Assembly: GCA_039024555.1 (NCBI GenBank)
Contig: JBCCQQ010000038.1
Location: 1 to 59,682, forward strand
Direction: 5' to 3'
DNA from: Cyanobacteria bacterium P01_D01_bin.156
Lineage (GTDB): Bacteria; Cyanobacteriota; Cyanobacteriia; Phormidesmidales; Phormidesmidaceae
Length of the DNA: 59,682 bases
Every line of letters starts with the position of its first letter. Positions within the stretch are counted from its first letter, which is position 1. The notes under the pieces are model-generated. The model was not told the origin of the DNA, searched no databases, and saw only the letters and a list, made by a program, of their open reading frames with translations. Made by a program: the position numbers and the translations under genes. Positions 1-59,682 of the stretch are shown piece by piece.

Positions 1-62
1 GACAGCGACTGGTAATAACGCTGCATCTGGACTTCGATTTCAGCAGGATAGGACACGAGCAC
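1..62 (-). CDS. N-terminus of a probable ISAzo13-like transposase (partial)
   Basis: Manual translation from GTG at 62 gives (M)LVSYPAEIEVQMQRYYQSLS, which resembles the 'Y..EIE.QMQR.YQSLSEKDRRRYAA' start of these transposases. Confidence 0.65.
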   Translation of the reverse strand, partial: MLVSYPAEIEVQMQRYYQSL

Positions 63-145
63 TTATTCTCTCAAATTACCTATTTCCCAGGTTACTCTAA
101 CCATAGAAATATGGATACTATAAAATCCTTCTTCCTAACCAATTC
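1..145 (-). mobile_element. Left end of a probable ISAzo13-family insertion sequence (runs off the window)
   Basis: Glucosidase similarity stops abruptly near 145. The minus strand then reads GAATTGGTTAGGAAG..., followed by an ORF start resembling cyanobacterial ISAzo13-type transposases. The boundary is approximate. Confidence 0.65.
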
Positions 146-877
146 ATCACAGTAGAACCAGTAGCTACCAAGGTCAGGGTGATTGGCCTCAATTACACAA
201 AAGTTTGACCGTTGACGAGCCACGTTTAGCTGAGGTTTAGGGCTCTCCTGATCCCAGGACCAGGTATTGCGAAACCACAGGTGTGGCAGCACGTGTAGCT
301 GTTTGGTTTCTAGACCACGATTGACTACGGAAATCTGAATTAAAATATCGTCTGGGCTGGCCTTGGCATACTCAACAAACACATCAAAATAGCGATTGTT
401 GTCAAAAACACCCGTATCCAACAGTTCATACTCAGGTGCACTGCGACCGCGTCTTTGATTCTCTTCTATTAGTTGGCCATAGGGATATTCGGCCTGAGGA
501 TATTTATAAAGTCCCTTTAGATATGAGTAGGTGGGAGTACTGTCGAGATAGAAATAGTATTCCTTAGCATCTTCACCGTGGTTCCCTTGGTTCCCGGTGA
601 GACCAAATAATCTCTCTTTTAGGACTGGGTCCTGACCATTCCAAAGGGCCACACTAAAACACAGCCGTTGCTTTTCATCAGAAACACCCAGCAGACCATC
701 TTCGCCCCAGCGATAGGCACGGGAGTGCGATTGTTCATGGGAGAAATAGTCCCAGGCTTCCCCGGTTGGGCTATAGTCCTCGCGGACCGTTCCCCACTGG
801 CGATCGCTTAAATAGGGTCCCCACTTTTTCCAGGCGGTACGATGAATGGATTGCAGTCTTTCTTGTTCAGGGCTCAT
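92..877 (-). pseudogene. GH63/MGH1-like glucosidase, 5' part only, interrupted
   Basis: [30 protein letters not shown] and [19 protein letters not shown] motifs. ATG at 877 follows an AAGGAG RBS. About 260 aa versus roughly 900 aa for typical members, and the tail after YWFYCD is unrelated sequence. Confidence 0.8.
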
Positions 878-917
878 GGCGATCTCCTTGGGTGTAAGTG
901 AATGATAATGGGCAATC

Positions 918-2915
918 CTAATTAACCGAGAGCTCCGTGCCAATCAGCCGATAGGCCCGTAACACCTCTGCCACCGTCCAGGCTTGGGCAAACGCTCCCC
1001 GGGGAGAATGGGGTGGCGCACCGTCAAAAATTTCACTAAGGGTGCCAACACAGCCTGCGTTTAGATGATCGGCCATGGGGTCTAGAAAACTCTGCGCCAG
1101 ATCGGGGTTTTTATACACCTTTAAATGGGCCTGAACAAAGTGACCAATGAGCCAGCCCCACACCGGTCCTTGGTGGTAGGCACTATCTCGCTGGAGGGGA
1201 CTCCCACCGTATTGTCCCTGGTAGTCAGGATGCTGAGGCGAAAGCGATCTCAACCCGTGGGAGGTGAGTAACTGTTGGGCAACGGCATCGACAACAGACT
1301 GTTGCTGTTCCGGTTGGGATAAGAGCGGAGTTTGAGTGGCCGGTAATGAGACCGCAAAAATTTGATTGGGCCGCATTGTCTCATCGTTACCATCGGGGCC
1401 ATTTAGAACGTCGTAACAGTAGCCTGTCTGGGGATTCCAAAACTGTTCAAAGCCCTTGGCCACTCTCTCAGCTAGCTGGGCGTAATGATGGTTAGGCCGC
1501 CCAATGTGCTGGGCAAACCCCACCATACTTATTAAAGCATTATACCAGAGGGCATTGATTTCAACGGGTTTGCCCATGCGGGGAGTAATCACCCAGTCCC
1601 CCACTTTGGCATCCATCCACGTCAGCTGTACACCGGGTTCTCCAGCATAGAGAAGACCATCATCATCCATGTGGATGTTATAGCGAGTCCCTTTTTGGTG
1701 CCAATCAATCACCTCTTCGAGAATTGGAAATAGGGCTTTAAGAAAGGTGTTATCTCGGGTGGCTTTGTAGTAAGCACGAACCGCTTCAAAATACCAAAGG
1801 ATAGCGTCCACCGTGTTGTATTCTGGCTCCTGTCCCACTTCTGGAAAGAGATTGGGAAGCATCCCTTGGTCCAGATATTGGGCAAAGGTGTTGAGGATGG
1901 GTTTGGCAATGTCGGGACGATTGGTTGCGATCGCTAAGCCCGGCAATGCAATCATTGTATCTCGCCCCCAATCCCCAAACCAGGGATACCCGGCAATGAC
2001 CGTTTTACCAGGAATGCCTGCTACGGTCCGCTCAACAATAAACTGGTCGGCGGCCAACACCAGCTGTTCTAGCCACAGGGGCGCTTGCTTACTCTCAGGG
2101 GCCGTGTACCAGTAGCCGATTAAGGTTTGTTCGTGCAGCCGCTGACGTCTCAAGGCCGCCGCTCCATCCAGCTCCACCCGAGATAGGGTACTGGCTACCA
2201 ACGTAAATGATTGCCCCATGGTTAAATCAACCGCAAAGTTAGCAACGTGGAGGTGATCGTCGTGGGGATAGAGACCACGATATTGTTCCGTTGCTAAGGT
2301 ATAGCCACAGTACCAACTGTGGGCAGTGGAAACCTCCGCTCCAGTCGCCAGCAGATAAATGGGAAACGCAGTCTCAAATGCTTGAATTTCCACACCCTGG
2401 GACAGCACATTGACCTGCATCTGCCAGTCTTCGCTTTGGGTGTATCCGTGTTGGTCGCGGTAGTTTACCAGGGCCTTGAGGGATAGGGACAGGGGCTGAC
2501 TGGCCCGCTTGAGGGTGTACCGAATATAGGTGGTGTTGGCCCCCTGCTCCATCCAAATTCGCTTTTCGAGTAGCGCATCTCCACAGGCAAAGGTCCAAAC
2601 CGGAATTGCCCCGTCTAGGCAAAATTGTTCTATAAACTGGTACCCCTTGGGGGTAATGGTGCCATCGGACCAGCGATTGCTAAACAGTGGCCAGGATTTA
2701 CCGACATAATCAACACTCTCGTCCAATTTGGTGAAGAGTAATGTTCTCGCCAGCGGTGGCTTGAGGGCCGCGACCAACAGTCCGTGGTAGTGGCGGTTCA
2801 GTATGCCTGAAATTGAACCACAGGCATAGCCACCAATGCCATTCGTCACCAGCCATTCTCGCTGGCTAGCGCTATCCAATTCACCACAGATTTCTCGTCC
2901 AAATTGTACAACCAT
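918..2915 (-). CDS. Glycogen debranching enzyme (amylo-alpha-1,6-glucosidase, GDE_N + GDE_C)
   Basis: [47 protein letters not shown] and QAWTVAE motifs. Confidence 0.92.
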
Positions 2916-3241
2916 GGCTGTCTAAACAGTCTTCACTTGCTAAAGGAACGGTGGTCAATGATTAAATGTCTCCATCGTTCACATATTACTCCGGGGAACA
3001 CATTACAGTGTTCAACTTACCCGCCTATTCGCTCAAGTTGAACCCAGCAGAATACCTCAATTTTTGAAGCTAGGTTAATATGTGCGCCTAGCTATATGAT
3101 CCACCCGCTAAAATAGAAGTATCCACCAATTTCTGGTGGAGCAACATGCACTACTTTGTTTTTTCGCTGCCATGTAATCTGTCAGTTTATTGTTGTTCTT
3201 AACGACAAAACTCAAGTCGCCAACAGAAGAAAGAAGTTGAA

Positions 3242-3643
3242 ATGCTGACTAATCAAGATCTAAACATCGCGCTACAACAACCCTGGACTTCTCGGTATAC
3301 TAAGGTGTTAGCCTGCATTCTGATTTATGGTGCTACCGTTCACATTGCCAATATGGCCGGGGGTACTGGAACACCCTGGCTAACAACACCCCTGCTGTGG
3401 CAAATAATGGATATAGTGCTGCTGTTATTTAATACAGTGAGTGCGATCGCTCTCTGGCGAGGAGTGTCTTGGTCTGTGTGGCTAACATTTAGCGGCATTG
3501 CACTGCTGCAATTTGTGCCCTACACCCTACTACAAGATCAGTTTATCCTCCAGCCTGGAGATGCCCAAACATTAAACGGATTGCTAGGCACAGAAGCCTT
3601 GTTATTAGCGATATTTGCTCTGTTGCTATGGCTCAAAAAATAG
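3242..3643 (+). CDS. Hypothetical membrane protein (about 4 TM helices)
   Basis: 133-aa ORF with four hydrophobic segments. Confidence 0.7.
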   Translation: MLTNQDLNIALQQPWTSRYTKVLACILIYGATVHIANMAGGTGTPWLTTPLLWQIMDIVLLLFNTVSAIALWRGVSWSVWLTFSGIALLQFVPYTLLQDQFILQPGDAQTLNGLLGTEALLLAIFALLLWLKK

Positions 3644-3954
3644 CTACTGTTCTTTGGCATCTAAAAGCTGCCCATTAAAGACGTTTACAGATCGCTTCAT
3701 CTCCCAAACCAGTAACAATACGGTGCTATTGCCGTACAATAGGCACAACTTAGTCTAGGGCTGTCTGTTGTAAAGGCATCCGTATGTCCTATACGCCCAG
3801 CGCCTGGATATCGGTAAAAATGCCCCATAGTTTTAACAGACCGCTCCCAAGAATTCTGAAATCCTCATTTCTTCACCATAAAACCCGTAAAAACCCAGAA
3901 CAGGTTTCATAGCGTATTTTCCATAATGGAAATATCGACTTTTAATTTCTTTTC

Positions 3955-4425
3955 ATGGCTGACCAGGATTTTGTTGCTGAGCACCAGAATATTTCCTATC
4001 CTGCTCAGGAGCAGTCAGGTGTAGTGAATTATGCGGACAATAACAACCTGGAGAATAGAGGAATCACTCATGATCTATATCCTGGTGACAGCACCTATCC
4101 CAAACGCCAACTAGCTCCCACAAATGAACGAGACGAAAACAGGGAATCAAGCGAGATTGCTACAGCATATGTGGAAATAGAGCCCATAGGTCAACTTGAT
4201 ATGGAAACCCTATACCTAGAAGCCTCTGAAATTGCTGGGCAACGTTTAACGGCAGGCCAACAGCTGGCCATTGCCATGGCCAACCAGATGAGCTACGAGG
4301 ATTTGCACCCATTAACTAAAGCAAAAGTTGACAAAGTTAGGAATGCTTCTAGTACAGGATTGGACATTCAAAAAATTGCAACTCAGCTTCTAAATCAGTA
4401 TCGGCAACGCATGCGCCCTGTTTAA
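3955..4425 (+). CDS. Hypothetical protein (acidic disordered N-half, helical C-half)
   Basis: 156-aa ATG ORF with no recognised motif. Confidence 0.55.
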   Translation: MADQDFVAEHQNISYPAQEQSGVVNYADNNNLENRGITHDLYPGDSTYPKRQLAPTNERDENRESSEIATAYVEIEPIGQLDMETLYLEASEIAGQRLTAGQQLAIAMANQMSYEDLHPLTKAKVDKVRNASSTGLDIQKIATQLLNQYRQRMRPV

Positions 4426-4584
4426 TTAAGCGTGTATCCAGCTTTAAGCAACTAAAAAACTTGGCGCATAGAGTGCGCAACATCAGTACTTGCTGAAGGC
4501 GATAAATAGCCATAGCTAGGCAGCAATTTTTTGAATGCATTCAGCAGTTGCGACACAACAATTGTTCATAGAACACAACAACTA

Positions 4585-4618
4585 TAAAAAACGGTGTAGC
4601 TCGACTTAGCTACACCGT
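4585..4618 (-). terminator. Rho-independent terminator on the minus strand
   Basis: ACGGTGTAGCT...AGCTACACCGT inverted repeat with an A-run on its left, which is a U-tail on the minus strand. Confidence 0.7.
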
Positions 4619-4820
4619 ATTAACTGAAGCTGTAGAAGGAAACAACCTAAGACCTAGGTCGATGGTGCAATCAGGTTAAAGCTAAAAGTTAATAGCCTTA
4701 AACATGCGGTTGATGACACAGGTGATGTAAAAATGTAATGTTACGGCATAGCTATAGCATTACATAAGCTTCTAAACTATTCAGAAGAAAACATCCCTGC
4801 TCCAGATAATTGCAGACTTA

Positions 4821-4917
4821 GGAACTGTTAAGAAACGACGTCACGGTTTAAGCCTGAAAAGCTTGTTAAGCGATGATTTACAGGCTTAAGGCCATGATTT
4901 TAATTTCTAACACTCCC
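4821..4917. mobile_element. MITE copy 1 (97 bp, imperfect TIRs, flanked by TTA on both sides)
   Basis: TTA|GGAACTGTTAAGAAA...TTTCTAACACTCCC|TTA, highly similar to 27727-27827. Confidence 0.8.
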
Positions 4918-4984
4918 TTAGCTAACCTGACAAATAAAAACGACTGTCTAGTCAATTCCAGATGGTTTGTTAAATCTCTGATTG

Positions 4985-5260
4985 TTAGGCAGCAACTTTT
5001 TCCTTAAACGCTTTTCCTGCAGAGAACGCAGGAACTGTTGTTGCTGGAATAGTCATAGTCTCGCCTGTCTTAGGATTGCGGCCTTCACGTTCTTTGCGAT
5101 CGCGAGGTTCAAAGCTACCAAACCCCACTAATGTTACCTTTTCGCCACTGGAAACAGCTTCCATAATGGACTCAATGGTTGCAGATACGACAGCATCCGC
5201 AACTTTCTTTGAAACACCAGCTTTTTCAGCCACTGTATCTAGCAGTTCACCTTTGTTCAT
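4985..5260 (-). CDS. hup: DNA-binding protein HU
   Basis: MNKGELL...VTLVGFGSFEPRDRKEREGRNPKTGE...PAFSAGKAFKE. Likely start is the ATG at 5260. Confidence 0.97.
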   Translation of the reverse strand: MNKGELLDTVAEKAGVSKKVADAVVSATIESIMEAVSSGEKVTLVGFGSFEPRDRKEREGRNPKTGETMTIPATTVPAFSAGKAFKEKVAA

Positions 5261-5404
5261 AGCAAGAGAAATCAATACTTCGAGGTAGTTTTAGCACAGG
5301 TCCACACAGAACACAAGTACTAAAGCAACGAAAACACATATGCTGCAGAGGTTTCCGCATCATAATTAGCTATCGTTTTTGAACTGAGCCTACATTAGCT
5401 CACT

Positions 5405-5632
5405 TTAGCCAGGTGTTCTCTGTAAATCAGGTTTTTCTTCAGGTATGATTGCTCCTTCCACTGGACATACCTGCAAACAGATCCCACAATCGATGCAAAC
5501 ATCGAAGTCGATCCAGTACCAGTCGGTTCCCTTTTTATTTTTCTTGGGACCCTCATGAATACAGGCCACAGGGCAAGCATCGACGCAATCGGTAACACCT
5601 TCACAGACATCGGTAACAATAGTGTGGGCCAC
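5405..5632 (-). CDS. Dicluster bacterial-type ferredoxin (4Fe-4S/3Fe-4S)
   Basis: CEGVTDCVDACP and CIDCGICLQVCP motifs. Confidence 0.92.
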   Translation of the reverse strand: MAHTIVTDVCEGVTDCVDACPVACIHEGPKKNKKGTDWYWIDFDVCIDCGICLQVCPVEGAIIPEEKPDLQRTPG

Positions 5633-5737
5633 GGTTCTCCTTAGGATTATTTGGCATATAGAGCAGAAGCCCCTAGGGAATAGATTCTGGAGCTTCAGTT
5701 ACATTTATTTATCTTAAAGGGGATCGGGGGGTACAGG

Positions 5738-6946
5738 TTACTTCAATGCCTCAATCTGTACCTCGCCCTGCTCAGAAACCCAAGCAATATTGGCAATCTT
5801 ACGTGCCTGAGCAAACTGCCGGATGGTTGCTTCAGGAAGGGACAGATCAAGGCTGAGTTCTACCCGGGTCAGCTGGTCAGCCTGCCGTAGGCTTTGGGCA
5901 TGGGCAATGGCGGCTGTTGCGGCTGTTGCGGTGGTCGGTACCACCAACCAGTCACTGTCTGCCACCGTATGGGGCAAGTTAACCTGCAAAATCTGCTGTA
6001 ACGTTTCACCATTTAGCACAAACCCCACCCCTGGATAGGATTCTTGGTTTGGATGGAACAGGCTTAGTAAGTTGTCATAGCGACCTCCTTGACCTACCAC
6101 CTCACAGGTATGCTCAGTGCGTACGACCGCCTTAAATGCTACTCCTGTGTAGTATTCATAGGTTTGCATTAGGCTGAGATCAAGGACTAGGTTGGGCGGA
6201 TGAGCCGTGAGGGTATTTTCCAAAAGCTCAATTAGGTTCTTTAAATCGCCGACAATCTTACGTTGATAATCATCTAGATCTAACTGACTGACTTGAGTAA
6301 GGACAGCGCGAGGCTCGCCACGTAAATCCATAATCGTCAGGGCAAGCGTTTGTAGAGAATTGGTTAAGGGTAAGCTTTTCAGAGCTACCCGGTCGAGATT
6401 AGCGATCGCAACTTTTACCTGATCCCGTATCTTGATGGGGAATGGGGCCAGGAAGGAGGCTGTTAAGCTAGCCTCACTCAGCAGCAAATGCCAGTCCCCT
6501 ATCTCCAGAGCCCTCAGGCAATCTGCCATAATCAGAAGAGTCTCAGCATCTGCCAAGGAACCGCTGGCTCCCAACAACTCTATGCCCGCTTGGTATGCCT
6601 CTTGCTGCCCCCCCTGACTGCCCGTAGATGAACGTCTGAATACGTTGGCATGGTAGTACAGTCGTTGGGGATAATTACTGATGCGGGTTACCGCTGCCCT
6701 AGCAATGGAGGCCGTCAGTTCAGGGCGTAATCCCAAACGTTGGCCGTGACCACTCAACTCAACGACATCCGACTGGTGAATTGCACCACCTGCCATCAGA
6801 GTATCCATGCTTTCAACGGTTGAAGTGATGATCCGTTGATAGCTCCAGCGTTGGAATACGGCTTCTATACGATCCTCAATCCAGCGCTTTTGCGCCACAT
6901 CCAAAGGAAAGAGATCGCGTCCACCCGTTGGGGGTTGGTAGGTCAT
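5738..6946 (-). CDS. hisZ: ATP phosphoribosyltransferase regulatory subunit
   Basis: HisRS-like LRPELTASIARA, QAGIELLG, YYTG and GGRYDNL motifs. Confidence 0.93.
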   Translation of the reverse strand: MTYQPPTGGRDLFPLDVAQKRWIEDRIEAVFQRWSYQRIITSTVESMDTLMAGGAIHQSDVVELSGHGQRLGLRPELTASIARAAVTRISNYPQRLYYHANVFRRSSTGSQGGQQEAYQAGIELLGASGSLADAETLLIMADCLRALEIGDWHLLLSEASLTASFLAPFPIKIRDQVKVAIANLDRVALKSLPLTNSLQTLALTIMDLRGEPRAVLTQVSQLDLDDYQRKIVGDLKNLIELLENTLTAHPPNLVLDLSLMQTYEYYTGVAFKAVVRTEHTCEVVGQGGRYDNLLSLFHPNQESYPGVGFVLNGETLQQILQVNLPHTVADSDWLVVPTTATAATAAIAHAQSLRQADQLTRVELSLDLSLPEATIRQFAQARKIANIAWVSEQGEVQIEALK

Positions 6947-7048
6947 GACTGTCCTGGCTGCAATTGCTATACCAGCTTAAAGCCTGATGGTAATGACCGA
7001 CCAGTGTTCCATCCAAGCGCCCTTGACCATGAAAGGACAACTCGATAG

Positions 7049-7990
7049 TTACTTGCGTTTTTTGCCTCCAAACAGTCCCCCAAATAACCCGCCTGATTTA
7101 CCAGACGAGGAGCTACCGGATGATTTAGGGGTGGATGCATTTTTGGCAGCACGTTTAGCATAGGCATCCAATCGCTTTTGAACATCTACGGCTGTCTGAT
7201 TATCTGGCTCTAGTTCCAGCGCTCGTTTAGTATGAATACCGGCCATCTTGAGCTGATTGCTACGCATGTACAAGCGTCCTAACTCCGCATGACATCTAGG
7301 ATTTTGTGGATGGGCTTTGACCGCTTCCCGCAATTCAATAATGCCCCGAGAGAAGTTGCCCTTGTATTCAAATTCCTTAGCGCGATTAATAAAGCTGTCG
7401 ATTAACTGCGCCCGTCTTTCCCGTTGGGACATGATCTTCACGGGGGCAGAAGCTTGAGCTGTAGCAGCGGTGTTTTCGGTATCAGTTTGGGGCGCTGCCT
7501 CTTGACTAGTTGCCGGAGCTCCACCTTGACGCATCACGTAGGCGGCATTGAGCTCACTGATAGCCCCGATCGCCTCTAGCACTTGTTCAAGGGAGTCGTA
7601 CTGCTCCGTAATCAAAGGCTTTAGAGCATTGCTATAGTCGTAATCGACATTATTGCTGCTAGCAACTTTCTTGGGCCCCTCACTGGAGAAAGCAAGGAGT
7701 GCAGGCTGCTTCTGGAGCTGCTGTCCCTTGAGCTTAAGACTCAGCTTATGTTCAACCAGGGCTTTTTCCTGGCTCAAGGTTTCGTAGGCGGGGTTAACCA
7801 GTTTAGATAGCAGTTCGCTAGCCTGCTGCTTCTCGGTTTCTGAAGCATCTCGAAAACTATCAGGATGTAACTTACGAGCGATTTTTAAATAGCGTTTTCT
7901 GACCTGCTTAGCGTCGGCGTCTAGGGGTACTCCTAAAACGGCATGGTGGTCGACTAAGTCCAGCTTGAATAGCCCGCGGTTAACCTGCAT
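7049..7990 (-). CDS. J-domain protein with C-terminal TPR
   Basis: YLKIARKLHPD J-domain motif and a C-terminal TPR-like helical pair. Confidence 0.88.
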   Translation of the reverse strand: MQVNRGLFKLDLVDHHAVLGVPLDADAKQVRKRYLKIARKLHPDSFRDASETEKQQASELLSKLVNPAYETLSQEKALVEHKLSLKLKGQQLQKQPALLAFSSEGPKKVASSNNVDYDYSNALKPLITEQYDSLEQVLEAIGAISELNAAYVMRQGGAPATSQEAAPQTDTENTAATAQASAPVKIMSQRERRAQLIDSFINRAKEFEYKGNFSRGIIELREAVKAHPQNPRCHAELGRLYMRSNQLKMAGIHTKRALELEPDNQTAVDVQKRLDAYAKRAAKNASTPKSSGSSSSGKSGGLFGGLFGGKKRK

Positions 7991-8146
7991 TTATCTCAAT
8001 ATTGCGATCGCTGAAATCTATATTAGTTTATCTGTCCTGGCATCTACGACCTGTAGCCATATAGACGCTAAAAATATGTAAATTGTGTCTATTGCTATGG
8101 AGATCCTATCCCAAGTCACCGCAAGAAAGCACGTTAGGGAGCTTGG

Positions 8147-8971
8147 CTAAGCAGGCTGAAATTGGGGCAGCGGGTGGATTTGCTGCAGTTCACGGACAAC
8201 TGCAGCATGTAGTGGGCCATTGGTGGCCACTAGGCGTCCCGAGTAAATATCAAATGGGCTACTGTCGTAGGCACTTACCCGCCCACCGGCTTCTTCCACC
8301 AAAACCACACCGGCTGCTAGATCCCACGGAGATAACCCCCGTTCCCAGTATCCATCCAGACAGCCAGAGGCGACATGGGCTAAATCCACTGAAGCCGATC
8401 CCCCCCGACGCACGCCTTGTGTTAGATGGGTAAAGTGACAAAACTCAGCGTAGTTGTTGTCCAACCTTTCTCGACGGTCATAGGCAAACCCCGTCACGAG
8501 TAGACTATTCGCTAGTTTGTCCGTTTTCGACACCTGCATCGGTTGGCGATTGTGGGTAGCGCCCAGCCCCTTGGCCCCACGATACAGATCGCCCAGGATA
8601 GGGTTATATACCACACCCACCGTAGGCACACCGTTGATTAATAGACCAATGGACACGGCACATAAGGGATATCCATGGGCGTAGTTAGTGGTTCCATCTA
8701 GGGGATCAATTGCCCATAATAATGGGCTGTCCTGTTGCCCCATTTGACCAGATTCTTCTGCCAAAATGGCATGATCGCTAAAGTGACGTTTGATCACCCT
8801 TAAGACTTCTTCTTCTGAAGCTTTATCAGCTTCAGTAACAAGATCCCCTGAGCGGCCTTTTTCTTGAACTGAGGAGAGATTTCCCCAATAGCGTTGAAGT
8901 ATGGCTCCGCCAGCCATAGCAGCTTCGGTTGCAACGTCTAAAAAGCGCTGCAAGTCTTGAGGGTTAGACAT
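8147..8971 (-). CDS. suhB: Inositol monophosphatase family protein
   Basis: DLVTEAD, WAIDPLDGTTNYAHG and WDLAAG motifs. Confidence 0.9.
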   Translation of the reverse strand: MSNPQDLQRFLDVATEAAMAGGAILQRYWGNLSSVQEKGRSGDLVTEADKASEEEVLRVIKRHFSDHAILAEESGQMGQQDSPLLWAIDPLDGTTNYAHGYPLCAVSIGLLINGVPTVGVVYNPILGDLYRGAKGLGATHNRQPMQVSKTDKLANSLLVTGFAYDRRERLDNNYAEFCHFTHLTQGVRRGGSASVDLAHVASGCLDGYWERGLSPWDLAAGVVLVEEAGGRVSAYDSSPFDIYSGRLVATNGPLHAAVVRELQQIHPLPQFQPA

Positions 8972-9031
8972 CGTATTTATTAATAACCACAGCTAATTAG
9001 GGTGGGCAATGAACACCCTATGATTCCACTT

Positions 9032-9400
9032 TTAATCCTCGTCTAAAGGCAACCCAAAGCGAACTTTGCCTTTGCCAAAATAGCGCCCAAATTGCTGCTC
9101 ATAAACCTCGTCTTCGTCCTGAGTCTCCACCTCTAGATCCGTACAGGCATAGCTGACACAGAGCAGAGCGTACCCTTTTTCTCTTAGCGCTGGCGATAAA
9201 CCCATGGCCTCGGGCTGCTTCACATGACCAGCTAGAATCCTCACAGCACAGGTAGTACAAGCCCCATTACGACAGGCAAACGGTAAATCTGCACCCTGAT
9301 TTTCCGCCGTATGCAGAATGTAGCGATCATCGGGGACTTGAGCAGTGTAGTGACGGTCCTTCTGACGATGGTAAATTTTGACAGTGTGTGTTTGAGTCAT
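9032..9400 (-). CDS. 2Fe-2S ferredoxin with C-terminal extension (Fed2/FdC2-like)
   Basis: CRNGACTTC...LLC cluster motif and EDEVY..QFGRYF tail. Confidence 0.9.
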   Translation of the reverse strand: MTQTHTVKIYHRQKDRHYTAQVPDDRYILHTAENQGADLPFACRNGACTTCAVRILAGHVKQPEAMGLSPALREKGYALLCVSYACTDLEVETQDEDEVYEQQFGRYFGKGKVRFGLPLDED

Positions 9401-9592
9401 AAAACCGTTTTTAAAGAGCAGCGGTGCTTTGCAATGGTCCCACGAAAAGAAGAATATTAGTCTTCAGCCTCTCTAACTCCGGACACTATGCTCGAAATCA
9501 CCAGCAGCAAAAATTTTGACTGCTATCTAGGTCCCACTTTCTGCTAGTATACTTGAGCTGAATAAGTTTATTTTTTCAGCAACATAATATTT

Positions 9593-9679
9593 GGAGAGGT
9601 GGCCGAGTGGTCGAAGGCGCAGCACTGGAAATGCTGTAATGGGGTGACTCATTCGAGGGTTCGAATCCCTCCCTCTCCG
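9593..9679 (+). tRNA. tRNA-Ser (GGA)
   Basis: GGAGAGG/CCTCTCC acceptor stem, CAGCA-CTGGAAA-TGCTG anticodon arm, long variable arm, GGTTCGAATCC T-loop. CCA is not encoded. Confidence 0.97.
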
Positions 9680-9759
9680 TTTGGTATATACATGTTTCTC
9701 TATCTGGGCGAAACTAATGGCAACCTTAAATAGCTGGTTGTTAATATGGTTCTTGATTT

Positions 9760-11430
9760 TTATGCATTTTTGCCGGAGCGGCCAAGGCGATCAATCGAGA
9801 GCGTTACTCCACCTAATGTAACTAGCAAAATTCCAGGCCATTGAATCAGCTGTAGCGGTGCGGTTAGTGTGAGTACAGCCATTAAAGCAGTAATTATGGG
9901 GGTGGCTGCTGTTACGGTGGCAGTCCGCAATCCCCCAACTAAACGCAACCCACTGTAGTGAAATAGGTAGCTAACACTGGCAACAATGCCTAGAAGTAGC
10001 CCTATCCAAACAAGCTGGCCGGGCACCTGGGTAATGTTGCCTAAACGCACTAGTAAAACTAGGGTACTAAGGCTTGCCGCTACAATATGCTGCATTAGTC
10101 CAGCTGATATGGGATTGAGCTGACGACTCAGACTATTGGTGACGACATATAAGCCAAACGCTACAGCGGCCAGAACAATGGGGAGCGCACTGGTAAAGCT
10201 CAGGGGTCTAAGTAACAGCACCACTCCCATAGCCATGGCTAACATAACCACACACCGTAATGAATTAGGCCGCTCGCCATTCAGCCACCATAGTAAGGGA
10301 ACTGCGACCAAAGGATACGCAAACAGCAGGGGTGCTGCTACCGCTGGACCCAGGCTACCAGCCGACTGAAATAATAAGACTTGAGAAAAAAAGTAGAATG
10401 TACCACTTCCGAGTAGTGCTAAACACCGAGGACGCGATCTCAAAGACTGATTAATATCCTGCCAAATCGAACGGTGTAGCTGGGGTCCTAACAGTATCAA
10501 CACCGGAATCAAAACCACCAACTGCAGCCACAGCAGGGCATTGGCCTGGAAAAAACTAAAGGTGTCTAGCCCCAGCCAAACTACGCCAAAAAGAGTCGCT
10601 CCAAAACCGATCCCACCCACAAGTACAGTCAGCACACTAAAGCCTAAAGTAGCCATGGCACAGAGCAGGATACCTTTTTTGAGAAATCGCTCTGAACTAC
10701 GATGGTGGCTGGTTTTGGGGACTCCCACCAGAGATGGATTAATAGTTTGACCTGAATAAAGAGGCACTACCCGGCGAGTAGTCCCCGTCATCTGATCAGG
10801 GCGAGGACGTTCTACATAGGTGCGACCACCTACCACGGCACTCCCGTCAGATAGTGGACGATTGTCTACTGTCTGGGGCAGTACCGTAGCCTTATTGAGC
10901 TGTGCCCCCAGTTGATCACTCAGACGTTCCACTAGACTGTCGAGAATGACCTCCCCTTGTTGTTCCATTGCCTGCATACGCACCAGTTGTTGCGAAAGTG
11001 CGCTTTGGTAACTGCTTAAATCTTGCTGCAACGCTTCAACACTTTGATTCAGGGTGTTATCGAGAGATTGAAGCCAATCCTGGGTTGGGGAAGGCAAGTC
11101 TACTGAATTCGTAACGTAAGCGTGGAGATCCTCGCGTAAATTTTGAGCTAATACCTGGGCCAATCGTTTTGCCCAGGCATTCTGCTGGGCCAGCTGACGC
11201 TTGGAAAGCGTCGTGTCCGATTCATTTTTGAGGGACTGATAGTCGATGTAAAGCTGGTCATACTCGACCCTAAGCCCTTCCAGCTCACTGATCAAACGTT
11301 GCTTTTCAGTTTGCAAGTACTCAATATCCTGGGCCAACTGATCAGCAAAATGCCGCTGCAACGCCTGAAAGTCGTCATCCAGCGACTGTATCAGTGGTTC
11401 ATTCGTGCCCTGGCTATCAGACTCACCCAT
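9760..11430 (-). CDS. sepJ: SepJ-like protein: coiled-coil, linker and EamA/DMT permease
   Basis: Q/L/E-rich N-terminal coiled coil (QQNAWAKRLAQVLA), Pro/Thr/Arg linker and about 10 C-terminal TM helices, which is the SepJ/FraG architecture. Confidence 0.7.
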   Translation of the reverse strand: MGESDSQGTNEPLIQSLDDDFQALQRHFADQLAQDIEYLQTEKQRLISELEGLRVEYDQLYIDYQSLKNESDTTLSKRQLAQQNAWAKRLAQVLAQNLREDLHAYVTNSVDLPSPTQDWLQSLDNTLNQSVEALQQDLSSYQSALSQQLVRMQAMEQQGEVILDSLVERLSDQLGAQLNKATVLPQTVDNRPLSDGSAVVGGRTYVERPRPDQMTGTTRRVVPLYSGQTINPSLVGVPKTSHHRSSERFLKKGILLCAMATLGFSVLTVLVGGIGFGATLFGVVWLGLDTFSFFQANALLWLQLVVLIPVLILLGPQLHRSIWQDINQSLRSRPRCLALLGSGTFYFFSQVLLFQSAGSLGPAVAAPLLFAYPLVAVPLLWWLNGERPNSLRCVVMLAMAMGVVLLLRPLSFTSALPIVLAAVAFGLYVVTNSLSRQLNPISAGLMQHIVAASLSTLVLLVRLGNITQVPGQLVWIGLLLGIVASVSYLFHYSGLRLVGGLRTATVTAATPIITALMAVLTLTAPLQLIQWPGILLVTLGGVTLSIDRLGRSGKNA

Positions 11431-12293
11431 GGTTCTCCTTCCTAATAGATGACGATCTGCAGTGTCAGCCTGACACCGCAGACTAAGCCATACCCTGCTT
11501 TATACCCAAGTTTTGTATTGGTGTCGACACTCTACCAGGCCACCCAGAATAACAAAACAAGTTTTTATCTCCGATGTTGAGATTTATCAGCGAATTCTTT
11601 GGGCAGATATGTTGATATGGAGCCAAATCGCCTAGATTAATACTGGGATACCGTAAGCACTCCAGATAACCAGATGATGCTTAGAGAAACTTAAAATACC
11701 CTCTTCTATTGTGTAGCTAAATGTATTTTTTATTCATGCTGGGTAATATCTAAAAATAACCTTGAGTTTTCTATCCCAGATATGGCTGATTTGACTACAA
11801 AATTAGGCTGGCATTGTATGAATGATTAGACCTTCTAATAAACAGAGTTGCTACCATACTCAGGCATCAGACCATTCTCTCCAAAAGTCAATAAGCCCCT
11901 GAAATACATCGATTTGAAGATTTATTTAAGCGAATACGTAGATGATAAACTTGATACAAAATAGTAAATCTTCGGCAAACAAACGTCATGTGAGTAGAGG
12001 GTTTTGAGCTATTTTCTGTTACGAAGGTCAGATTGGCTTTGATATGACCTTTGTATATCTGTGAGGTACACGTTTAACACCGCAAGGCACGTCCATCAAT
12101 CATGCTGGTGCCCTTCATTTAATTGATCAGAAAGTGCCCCATACAGGCGTTCGACAACTGCGTTTCCTCGAAATACGCCGATGTAGAACAAACCATTATT
12201 TCTTGGGTTGCTTGGAGACTGATAAAATCACTTTTTCCATAAACATTATTAGTTCAAAGGGTTAGGACGTATTGTGAGGCAATCGAAATAAGG

Positions 12294-12950
12294 ATGAAGA
12301 AAATCCTAATTGTTGATGACGATATAACCTTGCGGGCTGCCTTGACCCGCTATCTGAGGGAACGGGGGTTTCAAGTAAGTCAAGCTTCTTCTGGTATAGA
12401 AGGGCTAGCTCTGTTTGAGCAAGATCAGCCAGATTTGGTCGTTTCGGATGTCATGATGCCGGAAATGGACGGCTACGAATTTTGCACAAAACTTCGGGAA
12501 ATTCGTTCAGGGCAGCTGGTGCCGTTTATTTTTCTATCGGGACGGGGTGACTTAGACGATCGGATCCAAGGTCATTCTAAAGGAGCTGATGACTATATTG
12601 TTAAACCCTTCCATCCAAAGGAGCTGATTGCCAAAATCGAAGCTCAGCTAGAACGCTCACGACGCATGCACGCAGAAATTATTCGTCTAGTGCAACAAAT
12701 GCCAACCCAAGAAACCAACCAACCCCCCCCGCCAGAGCCGTTACCCCTTACGCCTGCTGAAGAAAAGGTATTTTGGGAAGTTATTCAAGGATTTACGAAT
12801 AAGCAAATCGGTGAACACTTATTTATTAGCCCCAGGACCGTTCAAACACACCTAAGCAATATCTTAAGTAAGCTATCTCTGGAAAATCGTTCCCAACTTA
12901 TTCGCTATGCTTTTGAGCATGGTTATCGTCCAGCCAGCAATGAGGCGTAG
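12294..12950 (+). CDS. NarL/LuxR-family response regulator
   Basis: REC domain (IVDDD, SDVMMP, KP) plus LuxR HTH (GFTNKQIGEHLFISPRTVQTHLSNI). Confidence 0.93.
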   Translation: MKKILIVDDDITLRAALTRYLRERGFQVSQASSGIEGLALFEQDQPDLVVSDVMMPEMDGYEFCTKLREIRSGQLVPFIFLSGRGDLDDRIQGHSKGADDYIVKPFHPKELIAKIEAQLERSRRMHAEIIRLVQQMPTQETNQPPPPEPLPLTPAEEKVFWEVIQGFTNKQIGEHLFISPRTVQTHLSNILSKLSLENRSQLIRYAFEHGYRPASNEA

Positions 12951-13069
12951 TTGGGAGCTGACCCAGACATTCTTGTATTGTTCAGACATTGTGAGGTAGC
13001 CTGAAGTTTGGCTGACTACTAAAGCAATGTTTAAAGCAACGCCAGAAGCTGGTGTTATAAGCGCCCGAT

Positions 13070-13807
13070 ATGACTAACGTTTCCGCTGATTCCCCAACAG
13101 CTTTGCCCAAAGACATCGACACCACCACGGTTAAACTTGCCAAACAGCTTGCTTCGAACAACTTAAAGCGCCAGATTCATGCCGCAGCAGAGTTAGCCAG
13201 TGCTGGTGAATTGGGCATTGGGGTTCTGATTGACTTTCTGAAAAATACAGTTGCTGTCAACGACTGTTCTGTGGCAGCAGGTAAGGTCTATCAACTACTA
13301 AGTGCATGCGATTTACTGGCAGCTCAAACTTTTTTGGCTGAGGTACTACCTGATGGTGTAGTTACTTTGAAAACAGCTAAAGGGATTGACTACCAGCCAT
13401 TGCAGGCATTACTGATCGCTCAAAAGTTTGAGGAAGCCGATAAAGTCACTTTGCAAAAACTCTGTGAATTGGCTGGTCCGGCATCTGTTCAGCGTAAGTG
13501 GGTTTATTTTACAGAAGTCGATAGCTTTCCTGTTGTCGATTTACAAACGATCGATCTGCTTTGGCGTGTGTATTCAGAAGATCGTTTTGGCTTTTCTAAG
13601 CAGCGAGAACTTTGGTTGGGTCTCAATAAAAATTGGACCCTGATGTGGGAAAAACTAGCTTGGAAATCGGGCAATATTTGGACTCGGTATCCCGGTGAGT
13701 TTGTTTGGGACTTATCGGCCCCTGTTGGACACTTACCCCTTTCGAATCAACTACGTGGGGTGCGCATGATGGAATTCCTGCTATGTCATCCTGCCTGGGA
13801 ACAGTAA
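13070..13807 (+). CDS. gun4: GUN4 (Ycf53) porphyrin-binding Mg-chelatase activator
   Basis: ARM-like N-terminus, LQTIDLLWRVYSEDRFGFSKQ and APVGHLPLSNQLRG motifs. Confidence 0.92.
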   Translation: MTNVSADSPTALPKDIDTTTVKLAKQLASNNLKRQIHAAAELASAGELGIGVLIDFLKNTVAVNDCSVAAGKVYQLLSACDLLAAQTFLAEVLPDGVVTLKTAKGIDYQPLQALLIAQKFEEADKVTLQKLCELAGPASVQRKWVYFTEVDSFPVVDLQTIDLLWRVYSEDRFGFSKQRELWLGLNKNWTLMWEKLAWKSGNIWTRYPGEFVWDLSAPVGHLPLSNQLRGVRMMEFLLCHPAWEQ

Positions 13808-14499
13808 AGCTTGGGTGCGCGATCGCAATGGAATTCATTGATAGCTTGGTAAAGCTCATCCGGAGCATCCACTAAGAATGTCGGACCCTGAGCCTCTAGG
13901 GCGATGCGATCGCTAAACCCCCAACTGACCGATGCCACGGCTAATCCCTGACAATGGGCTGATTCAATATCACGGGTCTCATCGCCAACGTAGAGGATTT
14001 CTTCCGGCACTAAACGATGGCGCCGCATAATGCGCCGCAGACTACGGGCTTTACCGAGAAGACCGATATTTCCATATACCTGGGTAAATACCTGCACCAA
14101 ATCATGATGTTTAAGAAACGTGTGAATAGTTGACGGTGCATTAGAACTGGCAATCATCATGGTGTGACCATCTGCAGCCAGGGTGACCAATACTTCATGT
14201 AGCTTTGGGAAAGTATTGATGGAGTGAATCTCGTTACGTAGCTCCCGCCGTACCCGGCGCATGAGGAAGGGTACTTGGAATAAGGGCACATTTGACTGTT
14301 CTAGGAGTTCAGCAGTGCTTAGGGTGCGTAAGTATTTCAGTCGTTCGGGTGTGGTTTGGGGGTAACCATAGTTGGCGGCTAGGCGGTTTGTAATTGTGAC
14401 GATCGTGTCCAACGTATCGGCGATCGTACCGTCAAAGTCAAAAATGAGAACGGTCACGTGATTGGGGTATGGAAAAACAAGTGGCAAATCCGATCGCAT
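13786..14499 (-). CDS. HAD-family hydrolase (phosphoglycolate phosphatase-like)
   Basis: FDFDGTIADT motif I and VGDETRDI motif IV. Start is uncertain. Confidence 0.88.
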   Translation of the reverse strand: MRSDLPLVFPYPNHVTVLIFDFDGTIADTLDTIVTITNRLAANYGYPQTTPERLKYLRTLSTAELLEQSNVPLFQVPFLMRRVRRELRNEIHSINTFPKLHEVLVTLAADGHTMMIASSNAPSTIHTFLKHHDLVQVFTQVYGNIGLLGKARSLRRIMRRHRLVPEEILYVGDETRDIESAHCQGLAVASVSWGFSDRIALEAQGPTFLVDAPDELYQAINEFHCDRAPKLYCSQAG

Positions 14500-14674
14500 T
14501 AGCGACCGTATACTTATCTATGCCCAAAACCTAGAATATGGCTAAAGAAAATCTGAAGCTAAGCTGTGGGAGGTTAATTTTTAACCATTGGTAGATGCGG
14601 TTTCAGTAAATGCTCTGAGTACAAGCACTATAGCGCTAGCCATCCTTTCTTGTGGTAACAAATTATCCTGATCC

Positions 14675-16306
14675 TCAACGCCAGCGGCCCGAACGCAAAA
14701 TACTGATAATTAGCCAGATGCCTAGAAGAGTAGCGGCGGCAAATAGGCTAGTACTAAGCCATTGAAGTTGAATGTTCGTTTGATTACTAGAAATAATGGC
14801 AGCACCGATAATCAATGCAGCCACCACGGTACTAAAGGAACGGCGATTGGCGGCTTGTTCGATGCTGCGTTGCAGACTGGTTAAGTCTTGAATACTTACA
14901 TTCCAAACGAGGGTTTCCTCACTTAGGCGATCGAGTAAAAACCCCAACTGCCGCGGTGCCGACAGAGATAAATTGCGAAACTCCAAACCAGTGCGCAACA
15001 ATGCCTGGAGCGGATCATCCCCGATCAGCTGCTGGCGAAAAAGATCCACCATTAGCGGTCGAATTTCTGCAATCAAATTAATTTGAGGATTAAACTGACG
15101 GGCCATACCCTCTAGATTGGCTAAAGACTTGGCAAAAAGTCCGATGTTGGCAGGCCAGCGTAAATGGTTGCGGGTACCGGCTTCCAACACTTCGGCAAAG
15201 GCCACAGCGGTATTAAAACTTTTGAGTTCTAGACCGTAGTAGCGGGACAGCAACCGGCTGTAGTTATTCTCTAGCTTGGCAAGATCCACCGGCTGCAGCG
15301 GCTCTGCCAGCTGTAGGGTGAGCTGGGCGCAGCGCTGGGCATCGGAGCTGACAATGGCTAACACCATTTCTGTCAGTGTGGTGCGGGTTTTGGGATCTAG
15401 CCGCCCCATCATGCCGCAGTCTAGTAATGCCACCCGACCATCGCTCAGATAAAAGACATTACCCGGGTGGGGATCGGCATGGAAAAAGCCATCGATAAAG
15501 TATTGCTGAAAAAATGCACGAAAAAGCAAACTGCTGAGGGCATTACGCTTCTCTGCAGGTTCTGCAGAACTCCCCATGGCGGCCGATAAAATGGGCTGAC
15601 CGTCTAACCACTGCATGACCAGCACTTTAGGCTGGGTCAGGGGCCAAATAACTTCCGGAATGGTTAACTCATGGGTGGCAAACCAGCGGCCTCTGGCTAA
15701 ATTCTGGCGTAGCTGATCGGTGTAGGTGGCTTCGGTGGTAAAGTCCAGCTCGGCCTTGAGCGCCGCACTAAACTCATCGGCTAGGGCAACCACGTTATAG
15801 CGTTGACCAAATTGGGTACTGGCCACCAGTTTGGCAATGTCGCGAATCAACGCCATGTCGCGTCGCACCTGAATTTCAATGCCGGGGCGCTGAATTTTTA
15901 AGGCGACGGGCTGACCATTTTTGAGGGTGGCCCGGTGGACCTGGCCGATAGACCCGGATGCGATCGCACTGTAGTCCACCTCTGCAAACGCCTCATCCGG
16001 ATTTAGATGCTGACGCAAAAACGCTTGAATCGTTACCGCATCAACTGGGGGGACCGTGGATTGCAATGAACTTAGCGCTTCAATGTAGGCCGGTGGTAAC
16101 AGATCTGGTCGGGTACTTAACAGCTGGCCAAACTTAATATAGACCGGTCCTAGATCCGTCAAAATATTACGCAACACAGCAGGAGGGGGAATATCTGGCT
16201 CCTCCGGTGCTTTTCCCAGTAACAGACGACGCATGTAGTCCCAGCCATGCCGTAAAAACACCTCTACAATTTCACCCTGCCGGGAAATAAGATTTGGCGT
16301 TAACAT
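14675..16306 (-). CDS. ABC1/AarF/UbiB atypical kinase
   Basis: LGPVYIKFGQLLSTRPDLLP, SIGQVH, VALKIQRP, FHADPHPGN and LLDCGM motifs, two C-terminal TMs. Confidence 0.93.
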   Translation of the reverse strand: MLTPNLISRQGEIVEVFLRHGWDYMRRLLLGKAPEEPDIPPPAVLRNILTDLGPVYIKFGQLLSTRPDLLPPAYIEALSSLQSTVPPVDAVTIQAFLRQHLNPDEAFAEVDYSAIASGSIGQVHRATLKNGQPVALKIQRPGIEIQVRRDMALIRDIAKLVASTQFGQRYNVVALADEFSAALKAELDFTTEATYTDQLRQNLARGRWFATHELTIPEVIWPLTQPKVLVMQWLDGQPILSAAMGSSAEPAEKRNALSSLLFRAFFQQYFIDGFFHADPHPGNVFYLSDGRVALLDCGMMGRLDPKTRTTLTEMVLAIVSSDAQRCAQLTLQLAEPLQPVDLAKLENNYSRLLSRYYGLELKSFNTAVAFAEVLEAGTRNHLRWPANIGLFAKSLANLEGMARQFNPQINLIAEIRPLMVDLFRQQLIGDDPLQALLRTGLEFRNLSLSAPRQLGFLLDRLSEETLVWNVSIQDLTSLQRSIEQAANRRSFSTVVAALIIGAAIISSNQTNIQLQWLSTSLFAAATLLGIWLIISILRSGRWR

Positions 16307-16359
16307 GCAGCCCTTAGGTAAAGTAGTGTTCGGTCTGATGCTAGCAGTTCCCCCAACCT

Positions 16360-17346
16360 ATGTGGCTTCGCAACCTAATTCTCCTTTGTACAACGGCTTA
16401 CCAGATCTGGTGCAGCCGTCAGGAAGACCAAACGCCCCCCCCCGGAGAAATCTACGATATCGGAGACTGCAAACTACATCTGTACCGTCGAGGTCATGCC
16501 CAACCCAACCAGCCTACGGTGATTTTGGACCATAGCCTCGGCGGTGTAGAAGGGTATTTGCTGATTGATGACATCGCTGAATTTGCCGATGTTTGTATCT
16601 ATGACCGAGCAGGCTATGGCTGGAGTTCAAATAGTCCCAATCCACGCAACAGTGGAGAAATGGTGCAGGAATTAGAAGCATTACTACGCCAGGCTAACAT
16701 TCCCCCACCCTACGTTCTAGTGGGCAATTCCCTGGGCAGCTACACCATGCGCCTCTATACCGCTACCTACCCAGAACAGGTAGCGGGACTCATTCTCACC
16801 GATGGTCTCCATGAAGATGGTATGGGTCGGCTACCCGCCAGCTTACAGCTGATGAAATTTGTTTTTACAGCAGGCTTTTTAATGTCTGTGGTGGGTTCTG
16901 CCCTAGGGATTATTCGAATTCTGCAGCAGTTGGGACTCTTCCAGGTTTTGAGTCCTAACCTTAGACAGTATAGTCAGGCTCAGCTAGCACCGGTTCTTCG
17001 GTCGTTTGTGCAGCCCAAACATTGGTTCACCATGGCCCGTGAAATGTTTAGCCTAAATGCTAGCAATGAACAGCTTAGCGATGTTGGGAGCCTAGGTTCG
17101 CTCCCCATCATCAACATCAAGGCTAACCATTTCTTTACCCCGGCTCCACTTCTCAAACCATTGCCGTTGGATACAGCTGATAATACGTGGACTCGCATGC
17201 ATTATGAACTCATGCGTATATCCACCCAAAGCCTAAGTTTGCCGACTCAAAAGAGCAGCCACTTTGTCTGGGTTGATGAACCCGAAGTGATTGTTGAAGC
17301 GACTTATCGAATGTTGCGCAGACTCAAAAAAGAGCGTCAGAGTTAG
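16360..17346 (+). CDS. Alpha/beta hydrolase
   Basis: YDRAGYGWS, GNSLG nucleophile elbow and C-terminal SHFVW. Confidence 0.88.
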   Translation: MWLRNLILLCTTAYQIWCSRQEDQTPPPGEIYDIGDCKLHLYRRGHAQPNQPTVILDHSLGGVEGYLLIDDIAEFADVCIYDRAGYGWSSNSPNPRNSGEMVQELEALLRQANIPPPYVLVGNSLGSYTMRLYTATYPEQVAGLILTDGLHEDGMGRLPASLQLMKFVFTAGFLMSVVGSALGIIRILQQLGLFQVLSPNLRQYSQAQLAPVLRSFVQPKHWFTMAREMFSLNASNEQLSDVGSLGSLPIINIKANHFFTPAPLLKPLPLDTADNTWTRMHYELMRISTQSLSLPTQKSSHFVWVDEPEVIVEATYRMLRRLKKERQS

Positions 17347-17480
17347 CGGCCTATCGAAGCTACTGTGAGTTCTTGGAGGCGTTGCTGATCCTCGGGATGA
17401 TTATCTGCCAAATCCAGAACTCTAGACGGTTGTATAGATCGTTTCATCCTCTAAATCAGCAACGGCTTCTTGGATGCTAT

Positions 17481-18308
17481 CTACGCTTGAATCCGTTCAC
17501 AATCTTGTAGAACCGCACCAACCGTTGAGTAACGTTTTTCAGCATTCGCATTGACCATGCGACTGAGAACGTTAACCAAATTATCTGGTAGATTCAACTG
17601 ACGATACCAGCCCCGCCGCACGGTGAAACATCCATCGCTGCCGTGAACTAAGTCTTTCAGGGGTAACTGGGTCAAGGCCTGAATAATGGCTACACCCACT
17701 GTGTAAAGATCGCTGCTAACGTTACATTTTCCCTGTAAACATTCTGGTGCAAAGTAAGCGGCTGTCTCCTGGGGAAACAGCTCTGCTAAGGACACCTGCA
17801 TTTTACAAACCTGCTGCACAACAGTTTTCAAAACGCCCATACCGGTCCAAACCCAGCCACCGTCCAACTGCCGATAAATCAAATCGCTGGGATGTAAACA
17901 GCAGCTACTCAAACCCCAACTGTAGGCCTGTTGTAACAGCCGTAAAATTTGAACCAGCTGCTGTTGCCCTGTCAGGGGAGTTTGTTGGTCTAAGCAGTGT
18001 AACGCTTGCCCCTTGACCATAGAGTGGACGATGCAGAAAGCTGTCTCGTCACTAAAGTAGTCATGAATTTTGTACTCAGAATCAATATCGTTAAACAACG
18101 TCTGCAGGGTGTGTGATTTATGGTGCAGTAATGTTTTGGCGAACTTCACCACACTGTCATCATCGTTGTGTAACTCTAACTTTTGGAGAATTTTCAGGGA
18201 TGCATTTTCCTGATGCAGCTCCCTAACCACCCAGGTCTGGCTTGTGGTTGAGCGGCCTACATTTTTTAGACACTGATAGTTGTTTACAGCATTCATAGTC
18301 AGCGTCAT
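17481..18308 (-). CDS. Ser/Thr protein kinase-like protein, catalytically degenerate
   Basis: YFAPE, SDLYTVG and KRYST kinase subdomains are present, while the HRD and DFG motifs are absent. Confidence 0.75.
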   Translation of the reverse strand: MTLTMNAVNNYQCLKNVGRSTTSQTWVVRELHQENASLKILQKLELHNDDDSVVKFAKTLLHHKSHTLQTLFNDIDSEYKIHDYFSDETAFCIVHSMVKGQALHCLDQQTPLTGQQQLVQILRLLQQAYSWGLSSCCLHPSDLIYRQLDGGWVWTGMGVLKTVVQQVCKMQVSLAELFPQETAAYFAPECLQGKCNVSSDLYTVGVAIIQALTQLPLKDLVHGSDGCFTVRRGWYRQLNLPDNLVNVLSRMVNANAEKRYSTVGAVLQDCERIQA

Positions 18309-18311
18309 ACC

Positions 18312-19670
18312 TTATCCAGCCTCTCGGTCGTAGGTCTTCAATACATGGGGACGGTAATTTTCAAGACGGCGACTTTCGACGATAGGAGTCGGGGAATTAT
18401 GGCTGAGTGCCTGACGTAGGTCTGACAAGCTGGCCTCTGCCGATGCCAATTTTTGACGTAAACTTTGCATTTCGCGATGGCTACTGGACGGTATGGAGAG
18501 CGTGCCCTTCGGAGAAGATTCAGAGTCTTGAAGGAGTCGCTCTAAATCGACAAGGGCTACAGCCGCCTGTTCAATCTCTAGAATTAATGTACGGGCTACC
18601 TTAGTCCCATCCTGGGCGGAACCGGTAAAGGTTTGTACATGGCTCTGAAACCCTTCAGCTAGGGTGTTCATTTGGCGTCCAGCTTCACGGGTTTGACTGA
18701 CCAGTTGGGCAATTTCTTCGGCAATGTAAGAAAACCCAGCCATTTCAGGACCCAATTTATGTACTGCGATCGCAGCCTGGACCGATAGCTGCCGCACGTG
18801 ACGGCTAACGTCTTCAATCATGGTTGACGTGGACTGAATCGTCTCCAGCTCCGACTCCAAAAGGCGACCAATGGTGACAATTTGGTCCGTATTTTGACAA
18901 ATCGCATTGACCCCAGCAAATGTGGCTTGAAACGCCTTTTTACCTTCCGCCGACAGCACCTTCCCAATTTCCATAAATCTCTGATTTAGCGCCTGGATTT
19001 CTTGGGACTGTACCAGCAATTGCTGCTGCTGATTTTCCAGCATCAAATTGCGCGATTTGATTTGCCGCTGCTGCGCTTCTAGTAAAACATTGCGCGCTTG
19101 GATTTCTTGTTGCTGAGTTTCTAACTGCTGTGAATAGGTTTCAGCATGCCTGTGGGACTCTTCCAACAGGTGCTTTTGCCGCTGCATTTGCTTGTTAACA
19201 ACGTTTAGAATTTCCGAGTTGGCCAGCAACAAGGTATGAAAATTGAGAAGAAAATAGCTCGTCAAATCAGAAATCCAGCGGTTATGAAACTTAACCACAA
19301 TTGGCTCAAACAGATGCTGCGAAGCACGAGATAACCCCTTTTGAGTAGCCACATCAATGCGTTCGGCATAATCCAGAATCAGTGGCTTACAGCAGTGGGG
19401 GTTGAGGTCTAAAAACACCTGAATTGGACGCTTTAGAAAAATTTCAAGGGCATAGGGTTGGCTTAACCCTTGATAAAGCTGATTACGAGAAATAGCGCCC
19501 ATAATTTGCCCATTCTCAATAATCAGGACTCCTGTTAAATGCGGCCGTTGTTCAAATTGTTGGACAACTTCGTGCCCTAGGGTATGTGGAGTAACTTGAG
19601 CTTCTTCAAGACTCAGCTCACCAAGCGTCGCGGAATCGGTGAGTTGTACAGGGGAAGGCATAATTGACAA
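18312..19670 (-). CDS. Soluble CBS-like / coiled-coil / MCP-signalling-like protein
   Basis: N-terminal CBS-like segment, Q-rich coiled coil and LSVQAAIAVHKLGPEMAGFSYIAEEIAQL resembling an MCP hairpin tip. No TM. Confidence 0.7.
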   Translation of the reverse strand: MSIMPSPVQLTDSATLGELSLEEAQVTPHTLGHEVVQQFEQRPHLTGVLIIENGQIMGAISRNQLYQGLSQPYALEIFLKRPIQVFLDLNPHCCKPLILDYAERIDVATQKGLSRASQHLFEPIVVKFHNRWISDLTSYFLLNFHTLLLANSEILNVVNKQMQRQKHLLEESHRHAETYSQQLETQQQEIQARNVLLEAQQRQIKSRNLMLENQQQQLLVQSQEIQALNQRFMEIGKVLSAEGKKAFQATFAGVNAICQNTDQIVTIGRLLESELETIQSTSTMIEDVSRHVRQLSVQAAIAVHKLGPEMAGFSYIAEEIAQLVSQTREAGRQMNTLAEGFQSHVQTFTGSAQDGTKVARTLILEIEQAAVALVDLERLLQDSESSPKGTLSIPSSSHREMQSLRQKLASAEASLSDLRQALSHNSPTPIVESRRLENYRPHVLKTYDREAG

Positions 19671-20137
19671 TCGCTAAGCCCAACAGTAAGCAAGCTTGCT
19701 AATAGCCCGCTTATCCGTTGAAGGATTTTCTAATCAAAATTCTTGAAATACTCATGAACTCGCAACACTGACTTTCTAGCCAGTCATCACGAAACCCATA
19801 GCGTAGGCAGAATGCACATCAATCAATCGTATTTATAAGCTTAACGGTAGCTACACAATGTCCATAGTTATGCACAATACACTATGCAAAATTTTCTTTT
19901 CTCTCAACGTTTATTGCAATTCAGGGGGGCTACAGAGCAAAAATGCCCCGAGGACTACAATTAAATGGGACTGGTAATATATTTTCTGTCGGGTTAATTG
20001 AGGCAGCAGATGTCCTCACCGGATTTGAGCTACAGTCGTTAACCTGATTCGTAACTGACACGCGTATTTGAATGAATCCGTTTGCCAGTTGCTAATGATT
20101 TCTAGCCCGATAATAAGCTTTAACTAAAGCAGCCGCC

Positions 20138-21757
20138 ATGAGTACACAGCCCGATCGAGTCTTAATTTTCGATACCACTCTGCGCGACGGTGAGCAGTCT
20201 CCCGGTGCCACCATGAATGTTGAGGAGAAGCTAGCGGTAGCTCGTCAACTGGCCAGACTGGGCGTAGACATCATTGAAGCGGGCTTTCCCTACGCTAGTC
20301 CCGGTGACTTTGAGGCGGTACAGCGCATTGCTAAAGAAGTGGGGATCGCGGGTGGTCCTACTATCTGTGGTCTGGCGCGGGCAACTAAACAGGATATTGA
20401 ATCGGCAGCCAGGGCGATTGAACCGGCTGCTAATGGTCGCATCCATACGTTTATTGCCACATCGGATATCCATATGAAGTATAAGCTCAAGAAATCTCGG
20501 GATGAGGTACTGGCCATCACCGATGAGATGGTGACGTTTGCCAAGGGCTTTACGGACGATGTGGAGTTTTCTCCTGAAGATGCCGGTCGTTCGGAACCAG
20601 AATTTTTATACCAGGTGCTGGAACGTGCGATCGCAGCCGGTGCCACCACCATTAATATTCCAGACACCGTAGGCTATCTCACCCCCAGCGAATTTGGTGG
20701 TTTGATTAAGGGCATTAAGGACAACGTACCCAATGTGAACCAGGCCGTCATTTCGGTTCACGGTCACAATGACTTAGGTTTAGCGGTAGCTAACTTTCTA
20801 GAAGCGGTTAAAAACGGGGCGCGACAGCTAGAGTGCACCATCAACGGCATCGGCGAGCGGGCCGGAAATGCGGCCTTAGAAGAGCTGGTGATGGCTATGC
20901 ATGTGCGCCGCCAGTACTTTAATCCCTTCTTTGGTCGTTCTGTGGATTCAGACGCGCCGTTGACTAACATCAACACCACGGAAATCTACAAAACCTCCAG
21001 GTTAATCTCCAGCGTGACCGGTATGTTGGTACAGCCCAATAAGGCCATTGTGGGTGCCAATGCCTTTGCCCACGAATCCGGCATCCACCAGGACGGTGTG
21101 CTCAAGAATAAGCTCACCTATGAAATCATGGATGCCCAGACGATTGGCCTGAATGACAACCTAATCGTTTTGGGTAAGCACTCGGGTCGCAATGCCTTCC
21201 GCACACGCCTGCAGGAGCTGGGCTATGAGCTATCGGACCAGGAGCTGAATAAAGCATTTTTACGGTTTAAGGAACTGGCGGATAAGAAAAAGGAAATTAG
21301 CGATCGCGACCTAGAAGCCATCGTCAACGATGAAACCCAGCAGGTAGCTGAGCACTTCCGCTTGGAGCTAGTTCAAGTTTCTTGTGGCAGCAACGCCAGA
21401 CCCACGGCGACGGTGGCAATCCTCACCCCTGACGGCAAAGAACTCATGGATGCTGCCATCGGCACCGGGCCTGTGGATGCCGTCTACAAAGCCATCAACC
21501 GAGTCGTAGATATTCCCAACGACTTAATTGAATACTCGGTACAGTCTGTTACCGCAGGGATTGATGCTATTGGGGAAGTGACCATTCGCCTGCGTCACAA
21601 CCAGCATATTTACTCTGGCCACGCTGCGAATACGGACATTGTAGTTGCTTCAGCTGATGCTTACATGCAGGCCCTGAATCGTCTTTACAGCGCTACCCAA
21701 ACCGGTGAATCACTGCATCCTCAGCGCATGGCAGTTCCAGCGGGAACGGGTGTTTAG
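20138..21757 (+). CDS. leuA: 2-isopropylmalate synthase
   Basis: [26 protein letters not shown] and HESGIHQDG motifs plus regulatory domain. Confidence 0.97.
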
Positions 21758-22018
21758 GCGGCACTGATTTAACCCATCACCTTACAGACTAACAGCTCTT
21801 AAAGACTTCCGACTGACAGGATGTTAAAACCGTCATATTTTTAATTTGGGCATCTTGAAGTCATGGAATTTAATTCAAAACCAATTACCAAAGAAGACTT
21901 AAGATAATATCTTGTTTGACAAACCGCAGTCATTGAGGCGTGAACCATAGTAAGTGGGATGTGATTTTCTCCAATGTGTGAACGCTCTTAACTGATTCTT
22001 TGTCAGGCAATGGTTTGA

Positions 22019-24256
<2,238 letters not shown>

Positions 24257-24272
24257 ACTATAGTGCAAAAAA

Positions 24273-24809
24273 TCAGTAAAACCGTGTAGTTAGAAATTGA
24301 CTATGAACACGGCGTAAGCTAGAGACGTGCGCTTGAGTCTCAAAGTTCTGGGGAGCTGCAATAGCCTGTACCTGATTAAATCGAATGGTGGGACGTGAGA
24401 GGGAAATAGTCCCAATCAGTTGCTGCTTAGTCGCAGTATCTAGGGAGTGGTACAACAGACTGACATGAGGATCTAATGCAGGCAGTTGGGCCTTCGGAAT
24501 AGCCTTTACTAGACGACGAACTAGCTGAGATAAAATAGGCGATTGCTGCAGATGCACATACAAGGTTTGGGCAAAACGGTCTGTATGGCATAGTCCAAGA
24601 ATATCTAACTCTAGGGCTGGCATTGCTGCTAGTTCAGCCAAAACAGACCTTAAATCTACCTCAGATGGAACCCAACCACTGTATAGCGTCACGTGGGGAG
24701 AAAATGGAACGGTATTAAACCGTTTTGCCAAGCTATTGATAATTCCTTGGAAGTCCTCCAGATCAGGGGATTGAGGTACTAACCAAAAAAAATAATGAGA
24801 ATCTACCAT
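24273..24809 (-). CDS. 2H phosphoesterase / cyclic phosphodiesterase-like protein
   Basis: Two HxT/S motifs (PHVTL, PHVSL). Likely start is the ATG at 24809. Confidence 0.8.
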   Translation of the reverse strand: MVDSHYFFWLVPQSPDLEDFQGIINSLAKRFNTVPFSPHVTLYSGWVPSEVDLRSVLAELAAMPALELDILGLCHTDRFAQTLYVHLQQSPILSQLVRRLVKAIPKAQLPALDPHVSLLYHSLDTATKQQLIGTISLSRPTIRFNQVQAIAAPQNFETQAHVSSLRRVHSQFLTTRFY

Positions 24810-24977
24810 TACTGAAAGATGTATATCATACTCCACCACAATAAAAGACTATAGAATACCCTCGAAAAGATTTATTTAAGCAACATAAAAATCTCAATAG
24901 AATGCCAAAAATATTTCTGGAATTGCTCTTTCGGTCGTCGTATCTACCCTGTGAGTTTTTCAACATTGTTGATACCC

Positions 24978-25373
24978 ATGAGATTTAATGCTTATTACGC
25001 TTATTGGACTATTTTTTTATTTCTCATAGAAGTCTATATTGGCATGTTTGTTAAGGATGACTTTATCCGTCCATATATGGGAGATTTTCTGGTTGTTATC
25101 TTGATTTATGCCTTGATCCGAGCATTCTTTACGTATCCAATAGTCAACGTAGCCATAGGAGTTTTACTATTCTCTTTTTTAGTTGAAATCCTGCAATATT
25201 TCAACATTGTAGATATTCTAGGGTTGGGTTCGTCTCAGCTAGCAAGAACAATTATTGGAACAGTTTTTGTTTGGGAAGATTTTATTGCCTACACTCTAGG
25301 AATTCTTACAGCATTAGGCTGTGAAAAATTTATCGACATTAGAATGGAACAATGGGGTTCCATCCATCGATAG
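24978..25373 (+). CDS. DUF2809-like membrane protein
   Basis: FIRPYMGDFLVVILIY, VEILQYF and IGTVFVWEDFIAY pattern. AT-rich. Likely start is the ATG at 24978. Confidence 0.75.
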   Translation: MRFNAYYAYWTIFLFLIEVYIGMFVKDDFIRPYMGDFLVVILIYALIRAFFTYPIVNVAIGVLLFSFLVEILQYFNIVDILGLGSSQLARTIIGTVFVWEDFIAYTLGILTALGCEKFIDIRMEQWGSIHR

Positions 25374-25397
25374 GAATTTATGCATTCAGCAATACTG

Positions 25398-26075
25398 TTA
25401 TGGCGTTATATGAGATTGTAGATACTGAAGCACATCGTGCAAAGATGAAACAATCTTGAGAGCATGGCCTTGGGCGTAGTCCGTAGGCGTTTGCAAATCG
25501 GGCACCATAATGACCCTTATGCCAGCTGCGACTGCTGCCTGTACCCCTGCATTGGAGTCTTCTAAAACCAAACAATCCGCTGGCGCAACATTCAGCGATT
25601 GGGCTGCCATTAGGAAAATGTCGGGTGCTGGCTTGCCCATACCACCCGCCTTATCCACAGTAATCACCGATTCAAACCGCGACCATAACCCTGTGCTCTT
25701 TAAGCTGATGTGGGCCTCATGGTCACCACTAGAAGTGCCAACAGCTTTGGGTATACCAACTGTCTCTAACCAGTTTAGTAAAGGAACCAGCCCCGGCTGA
25801 ATCGGGATACCTTGAGCAGCCAGGATTTCCCACTGAGCCAACCAGCGACGCAGAAACTCATCGACGGGAAAATCAGCCCCTAACAATTGTACTAAAAGTT
25901 TTTCTGCCCAATCACTACTGCAACCCACCAACTGTAGATATGTAGATCTATCCATAGGCGCATAACCTAAATCAATCAGAGCTATCTGCCAGGCTTGATG
26001 GAAAAGAACCTCACTGTTCAACATGAGCCCATCCATGTCAAAAATTATTGCCTGAGGGAAGGTCATACTCTCCAT
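25398..26075 (-). CDS. HAD-family phosphatase (beta-PGM/CbbY-like)
   Basis: FDMDGLMLNSE, GKPAPDIF and LEDSNAG motifs. Confidence 0.9.
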   Translation of the reverse strand: MESMTFPQAIIFDMDGLMLNSEVLFHQAWQIALIDLGYAPMDRSTYLQLVGCSSDWAEKLLVQLLGADFPVDEFLRRWLAQWEILAAQGIPIQPGLVPLLNWLETVGIPKAVGTSSGDHEAHISLKSTGLWSRFESVITVDKAGGMGKPAPDIFLMAAQSLNVAPADCLVLEDSNAGVQAAVAAGIRVIMVPDLQTPTDYAQGHALKIVSSLHDVLQYLQSHITP

Positions 26076-26155
26076 GCAAGATTACACCCAAGACTTCGCC
26101 TCTAGTGTAGAACCAAGTCGTTTATATGACTGTTGGGTAGCATGCAATGGATGGT

Positions 26156-26194
26156 AAAAAGAACACCTTGGTATCATTGCTGACACCAAGGTGT
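26156..26194 (-). terminator. Rho-independent terminator downstream of the ArsR-family gene
   Basis: ACACCTTGGTATCA-TTGC-TGACACCAAGGTGT stem with an A-run on the left. Confidence 0.7.
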
Positions 26195-26285
26195 GTTTGC
26201 TTAAATATTTAACAGATTTCAACGTACTAGTTCGTGAAGTCAGAGTTTACTCATTCTGACTAGTTGTCTCAATTGACTTAGGGAG

Positions 26286-26561
26286 CTAATAGCTGGAAAG
26301 ATAGGTTTCTAATACGCTAAGCTGGTCGGGATTGAGGCTATAGTACATCCAACGTCCTTGCTGACGAGCCGTTACCAGCCCTGCTTGCTTGAGGGTCTTG
26401 AGATGAAAAGACAATTTTGATTGAGCAATGCTGAGACGCTCACACATGTCGCCAACACAAAACTCTCCTTCTCGCAAAAGCTCTAACACTTGAATGCGAA
26501 TTGGCTCTGATAGCGCATGAAACCCTGAGAATACGTGATCCTTATTAGCTGAACTTTGCAT
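26286..26561 (-). CDS. ArsR/SmtB-family transcriptional regulator
   Basis: FHALSEPIRIQVLELL, EFCVGDMC, QSKLSFHLKTL and GRWMYYSL motifs. Confidence 0.92.
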   Translation of the reverse strand: MQSSANKDHVFSGFHALSEPIRIQVLELLREGEFCVGDMCERLSIAQSKLSFHLKTLKQAGLVTARQQGRWMYYSLNPDQLSVLETYLSSY

Positions 26562-26851
26562 GGTGATAGACTAAATAAAAACTAAACCCCATATCCAAAA
26601 CGTAGGTAGGGTAACCCTTCCTATGTGATTTGAATTTTTTTCAAATTAACTAAAATTAAATCTGGTGGCCATCCGAACAAATACGCGAGATTTGTTGACA
26701 TCAACTGCTCTTTTATAAAAATCTTTGCTGAGCAAACATATCAACAAGTATCTGGTGTTTTTGAGCAGACAAAATCAGAATTCTAAAGACCGTAATGTTG
26801 TCTAGATGACCTAAGCATAATAATCGATTGACCAATGCAAAATCTTCTAGC

Positions 26852-26873
26852 TACATCAAAAAATAGTGATGTA
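26852..26873. promoter_or_regulatory. Palindrome, candidate ArsR operator
   Basis: TACATCAAAAAATAGTGATGTA contains ATCAA-N6-GTGAT, one mismatch from the ATCAA-N6-TTGAT ArsR box described for Synechocystis. It lies about 290 bp upstream of the ArsR gene. Confidence 0.45.
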
Positions 26874-26949
26874 AAACGAACCTTTACAATTACTTTAATG
26901 TAATGCTATGTAAACCGTCTGACCATCCGAACAAACACGTGAAGTTAAC

Positions 26950-27672
26950 CTATATCAACTGTTCTCTGACAGCAGAGACAATTGATATAGCGGCTAGAGA
27001 AGCTGTTGTTGCACGTAGGATTCCGGACCCCAATGAGGTTTCTTGAAAGCCATGGGCAAGCGCAACAGTGATTTCCTCAGATGTCCAACCCCCTTCAGGA
27101 CCAATCACCACTCGCAACGATAGTTGAGGAGACTCTATCAGAAGTGATTGTACGCATGCCAGTAGCGTAGGAGCATTGACCCTCGCAACACAGAAAAAGT
27201 TTCCTACACTGTTAGGAACAGTCGTTATCCAATCTTGAAATGTAACCGGTGAACATATCTTAGGTATATACCCCCGCTCGCATTGTTCAGAGGCCTCCTG
27301 GATAATGCGCTGCCAGCGCAGGAGCTTTTGATTACTGGGTTTGAGCAAGGTGCGAGTACTCAGCAGGGGCTGAATGTTGGTCACTCCCAGCTCCGTAGCC
27401 TGACGTACCACATCATCAAATCCTGTTTTGGGGAGAGCAGCAACTAGCTCTAAATTAGCCGGACGTACTGATTGAGCTAGGGATGAGAGAATGTGAGCTT
27501 TGCCGGGTGTTTCTGTTAGCTGGCTTTGCCATTGATGGCCTTTCCCATCCTGGGCAATAAACATATCGCCTGGTTTTAAGCGCAGTACCCGTTGTAAATA
27601 ATGGTTCTGCTCATTCGTTAACCTGAGAACATTTTCCACCCGCTGTGCTGGCTCAATAGTAATCCGCTGCAT
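26950..27672 (-). CDS. rsmE: 16S rRNA m3U1498 methyltransferase
   Basis: HYLQRVLRL, ATELGV, EASEQCER, IGPEGG and LGSGILRATTA motifs. Confidence 0.95.
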   Translation of the reverse strand: MQRITIEPAQRVENVLRLTNEQNHYLQRVLRLKPGDMFIAQDGKGHQWQSQLTETPGKAHILSSLAQSVRPANLELVAALPKTGFDDVVRQATELGVTNIQPLLSTRTLLKPSNQKLLRWQRIIQEASEQCERGYIPKICSPVTFQDWITTVPNSVGNFFCVARVNAPTLLACVQSLLIESPQLSLRVVIGPEGGWTSEEITVALAHGFQETSLGSGILRATTASLAAISIVSAVREQLI

Positions 27673-27726
27673 CCCTTAGCTCTCTGGTCTATGTTCCGTA
27701 GAAAATTTTAGTTTGAATTGAGCTTA

Positions 27727-27827
27727 GGAGCTGTTAAGAAACGACTTCACGGTTTAAGCCTGAAAAGCTTGTTAAGCCATGATTTAAATGTACACAAGGC
27801 GCCATGATTCTAATTTTTAACAAGCCC
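27727..27827. mobile_element. MITE copy 2 (101 bp, flanked by TTA on both sides)
   Basis: TTA|GGAGCTGTTAAGAAACGACTTCACGGTTTAAGCCTGAAAAGCTTGTTAAGC...TTTTTAACAAGCCC|TTA, matching 4821-4917. Confidence 0.8.
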
Positions 27828-27903
27828 TTAGCGAATACTCACAAACCCAGCCTCTTCTTTTTTAACAGGCCCTTAGCGAATACTCACAAACCCAGCCTCT
27901 TCT
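27815..27903. repeat. Tandem duplication with a 45-bp period (MITE right end plus pstS 3' end)
   Basis: TTTTAACA(A/G)GCCCTTAGCGAATACTCACAAACCCAGCCTCTTCT occurs at 27815-27858 and 27860-27903. Confidence 0.9.
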
Positions 27904-28940
27904 ATTAAGCTTTGGCCTCCAGGAGATAGCAAAATATCTGCATAGGCTCGCCCAGCCGCCTCATCACTCGCCTCATCTGCTTTCACAATGACAAACAATC
28001 GACGGGTCAAAGGATAGTCACCAGAGCGAAACCCTTCTTTATTCAAGGTGTTTGCTTGATCAATGCAGTCTTGCCCTGTTCTCCAAGTCCCATCGAACGG
28101 ATTGACAAAGTTTTCAGGCTGTTCCTGCCCTGCTACAGGGATAGCGTAGATAGAACACTGGTTGACAACTTCGGGAGCCGACGCATAGTAAATGCCTCCT
28201 TTATCTTTGGCAACCTCGCGTATACCCGAAGTTGTATCACCCACAAACAGAACGTCTTCACCGTAGGCATCAGCAGCTACGACCGATTCTAGAAAATATT
28301 GCGATGTTCCAGACGCTTCAGGGGAACGGCCATAGGCCGTAATGGGTACATCAGGCCCTCCAAGTTCAGACCAATTGCTGACTTCACTGGTATAAATCGA
28401 TTGAATTTGTTCAACGCTTAGGCCCGGTATGCCAAGGGTCGGGTTCACGGCTAGAGCAATGCCATCAATAGCCGCTGGAATTTGCTCTAATTGAAATCCT
28501 CTTTGTTGAGCCGCATCGTACTCCTCTGGTTTTAGCGGTCGAGAGGATTCTGAAAATGATAGTTGACCATCTAGCAACATCTTTACTCCCGTTCCCGAGC
28601 CTGGGGCATCGCTTGATGGCAATGTATATCTAAGTTGAAAGTCAGGAAAAGCTTCTAAAATGGCTGTCTGGACTGTTTCATGAACAGGAATCCAAGTGGT
28701 ACTACCCCCGTAGTTAAATAAGCCTTGGGGAACCCCTTCAACAGTGTCTAAGCCTTTTTTATCAGAAGCGGCGGTGGAAGATGTTGCTGAGCTAGTTTGG
28801 TCATTATCATCGCTATTCGATTGGAGTAATGGCTCCGACGCACCACTCGCAAGCCATATGATGAGTCCAAAGACGCCAGCGATAAGTCCCAATCCGACTA
28901 AAGCAATAATAATTGGAACGTTCTGTTGCTGTTTTTCCAT
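27873..28940 (-). CDS. PstS-family (PBP-like) substrate-binding protein with N-terminal membrane anchor
   Basis: YGGSTT, PGSGTG, SSRPLK, AIDGIALAVNP, SGT and YPLTRRLFVIV motifs. Likely start is the ATG at 28940. Confidence 0.85.
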   Translation of the reverse strand: MEKQQQNVPIIIALVGLGLIAGVFGLIIWLASGASEPLLQSNSDDNDQTSSATSSTAASDKKGLDTVEGVPQGLFNYGGSTTWIPVHETVQTAILEAFPDFQLRYTLPSSDAPGSGTGVKMLLDGQLSFSESSRPLKPEEYDAAQQRGFQLEQIPAAIDGIALAVNPTLGIPGLSVEQIQSIYTSEVSNWSELGGPDVPITAYGRSPEASGTSQYFLESVVAADAYGEDVLFVGDTTSGIREVAKDKGGIYYASAPEVVNQCSIYAIPVAGQEQPENFVNPFDGTWRTGQDCIDQANTLNKEGFRSGDYPLTRRLFVIVKADEASDEAAGRAYADILLSPGGQSLIEEAGFVSIR

Positions 28941-29727
28941 AACACTACGATTAGGCTTAATGAGTAAAGAAAAGAACTGACTGAAGGTATCGATCAAATA
29001 CGGTCCATCGAAACTAGAGGCCTATAGCGGGCTATTGCAGGGGATTATTAGGCTGCCTTCAGCTAATGATTTAACCCTGACAACTACTATCTATCGCCTA
29101 AATCTGGTAGGTCCAATGGCAGAATGCCGCTGCACGCTACTACCTAACCAATTTGCCCCAAAGGAAAAACTGGCTTTCACCCATGGCATGGCTTATGAGG
29201 AAGAAAAGTAAATAACTATTCCTCCATAGGATGGAGACGGCAGCCCAGTAATCCGTAAATTTTAGATTAAATTTTCTTGATGAAAATCAGCATCTAATGG
29301 CGATACTACTGGACCGTTGATTGCACTAAGTGTCCGCAAAAACAACCGGACACTAACGCTAATTTATGAAGAACTAGTTAAATTTACCCCCTGATTATGA
29401 GAAAACTATGGACCTAGTTTGATGCCTTTTTTCGTATCCAGAACCTTAACCTGTGCATGATTAGGTTCTATTACTTTGATCTATCCGTATATCTGAAAAA
29501 CTTGTTGAATATATAAGTACTAGGGGAAACTTTAATCAAGCACCCCATTAACCTATCCATAAGATTATTTGAAACTTACAAATTCATAATCATGTTAATT
29601 TTTCTCTGAAAGATAAAGCAACCCAGCGGTGGCGCGGCCAAGCTTAGGGTGTCCTTCAGAAATAGCCCGATTCCATAGAAGTATTATTGAAATAACGCTA
29701 AGTGCTTGTTACATCAGGGTTTTAGAT

Positions 29728-30450
29728 ATGGTAGCCGTTTTGAAAATTGGCGACTCAGAGCTTGATATTCGAATGTTGCTTGAGCAGTTACAACAACATC
29801 AACTTTTGCCTAGGTTGGTGCAGGAAGTGGTAATTGATCAGGCCATAGAACCTCTAGCTTGCGATCCGGAAGAAGCTTATAAAACGTTCTGCCTTCAACG
29901 TAATTTAATGACCGAGGAGCAGCAGCAAGCCTGGCAGACGCAGCATCAGCTGACTTCGGGTCAAATGCAGATGGCGGCACTACGCAGCGCCAAGATTTCC
30001 ACATTTAAGGAAAATAACTGGGGTAATCAGGTGGAGTCTTACTTTTTAGAGCGAAAGGCTAAGCTTGATCGCGCTTTGTACTCTTTGATTAGAACCAAAG
30101 ATCCGAGCTTAGCCCAGGAACTTTACTTTCGTTTAAATGATGACGGAGAACCTTTTACACAGCTGGCTCGGCAATATTCTGAAGGGCAAGAAGCACAAAC
30201 CGGAGGCCTAATTGGACCGGTTGAGCTAAGTGTTCCCCACCCAATGATTGGTCGTATGCTTTCGGTGAGTCAGCCTGGCCAACTGTGGGCTCCTACGCCT
30301 ATTGGCGAATGGTATGTAATCACGCGTTTGGAAAAGTTTATGCCGGCACAGTTTGATCAAGCGATGCGTCAACGCTTGATAGATGAACTGTTTAGCTCCT
30401 GGCTTAAGGAAAAAATACAGCTAACGGCTGTACAGCCTATTTTGACCTGA
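29728..30450 (+). CDS. PpiC/parvulin-type peptidylprolyl isomerase associated with type I secretion
   Basis: YSLIRTKD, LAQELYFRL and LARQYSEGQEAQTGGLIGP motifs. Likely start is the ATG at 29728. Confidence 0.88.
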   Translation: MVAVLKIGDSELDIRMLLEQLQQHQLLPRLVQEVVIDQAIEPLACDPEEAYKTFCLQRNLMTEEQQQAWQTQHQLTSGQMQMAALRSAKISTFKENNWGNQVESYFLERKAKLDRALYSLIRTKDPSLAQELYFRLNDDGEPFTQLARQYSEGQEAQTGGLIGPVELSVPHPMIGRMLSVSQPGQLWAPTPIGEWYVITRLEKFMPAQFDQAMRQRLIDELFSSWLKEKIQLTAVQPILT

Positions 30451-30492
30451 GACATCCCTAGTGGATAGACGCCCAGTTCACGCTAATAACTT

Positions 30493-33474
30493 ATGACTTA
30501 TACCGTAAATCCCATACAGCAATATCTAAGTGATGCAGCGCCCTTTAGGTGTCTGTCGATAGATGTACTACAGTCTTTAGCTGAGAAAAGTCAGCTTTTA
30601 CGCTATCGCATTGGACAGCCCATCCTCAGACGCGAAACCATGCCTCATCAAGTGGTTTTAATTCGTGAGGGACAGGCGCGTTTGCTGGGGTATAACCCTT
30701 ATACTAATAGCCCCGTTACTCTGAAGCTTTTAGGAGCTGGCGATGTATTGGGTCTGGCTGGACCAGCCAGGGGAGTGGCCTGTGAAAGTGCGATCGCATC
30801 GACTGAAATTTTAGCCGTCGCAATTCCGGTCACAGCCATTAAACAACTGATGGCCTCCCACCTAGAATTTGCCAACGCCATTAAAAACCAGGGGTACCTG
30901 GCTGAACTGTTTGAAATACTTAGCAACTATTTTCAAAACCAGGCCCATAACGCAGGCAACATTGCCCCTTTAACTAACACCGTTTTGAATACCGGTGTGG
31001 TTATCAAAGAAGCCCCACCGGGACAGCTCAAACATAGTGATCTCGATAACCGCAACCTATGGTTTATCAGTCGCGGTAAAGTTGCCTTTCATGAAGAAGG
31101 CGGACAGCTGAGCCCCACTATGGCCTCGACAGAAGTGCTTGATCCACAAGGGGTACGCCTGGTAGGTATCCCAGCCACTGTGCTGACAGCCCAGGTGGAA
31201 ACCAAGGCCACTGAAGTCCTTGATGCAGATCCTTGGGCTTCTCCTACTGAAGAAGATGAAGTCTCAGATATTCCCTTTGCGGGAGCGCTGCCTCAAACGG
31301 TAGATTTGGATACTGATACCCCCCGCCAGGAGTATCCCCTGATTCGTGCCCGAGGTGAGATTGACTCCCTGCTCGCCTGTTTTGAAATGCTGGCCAGGCA
31401 TTTTGGCATGCCTTTTAAGCGGGATGTTGTCCGCAAAGTTCTCACTAACCAAAAAGAACGTCTGGGGCAGATCTCTTTACCAACCTGTGGGGCTATTGCT
31501 GACATGCTGGGGTTAAAACCTCAGCTAGCAAAAGTTCCCGCTAGCGCTATTGGCCGATTACCAAAGATTGCTCTGATTAAGTGGCGCGATAGCTACGCCC
31601 TACTTTACGAAACATCCGCCAAGCAGTATGTCATCGGCTCTCCTGAAGATCGAGAGTTGGTACGTCATTCTCCAGAAGCCTTTGAGGAAATTTGGGGTCC
31701 TGAGGGAGAGATCCTTTTACTGGAGACAACGGCCCAAACGCCCCAGCAACGCTTTGGCCTATCTTGGTTTGTTCCTTCCTTAAAGAAGTATAAGTGGATT
31801 CTAATTGAGGTTCTGATCGCCTCGTTTTTCTATCAGGTCTTTAGTCTGGCGAATCCCCTGATGATTCAGGTGATTATCGACCGGGTGATTGTGCAGCAGA
31901 GCGTAGATACGCTGCATGTGCTGGGAATTTTTCTAGTGATTGTGGCCGTTTTTGAAGCCATTTTGGGAGCTCTGCGCACCTATTTATTTGTCGATACCAC
32001 CAACCGGATCGACATGACTTTGGCCTCCCAAACCATTGACCACCTGCTACGTTTGCCCCTCAAGTACTTTGATCGTCGCCCGGTGGGTGAACTGTCTAGT
32101 CGGGTAAACGAGCTGGAAAATATTCGTCAGTTCTTAACCGGTACCGCCTTAACAGTAGTGCTAGACGCGGTATTTTCTGTGGTTTACATCATTGTGATGT
32201 TGATCTACAGCGTTAAGCTCACGGCGGTTTCATTGTCCACAATTCCTCTATTTTTGGGACTGACCTTTTTTGTGTCGCCTATTGTGCGGCGTCAGCTCCG
32301 GGCCAAAGCGGAGCAAAATGCTAGAACCCAGTCGTTCTTGGTGGAAGCCCTGTCTGGTATTCAAACCGTGAAGGCTCAAAATATTGAGCTCAATACCCGC
32401 TGGAAATGGCAGGATCGCTACAGTCGCTATGTGAGTGACGGCTTTAAGACGGTGCTTACTTCGACAACAGCGAGCTCTGCCAGTAACTTCCTTAATAAGC
32501 TATCGGGTCTACTGGTGCTGTGGTTTGGTGCCTACCTGGTGTTAGAGGGGGACCTTACCCTGGGGGAATTAATCGCATTCCGAATTATTTCTGGCTATGT
32601 GACTCAGCCTTTGCTGCGTTTAACCCAGCTCTGGCAAAACTTCCAGGAAACGGCCCTATCCTTGGAGCGTTTGAGCGACATTATCGACCATCCCCAGGAA
32701 CAGGAGGAAGCACAGCGCAGCCAGATTCCCATGCCGGACATCAAAGGTCACGTTCGTTACGAAAATCTGTCCTTCCGATTTGGCGCTTCTGGACCACTAC
32801 AGCTTTCCAACATCAATGCTGAATTCCAGGCCGGACAGTTTATTGGCTTGGTGGGCCTGAGTGGTTCGGGTAAAAGTACGATGATGAAACTGCTGCCCAG
32901 GCTATATGAGCCTAACTCTGGGCGGATCTTGATTGATAACTACGATATTAATAAGGTGGAGTTATACTCCCTCCGCCGTCAGGTGGGTATCGTGCCCCAG
33001 GATAGTTTGTTATTTGAAGGCACCATTCAGGAAAATATTGCTCTAACAAATCCTGAGGCAACAACTGAAGAGGTGATTAATGCAGCGAAAATTGCCTGCT
33101 GTCACGACTTTATTATGGAGATGGGGGTGGGCTACAACACTCGGGTCGGAGAACGGGGTTCATCCCTATCGGGGGGACAGCGCCAAAGAATTGCGATCGC
33201 TCGCACCATTATCCAAAATCCACGTCTATTGATTCTGGACGAGGCCACCAGTGCCCTCGACTACGATACCGAAGCTCAAGTCTCGATTAACCTTAAGAAG
33301 TGGGCCAAGGGCCGCACTGTCTTTTTCATTACCCACCGACTAGGAGCTCTGCGTAGCGCTGACAATATCCTAGTCATGGACCAGGGTTCCATCGTTGAAG
33401 AAGGCACCCACGAAGAACTCCTAGCGCTTAAGGGTCGCTACTACTGTCTACACCAGCAACAAGGGAACGGTTAG
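30493..33474 (+). CDS. Type I secretion ABC transporter, HlyB-like (cNMP-binding, C39-like, TMD, NBD)
   Basis: GLSGSGKST Walker A, LSGGQRQR signature and ILDEATSALD Walker B, with N-terminal cNMP-like and C39-like domains. Confidence 0.93.
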   Translation: MTYTVNPIQQYLSDAAPFRCLSIDVLQSLAEKSQLLRYRIGQPILRRETMPHQVVLIREGQARLLGYNPYTNSPVTLKLLGAGDVLGLAGPARGVACESAIASTEILAVAIPVTAIKQLMASHLEFANAIKNQGYLAELFEILSNYFQNQAHNAGNIAPLTNTVLNTGVVIKEAPPGQLKHSDLDNRNLWFISRGKVAFHEEGGQLSPTMASTEVLDPQGVRLVGIPATVLTAQVETKATEVLDADPWASPTEEDEVSDIPFAGALPQTVDLDTDTPRQEYPLIRARGEIDSLLACFEMLARHFGMPFKRDVVRKVLTNQKERLGQISLPTCGAIADMLGLKPQLAKVPASAIGRLPKIALIKWRDSYALLYETSAKQYVIGSPEDRELVRHSPEAFEEIWGPEGEILLLETTAQTPQQRFGLSWFVPSLKKYKWILIEVLIASFFYQVFSLANPLMIQVIIDRVIVQQSVDTLHVLGIFLVIVAVFEAILGALRTYLFVDTTNRIDMTLASQTIDHLLRLPLKYFDRRPVGELSSRVNELENIRQFLTGTALTVVLDAVFSVVYIIVMLIYSVKLTAVSLSTIPLFLGLTFFVSPIVRRQLRAKAEQNARTQSFLVEALSGIQTVKAQNIELNTRWKWQDRYSRYVSDGFKTVLTSTTASSASNFLNKLSGLLVLWFGAYLVLEGDLTLGELIAFRIISGYVTQPLLRLTQLWQNFQETALSLERLSDIIDHPQEQEEAQRSQIPMPDIKGHVRYENLSFRFGASGPLQLSNINAEFQAGQFIGLVGLSGSGKSTMMKLLPRLYEPNSGRILIDNYDINKVELYSLRRQVGIVPQDSLLFEGTIQENIALTNPEATTEEVINAAKIACCHDFIMEMGVGYNTRVGERGSSLSGGQRQRIAIARTIIQNPRLLILDEATSALDYDTEAQVSINLKKWAKGRTVFFITHRLGALRSADNILVMDQGSIVEEGTHEELLALKGRYYCLHQQQGNG

Positions 33475-33476
33475 CC

Positions 33477-35024
33477 ATGACATCTCAACAAGTACAAAAC
33501 GGCGGTGTTCCTGCACCTAATGTGCCAAATACTAACGGCAACGGCCGTAGCCCCTCCTTTGATCAGCCGGTGATTCTGCGGCAGTCTCCCATTTGGGCCC
33601 AGGCCATTGTGTGGGCCATTCTTGGCGTGACTACCATCAGTGTTATCTGGGCGATCTTAGCCAAAGTGGAAGAAACCATTCCTGCCCAAGGCAAGCTGGA
33701 GCCTGTCGGCGTGGTGCAGCCAGTGCAAACTCCCAGTGGAGGTGTGATTGAAAAAATCCATGTGCGTGAAGGTGACCTAGTAGAAAAAGGAGATGTGTTG
33801 ATCACCTTTAACCAGGAAGCTGCTAGGGCTGAATTGGCGTCTCTACAAAATATTCGCAACCAGCTCAATACTCAGAGCGAGTTTTACCGCGCCCAAAATG
33901 GTAACACTGAGTCAGCCAGCATAACTGGCACTAGCGATCTTGAACAACGCTTGGAAGAAAAAAATGAGCTGCTGGCCAGCAACCGAATCTATCAAGCACA
34001 GCTCGATGGCAATATGTCAGGACTCTCCGACTTCGAAATTGTTGAAGCCGAGAGCCCTCGACAAGAATTTCTCGATCGCCAAAGCCAAAACCAAGACCAA
34101 ATCAAAGATTTAGAAGGGCGTTTGGAGCAAGCCCGTCTAAACTTAAAAAATGCGGAAAATGATTTAGCCACTAACGAAGAGATTCTTGAACGTCTAGAAT
34201 GGCTGGAGAGTCAGGGAGCTGTAGCTGAATTAAATCGACTGCAACAGGCTCAGGAAGTCAGTGCCCGTATTGCCCAGGTGGGTAATTTTAGGGAGGAGAT
34301 CATTCGGCTTGACGCTCAAATTAATCAGGCCAAAATAGAACTTTCACGAGCAGAAGCAGAGTTTAACAGTGCTCGTGAAAGCCAGATTCGCAATAACCGC
34401 GAACGCATTTCCAACATTGATAGCAGCTTGGGACAGACAATTCTTCAAAATCAAACCCAGGAATTAGAAATTGAAAGTCGTATTGCCCAGCTACAAGAAC
34501 AACTTCAGTTTCGTGAGCTAAAAGCCCCGGTTAGTGGAGCTGTATTTAACCTAAAGGCTAACCAACCGGGGTATGCCGCTAACTCGACTGAACCTATCTT
34601 AGAAATTGTCCCCCAGGAGAATCTCATTGCTCGGGTATTTATTCCTAACAAAGACATTGGTTTTGTTCAACTCAATGATGATTGTCGGACTGCGGTACGC
34701 GCAGAAAACCAGGCTGGCATTGAAGAGAATTGCAAACAGGTTGATGTGCGTATTGACGCCTTTACTTACAGTGAATATGGCGATATCGATGGTCATTTAG
34801 TCCGCATTGGTGATGATGCATTACCCCCTGATGAGATTTATCCTTTCTATCGATTTCCTGCTGAAATTCAGCTAAAATCTCAGGTCCTAGAGTCCCGTGA
34901 TGAGACATTTACTCTGCGGTCTGGTATGTCCATTAACGCTAATATCAAAACAGAAAAGCGCACGGTGATTTCATTCTTTACCGATCTGTTTGTTCGTAAG
35001 AAGGATAGTTTCTTCTCTAAGTAG
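33477..35024 (+). CDS. HlyD-family membrane fusion protein
   Basis: Single TM, VREGDLVEKGDVL lipoyl half-motif, long coiled coil, LKAPVSGAV and LRSGMS motifs. Confidence 0.93.
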   Translation: MTSQQVQNGGVPAPNVPNTNGNGRSPSFDQPVILRQSPIWAQAIVWAILGVTTISVIWAILAKVEETIPAQGKLEPVGVVQPVQTPSGGVIEKIHVREGDLVEKGDVLITFNQEAARAELASLQNIRNQLNTQSEFYRAQNGNTESASITGTSDLEQRLEEKNELLASNRIYQAQLDGNMSGLSDFEIVEAESPRQEFLDRQSQNQDQIKDLEGRLEQARLNLKNAENDLATNEEILERLEWLESQGAVAELNRLQQAQEVSARIAQVGNFREEIIRLDAQINQAKIELSRAEAEFNSARESQIRNNRERISNIDSSLGQTILQNQTQELEIESRIAQLQEQLQFRELKAPVSGAVFNLKANQPGYAANSTEPILEIVPQENLIARVFIPNKDIGFVQLNDDCRTAVRAENQAGIEENCKQVDVRIDAFTYSEYGDIDGHLVRIGDDALPPDEIYPFYRFPAEIQLKSQVLESRDETFTLRSGMSINANIKTEKRTVISFFTDLFVRKKDSFFSK

Positions 35025-35056
35025 ACGATTGTTCTCGGCCATCTTTTTAATACGTT

Positions 35057-35102
35057 TACCGGTATTTCCCCACGTTTACGTAGGAAGATACCGGTATTTT
35101 TT
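35057..35102 (+). terminator. Terminator after the type I secretion operon
   Basis: TACCGGTAT...ATACCGGTA stem followed by a T-run. Confidence 0.65.
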
Positions 35103-35128
35103 ATAACACTCTTTTGTAAAAGAGTGCT

Positions 35129-35566
35129 TCATGCATTATCAGAAATGGCTTTAATTCTAAGGGTGGGGGTAAAAGGAACATGGGTGCTTGAGCCTTCTGT
35201 TCCAATTTTATCCAATAATACTGTCGGAGTAGCACGTTGACCAAGCTGATAGTAAATGGCTCGAGCTTGGGGACCAAAGACAATTTCGTCCTCATTCTTT
35301 AGATTATGGGCCTGTCGCTTTTGACCATTAATTAACATACCGTTGGCACCAGACTTACCTCTCAGATTGCCATCGACAATGCGGTAAAAGTAAGTTTCGT
35401 CATCCCTTGGCAGTTGAACTAGGATGGCATGGTGTCTACAAACAAATTGAGAATCTAAGTGAATATCACAGGCCGTATCACGTCCTAGTAAATAGGTAGA
35501 GCTATCAAGCAGAATCTCGCGTCTGCCGTTGCTATCTTCCACAATGAGAATGCTAGTAAGATCCAT
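35129..35566 (-). CDS. Stand-alone FHA-domain protein
   Basis: LGR, RHHA, NGMLING and LKNEDEIVFG motifs. Confidence 0.88.
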   Translation of the reverse strand: MDLTSILIVEDSNGRREILLDSSTYLLGRDTACDIHLDSQFVCRHHAILVQLPRDDETYFYRIVDGNLRGKSGANGMLINGQKRQAHNLKNEDEIVFGPQARAIYYQLGQRATPTVLLDKIGTEGSSTHVPFTPTLRIKAISDNA

Positions 35567-36473
35567 TGGTTTTATAATCGTGACGATTCTTTCAGTCTGT
35601 CAGCTGTTATAGATGCTGTAGCAACGGCTGAATACACCTAGCTGTTGCTACGCAGTCAGCCGTTTGCTACGCAGTTGTTGCCACCGACTTCTTCTAGTGG
35701 CTACATAGCAACAACTAGTGCATTAGGCGATAAAGCAAATCCCCTTGGGCACTTTATCTACGGCAGCCTAAGGGGATATTGAGGCGGAACTCATCGTTCT
35801 ATATTCAGTTAGGCATTACCATGATTCGCGCTCAAACAGTTTTGCTCGTACCCAAGCTGCCCAGAGAAAAGGCTGTAGAAACACCCACACGACACATCGA
35901 CGCCAAAGGCTAGGTTTATTCTGAGTTTTCGTTTCGTCAGTCGCTACTGCATTGGGGGTTAACGATAAAGCTACTGTTACTAGCATGGGGGTGAGAAATA
36001 ATTTTGTGGAACTAGGCTCTTGGTCGCTATGGTTGTCGGTTACGACAGCATAGTTGGGTTCACACAGGGATTGAATGCCATGGTGGTGTTTCTCGGAGTG
36101 TCAGGTTCAACGGCTATGCTCTTGATAACAACCGTGAACATTACCTGGAGAATCAGCGATAGCATCTACAAATTTCAGCCGTTTGGTTGAAATCTTATGG
36201 TCAACATATCAATCTCTTAAGATTTGAATAGCCACTTTTAGGAAGTTGATTAAACTGGCACACCAAGCATGTTTATCTTAAGTTTATGGTTTCTAGCGGT
36301 ATGCCCACACATGCTTTACCTAAATCGTACGTAACTAGGTGCTTGGCACGATTAACGGACGGCAATAATCAGAGGTAGCAATGCGATCGCACTTTTCCCC
36401 TAGGGATATATCCACTTAAACAACTGACACACAGCTATCCGGACATGAAACCGAACATATGGGCATCGTTCGA

Positions 36474-39110
36474 TTAGGCGGCTTTATCATCTGTCGACTC
36501 AGCCTTTTTGACCTGAAACTTGAGACGGTCCTCAATGTAGTCAATCACCACCTGACTACCTTCCACAAAGGTATTTTCCAGAATTTTGGTCGCAATGGGA
36601 TTTTCTAACTCCCGCTGAATTGCCCGCTTCAGCGGTCGTGCTCCGTACACCGGGTCGTAGCCCTTATCTGACACATAATCAATGGCCGACTCTGACACAT
36701 GGAGCGCAATTTTTTGGTCTGCCAATAGCTTATATAGCCGTTTCAACTGAATAGTGACAATAGACCTGAGCTCATCCTTGCTAAGGGGATGGAAGATAAT
36801 TAAATCATCCACACGGTTCAGAAATTCTGGCCGGAAATGGCCCCGCAAAGCGCCTAGCACTCGCTCCTGCATTTCATCAAACTGGGATTCGTCTCCTGCC
36901 ACATCAAGGATATGATCGCTACCGATATTGCTGGTCATGACAATCACCGTATTGCGAAAGTCCACCGTCCGTCCCTGAGAGTCAGTGATGCGACCATCGT
37001 CCAGTACCTGCAGCAGAATATTAAACACATCTGGATGGGCTTTCTCGACCTCATCCAGTAACACCACAGAGTAGGGGTGGCGACGCACCGCTTCCGATAG
37101 CTGACCACCCTCTTCATAGCCCACATATCCAGGGGGAGCACCAATCAGCCGAGCAACGGAATGCTTTTCCATGTACTCCGACATATCCACCCGTACCAGG
37201 GCTTCTTCCGTATCAAACAAACAGTCCGCTAAAGCCCGGGCCAGTTCAGTTTTACCCACCCCTGTCGGTCCCATAAATAAGAATGAACCAATGGGACGGC
37301 CAGGATCTTTCATACCTGCCCGAGCTCGCCGAATTGCCGCTGCCACAGCCGTCACCGCTTCACTTTGGCCGACTACCCGCTGATGGAGATACCCCTCCAA
37401 CTGCAACAACTTTTGTCGCTCTGTTTCCATTAGCCGGTTAACCGGAATACCTGTCCAGTTAGCAACAATCTCGGCAATGTCCGCTTCGCTTACCTGCTCT
37501 CGCAGCAGCGTGGACCCCTTATTTTGCATCTCTTGTAGCTGACCGTCTAAAATCTCCAGCTCTTGCTGCACGGCTTCCAACCGTCCGTACTTAATCTGGG
37601 CCGCTCGATTCAAGTCATAAGCTCGTTCTGCTTGTTCCACCTGTACCCGCAGCTGATCTTCTTCCTGCTTTAAAGCCGTAATCGCATCTAAGGCTTGCTT
37701 TTCTGCCTGCCACTGGGTCGTTAGCCGCTGTTGTTTAACGGAGAGTTTTTCCATCTCTTTTTGAATGCGGCTGAGGCGCTGCTTAGAGGTGCGCGATGTG
37801 GATTCTTCACCCTGCAAAGAAAGTTTCTCCATCTCTAGCTGGCGCAGGCGTCGATCGATGGTTTCCAGTTCCACCGGTTTGGACGTAATCTCCATCTTTA
37901 ACTTGGCAGCAGCTTCGTCAATTAGGTCAATGGCCTTATCGGGAAGGAAGCGATCGCTAATGTAGCGATCCGATAATGTTGCCGCTGCCACCAGCGCTGA
38001 ATCTACGATCTTTACTCCATGGTGGGCTTCGTAACGTTCCTTAAGACCTCGCAAAATGGAGATGGCATCCTCAACACTGGGCTGACCAATGTATACCTGT
38101 TGAAAGCGACGCTCCAGAGCCGCATCCTTTTCAATATGCTTGCGATATTCATCTAGGGTGGTCGCCCCAATACATCGCAGTTCGCCCCTGGCCAAAATAG
38201 GTTTGAGCAAGTTGCCAGCATCCACATTGCTGTTGCCACCGCCAGCACCTACCACCGTGTGCAATTCATCAATAAACAGCACCACCTGGCCATCGGACTC
38301 AGCGACTTCCTTAAGCACCGACCGTAACCGTTCTTCAAATTCTCCTCGGTACTTAGCGCCAGCAATTAAGCTACCAATATCCAAGGAAATCAGCTGGCGA
38401 TCCTTTAAAGACTCAGGCACATCACCATTGACAATTCGCTGGGCCAATCCCTCGGCAATCGCCGTTTTACCGACACCGGGCTCACCGATCAATACCGGAT
38501 TATTTTTAGTACGTCGTGACACCACCTGAATCACTCGACGAATCTCTTCATCACGGCCAATCACCGGATCGAGCTTGCCATGTTTAGCCTCGTCGGTCAG
38601 ATCACGTCCGTACTTTTCTAAGGCTTCATAGGCATCCTCTGGATTTTGCCCCGTGGCCTTTTGTTTACCTCGCACCTGGTTAATGGCAGTACGGATATCA
38701 GCCACATCAAGCTCAAATCCCTTTAATAGGCGGCGACCAATACGCTCATCTTCGGCAAACCCGAGCAACATATGCTCAACAGAAATAATGTCATCCTGCA
38801 ATAGCTGACGGGCAGCCTCTACCTGGTCCAACATTTTGTCCAGACTTTGTCCAAGGTATAAGCTGCTATCTGCTGCTGCTCGCCCCCGAGGCTGACGTTG
38901 GGAAAACGTTTCTAACTCCTGTAAAAGCAGTTCAGGCTTCAGATTGGCTTTAGTTAAAATGGAATCCGCTAATCCCTGCTGCTCCAGCAGTGCCACCATG
39001 ACGTGCTCTACCTCCAGATACTGTTGACGAAATCGTCTGGCAACATCTTGAGCCTGAACAATGGCATCCCATGCCTTGGCGGTAAACTTATCGGGATTAG
39101 ATGGCTGCAT
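36474..39110 (-). CDS. clpB: ATP-dependent chaperone ClpB
   Basis: Two AAA+ modules ([16 protein letters not shown]), middle coiled-coil domain and GARPLKR motif. Confidence 0.97.
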
Positions 39111-39190
39111 GGGGTTTGAATAAAGAGCTGGCAGGAAAACAACGATTAATCAGTATATCAAGCGGGGGAGTGCGCTCGCGGTGTGCGCAT

Positions 39191-39245
39191 TCGGAAGTCG
39201 GAAGTCGGAATTTGGAGGTCAGAAGAAAATCTGATTCCGACTTCC
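39191..39245. repeat. STRR-like heptamer repeats (TCGGAAG)n with an inverted partner
   Basis: TCGGAAG TCGGAAG TCGGAAT TTGGAGG TCAGAAG, then TTCCGACTTCC. Confidence 0.7.
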
Positions 39246-39254
39246 AAACTATCT

Positions 39255-39680
39255 CTAAGCCGTAACCACTGCCTCCTCAACCTGGGCTACCGGCTTTTCC
39301 TTTAACTGAATCAGTTCAACCTTATAACCATCGGGATCGGTCACAAACGCGATTACCGTAGTGCCATGCTTCATGGGACCCGGTTCACGCACAACGTTAC
39401 CGCCCCGCGCTTTAATGTCTTCGCAGGTTTTGTAAATATCGTCTACACCAAGGGCAATGTGCCCATAGCCCTCACCGAGATCGTAGGATTCTACGCCCCA
39501 GTTATGGGTAAGTTCTAGAACCGTGTGGTCACTTTCATCGCCATAGCCCACAAATGCCAATGTAAACTTACCGCCTGGGTAGTCTTTCCGACGTAACAGG
39601 GTCATGCCCAGCACATCACAATAAAACTGAAGTGACTTCTCTAAATTACCCACTCGCAACATCGTATGCAGTAAACGCAT
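39255..39680 (-). CDS. gloA: Lactoylglutathione lyase (glyoxalase I)
   Basis: [23 protein letters not shown] and [10 protein letters not shown] motifs. Confidence 0.96.
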
Positions 39681-39915
39681 CGTAACCACTCCCTTAAGCT
39701 CAATTTGCCTTAATCCTAGCGCTGGTTTGGATTAATACTGAATTCGCTAAAGACCCCTAGACAAGTTGATGTGCTTTTCCTTACATTTTGCGCTGTCAAC
39801 CTATCGTTGATGCAAGATAGCACCGTATGCTGGTTTATCGTGCCGATATGCTTTGGCGTTTGCTAAAGATTGGCATATTGCCAGCGAGTCCTAATGCCTG
39901 TTCATTTAAAGTTAA

Positions 39916-41226
<1,311 letters not shown>

Positions 41227-41238
41227 GGAACGGGATAA

Positions 41239-41269
41239 AGGAAAAGCATTTCTAATAAATGCTTTTCCT
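41239..41269. terminator. Hairpin between convergent genes (probable terminator)
   Basis: Perfect 13-bp stem AGGAAAAGCATTT-CTAAT-AAATGCTTTTCCT. Confidence 0.75.
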
Positions 41270-41284
41270 CAAAGTTAAATGAGT

Positions 41285-41623
41285 CTAATCCAAACCGGCC
41301 AATGATTTTGCTGCAGCTACAAAGGGTTTTGCAAGAGGATGACGAATAGCTTCTTCAACAGCGGAAAATCCAAAAGACTGGCATGCTTTCATGATCCGGT
41401 CTCGCAATGTAATGTCTGAACTTAGGCGCTGCGCAATGGCCGTTGATGCTTGAGGAGTGTCTGTTCCGAAATCAGAGCCATACTCTTTTGAAAGTTCTTC
41501 TAAAAGAGAACGAATTTGTTGAACCGTTGCTGTTAAATCAGGCTGTGTATTAAACACAGTTTTGTTACCTAAAACCTGATCACCACCGAAAATGACGGTG
41601 CCAGTTTGATGCAGGTCTGCCAT
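41285..41623 (-). CDS. Small helical protein with an N-terminal GDQVLGNK motif
   Basis: 112-aa ORF with an AAGGTG RBS. The body (VQQIRSLLEELS...TLRDRI...AVEEAIRHP) resembles the helical C-terminal domain of many cyanobacterial pentapeptide-repeat/COR/CHAT proteins. Confidence 0.75.
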   Translation of the reverse strand: MADLHQTGTVIFGGDQVLGNKTVFNTQPDLTATVQQIRSLLEELSKEYGSDFGTDTPQASTAIAQRLSSDITLRDRIMKACQSFGFSAVEEAIRHPLAKPFVAAAKSLAGLD

Positions 41624-41901
41624 TTTACACCTTTAAATTAATGCCTTAGTAAATACTCTAGGAAACTAATTCCTGCACATCTGAGCCCAGGTTAACAAAT
41701 CGAATAAGAATCTGTACGTTGCTAAAAGGCTACTTTAAAGAGCCCGAACCAGGTATCAGATGGTACTGAGGTGCTAAATCAGAGCACTCTCAAACCTAAT
41801 TCCATTATGCCAAACTTGTAAGGTCCGATATGTCTAAATCTAAGTAGCAAGGTTTTTCATAGACCTCTAAGGTTCCAATTTTCATAGAGAGAAAGTATAT
41901 A

Positions 41902-42486
41902 TTAACCTTGTTGAACATTTTTATTTCCTAGAACTTGATCACCATCGTAATAGACTTGCCCAGACTGATTGACTGATTGATCGATTTGATATCTATAATT
42001 TACGTTTACAGACTGCTTATTTATCTGCACAAAATAAGAAAAACTGCTTTCTCGTTCCATTGCACTGGAAAGTTTTTTTACTAATCCTCTAACACCATCA
42101 AGATCATGGGTAACAAAAACTTTGCTATCTCCTGAATTAAAATACATTGCCAATCCATACTCGTAAGATCGTTCAGGTGGCTCTGTAATCAACAGAAATA
42201 TACCGAAGATGCAAGCCATTAAAATCGTATTCTTATTAGGTAAGTCACTCAAGTATGCATAACTCAAAATAGCTAGCACTACGACTATAGAAATTCCTCT
42301 AAGTGTCGGAGCATACGTTTTTCTAATTTCTTTATTATAGGTACTAAAGCCAGTAACGTTGATTAACTGATAGACTTCATCGTTTCCACCTCGATATACG
42401 CGTATTGTTCGATTAGTTATCACTATATTCGCAGAGCTTCTGTAAAAAAATGTTGATGCGCTTTCGGTGTTATCAGCGACTTGCAT
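41902..42486 (-). CDS. DUF6232-like two-TM protein with a Q/N/V-rich C-terminal tail ending in GDQVLGNK
   Basis: IVITNRTIRV...VYQLINVTGF beta region, two TM helices, then YGLAMYFNSG...LSSAME. AT-rich. Confidence 0.75.
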   Translation of the reverse strand: MQVADNTESASTFFYRSSANIVITNRTIRVYRGGNDEVYQLINVTGFSTYNKEIRKTYAPTLRGISIVVVLAILSYAYLSDLPNKNTILMACIFGIFLLITEPPERSYEYGLAMYFNSGDSKVFVTHDLDGVRGLVKKLSSAMERESSFSYFVQINKQSVNVNYRYQIDQSVNQSGQVYYDGDQVLGNKNVQQG

Positions 42487-42767
42487 AAATATAAATGCTT
42501 TGCGATACCCATCATTAGATGTCTGCTAAATTGCTATATGGTTGTAATTCAACTCCTATGCATATCGTATCTAGTACGAGGATGCATGATAACAAGGCTA
42601 GAAATCTGAAAACTTACAGTAACAGCGTCTTAGTTTGTATTCATGCTGTTATCTTGAAAGTGCTCTTAAGGAGACAACAGCAGAGTTACAAGAAGATGTG
42701 TTCATTAATTAGTAAGAACTATTACCTTAAAAGCCTTAGGGCATTAGCTAATGCTTTTTCAAGCGTA

Positions 42768-43418
42768 TCAATCATCATCCGCTGGCAGTGTTTGTAGTGG
42801 AGACGGGCTAATGGGCGTAGTCGGCAGTGGCGATAGTAAACTGTCAGGTGTGGTGGGGATGGGTGTGGTGGTAGATGGGTTTAATGGAGAAATATCACTA
42901 GGTAGCCCGTTGTCAGTGCCATTGATCAGGTCTTGAATATTGGCGGGAATTTCCCCAGGCAGCGTATCGTCTTGTGAGGAACCAGCAGACTGAGTACCCG
43001 CTGGTAAAGTGGCCAGGGCAACCCGATTACCGCCTACGATACGTAGGATATCTAGAACTCGTACCACATCGTCATAACGAGAATCTTTAGCGGCATAGAG
43101 CACCACAATCCCATTAGGATTACCTGTGTAGAAATCATCTACTAAGCCCAGCAAATTCTGTTCTAAAATCGGGTCTTGGTCTAAATAAATGCGACCGATG
43201 GGGTCCACACTGATATAGAGGCGATCGCGACCATCGGTAAGCGCAGCAGGTGGCAAAGCCGCACCAGTATCGGCATTGGGTAAATCTAAACTGATGGCCT
43301 GCTGACGACTGCCAACCGCCGCCAAAATAAAGAATGTCAAAATACAAAAAACGACATCCACTAGGGGTAGCAGCTCAATGTCAATACCGTTTTGTTGGTC
43401 ATCTATATCCAGTTTCAT
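42768..43418 (-). CDS. exbD: ExbD/TolR-family protein with a Pro/Thr-rich tail
   Basis: IELLPLVDVVFCILTFF and YDDVVRVLD motifs. Confidence 0.88.
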   Translation of the reverse strand: MKLDIDDQQNGIDIELLPLVDVVFCILTFFILAAVGSRQQAISLDLPNADTGAALPPAALTDGRDRLYISVDPIGRIYLDQDPILEQNLLGLVDDFYTGNPNGIVVLYAAKDSRYDDVVRVLDILRIVGGNRVALATLPAGTQSAGSSQDDTLPGEIPANIQDLINGTDNGLPSDISPLNPSTTTPIPTTPDSLLSPLPTTPISPSPLQTLPADDD

Positions 43419-43430
43419 AGTGCTGCAACC

Positions 43431-44096
43431 TTAGTTAACTGATACACCTAACTCACTGGGTTTACCTTTACTTAACGCCCAAGCCTGACGATAAAGTAGC
43501 TCCAGCTCACTGCCGGACTGCCGAAAAACTTTTGCCTGGCCAAACACCAGTCCCTGAAACAGGCGATAAAACATCAAACTAACAATGGCAATAATTAACC
43601 CCGTAGCGGTGGTAATTAGAGACTGACCAATCCCTGCTGCGGCTCCGCTGGTAGCGCTACCAATGGCTAAGTCATTCAGATCCAACGACCCTAACGAACT
43701 CATTAAACCAAGCACGGTGCCCAAGAGCCCCAACATAGGAGATACCGCTATCACCAGCTCTAGGACTTTATCACCCCGTCGCATGGCAGCGAGTTCTTCA
43801 TTGGCAGCGGTTTCCAACGCTAAACGAAATACTTCAGGGTCTTGATCCTTAAGCTTGAGGGCAGCGTAGAGAAAACGCCCCATGGGTAAACGATGGGCAC
43901 GTTGAGCAATTTCTGTCGCGGCGGTCCATTCCCGACGAGCAGCTTCTAACACACGGCCAGCTACCTCGCGTTCACGGGTAATGATGCGAGACCAGAACCA
44001 AATTCGTTCAATAATGGTGCCGAGGGCAATCACTGAAAGGAACAGCAGAGGCCACATGGCCACGCCCCCCCTAGCAAATAGTTCAGCAATGTTCAC
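43431..44096 (-). CDS. exbB: MotA/TolQ/ExbB proton channel protein
   Basis: GGVAMWPL, SPMLGLLGTVLG and GIGQSLITTATGL motifs. Confidence 0.9.
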   Translation of the reverse strand: MNIAELFARGGVAMWPLLFLSVIALGTIIERIWFWSRIITREREVAGRVLEAARREWTAATEIAQRAHRLPMGRFLYAALKLKDQDPEVFRLALETAANEELAAMRRGDKVLELVIAVSPMLGLLGTVLGLMSSLGSLDLNDLAIGSATSGAAAGIGQSLITTATGLIIAIVSLMFYRLFQGLVFGQAKVFRQSGSELELLYRQAWALSKGKPSELGVSVN

Positions 44097-44162
44097 GCAC
44101 TTTCTCCCCTAAGCTTCCTCAGACGCATGTTACCCTGCTCGGGTCCTAGATCGGGCAATCTT

Positions 44163-45416
44163 TTAGTGGGTTTTAGCTGAGACATTGGCCCGGCTGATGG
44201 CTAAATCTAGAATTTCATTGGCGGTGCGATCGCAAACTCCCACAGTGCCTAGCTGCTGCCGCATCGTTTTGTAGCCCTCCACCATTTTCTGGCGTTGGTC
44301 CGGATCATTCAATAAATTGAGCGCCGATTGACAAATGGCCTCGGGGGTCGCATCCCACTGAACGAACTCCGGAACAATCGACTCCATGTTAACGAGATTT
44401 ACCGGCGAAACGTAGGCAGCCGAAAATTTCAAGACAAATTCTGCCACCCAGGCCGTAATTCGATTGAGTCGGTACATCACCACTTGAGGTACCTCCATCA
44501 GCGCAATTTCTAAATTAGCCGTACCTGATTTTGTAATGGCCAGATCTGCCGCCGCAATGGCTAGGGGTTGCTCCTCTTTAGATATCACCCGGCCCTTGAG
44601 TTTATAGTCTTGCAGCGCTTTTTCCAGGGGTTCTCTAAATGCATCTCGGGCTAAGGGAACAAGAAACTCCAAGTCTGGTACCTGGGCCTGGAGCTGTTGC
44701 GCGGCAGTAAACATAATCGGCATTACATAGGTCAGTTCCTGCGGACGAGACGCTGGTAATAGAGTCACAATCGGTACGCTATTACCGATGCCAAAGTGCT
44801 GACGAGCTTTTTGTCTGGCTGAGACTGGGGAATAGTCAGCAAATTTGTCGAGCAGGGGATGACCAACCCAGGACACCTCGCCCCCATGCTTTTGATAGTA
44901 AGTTGCTTCGCCTGGAAAGATGGCTAGTACCCGATCGGCAATGGACAAAATCTTCTCAGTATCCCCTGGCACCATAGACCACACCCACAGCTGTGGAGCA
45001 ATAAAGTAGGCAATCGGAGTCCCAGGATATCGGTGACGAATAAATTGACCGATGGCCACATTAGGCCCCATATAGTCAATCAAGACCACGGCATCAGGAG
45101 GGTTGTCGGCCAAATACTGCTTGGCTCGACGCTGTAGCTTTAGGGCCGCAATGGCATGGGGCAGCGCTTCAAAAATACCAATGGAGCTAATCGGTACCGT
45201 ATCACCGATAAGTTCAGCACCAGCCGCTGCCATGCGCTGTCCCCCCATGGCACTAACGTCAATCGGCATCGAGCGCCGAGCAGCTTGGCGTTGTAGAGCC
45301 TCCACCAGTAAGCTCCCTTGCAAATCACCAGAGACTTCTCCAGTGTGAATAAATACTCGAACAGGGCGAGATGTCGTATCAGTCAATGGCATGGTAAATG
45401 CAGAAAAACCAGACAA
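44163..45416 (-). CDS. lpxB: Lipid-A-disaccharide synthase
   Basis: GEVSGD, APQLWVW, VGHPLLD, LLPASR and KSGTANLE motifs. The true start may be slightly downstream. Confidence 0.95.
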   Translation of the reverse strand: MSGFSAFTMPLTDTTSRPVRVFIHTGEVSGDLQGSLLVEALQRQAARRSMPIDVSAMGGQRMAAAGAELIGDTVPISSIGIFEALPHAIAALKLQRRAKQYLADNPPDAVVLIDYMGPNVAIGQFIRHRYPGTPIAYFIAPQLWVWSMVPGDTEKILSIADRVLAIFPGEATYYQKHGGEVSWVGHPLLDKFADYSPVSARQKARQHFGIGNSVPIVTLLPASRPQELTYVMPIMFTAAQQLQAQVPDLEFLVPLARDAFREPLEKALQDYKLKGRVISKEEQPLAIAAADLAITKSGTANLEIALMEVPQVVMYRLNRITAWVAEFVLKFSAAYVSPVNLVNMESIVPEFVQWDATPEAICQSALNLLNDPDQRQKMVEGYKTMRQQLGTVGVCDRTANEILDLAISRANVSAKTH

Positions 45417-45523
45417 AAAATCAGGAGCGAGAATTTTGCCGTTGCTGATTTAAGGAAATGGAGCGATCGAGCAAACTGGCAATTACAGATAACATCCTCG
45501 TCAGCATCAGCCATGCCAGAAAT

Positions 45524-46333
45524 TTAACGTCCTGGAATTGCACCCCGTCGCCCTTTTTGTTGAGAAGCTACTAAAAACCGATGGAGATGCTGGACATACT
45601 CATTGTTAGCAACAGCTCCCAACTTATCCAGTGCCTCGCTAAAGGTAAGCCCGGAACGATAGAGCAACCGGTAGGCCTGCTTTAACTCCTCGTACACTCG
45701 GCCAGCTTCTAAATCACCGATACCAGAGCGTTTAAGACCGACCTTATTGAGACCGCGAACCCTAGATGGATTACCTTCTACCATCATATAAGGGGGAACA
45801 TCTCGCTCAATGCGACTCATTCCTCCAATCATGGCATGACGGCCAAGGTGAACAAATTGATGAATTCCCACCAGGCCACTAATACGCACATTGGATTCAA
45901 TATGAACATGGCCTGCCAAAGCAACAGAATTGGCAAAGATAACACCATCTTGAATCACACAGTTGTGGGCAACATGCACATAGGCCATCAATAAGTTGCC
46001 ATTGCCTAACCGAGTAATCTCACCAAACCGTGTGGGTCGGTTAATGGTGACATATTCGCGAATATTGTTATCGTTTCCAATAGAGACTAGGCTTTCAGAC
46101 CCGTCGTACTTGAGATCCTGTGGCTCCAGACCAATAGCGGCGCCAGTGAAAATGCGATTTCGTTCTCCAATCTCGGTGTGACCATCCAGCACTACATGGG
46201 AGCCGATTTCACTATCCTTACCAACGCTAACTTTCTCCCCAATCACAGCATAGGGACCCACTTTGACACTGGGATGAACCTGGGCCCTTGGATGAATTAC
46301 CGCCGTGGGATGGATTAAAGCAGTTGGGAGCAT
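45524..46333 (-). CDS. lpxA: UDP-N-acetylglucosamine acyltransferase
   Basis: Hexapeptide repeats, PQDLKY and HVAHNC motifs. Confidence 0.96.
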   Translation of the reverse strand: MLPTALIHPTAVIHPRAQVHPSVKVGPYAVIGEKVSVGKDSEIGSHVVLDGHTEIGERNRIFTGAAIGLEPQDLKYDGSESLVSIGNDNNIREYVTINRPTRFGEITRLGNGNLLMAYVHVAHNCVIQDGVIFANSVALAGHVHIESNVRISGLVGIHQFVHLGRHAMIGGMSRIERDVPPYMMVEGNPSRVRGLNKVGLKRSGIGDLEAGRVYEELKQAYRLLYRSGLTFSEALDKLGAVANNEYVQHLHRFLVASQQKGRRGAIPGR

Positions 46334-46343
46334 TGGTTACGTT

Positions 46344-46847
46344 TTATTCAACCACAGAAAACATGAGGGTGCCTTCACACACCAATTGACCATCGACTTC
46401 GGCTTTAGCTTGCATTTTGCCGAATTTTAGCCCGCGAACACTGAGTAATTCTGTTGTTATCACCAGCTGGTCACCTGGCACAACCGGACGACGAAAGCGA
46501 ACTTTGTCGATACCGGCAAACATGCATAGACCATTTACTCCAGGCATTTGGGTGAGAACAATTCCTCCCACCTGGGCCATGGCTTCTACAATCAATACGC
46601 CAGGCATAATCGGACGCCCTGGGAAATGCCCCTGAAAGTGGGGTTCGTTGAACGTGACATTTTTTAGCCCCACTGCCTGCTTGCCAGGAATATAGTCGAT
46701 GATACGGTCCACCAGGGCAAACGGATAGCGATGGGGTAGCAGTTCTTGAATCTGCTCCAGAGTGAATGTAGTAGGGGAATCGTTCTCGGTATTAACCGGT
46801 TGAGACTCCTGAGTGGTACGTTTTTTATCTTCAATAATGGTGGCCAT
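46344..46847 (-). CDS. fabZ: 3-hydroxyacyl-ACP dehydratase
   Basis: [11 protein letters not shown] and [22 protein letters not shown] motifs. Confidence 0.97.
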
Positions 46848-46936
46848 AGACTTTGTTTAACAGCAACGGCGTAGGTATTCTCGGCTAATTCAACCCGCTC
46901 CACATTCAAAAAACAAATCCTGTAGAAAGACAGAAT

Positions 46937-47806
46937 TTAACTTGGACATGGTTTAGGAGCCAACACATTTGCGGCACCTGCAGCAGCCAACTGGCGAGCT
47001 AGCCGCACATGCAGCTCATGACTCGCACGATAGGCAGTCACATGCATCGTAGGGAGAACACCTAATAAACTGAAATCCCCTACTAAGTCTAAAAGTTTAT
47101 GACGTACCGGTTCATTTGGAAATCTCAGAGGAGGGTTAAGCCAGCCTTGTTGGTCACAAACAAGGGCATTTTCAAGACTGCCACCCTTGATTAGACCTTG
47201 CGATCGCAGCCCTTCAATTTGATGGGCCATAGCAAACGTACGTGCAGGAGCCACCGATTCAACAAAATCACTATCCTGGGGCGACCAGCTATGCCACTGA
47301 TTGCCAATAGCAGAAACTGGAAAATCGATGCCATAGCTAAATCGAGACTGAGAGGCTGGTAGCGCCATGACATAGGCATCCCCATCCTGCACAATCACAG
47401 GTGAGTGCAGCTCAGGCACCACGCGCTCAGCAGCCTGCTCAACCGTTCCCACCAATCGAATACTCTGACACCAATCCAGAGAAGAGCCGTCCATCAGCGG
47501 GATCTCTGGACCATCGATTTCAATTCGGGCATTGTCAACCCCCAACGCCCACAATGCGGCCAGTAGATGTTCTACCGTACGCACCTGAGCTCTATCGCTA
47601 CCTAACTGGGTAGACAAACGGGTTTGAGTGACCGCTGATACATGAGCTGGAATTACCTCAGAAGCCAAATCAGTCCGAACAAAATAACGACCGCTATGAA
47701 CGGGCGCAGGTAAGATTGTTACCTGCGTCATCTGCCCCAGATGCAAACCCACCCCATGACAGACAACCGGGGCTGCTAAGGTGTGCTGCAGGCTCAGAAC
47801 AGCCAT
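46937..47806 (-). CDS. lpxC: UDP-3-O-acyl-N-acetylglucosamine deacetylase
   Basis: [20 protein letters not shown] and [10 protein letters not shown] motifs. Confidence 0.96.
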
Positions 47807-50010
47807 TAGAAGCGTTCTCCAATACCAAAGTGTAGACGGCCATCACCTTCATCACTGAAACCGTAGTCAAGGCGAAGAGCCCCCAAGGGAGTCTGGACTC
47901 GAACACCCGCACCATAGCCAAACCCATTACCGGGCTTGCCACGCACTTCTGCTGGATCACCAGGCACATTATCACCCGTTCCCAGATCCGAGCCGTAGTC
48001 CACAAAGAAAGCGCCACCCAGGAAAGACGTGAACAGTGGAAAGCGATATTCAGCTGTGGCCTGAACAAAGGAGCGACCGGTCCCCAATTCGCCTTCATCA
48101 AAACCGCGCACCGAATTGGTGCCCCCTAAAGAAAAGGCTTCATAGGGAGGTAAATCACCTAGCACGGTGCCCCCTTGAACATTTAGGGCAAGGGCCGGTT
48201 GACCATCGCCAAGACGCAAGAAATTCATTGGCAAATAGCGACTGTAGCTAGCCCGCAATCGATTAAAGAAAATAGTCCCCTTACCGATGGGAATGGTTTG
48301 TTCCGACCCTAGCCGGAGTAGACTGCCGTTAGTCGGGGCTATGGGGTCATTACGTTGGTCCCAGACAAAGCTAACAGGAACACTGAGTAAGTCATCTCGG
48401 CCATCGCCGCTAAAACTCAAGTCATTACCTAATTCATCTTCTGGAGATAAGTCACCATCGCTATCTCGGATGGAAACACGCTGGTATTCCAGACCTAGCG
48501 AACCACTCCAGCCATTTGCTAGCGGTCTCCCAAAGGTGACACCTCCTCCCAGACGATTGACCCGTGGTGTATCTCCGTTAGGCAAATCAACATCAGTATC
48601 ACCACCATCAAAAATCAAGGAGATAGAACGGCGGTTAAAACCATTAACAGTGTAAGACGTACGATACGGATCGCCCGCAATCCAAGGATCGGTGAAGGAA
48701 ACATCAAACAGCAGTTCCCGTTCACTAAGCTGTACTTCGGTACGCAAACTATGGTTGTTGCCCCCCAAGTTATCCTGCTGATAGCTAACACTACCAAATA
48801 CATCACCACTGAGGTTAAAGCCCACAGCCGCCCCCACGGACCCCGTATTAGCTTCATCGATATTGACGACCACTTTAACTTTGCGGGGGTCCTCATCACC
48901 GGGGTCTAAGGAGAGGCGAACGTCATCAAAAATCCCTAGACCAAAGACCCGCTGCAGATCTTCTTGGATAGCATCCTGGCGAAAAACATCCCCCGGCTGA
49001 GTTTCAAATTCACGGGTGACAATAAAGGGGCGAGTTTTACCATCTATCGGCTCACCCGCTGCGTCTACACTGTTACCATCTTCGTCGATGTAGCGTACAT
49101 CAATGGATTCAATCACTCCCTCAGCCACAATCAGAGTGGCCACACCGGTCTCTGAGATCTGCGGTGCAGCGGTTACTTGGGCCAATACATACCCTTCGGA
49201 GCGGTACCATTCGTTCAGTGCTAAAATGCCATCCTGAAAATCAATCAGATTGAGGATTTTACCGTACTGAGGAGAGAAAAACTCATCGATTTTTTCAGCG
49301 GGTAAAACACTGTCTACATCGGCATCGGTGCGTACATCAACGCTGGTTAGCACGGGGTTGGGTTGTACACCAAAGGTTACGCGTACACCTAAGTCGGTGT
49401 CGTCAGGCCTGGCTCGAACATTGGCAAAGTACCCTGTGGCAAACACATTGTTAATGTCTTCTTGCAGCTGACTACGCGTGGCGGTGCGTCCAGGACGTAG
49501 GGTAATTGACTGATAGACAATATCTTCTAGAAAGGGTTCTAGAGGACTATCGTCTAAGGTCACCACGTCTAGTTCAGCCACTAAAACCTGTACTTCTTCT
49601 TCTGGTGTCTCTACGGGTTCCTCAACAACGTCTGTGTCAATACTAGGGGTGTCTTCAGCAGGTGGCTCTAGCTCCTCAGCCGTTGTTGATGTTGCAGGAG
49701 GATTATTAATACCGTCTAGCAGTCTCTGGAGAGTTTCTTCAGGGGTTTCTTCCCCAGACTGTGCGATCACAGCTGCCTCCCCTGTTTCCTGAATAGCGGA
49801 GTGCTGCTCATTTTGGGATAAAACCGTAATTGCACCGGGAGATACTTGCTGGTCATTAACCTGACTAGTTTCTTCCGATGAGATATGAGCTACAGCTACC
49901 GTTTCAGGGGCTGCCTCCTCGACTACATCAGAACCCTCCGATGCCAACACAGGCGAACCAAACAATGTCGCAACGGTGCAACAGGTCAATAGGGTCGGCG
50001 AAAAGCGCAT
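47806..50010 (-). CDS. bamA: Omp85/BamA outer-membrane protein assembly factor
   Basis: Signal peptide from ATG 50010 (MRFSPTLL...), acidic linker, POTRA domains, SVRGF motif and C-terminal HFGIGERF. Confidence 0.93.
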
Positions 50011-50024
50011 AGGCAGAAAAACGT

Positions 50025-50039
50025 ACTCCTTACACCACA
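50025..50039 (-). promoter_or_regulatory. Probable Yfr1 sRNA binding site in the bamA 5' UTR
   Basis: The mRNA reads UGUGGUGUAAGGAGU, complementary with one mismatch to the recalled Yfr1 core ACUCCUCACACCACA. Confidence 0.6.
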
Positions 50040-50236
50040 TAGGAACAGCAGCTCTAATGGCTGACTCAGCCAGCTCCTGTTAATGACATACACTAAATCC
50101 GGTCTCAAGGGTTGTAGCTGAGGCTTCAGCGCCCTAGGCATTTTTTCGAGGGGCAGCAAAAGCAGCCACATCAGGAAAAATGTGAACAGAATTTAATATT
50201 TTCTGAAAGATTCTACCGCACTGGCTCCCTCAGTGC

Positions 50237-50998
50237 TCAAGTTGTATGTGCCAGAATTCGATCCAACACTTGCTGATACCCAGACTCGACGTCCCCTAAA
50301 TCCTTTCGAAATCGGTCTTTATCCATGACTCGACGCTCTATGTCAGTTTCCTCTTGATTCCACAGGCGGCAGGTGTCTGGGCTGATTTCATCGGCCAGAA
50401 TCAGGGTGCCATCGGCCAGGGTACCAAACTCAAGTTTGAAGTCTACTAAGGTGATGCTACAGCTGTCGAAAAAGCCGGTGAGGATCTGGTTGATGCGGCG
50501 GGCCAGGGTGTCCAACTGCTGAACAGTCTCTTCACTGGCAATGGTCATGACTCGGATGCGATCGCGAGTCAGCAGCGGATCTCCCAAAGCATCATTCTTG
50601 TAATAAAACTCCACCAAGGGAGGGGTCAGTACCGTACCCAGCTCCAGCCCCGTTTGCCGACATAGGCTCCCCGCTGCCAGATTACGTACAACCACTTCAA
50701 GAGGCACAATGGACACGGGTTTAATCCACATTTCCCGGTCATTGGGAGACCTGAGCCAATGGGTGGAAATGCCCTCAGACTCTAACAACTGAAATAGGTG
50801 GGTGGATACTGCATTGTTAATCTGCCCTTTATTGACAATGGTGCCGCGTTTCTGCGCATTAAATGCCGTTGCATCATCCTTAAAATAGGAAACCAGCACC
50901 TCCGGATCTTCGGTGGCATAGATGATTTTTGCCTTGCCTTCGTAGAGCTTTTTCCGCTCAGCCATGGGGGCTTCTCCAGGAAAATTTGCATCGCTCAT
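50237..50998 (-). CDS. purC: SAICAR synthetase
   Basis: LYEGKAK, FKDDATAFN, LVDFKLEFG and LADEISPDTCRLW motifs. Alternative start at 50965. Confidence 0.97.
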   Translation of the reverse strand: MSDANFPGEAPMAERKKLYEGKAKIIYATEDPEVLVSYFKDDATAFNAQKRGTIVNKGQINNAVSTHLFQLLESEGISTHWLRSPNDREMWIKPVSIVPLEVVVRNLAAGSLCRQTGLELGTVLTPPLVEFYYKNDALGDPLLTRDRIRVMTIASEETVQQLDTLARRINQILTGFFDSCSITLVDFKLEFGTLADGTLILADEISPDTCRLWNQEETDIERRVMDKDRFRKDLGDVESGYQQVLDRILAHTT

Positions 50999-51039
50999 TC
51001 TAACTCGGATAGGCAGTGGAGAATGAGCAGAATACCTGG

Positions 51040-53613
51040 CTACTTGGTAGTCATGACATAGACACCATCCCAGTCGGCCGGTGGCGGATTTTTCATATAG
51101 CCCTGGATACGGTCTAAATGAATGGCCACCGCCCGATCGTCAGGCGCCATGGATTGGGCCTTGGTAAAGATTTTCAACGCCCGCTCAAAAGCTTGAGAGG
51201 TGTAGGCTTGACGCCCCAAGCGATAAAGAGCCAAAAACTCTTGTTGCTGATCTGATAGTGGCTCACTCCGTCTGCCGATCAATTCATAAATTTTGACTGG
51301 CTGCATTTTGCCTTTGACACGAGTGAGATCCAGCTCCCTAGCCCAAATCAACTCTCGACACGGTTGATAGGTGTACTCACTCAACACGATGTCACAACCA
51401 TACTGTTTGGTGACCCCTTCCAGACGAGAACTCAGATTTACACCATCACCAATCACCGTATATTCCATCTTCCGATGGGAACCGATGTTACCGGACACCA
51501 CCTCACCGGAACTGAGACCAATCCCAATGTTAATCTCCGGCTGATTCTTTTCTTGCCGTAGCTCGTTAAATCTAACCAGCCGTTGACGCATATCTAAGGC
51601 CGCCTGAATCGCTGACCAACTGTGATTTTCCACTGGCAATGGCGCACCAAATACGGCCATTAGGGCATCACCAATAAACTTATCCAGGGTCCCTTCATGG
51701 TTAAAAACTGCTTCCACCATGGTTTCAAAATACTCATTGAGCATAGAAACCACCTGGGACGCTTCCAGCCTCTCCGTCAGAGTGGTGTAGCCACGAATAT
51801 CCGAAAATAAAACAGTCACTTCCCGACGCTTGCCCACCATTAGGGCATCTTCTCCCAGCGCCATCACCTGTTCTGCCACACTAGGCGTCATATAGCGATA
51901 CAGGGTGGTTTTCATTCGCTTTTCTTGACTGATATCTTCCAGAACGACTAGACCACCCCTCACTCCGCCCTTTGGATCGGTGAGAGGGGTCACCGTTAAA
52001 TTGATGCTGTGCTCCAACTGATGAACATCTAAGTCTGGAGACACTTCATGGTTGGCCAGCCCCCAGAGGTTGTACTCGGTATCCCGCCCCATCAGTTCAT
52101 CCACAAAACCCGAGCCACTGCGAGGAGGCTGGGTGGGTATTAGTAGCGATAGACTGCCATTAACATTAGCCATGGCAACATGCAGGCTTTGCTCAGGAAC
52201 ATAGTGCTGTGCCGCTGTTTGTAAACTATCCCCTAAACGTTGGTCCAGCTGTTCAATGGGAATGACCTCCCACACTAAACGCCCCAACAAAGAATCTTCC
52301 CACTCGCGTTTTACTTGTTCTGCCGGTTGACCACTGACCGTCACGCCCTCCATGGGGCAACCCAATAGTTCAAGGGCGGCTTCATTGATGGTGACAATCC
52401 GTCCCCCCATATCAGTCGAAATAACCGCGTCCGAAAGGCTCTGTAGAATATCCTTCTGGTACTGCTTTTCCAGCAATACATTTTCATAGAGCTGGGCATT
52501 TTCTAAGGCAATTCCTGCCTGGATATTAAATGCCCGCATAAACGATTCATCAGAGCGGGTAAATGCTCCCTGGGCCTTATTAATTAGTTGTGTTACCCCA
52601 ATGCGCTGCCCCGAAGAATTGAAGACAGGCATACATAAAATACTGTGGGTAACATAGCCTGTGCGATCGTCAGCTGAGCGATCAAAGCGATGATCCTTAT
52701 AGGCATCAGTAATGTTCAGGGTTTTACCCGTAAAGGCCACATAGCCTACGATGCTGTCCTCATCGATGGCCTGTTGTAGCCTCAGCATTTTAGAACCATC
52801 GGCACTCCTGACCCTGGACCATAGTTCATTACCGTCAATAATCCAGAGAGTGCTGCGGTCCGCTTGCATCAGCTTACGAGCCTCTGCCATAACTGACTGC
52901 AGGGTGACTTCTAGTTCCAAACTTTGCTCTAGGGAGGAAATGGCACTGAGCAAAGCGTTCAATCCCTTCTGGGTGCGGGCAGCCGTATAAAAAGTGTTGC
53001 AACTTTCTAACAGCACACCAATGGAACGGGCAAAGGATTCAAATTCCTTTTCATCTTCATGAGTAAACCGATCCCCTCCAATTTTGTTTAGCAACTGGAC
53101 CACGGCAACCGCATTTTCGCCATTACTAAAAATCGGCATACACAGAATGTTTTCTGTGTGATAACCCGTCTCTTTATCCGTTGCTCGGTTAAATCTAGGA
53201 TCGTCGTAGGCATTAGGAATATTAAGAGTCTTGCAGGTTTCTGCCACATATCCAGCAATCCCTTTGCCAATGGGAATGCGAATTTCTACGGCTTTTTCTT
53301 CACCCCCCTGGGCAATTTTGGACCACAGCTCTTTATTCTCCTCATCCACAATGAAGATAGTGGTGCGGTCTGCCTCGAGAATTTGACCAATTTTTAGCGT
53401 AAATGCTTCTAGAAGTTCTTCTAAAAGGGTTTCTAGGGACTGATTGTTAATCAGATTAATGGCTTTAAGAAAATACTCAAACTCTTGAATGATTAGTTCT
53501 AGAAGCTCGATAAATCTAGGCTTAGTTAAGTGGCGAACCTGAGCCTTGAGACGCCCGGGCGTGGTGCCCTGGGATAGACGGGCCAACGTGCTTTCTGCAG
53601 ACGACTGAACCAT
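51040..53613 (-). CDS. cyaB: GAF-GAF-PAS class III adenylate cyclase (CyaB1-like)
   Basis: Two GAF domains with NK..F..DE motifs, a PAS domain, FSDIRG, DKFIGDALM and YTVIGDGVNLSSRLE motifs, TPR-like tail. Confidence 0.88.
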   Translation of the reverse strand: MVQSSAESTLARLSQGTTPGRLKAQVRHLTKPRFIELLELIIQEFEYFLKAINLINNQSLETLLEELLEAFTLKIGQILEADRTTIFIVDEENKELWSKIAQGGEEKAVEIRIPIGKGIAGYVAETCKTLNIPNAYDDPRFNRATDKETGYHTENILCMPIFSNGENAVAVVQLLNKIGGDRFTHEDEKEFESFARSIGVLLESCNTFYTAARTQKGLNALLSAISSLEQSLELEVTLQSVMAEARKLMQADRSTLWIIDGNELWSRVRSADGSKMLRLQQAIDEDSIVGYVAFTGKTLNITDAYKDHRFDRSADDRTGYVTHSILCMPVFNSSGQRIGVTQLINKAQGAFTRSDESFMRAFNIQAGIALENAQLYENVLLEKQYQKDILQSLSDAVISTDMGGRIVTINEAALELLGCPMEGVTVSGQPAEQVKREWEDSLLGRLVWEVIPIEQLDQRLGDSLQTAAQHYVPEQSLHVAMANVNGSLSLLIPTQPPRSGSGFVDELMGRDTEYNLWGLANHEVSPDLDVHQLEHSINLTVTPLTDPKGGVRGGLVVLEDISQEKRMKTTLYRYMTPSVAEQVMALGEDALMVGKRREVTVLFSDIRGYTTLTERLEASQVVSMLNEYFETMVEAVFNHEGTLDKFIGDALMAVFGAPLPVENHSWSAIQAALDMRQRLVRFNELRQEKNQPEINIGIGLSSGEVVSGNIGSHRKMEYTVIGDGVNLSSRLEGVTKQYGCDIVLSEYTYQPCRELIWARELDLTRVKGKMQPVKIYELIGRRSEPLSDQQQEFLALYRLGRQAYTSQAFERALKIFTKAQSMAPDDRAVAIHLDRIQGYMKNPPPADWDGVYVMTTK

Positions 53614-54002
53614 AGTGATTTATACGAGTTCGCAAAAATATAACCAATGGAATATTGCTGACTTTGGGGATAACTGTGGCTATCGGCAAAGCGCCTGACA
53701 CAACCACTCAACATTAGCAACGATTTAGGGAACCGCTGATACCTCATGGTGCAGCATGATTAGAAGCCCTGTAATAGGTTTCCCGAACATTGGCACAAGA
53801 CTGCGCCATCATAGCGGCCATCATCCTTCCCTATAGTTTAATCAGTTTGGTCAAATAATTTGACCAGATAATTTTCGAGACTGGGCAAACTGTGAAGTTC
53901 GTTTGCCCGCTGGCCCAACCCATAGCGGCTAAGAACCATAGGGGCTAGGAAAAAACTGGGTTTTAAGAGGGTACTAACGCAGCTACATTTTCTTAACTAA
54001 CC

Positions 54003-55538
54003 TTAATCGCCCCCGCTCTGTTCCGGCTTAAGCAAGGGAAAGGCAATGACATCGCGAATACTCGGAGAGTCGGTCAGCAGCATCACCAAACGATCGATCC
54101 CCATACCCATGCCCCCGGTAGGCGGCATGCCGTATTCCAGCGCTGTCACAAAATCCTCATCAAGGCTGTGGGCTTCCAGATCTCCCGCGGCCTTTTTCTC
54201 GGCTTGGGCCTCTAACCGCTGGCGCTGATCGATGGGATCCGTTAGCTCTGAAAAACTATTGGCGGTTTCGCGACCTACGATAAATAGTTCAAACCTTTCC
54301 ACCAACCCTGGCTTTTTTCGATGGGGTTTGGCGAGTGGAGAAATTTCCACCGGATAGTCAGTAATAAATGTGGGCTGTATGAGAGTGGGCTCTACCGTCT
54401 GCTCAAAGGCCTCATTGAGTACATGACCAACGCTGGGACAGTCGTCAACACCATGTAGGCCAGCTTCCTTAGCAGCGGCTTTAGCAGCATCCACATCCGT
54501 AAATTCAGCAAAATCAATACCTGTTTTTTCCTGGACTGCAGCGTGCATGGTGACGCGCTTCCAAGGAGTGCTGAGATCGATGGATTCGCCCTGGTAAGTG
54601 ATTTTAGTCGTTCCTAAAACCTCTTGAGAAGCATTGACAATCAACGCTTCCGTAATATCCATCATGTCATGGTAATCGGCATAGGCTTGGTATAGCTCAA
54701 TGGAGGTAAACTCCGGATTATGCCGCGTGGAAATACCCTCATTCCGGAAAATCCGTCCCATTTCAAACACTCGTTCAAAGCCGCCCACAATTAAGCGCTT
54801 TAAGTGCAGCTCTGTGGCAATGCGTAGATAGAGCTGCATATCCAAGGTGTTGTGGTATGTCACAAATGGTCGCGCATCGGCACCACCGGGTTCAGACTGT
54901 AGAACTGGTGTTTCAATTTCGATAAAGTCTTGCTGCTCTAGATAGTGGCGAATGGATGCGGTAATTTGAGCCCGTTTGCGAAAGGTGTCCCTAACTTCAG
55001 GATTAACAATTAAATCGACATAACGCTGACGATAGCGCTTGGCTACGTCAGTGAGGCCATGCCACTTATCGGGTAGGGGCTGCAGGGCCTTGGTGAGAAT
55101 GGCATAGGTACTGACTTTAATGGATAGCTCACCCTTATCGGTGCGTTTGACAATTCCCTTTACGCCCATAAAATCGCCCACGTCAGTCAGCTGTTTGAGA
55201 TGGGTAAAGGCTTGCTCATCAGTTTCAGCCATGGCAGCCTGAATCGTCTTTTTATCTAGAAATAGCTGAATTGAGCCAGTTTCGTCTTGAAGTGTGAAAA
55301 AGGCCAGCTTGCCAAAAACTCGCCGAACCATGATGCGACCGGCAATACTGACTTCAAAATCGACGTCTTCTCCGTTGGGTAAATCCACAAATTTTTCCTG
55401 GAGAAAGGCGGCCTGGTGACTAATGTCCCACGTGTAGGCATATGGATTCAGACCTAGCTGTTTTAGCTCGTTAACTTTCTGTAGACGAGCGGCACGAATT
55501 TCACGGGGATTTTGAGCATCAGGCTGGGAGCTGGCCAT
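54003..55538 (-). CDS. lysS: Lysyl-tRNA synthetase (class II)
   Basis: [27 protein letters not shown] and GMGIDRL motifs. Likely start is the ATG at 55538. Confidence 0.97.
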
Positions 55539-55577
55539 GTGTTCAAGGTCAGTAAGTTTGCAGGTGTTAATTGTATG

Positions 55578-55604
55578 GGGGCAATGGGCAATGAGCAATG
55601 GGCA
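55578..55604. repeat. STRR-like heptamer repeat (GGGCAAT)n
   Basis: GGGCAAT GGGCAAT GAGCAAT GGGCAC directly after the PatA-like gene stop. Confidence 0.7.
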
Positions 55605-56759
55605 CTATAAGTCCTCGCCAGCAACATGCTTCTGTAATAGTTGAGCTACTTTATCTGGAGCTGGGGGTTTAGGAAGGAAATCATCGGCTCCGGCCATTTT
55701 GGCCCGCATCCGATCGATCATGCCATCCCGTCCGGTGAGGATGATGATGGGAGTTTTATAAAATTCCTGGGTATTGCGCAAAAATTTGCACAGCTCATAG
55801 CCACTGATATTAGGCATCATTAGATCAAGAAAAATGAGATCGGGTCGATGTTGGGTCAGGGTGGAAATTTGTTCTACGGGTCGGGTGATGGAAAGGACTT
55901 CATAGTTGAGAGGCTGAAGCAGTTCGGCCATCACTCGACTAACTAGGGGGCTGTCATCGATACAGGCAACTAAACCTTTAGTTTTTTTGAGGGGATGGGT
56001 GATGTGTCGATAGGTGTAGGGGGATGGAATGTCATCAATGGGAAGGAGTTCTACCCAACCTTGATAGATAAATGGGACCAGTAGTTTAATCACGTCGGAC
56101 AGCGAGCGCTGGGTTTGGGCGGCAATGTCCCATAGGGTAAGGTTGCCTTGCATCCAGCGGCTGACACGCCTATAGCTGTCTGATGAGAGATGGATTTGCA
56201 AACCCCGAGCATTCACAATGATGGGTGAGAGATAGGGCAGTTCGTGGGGAAGCAGCGTGGGCAGATGATCGCCAGCAGCAGACTTCCAACTGTTGTAGGT
56301 GCGGTGCGATCGCACCAGTGCTTGCTTCACCGACACAAACAACGTTTGTTGACCGACTACCCGATTTGGATGCCAGCGCATATCCTTCACCGGATAATCC
56401 ATTAGACTGAGCACTACCTCATCTACAATGCTTCGGAATACCGCTTTGGCCTGGTCAACAGAGATTAATTGTCGCTGAACGGCCTGATGAATAAAGTCTA
56501 CCTCCCAGTAATCACCAGGGGTGTGCATGGCCGTAAACCATTGCTTAGAAAACTGCTTACTATGGCGGCGCAGCGAACGATACCATCGCCGTACCGGGTG
56601 CTTGCCCCCTGTTGCATAAATCAAGCGACCCGAATAAAAATAAAGCTTCCAGGACTCGTCTATGGCAGACTCGACAACGAGTTCACCGGTCTGATGCTGT
56701 TGGGCGAGGGTCAACAAATACTGCGCTAGGGATTTAGCCTGGGTCAACATATCATTCAA
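55605..56759 (-). CDS. PatA-family response regulator (PATAN/DUF4388 + REC)
   Basis: WKLYFYSGRLIYATGGKHPVRRW N-terminal domain and a C-terminal REC domain (CIDDSP, FLDLMMP, KP). Confidence 0.88.
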   Translation of the reverse strand: MNDMLTQAKSLAQYLLTLAQQHQTGELVVESAIDESWKLYFYSGRLIYATGGKHPVRRWYRSLRRHSKQFSKQWFTAMHTPGDYWEVDFIHQAVQRQLISVDQAKAVFRSIVDEVVLSLMDYPVKDMRWHPNRVVGQQTLFVSVKQALVRSHRTYNSWKSAAGDHLPTLLPHELPYLSPIIVNARGLQIHLSSDSYRRVSRWMQGNLTLWDIAAQTQRSLSDVIKLLVPFIYQGWVELLPIDDIPSPYTYRHITHPLKKTKGLVACIDDSPLVSRVMAELLQPLNYEVLSITRPVEQISTLTQHRPDLIFLDLMMPNISGYELCKFLRNTQEFYKTPIIILTGRDGMIDRMRAKMAGADDFLPKPPAPDKVAQLLQKHVAGEDL

Positions 56760-57101
56760 TAACTGAGGCTTTGAGCTATGGGCCAGAGCCTTTACTACCG
56801 GAGTTTTAATATTTGATTGTGGTGTTGCCGATCCTTGAGAGGATTTTTAATTTCTATATTTGTCTACCCTTTATGGGTGGACCGATAGTTTCATCCCCTA
56901 AATCAGCCACATGATTTAATTCACTAATGTTGTAGCTTCTGGTTGCTCTAACCTAATGCACGGCACAATGCAGCCCTTTGTTGCTTATGGCGTTAGTTTT
57001 CCCAACAGTGGCTTGAACACCGCAATTCTCAAAATCAATGAGTTCCACTGATGCCATTCGTCAGTGTTTGTTAGACAAGATGTGCCAGCGTGACGTCGGC
57101 T

Positions 57102-57989
57102 CTAGGCAGATCGGGCAAGTTCTGTGGGTTCCGGTGTGATGGATGGACTGCTAATAGATACGCCCACATCGCTGGTGTATCCATGCTGCAACTCCCAAAC
57201 TTTAAGGGTGATCAAATATTCATAGAAGGCCTGGAGCATACACCAGGTAAATCCAGCATGGCCGTCTAAGATACCCCCCAAGAAAAAGTACATATAGATG
57301 AAGCGCACCACGGGCCGAAACGGCAACCGTAGGGAAAGGTCTTTAAGGGCACGACGACGCTCCACTTCGGAACCACCAAACAACAGGGCACGCCAATCTA
57401 CATCCCTGTCTGAGAGCTGTTTAATGGTTTCGGCAGCTTCGTCAGTGGAGTAGCGGTTGTGTTTCTCAATCCAACGGTCAAAGCCTTTACCACAAGTGTA
57501 ATGGGGATAGGTAGCCTGTAGAAATCCGGTGGAGCCATTACAGACTTCTCGTTCGGTGTGACCGTAGTCATCAAACCAAACATTCTCTTTATTCAACAGT
57601 CGTAGCTGATAGCGGGGATACTGAGTGCTGTGACGAATCCAACGATTCATAAACATTACCCGCTCAGCAGCGTAGTATCCCACATGCTCCTGCGATTGGG
57701 CCGCCGCCACACATTCGCTGAAAAGCTCGGGGGTCATACGCTCATCCGCCTCCAGGATGTATGCCCAAGAGTGTTTTGTAGGTACGTTACGCAACATCCA
57801 CGTACGCTGCTTTCCATGGCTTTCAAAGCCATGTTGAATGGTGCGGACAGGGTAGTTTTTGGCAATCTCTAGGGTGCGATCGCTACTAAACGAATCCACC
57901 ACAATCACATCGTCTGAAACCAATGCTGATTCAATGCAGGCTGCAATGTCTCTTTCCTCGTTGTGGGTCAAAATAAAAATCGAAATCAT
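57102..57989 (-). CDS. Glycosyltransferase family 2
   Basis: ILTHNEE, VVDSFSSDRT, EADE and WIEKHNRYS motifs. Confidence 0.9.
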   Translation of the reverse strand: MISIFILTHNEERDIAACIESALVSDDVIVVDSFSSDRTLEIAKNYPVRTIQHGFESHGKQRTWMLRNVPTKHSWAYILEADERMTPELFSECVAAAQSQEHVGYYAAERVMFMNRWIRHSTQYPRYQLRLLNKENVWFDDYGHTEREVCNGSTGFLQATYPHYTCGKGFDRWIEKHNRYSTDEAAETIKQLSDRDVDWRALLFGGSEVERRRALKDLSLRLPFRPVVRFIYMYFFLGGILDGHAGFTWCMLQAFYEYLITLKVWELQHGYTSDVGVSISSPSITPEPTELARSA

Positions 57990-58407
57990 TGCAACAGTCC
58001 AACAGCTTTTAGTGACTTAACTAGGAAACACTCAACCAGCCAAAATAAGTATCCGCACATATCAAGGTACTTATGCGTAAAAGCAGCAACATCGCCGGAA
58101 AACATTCAGGAAGATTTGTTGACCTACGGACCCCGACAGGTTCTATCTGAGTATCAGATTGCCCGTTATCTTTACTAATGCAGCAAAAAAGACCGGCTCA
58201 CCACAAATATTTGATATTTTTTGACCAAACAGCAAACCCCTGAAATCCATTCAGTCACACTGCTGAGAAGCGGCACAATCTAGACAGAATGATGCTTTTA
58301 GCATCACTGCCAGACAGGTTTTCTCTAAATAAAGACTAATGCTTAGAAAAAGCGATTTACCAAAAACTCACAATTTCTCTATCAAAAAGTAGATGTACAG
58401 ACTATGG

Positions 58408-58740
58408 CTACTTATAGGCATTTAGACGTTGCTGGGCAGCTACTGTCGGATTAGCCGTCTCAAAGTCAGAACAATCAATAGCGCCCTCTGACATGGCTGA
58501 GGTGGGATGCAGCGGGCACTTAAGAACGGCCTCATTGGTAAAAAAGCTACAATCGGCACAGGGGATCTGATGCATGAGCTGAGCGTGTTGCACACCATCA
58601 CGGGTAGCAGCAATCACTTGCCAAAGACCCAGAAGAACTAGGGACCATGCCAGAACAAAACAAATAGGGGTTAGATACGGCTGCAGCCACTGCATCACAT
58701 GCAGCAATATAATTTGAATTAGTTGTAGTAGTTGATACAT
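58408..58740 (-). CDS. Cyanobacterial membrane-anchored Cys/His-motif protein
   Basis: A TM segment followed by IPCADC...LKCPLHP...CSDF, a probable metal-binding motif. Confidence 0.75.
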   Translation of the reverse strand: MYQLLQLIQIILLHVMQWLQPYLTPICFVLAWSLVLLGLWQVIAATRDGVQHAQLMHQIPCADCSFFTNEAVLKCPLHPTSAMSEGAIDCSDFETANPTVAAQQRLNAYK

Positions 58741-58864
58741 CTGCAGCCCTTAAATGCTCAGTAGCCCTAGCTTAGCGACTAATATAATTTGCGCCTCAGA
58801 GGAAAATATAGCTTTGCATACGGCGATTTCCGGACCAAAAGGCTAGTCAATTAAAGCTCTTTTA

Positions 58865-59449
58865 CTAGGACTGTTTGTTAATTGTTCGCGATAGCCACAG
58901 GGACCCCACAATCCCAGCAAAGTGAGAAATCAACGTATTAATGGTGGCCTGCACCAAAAAGACATCCAGCGGTTCTACCGCTAGGGTGGGGTTGGCCAGA
59001 GCAATATTGCTCTGGGGCTGGGCAATCACCTTCAGCATTAGGGCACCTACGACACCGCCCGATCCCAGCAGACCAAAAAACATGCCCAAAACGCTAATGG
59101 TTAACCCCGTAGCAATCATCTTGGCTGCGTTTTTAGGCTTAGGACGCAGGTCTGGATTACTAGACTTTAGTTTGCGTGCAAACCGAGTATATTGAAACGC
59201 CCAAAATACCCCTACATAGACAGCGGCTAGTCCGACGGCGGCCAACAGGAAGCCACTGCCCGCTGCTGCATTTTCTGCCCCCCCCCGATTCGTTACCGAC
59301 TGTAGTCCCAACAAAGAGGTGACAAATAGCAACGTCGCAATGACACCGCTGACTATCTGTACCCAGAAGCTGACCCAGCCCACTAGGCGAAAATTATTAG
59401 CAATGCGACGGACGGCTGGGGGTAGGGAATAACCAAGTTCACCGGTCAT
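58865..59449 (-). CDS. DUF3611 (Tic21/PIC1-like) membrane protein
   Basis: GWVSFWVQ and LDVFLVQATINTLISHF motifs, 4 TMs. Confidence 0.82.
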   Translation of the reverse strand: MTGELGYSLPPAVRRIANNFRLVGWVSFWVQIVSGVIATLLFVTSLLGLQSVTNRGGAENAAAGSGFLLAAVGLAAVYVGVFWAFQYTRFARKLKSSNPDLRPKPKNAAKMIATGLTISVLGMFFGLLGSGGVVGALMLKVIAQPQSNIALANPTLAVEPLDVFLVQATINTLISHFAGIVGSLWLSRTINKQS

Positions 59450-59682
59450 AAGTGGCTCAGACGCGTTTTTATCATCACAATAGTATGTGACCAGCGGCTA
59501 TCTTGGCACCTTTACCTGGATTGAGGAATCTTAATCAAAACAGAACCTAGGGGTTCGCTAAAAAATAAGATACCCATCAGGTTGGAACAATTTTGATATC
59601 CCATTTGGGTAATGTCTCAGATCGTTGCCACTGTTGTTGGTACGGTTCTAACTCGTCAGGCGGTACCTTAATGCCCTTCTCA

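Follow-up and report, generated by a model that had tools for sequence, protein, structure and literature searches.

In the Bell/NLR pairs of filamentous and multicellular bacteria, cyanobacteria included, a motif some 20-25 residues long recurs at the C-terminus of one protein and the N-terminus of the protein encoded next to it, the BASS motif families (BASS1-10, with BASS7-10 being cyanobacterial) are matched within pairs, and one of the two partners is small (10.1101/2020.01.06.895854). A terminal amyloid motif has been shown experimentally for the Bab/Agp system of E. coli, which carries BASS11 (10.1101/2024.11.07.622273), and GAPS6 is an anti-phage pair with TPR and PIN domains in the second of its proteins (10.1101/2023.03.28.534373). 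From the matching lengths and domains we take GAPS6 (GapS6a/GapS6b) to be probably of the same family as Bab/Agp. In HET-S/NWD2 of Podospora and in RHIM signalling, a sensor templates an effector via a short prion-like motif, which has no ordered structure until activation (PMC13506858), while effector-associated domains (EADs) and the AP-GTPase (Roc-COR) conflict systems represent a further type of wiring (Kaur et al., eLife 2021, PMC8195603).

The gene pair described herein, A and B, lies in a window of 59,682 nucleotides, by which we mean the whole stretch of cyanobacterial DNA that was analysed, and it looks like a real module and a new form of paired-motif (amyloid-type) signalling of the prion-like immune kind. 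As in the Bell/NLR BASS pairs, the two proteins share a C-/N-terminal motif that varies between pairs and is matched within them. Unlike those pairs, the window pair has no NB-ARC/NACHT-TPR/WD protein, and family scans found no Bell, HeLo, NACHT, or NB-ARC domain in either A or B. Instead, the C-terminal motif is borne by a DUF6232 membrane protein, whose place is taken in relatives by a Roc-COR GTPase, and the N-terminal motif here goes with a helical domain some 85 aa in length. With Bab/Agp the pair has in common an NLR-free two-gene layout, a shared terminal motif, and one helical partner of about 110 aa, but the arrangement is mirrored, since in Bab the helices are N-terminal and the motif C-terminal while in B the motif comes first and the helices last, and neither A nor B has a TPR, GreA/B-C, or PIN domain. 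The templating logic would be that of HET-S/NWD2 and RHIM, although the sequences, the domains, and the kingdom are unrelated.

The B domain also resembles an EAD, in that it is small and non-catalytic, takes up the C-terminal "effector position" in LRR-Roc-COR proteins, which is variable, occurs on separate neighboring proteins, and forms fusions with TIR, TRADD-like N, nuclease, and AbiTii domains. However, 28 B sequences matched 54 Pfam families at an E value of 1 or less, and no named EAD family was present among the 25 most common of these. Moreover, unlike EAD systems, many of the pairs, including that of the window, share the motif only and not a domain, which excludes a homotypic domain-domain contact as the means of coupling. 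The insert that carries the pair also differs from the AP-GTPase (Roc-COR) conflict systems in having no LRR-Roc-COR protein, as it contains only A and B.

A two-gene insert between eno and an exbD-like gene

Genes A and B are co-oriented, both ORFs are intact, and they reside in an insert of ~1.5 kb flanked by the 3' ends of eno and an exbD-like gene (Table 1), these two names being taken from reading of the translations rather than from a family scan. An earlier note on this DNA had described the pair as an AT-rich insert between eno and exbD, and that description holds. Specifically, GC is 0.34-0.39 over positions 41450-42800 versus about 0.49-0.52 on either side, and the exbD-like gene was detected in 20 of 21 further genomes from the genus. 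Each of these 20 has eno adjoining it without the insert, in a directly convergent orientation, the matched stretches ending 139-461 nt apart. No DNA similarity to 41227-42767 was detected at the eno/exbD loci of these 20 genomes, and a simple scan of 41100-42900 revealed no promoter-like or terminator-like site. The spacer between A and B exceeds the 27-101 nt of other DUF6232-B pairs.

Table 1. Features of the A/B locus, in positions of the window.
Feature	Positions	Strand	Remarks
eno	39937-41226	+	left flank of insert
AT-rich insert, genome-specific	41227-42767		A and B are the only genes inside
Gene B	41285-41623	-	ORF, 112 aa, stop codon included; N-terminal motif and five-helix domain
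Helical B domain, residues 30-108	41300-41536	-	five AlphaFold2 helices
Motif copy in B, QTGTVIFGGDQVLGNKTV, residues 6-23	41555-41608	-	N-terminal
A-B spacer	41624-41901	-	278 nt; AGGTG shortly before ATG of B
Gene A	41902-42486	-	ORF, 194 aa, stop codon included; DUF6232-like, C-terminal motif tail
Disordered C-terminal tail of A, residues 146-194	41905-42051	-	AlphaFold2 pLDDT under 50
Motif copy in A, QSGQVYYDGDQVLGNKNV, residues 174-191	41914-41967	-	C-terminal
DUF6232 core of A, residues 21-143	42058-42426	-	Pfam match; same range from family search
Predicted transmembrane hairpin of A, residues 62-100	42187-42303	-	AlphaFold2 helices 62-78, 85-100
exbD-like gene	42768-43418	-	right flank of insert

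The product of gene A is matched by the Pfam DUF6232 model (PF19744) over the complete profile (1-117 of 117) with an E value of 1.6e-5 and 25.7 bits, against a cut-off of 27.4 bits. The precomputed annotation of A lists PF19744.5, all eight of the eight aligned relatives of A match the family (best E 7e-14), and A is treated here as a putative divergent member of DUF6232. In the AlphaFold2 model, the core consists of strands at 15-56, the two helices of the hairpin, strands at 105-126, and a helix at 129-144, with pLDDT of about 70-80, and the hairpin is predicted from its hydrophobic sequence to be embedded in the membrane. DUF6232 has no described function, a search by family name in the paper library used here finding no paper, and a PDB-sequence profile search with the A alignment returned chance-level rows only.

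The B domain is modeled with helices at 30-48, 57-69, 71-84, 86-93, and 98-108, the pLDDT being about 84. Scans of Pfam, NCBIfam, and PADLOC gave no named family for B, and no PADLOC model matched either A or B save for a 4TM "Effector" row at E 0.034. A Foldseek search of the B model against the PDB yielded nothing at E 0.001, the best Z score of VIA-align among 48,161 chains was 5.4, which is generic for helical bundles, and a PDB-sequence profile search with the B alignment again gave only chance-level rows. The NCBIfam model for ATP synthase subunit c was matched by 10 of 28 helical parts (best E 3.3e-5), all under the cut-off, and was rejected as a local helix-turn-helix likeness. The ESM Atlas places B closest to clusters of unnamed proteins from cyanobacteria and of Roc-COR proteins. 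A TCAD2 cluster, at 0.88, can serve only as a lead, and TCAD2 is not among the 25 most common Pfam families of the B sequences referred to above.

The two motif copies (Table 1) are identical at 12 of 18 positions and whole-protein comparison confines the similarity of A and B to them, so that the earlier observation of a matched A tail and B head on otherwise unrelated proteins is confirmed. A local alignment of the last 40 aa of A with the first 30 aa of B has a score of 64, which none of 20,000 composition-preserving shuffles reached (best shuffle 43). The same codons were read again for the shared octapeptide, GDQVLGNK, which is encoded by GGT GAT CAA GTT CTA GGA AAT AAA in A and by GGT GAT CAG GTT TTA GGT AAC AAA in B, and the four synonymous and zero replacement differences stand as they had been reported. 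A loose-pattern six-frame scan of the 6.6 Mb genome gave five matches, and GDQVLGNK itself occurs only in the A and B copies. Both motifs are disordered beside the folded domains according to AlphaFold2, with a pLDDT under 50 for residues 1-25 of B. Complex prediction with whole A, whole B, and alignments scored 0.00 in both runs, a value that weighs neither way.

The motifs are 18-41 residues long and contain 14% Gly, 14.6% Asn, 10.6% Ser, 10.1% Ile, 8.9% Val, and 0.8% Pro. A Gly/Asn/Ser/Ile/Val-rich and Pro-poor composition over such lengths is more usual in beta-arch motifs than in docking peptides. The combination of layout, Gly/Asn/Ser/Val/Ile-rich and proline-poor composition, and disorder is in line with amyloid signalling motifs. 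The commonest motif variant has a five-residue beat (GDNIA GDKVM GDKIN), which is expanded in one locus (L039). Pentapeptide repeats follow the pattern A(D/N)LXX. A classical pentapeptide repeat was considered and rejected, as that pattern is not fitted and the Pfam pentapeptide models miss both A and B.

Recurrence and co-variation of the DUF6232-B pair

The check that had been suggested for the locus, namely whether the neighbors of DUF6232 genes carry a co-varying terminal motif, was run on 401 sampled cyanobacterial genomes, 18 of which contain a total of 21 DUF6232 loci, and it came out in favor of the pair. A small B-type gene lies directly downstream of DUF6232 in 19 of the 21 loci, the B-domain ORF encoding 86-160 aa and beginning at 27-282 nt, and four further DUF6232-B pairs occur in the taxonomic order to which the window genome belongs. 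Among the 23 pairs, the tail of A aligns to the head of its own partner with a mean score of 64.7 compared to 28.4 for other heads, and the cognate head is the best match in 13 of them. In a permutation test with 19 non-redundant pairs, the observed total was reached by 0 of 100,000 permutations. It should be noted that the compared genomes are kin and both the pair counts and the co-variation statistics therefore overstate independence. By reading of the alignments, the 23 pairs appear to comprise about eight distinct motif types. The three DUF6232 relatives that lack the tail (L055, L057, and L060) stop just past the core in the alignment, and no B gene adjoins them.

In nine pairs, 58 of 104 identical motif residues differ in codon and the nucleotide identity of the two motif copies is 48-68%. 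This computation shows that selection acts on the motif peptide, the similarity being maintained in the amino acids and not in the DNA. The possibility had also been raised that A and B are fragments of a single split gene, and low-complexity Gly/Asn-rich stretches can certainly look alike by chance. Chance resemblance and the breakage of a single gene that had an internal repeat are both, however, ruled out for practical purposes by the shuffles, the conserved gene pair, and the co-variation: the score is unmatched by shuffled sequences, each of the intact ORFs has full-length homologues, the two-gene arrangement is kept, and DUF6232 is fused to B in none of the 139 B-domain representatives that were scanned.

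Relatives and contexts of the B domain

Word-based searches gave back only the A and B of the window, and the relatives discussed herein were obtained through genome and profile searches. Within the order, 56 of the 173 genomes have homologues of B, and the B-domain family as a whole is large, with 1,664 cluster representatives. Profile-profile comparison connects the B domain to a second clade of partners with a probability of 97.7 and an E value of 1.7e-12. The domain is nearly always C-terminal and behind a Gly/Asn-rich motif. B is C-terminal in 18 of 19 large LRR-Roc-COR proteins, and the fusions among the 139 scanned representatives include Roc-COR (30), pentapeptide repeats (15), and AbiTii (2), together with TIR with TRADD-like N, DpnII/MboI nuclease, kinase, and hydrolase. 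EAD7 and B also co-occur as separate stretches, side by side, in one protein. The earlier note had termed the module NLR-free, and that is true of the window pair, but the relatives are wired to LRR-Roc-COR, another class of NTPase sensor.

A total of 29 small B proteins were found, of which 26 could be evaluated. For fourteen of these, the protein encoded immediately upstream has a matched motif at its C-terminus, and the upstream proteins that were scanned are LRR-Roc-COR proteins or COR fragments, except for one without a family. Another five small B proteins lie directly downstream of a protein that ends in the motif plus B. The genome that contains the window has a second B-type pair on another contig (C65), where a protein of 764 aa ending in IIQQGDGDNVAGDLVEGNKTGT, which by reading appears to carry LRR and GTPase motifs, is followed by a DUF4926-motif-B protein, and the motif of this pair is a variant unlike that of the window pair. 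In the fused relatives, the motif is kept between the upstream domain and B. In one locus (L066) the upstream protein carries the motif plus B, and its homologue in another (L064) ends right after the motif. Of the 17 fused proteins that contain the commonest motif, 13 have a Met at a distance of 5-6 residues ahead of it, where about 13% would be expected by chance.

The commonest motif of the B relatives also matches precisely the motif-bearing ends of the two GapS6 models, being placed at the C-terminal end of GapS6a (positions 85-104 of 104) and at the N-terminal end of GapS6b (positions 1-48 of 1089). The matches are weak, with E values of 0.003-0.07 and 14-17 bits compared to curated cut-offs of 90 and 850, and were obtained with six of 28 B sequences for GapS6a and four of 28 for GapS6b (best E 0.003). 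The window's own motif, as the A tail or the B head, gave no match to the GapS6 models even at E 10.

Proposed mechanism and competing explanations

Based on these data, we put forward a hypothetical mechanism for the A/B pair, and we regard the chances that it is correct as about evenly balanced. In this best explanation, A and B would form a horizontally acquired, self-contained two-protein module that is coupled via matched disordered termini. A would be a small inner-membrane protein in which the DUF6232 fold is interrupted by a two-helix membrane hairpin, so that both of its ends are probably cytoplasmic, and its flexible C-terminal tail of 49 residues would carry the motif at its end, while B would be a soluble five-helix domain with the same motif in front. 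We propose that the two motif copies join as beta strands in a common assembly, most likely by templated stacking of the amyloid-like type seen with HET-S/NWD2, Bell/NLR, and Bab/Agp, and that a state change in one partner would be relayed to the other through this assembly. The motif match, the conserved gene pair with its co-varying termini, the peptide-level selection, the disorder of both motifs, the domain contexts, and the insert are results of computation, and from them we infer the motif-motif contact, its amyloid nature, the role in defence, and the polarity of the relay. The module is most likely part of the conflict and defence machinery of filamentous cyanobacteria, purely through guilt by association, given that the B module is found on Roc-COR, TIR, AbiTii, nuclease, and antitoxin-like proteins. 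We agree with the earlier note that sensor and effector cannot be told apart from sequence; our preferred polarity is that A may be the output, acting through membrane damage, and B the trigger or relay, with the reverse being nearly as likely. Several observations count against the proposed mechanism: the motif is kept in fused relatives, which is unexpected if its sole role is to link separate proteins, the A-B spacer is longer than in other pairs and the scan showed no promoter-like site, the window's own motif misses the GapS6 models, family scans give neither protein a Bell, HeLo, NACHT, or NB-ARC domain, the compared genomes are kin, and, as regards defence, PADLOC has no matching model.

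The motif might instead be a docking peptide that binds a groove on the helices of B or adds a strand to its partner in a 1:1 fashion with no polymer, such that the A tail competes with or replaces B's own copy, thereby tethering B to the membrane or releasing it. The disorder of both motifs next to a folded helical domain would suit such a peptide, as would the position of the motif, which always directly precedes the B domain, fused proteins included, in the manner of an intramolecular ligand, and co-variation is expected of any specific interaction. We nevertheless consider docking unlikely. AlphaFold2 leaves B's own motif undocked on the helices, a groove should co-vary with its ligand yet the helical domain is conserved across clades with unrelated motifs, and the length and the Gly/Asn/Ser/Ile/Val-rich, Pro-poor composition of the motifs are more usual for beta arches than for docking. 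Still less probable is that the motif is merely the seam of a mobile cassette made up of the motif plus B, with the proteins that end in a motif being leftovers of fusion and the copies having no need to interact. The existence of fused and split forms of one locus (L066 versus L064) fits such a seam, and the Met that precedes the motif in most fused proteins with the commonest motif is the expected trace of an internal start or of a gene that once stood alone. However, seams need identity at the level of DNA, which the diverged codons of the motif copies do not provide, leftovers would be expected to decay rather than co-vary, and the matched two-gene form of DUF6232 and B recurs in 19 of 21 loci across many motif types, with no fusion of the two among the 139 B representatives scanned.

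Short disordered terminal peptides often act as degrons or sorting tags, and the motif, which is at the extreme ends of both proteins, could accordingly be a common tag recognised in each by a third factor, such as a protease, a chaperone, a modifying enzyme, or a membrane-targeting system. This we hold to be very improbable, as the insert carries two genes only, two pairs of one genome use different variants, and about eight unrelated, pair-matched motif types would need a third factor that co-varies in each genome.

The templated assembly of A and B that we favor can be extended, tentatively and with the extension more doubtful than not, to a mirror-image, large, and undescribed branch of amyloid immune signalling in cyanobacteria. 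LRR-Roc-COR GTPases are the bacterial kin of LRRK2 and DAPK. In the extended scheme, C-terminal motifs on these GTPases or on DUF6232 proteins would template the N-terminal motifs on proteins with the B domain. Some of the receivers would be antitoxin-like (DUF4926 or DUF2283), with the gene of a DUF6883 or ParE toxin as neighbor, such that polymerisation would turn on the toxin, and the many orthogonal motif types would prevent cross-talk between parallel pathways in one cell.

The known paired-motif amyloid signalling systems in bacteria are the Bell/NLR pairs and one tested system of E. coli. If the A/B module works alike, it would enlarge the set of partner families by two, namely a membrane protein and a helical domain for which there are more than 1,600 cluster representatives, it would extend the principle to another class of sensor, the Roc-COR GTPases, and it would provide a testable role for DUF6232, for the B domain, and perhaps for the DUF4926 and DUF2283 fusions. 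With two genes, 306 residues, and short peptides, A/B is a very small experimental system, and the natural set of apparently orthogonal motif pairs to which it belongs offers material for the specificity of templated assembly.

The shared motif and the insert that holds it

The co-oriented genes A, which encodes a DUF6232-like membrane protein, and B, its small neighbor, each carry one copy of a motif, QSGQVYYDGDQVLGNKNV at residues 174–191 of A and QTGTVIFGGDQVLGNKTV at residues 6–23 of B, and this is the sole similarity between the two proteins. The earlier note had called these copies identical at 12 of 18 residues in otherwise unrelated proteins, and alignment reproduced this at exactly the same coordinates; the codons of the common octapeptide, GDQVLGNK, likewise gave the same count on re-reading, with four synonymous differences and zero replacements. 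The local alignment score of the copies is 64, compared with 43 for the best of 20,000 shuffles (0/20,000 reach 64), and across the whole 6.6 Mb genome GDQVLGNK is read by the A and B ORFs only.

A covers the whole Pfam DUF6232 profile at an E value of 1.6e-5 and 25.7 bits (cut-off 27.4 bits), and eight of eight aligned relatives match DUF6232 (best E 7e-14). The AlphaFold2 model of A, whose elements are listed in the table, has a mean pLDDT of 60.5. That of B (mean pLDDT 70.9) is predicted to have a disordered head (residues 1–25) and five helices within residues 30–108 (pLDDT ~84). In each protein, the motif is a flexible terminus next to a folded domain. No family was found for B in Pfam, NCBIfam, or PADLOC, and structure and profile searches found no solved structure clearly like it.

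The pair had also been described as an AT-rich insert between eno and exbD, and both the base composition and the empty junction in related genomes agree with this. Specifically, the GC content over A and B is 0.34–0.39 versus ~0.50 on either flank, the ExbD-like gene was found in 20/21 other genomes of the genus, and in all 20 the enolase gene directly adjoins it, the two matched stretches ending 139–461 nt apart; DNA comparison finds insert-like DNA absent from these 20 loci. Because of the low GC and the lack of an insert in 20/20 genus genomes, the A-B pair is a recent, self-contained acquisition. The flanking ORFs all read as ordinary housekeeping genes from their translations, and no further defense-type gene is seen among them.

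Locations of the genes, predicted elements, and loci discussed in the text
Feature	Location	Strand	Remark
ClpB-like ORF	36474-39110	-	flanking; named from translation only
Glyoxalase-like ORF	39255-39689	-	flanking; named from translation only
Enolase-like ORF	39937-41226	+	name read from translation
Interval bounded by the 3' ends of the convergent housekeeping genes (enolase-like, ExbD-like)	41227-42767		1.5 kb; encloses A and B
B	41623-41285	-	112 aa ORF
A	42486-41902	-	194 aa ORF
ExbD-like ORF	42768-43418	-	name read from translation
ExbB-like ORF	43431-44096	-	flanking; named from translation only
LpxB-like ORF	44163-45416	-	flanking; named from translation only
A, strands	residues 15-56		AlphaFold2
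A, two hydrophobic helices	residues 62-78 and 85-100		AlphaFold2
A, second set of strands	residues 105-126		AlphaFold2
A, helix	residues 129-144		AlphaFold2
A, tail	residues 146-194		AlphaFold2, pLDDT <50
Second DUF6232-like gene of the genome	contig C49, L151:1315-1938		208 aa, E 7.9e-5
Second motif pair of the genome	contig C65, L045:3269-6176	-	
Three-gene locus	L064:169-4986		DUF6883 gene in middle position
Three-gene locus	L093:3-1896		DUF6883 gene in middle position
Three-gene locus	L125:298-4309		DUF6883 gene in middle position
Three-gene locus	L066:1489-5203		Roc-COR protein ends in motif + B rather than motif alone; DUF6883 gene in middle position
Three-gene locus	L106:1018-3359		ParE-type gene in middle position
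Expanded motif	L039:2020-2421	-	
Split Roc-COR gene	~L099:689-3372		overlapping frames of 517, 344, and 400 aa
Convergent matched pair	L067:3561-4899		

Recurrence and co-variation of DUF6232-B pairs

A PF19744 search of 401 cyanobacterial genomes gives 21 DUF6232 loci in 18 genomes, and in 19/21 (18/20 without the window) a B-domain ORF of 86–160 aa lies 27–282 nt downstream on the same strand, although these counts are not independent events since the compared genomes are kin. The order-level search gave four such pairs. When the tail of each DUF6232 protein (its last 45 residues) is aligned to partner heads, the mean score is 64.7 for its own partner and 28.4 for other partners (23 pairs), so the terminal motif co-varies between DUF6232 proteins and their neighbors, which was the check proposed in the earlier note. 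The cognate head is the best match in 13/23 pairs, those whose cognate ranks second to seventh have a motif type common to a related pair, and with near-duplicates removed (19 pairs) 0/100,000 permutations reach the observed cognate total. By reading of the alignments there are about eight motif types, for example GNFIQGD, SRSVNIGG..NLGDG, DKSITIGTNIGSP, IGVGY..QIGG, and GDIINQSGSF. DUF6232 relatives without a B neighbor end just past the core and have no tail. Peptide-level selection, rather than a recent duplication or gene conversion, maintains the likeness of the motifs, because in nine pairs 58/104 identical motif residues are encoded by different codons and nucleotide identity is 48–68%.

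The second DUF6232-like protein of this genome belongs to a clade ending ...VNMYTGE..., without a long tail or an adjoining B gene; the genes at L055, L057, and L060 resemble it.

The B-domain family and its Roc-COR loci

B relatives are present in 56/173 genomes of the order, and a profile search with the B domain, the five-helix part of B, gives 1,664 cluster representatives at E ≤0.001 (1,163 at E ≤1e-10); almost all of the 150 listed have the domain as their extreme C-terminal part. The representative P0003 (1,847 aa, Roc-COR) breaks this rule, its B domain being internal (1358–1473) and followed by TPR repeats. Among the first 139 of the best 149 representatives, scanned with Pfam and counted by hand, the N-terminal context is Roc, COR-A, or COR-B in 30 (one with EAD7 beside COR-B), pentapeptide repeats in 15, and AbiTii in two; nine contexts occur once each (TIR + TRADD-like N, protein kinase, DpnII/MboI nuclease, alpha/beta hydrolase, DUF4926, DUF6887, a porin-like stretch, a beta-propeller, and LRR only), and 83 have no N-terminal family at E 1e-5. 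Of 19 large B proteins taken from the order, 18 are LRR-Roc-COR proteins with the B module (motif plus B domain) as the last 100 residues.

A Gly/Asn/Gln-rich stretch of 20–45 residues, of several recurrent types, nearly always precedes the B helices, the commonest motif being TINQYGxGDNIAGDKVMGDKIxTQINN; a second clade of partners has unrelated heads and a helical domain homologous to B (hhalign probability 97.7, E 1.7e-12). In L039, P0012, P0040, and P0061 the motif is expanded to between four and seven GD(K/N)-hydrophobic-x units, repeating every five residues (e.g., GDRIDGDKVVGDKVAGNKMQ...GDAIAGNK), and judging from such sequences it can lengthen through the addition of units. Among representatives P0006–P0045, 13/17 fused commonest-motif proteins have a Met 5–6 residues ahead of the motif's Q[YH]G (~13% expected), which may reflect either a past gene fusion or an internal start from which motif-B would be made as a separate protein.

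Proteins carrying the commonest motif show weak matches, confined to the model ends, to the end of the NCBIfam GapS6a model (positions 85–104 of 104; 6/28) and the start of GapS6b (positions 1–48 of 1089; 4/28), at E 0.003–0.07 and 11–17 bits versus cut-offs of 90 and 850, and the window's own motif matches neither even at E 10. We treat this resemblance of B relatives as a lead, not membership. GAPS6 is described as a two-gene anti-phage system with TPR and PIN domains in the second protein (10.1101/2023.03.28.534373). Its architecture matches that of Bab/Agp (109 and 1,094 aa), in which the C-terminal Bab motif and N-terminal Agp motif are described as forming amyloid and proline mutations as abolishing defense (10.1101/2024.11.07.622273), and we infer that the two are the same family.

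The 38 named loci, from Leptolyngbyaceae, Leptothoe, Phormidesmis, Chamaesiphon, Nostoc, and Snowella records, contain 29 small B proteins. Upstream of 14 is a protein without a B domain that has a matched-motif C-terminus (same strand, B ≤1.5 kb downstream, motif score at least 50), for five the upstream protein ends in the motif followed by the B domain, seven have neither arrangement, and three are at contig ends. Seven upstream proteins were scanned, giving one complete LRR-Roc-COR, four Roc/COR or COR fragments, and no family for those at L100 and L067. The upstream member of the second motif pair of this genome is a protein of 764 aa in which LRR and GTPase motifs are recognizable by eye and which ends in IIQQGDGDNVAGDLVEGNKTGT; the downstream member, 44 nt away, is a DUF4926-motif-B protein of 189 aa. 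This pair uses another motif variant than A and B do, so two pairs of different variants coexist in one cell, which would be compatible with orthogonal channels.

The three-gene loci consist, in this order, of a gene for a Roc-COR protein (the sensor) ending in the motif, a DUF6883 or ParE-type gene, and a DUF4926- or DUF2283-motif-B gene. They look like a toxin-antitoxin pair with the receiver module on the antitoxin-like half, and this arrangement suggests that the B module is also attachable to antitoxin-like domains. At L065/L099, which are one place, the split Roc-COR gene upstream of a DUF2283-motif-B gene is either frameshifted or otherwise broken, or else misassembled. At L067, the only matched pair seen without co-orientation, a 260 aa protein with no Pfam family that reads as membrane-spanning ends in SGSGDNVAGNK, matching the head GRGDNVAGNK of a convergent B protein on the opposite strand.

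Hypothetical mechanism and role

The motifs are 18–41 residues long, rich in Gly, Asn, Ser, Ile, and Val, and poor in Pro and Leu. We propose that those of A and B would associate through beta structure, most likely as a templated stack of the amyloid type, and that a state change in one of the two proteins would thereby be relayed to its partner. Since the motif, not the B domain, is common to all pairs, the coupling appears to sit in the motif. Bell, HeLo, and Bab are small, membrane-directed proteins with the domain first and the motif last, and an analogy with them would make the DUF6232 protein the output, with B as trigger or relay. A point on the other side is that B is the only candidate output where the downstream gene of a Roc-COR pair encodes motif plus B alone.

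Chance resemblance or a broken gene is ruled out by the shuffles, the conserved pairing, and the tail/head co-variation. That the motif is a 1:1 docking peptide seems to us unlikely. A cassette seam is more doubtful still: it would explain the Met before the motif in 13/17 fused proteins and the existence of one locus in both fused and split form, but leaves the co-variation with diverged codons unexplained. We give very little weight to a shared tag that a third factor would recognize, an idea that fits poorly with both a two-gene insert and many motif types.

A name search found no literature on DUF6232, and the literature matches listed include no report on amyloid signaling with Roc-COR/Roco proteins in bacteria; in the available part of a 2026 review, the Bell/NLR systems with bacterial amyloid signaling (BASS) motifs are the only bacterial ones mentioned (PMC13506858). 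Some motif types here could coincide with cyanobacterial BASS7-10. The paired-motif principle is already known, and what we consider new is the partner domains, the mirrored polarity, and the sensor class. AP-GTPase conflict systems are described as having variable C-terminal effector positions (PMC8195603), and from this description together with the domain contexts we propose that the module may have a role in defense.
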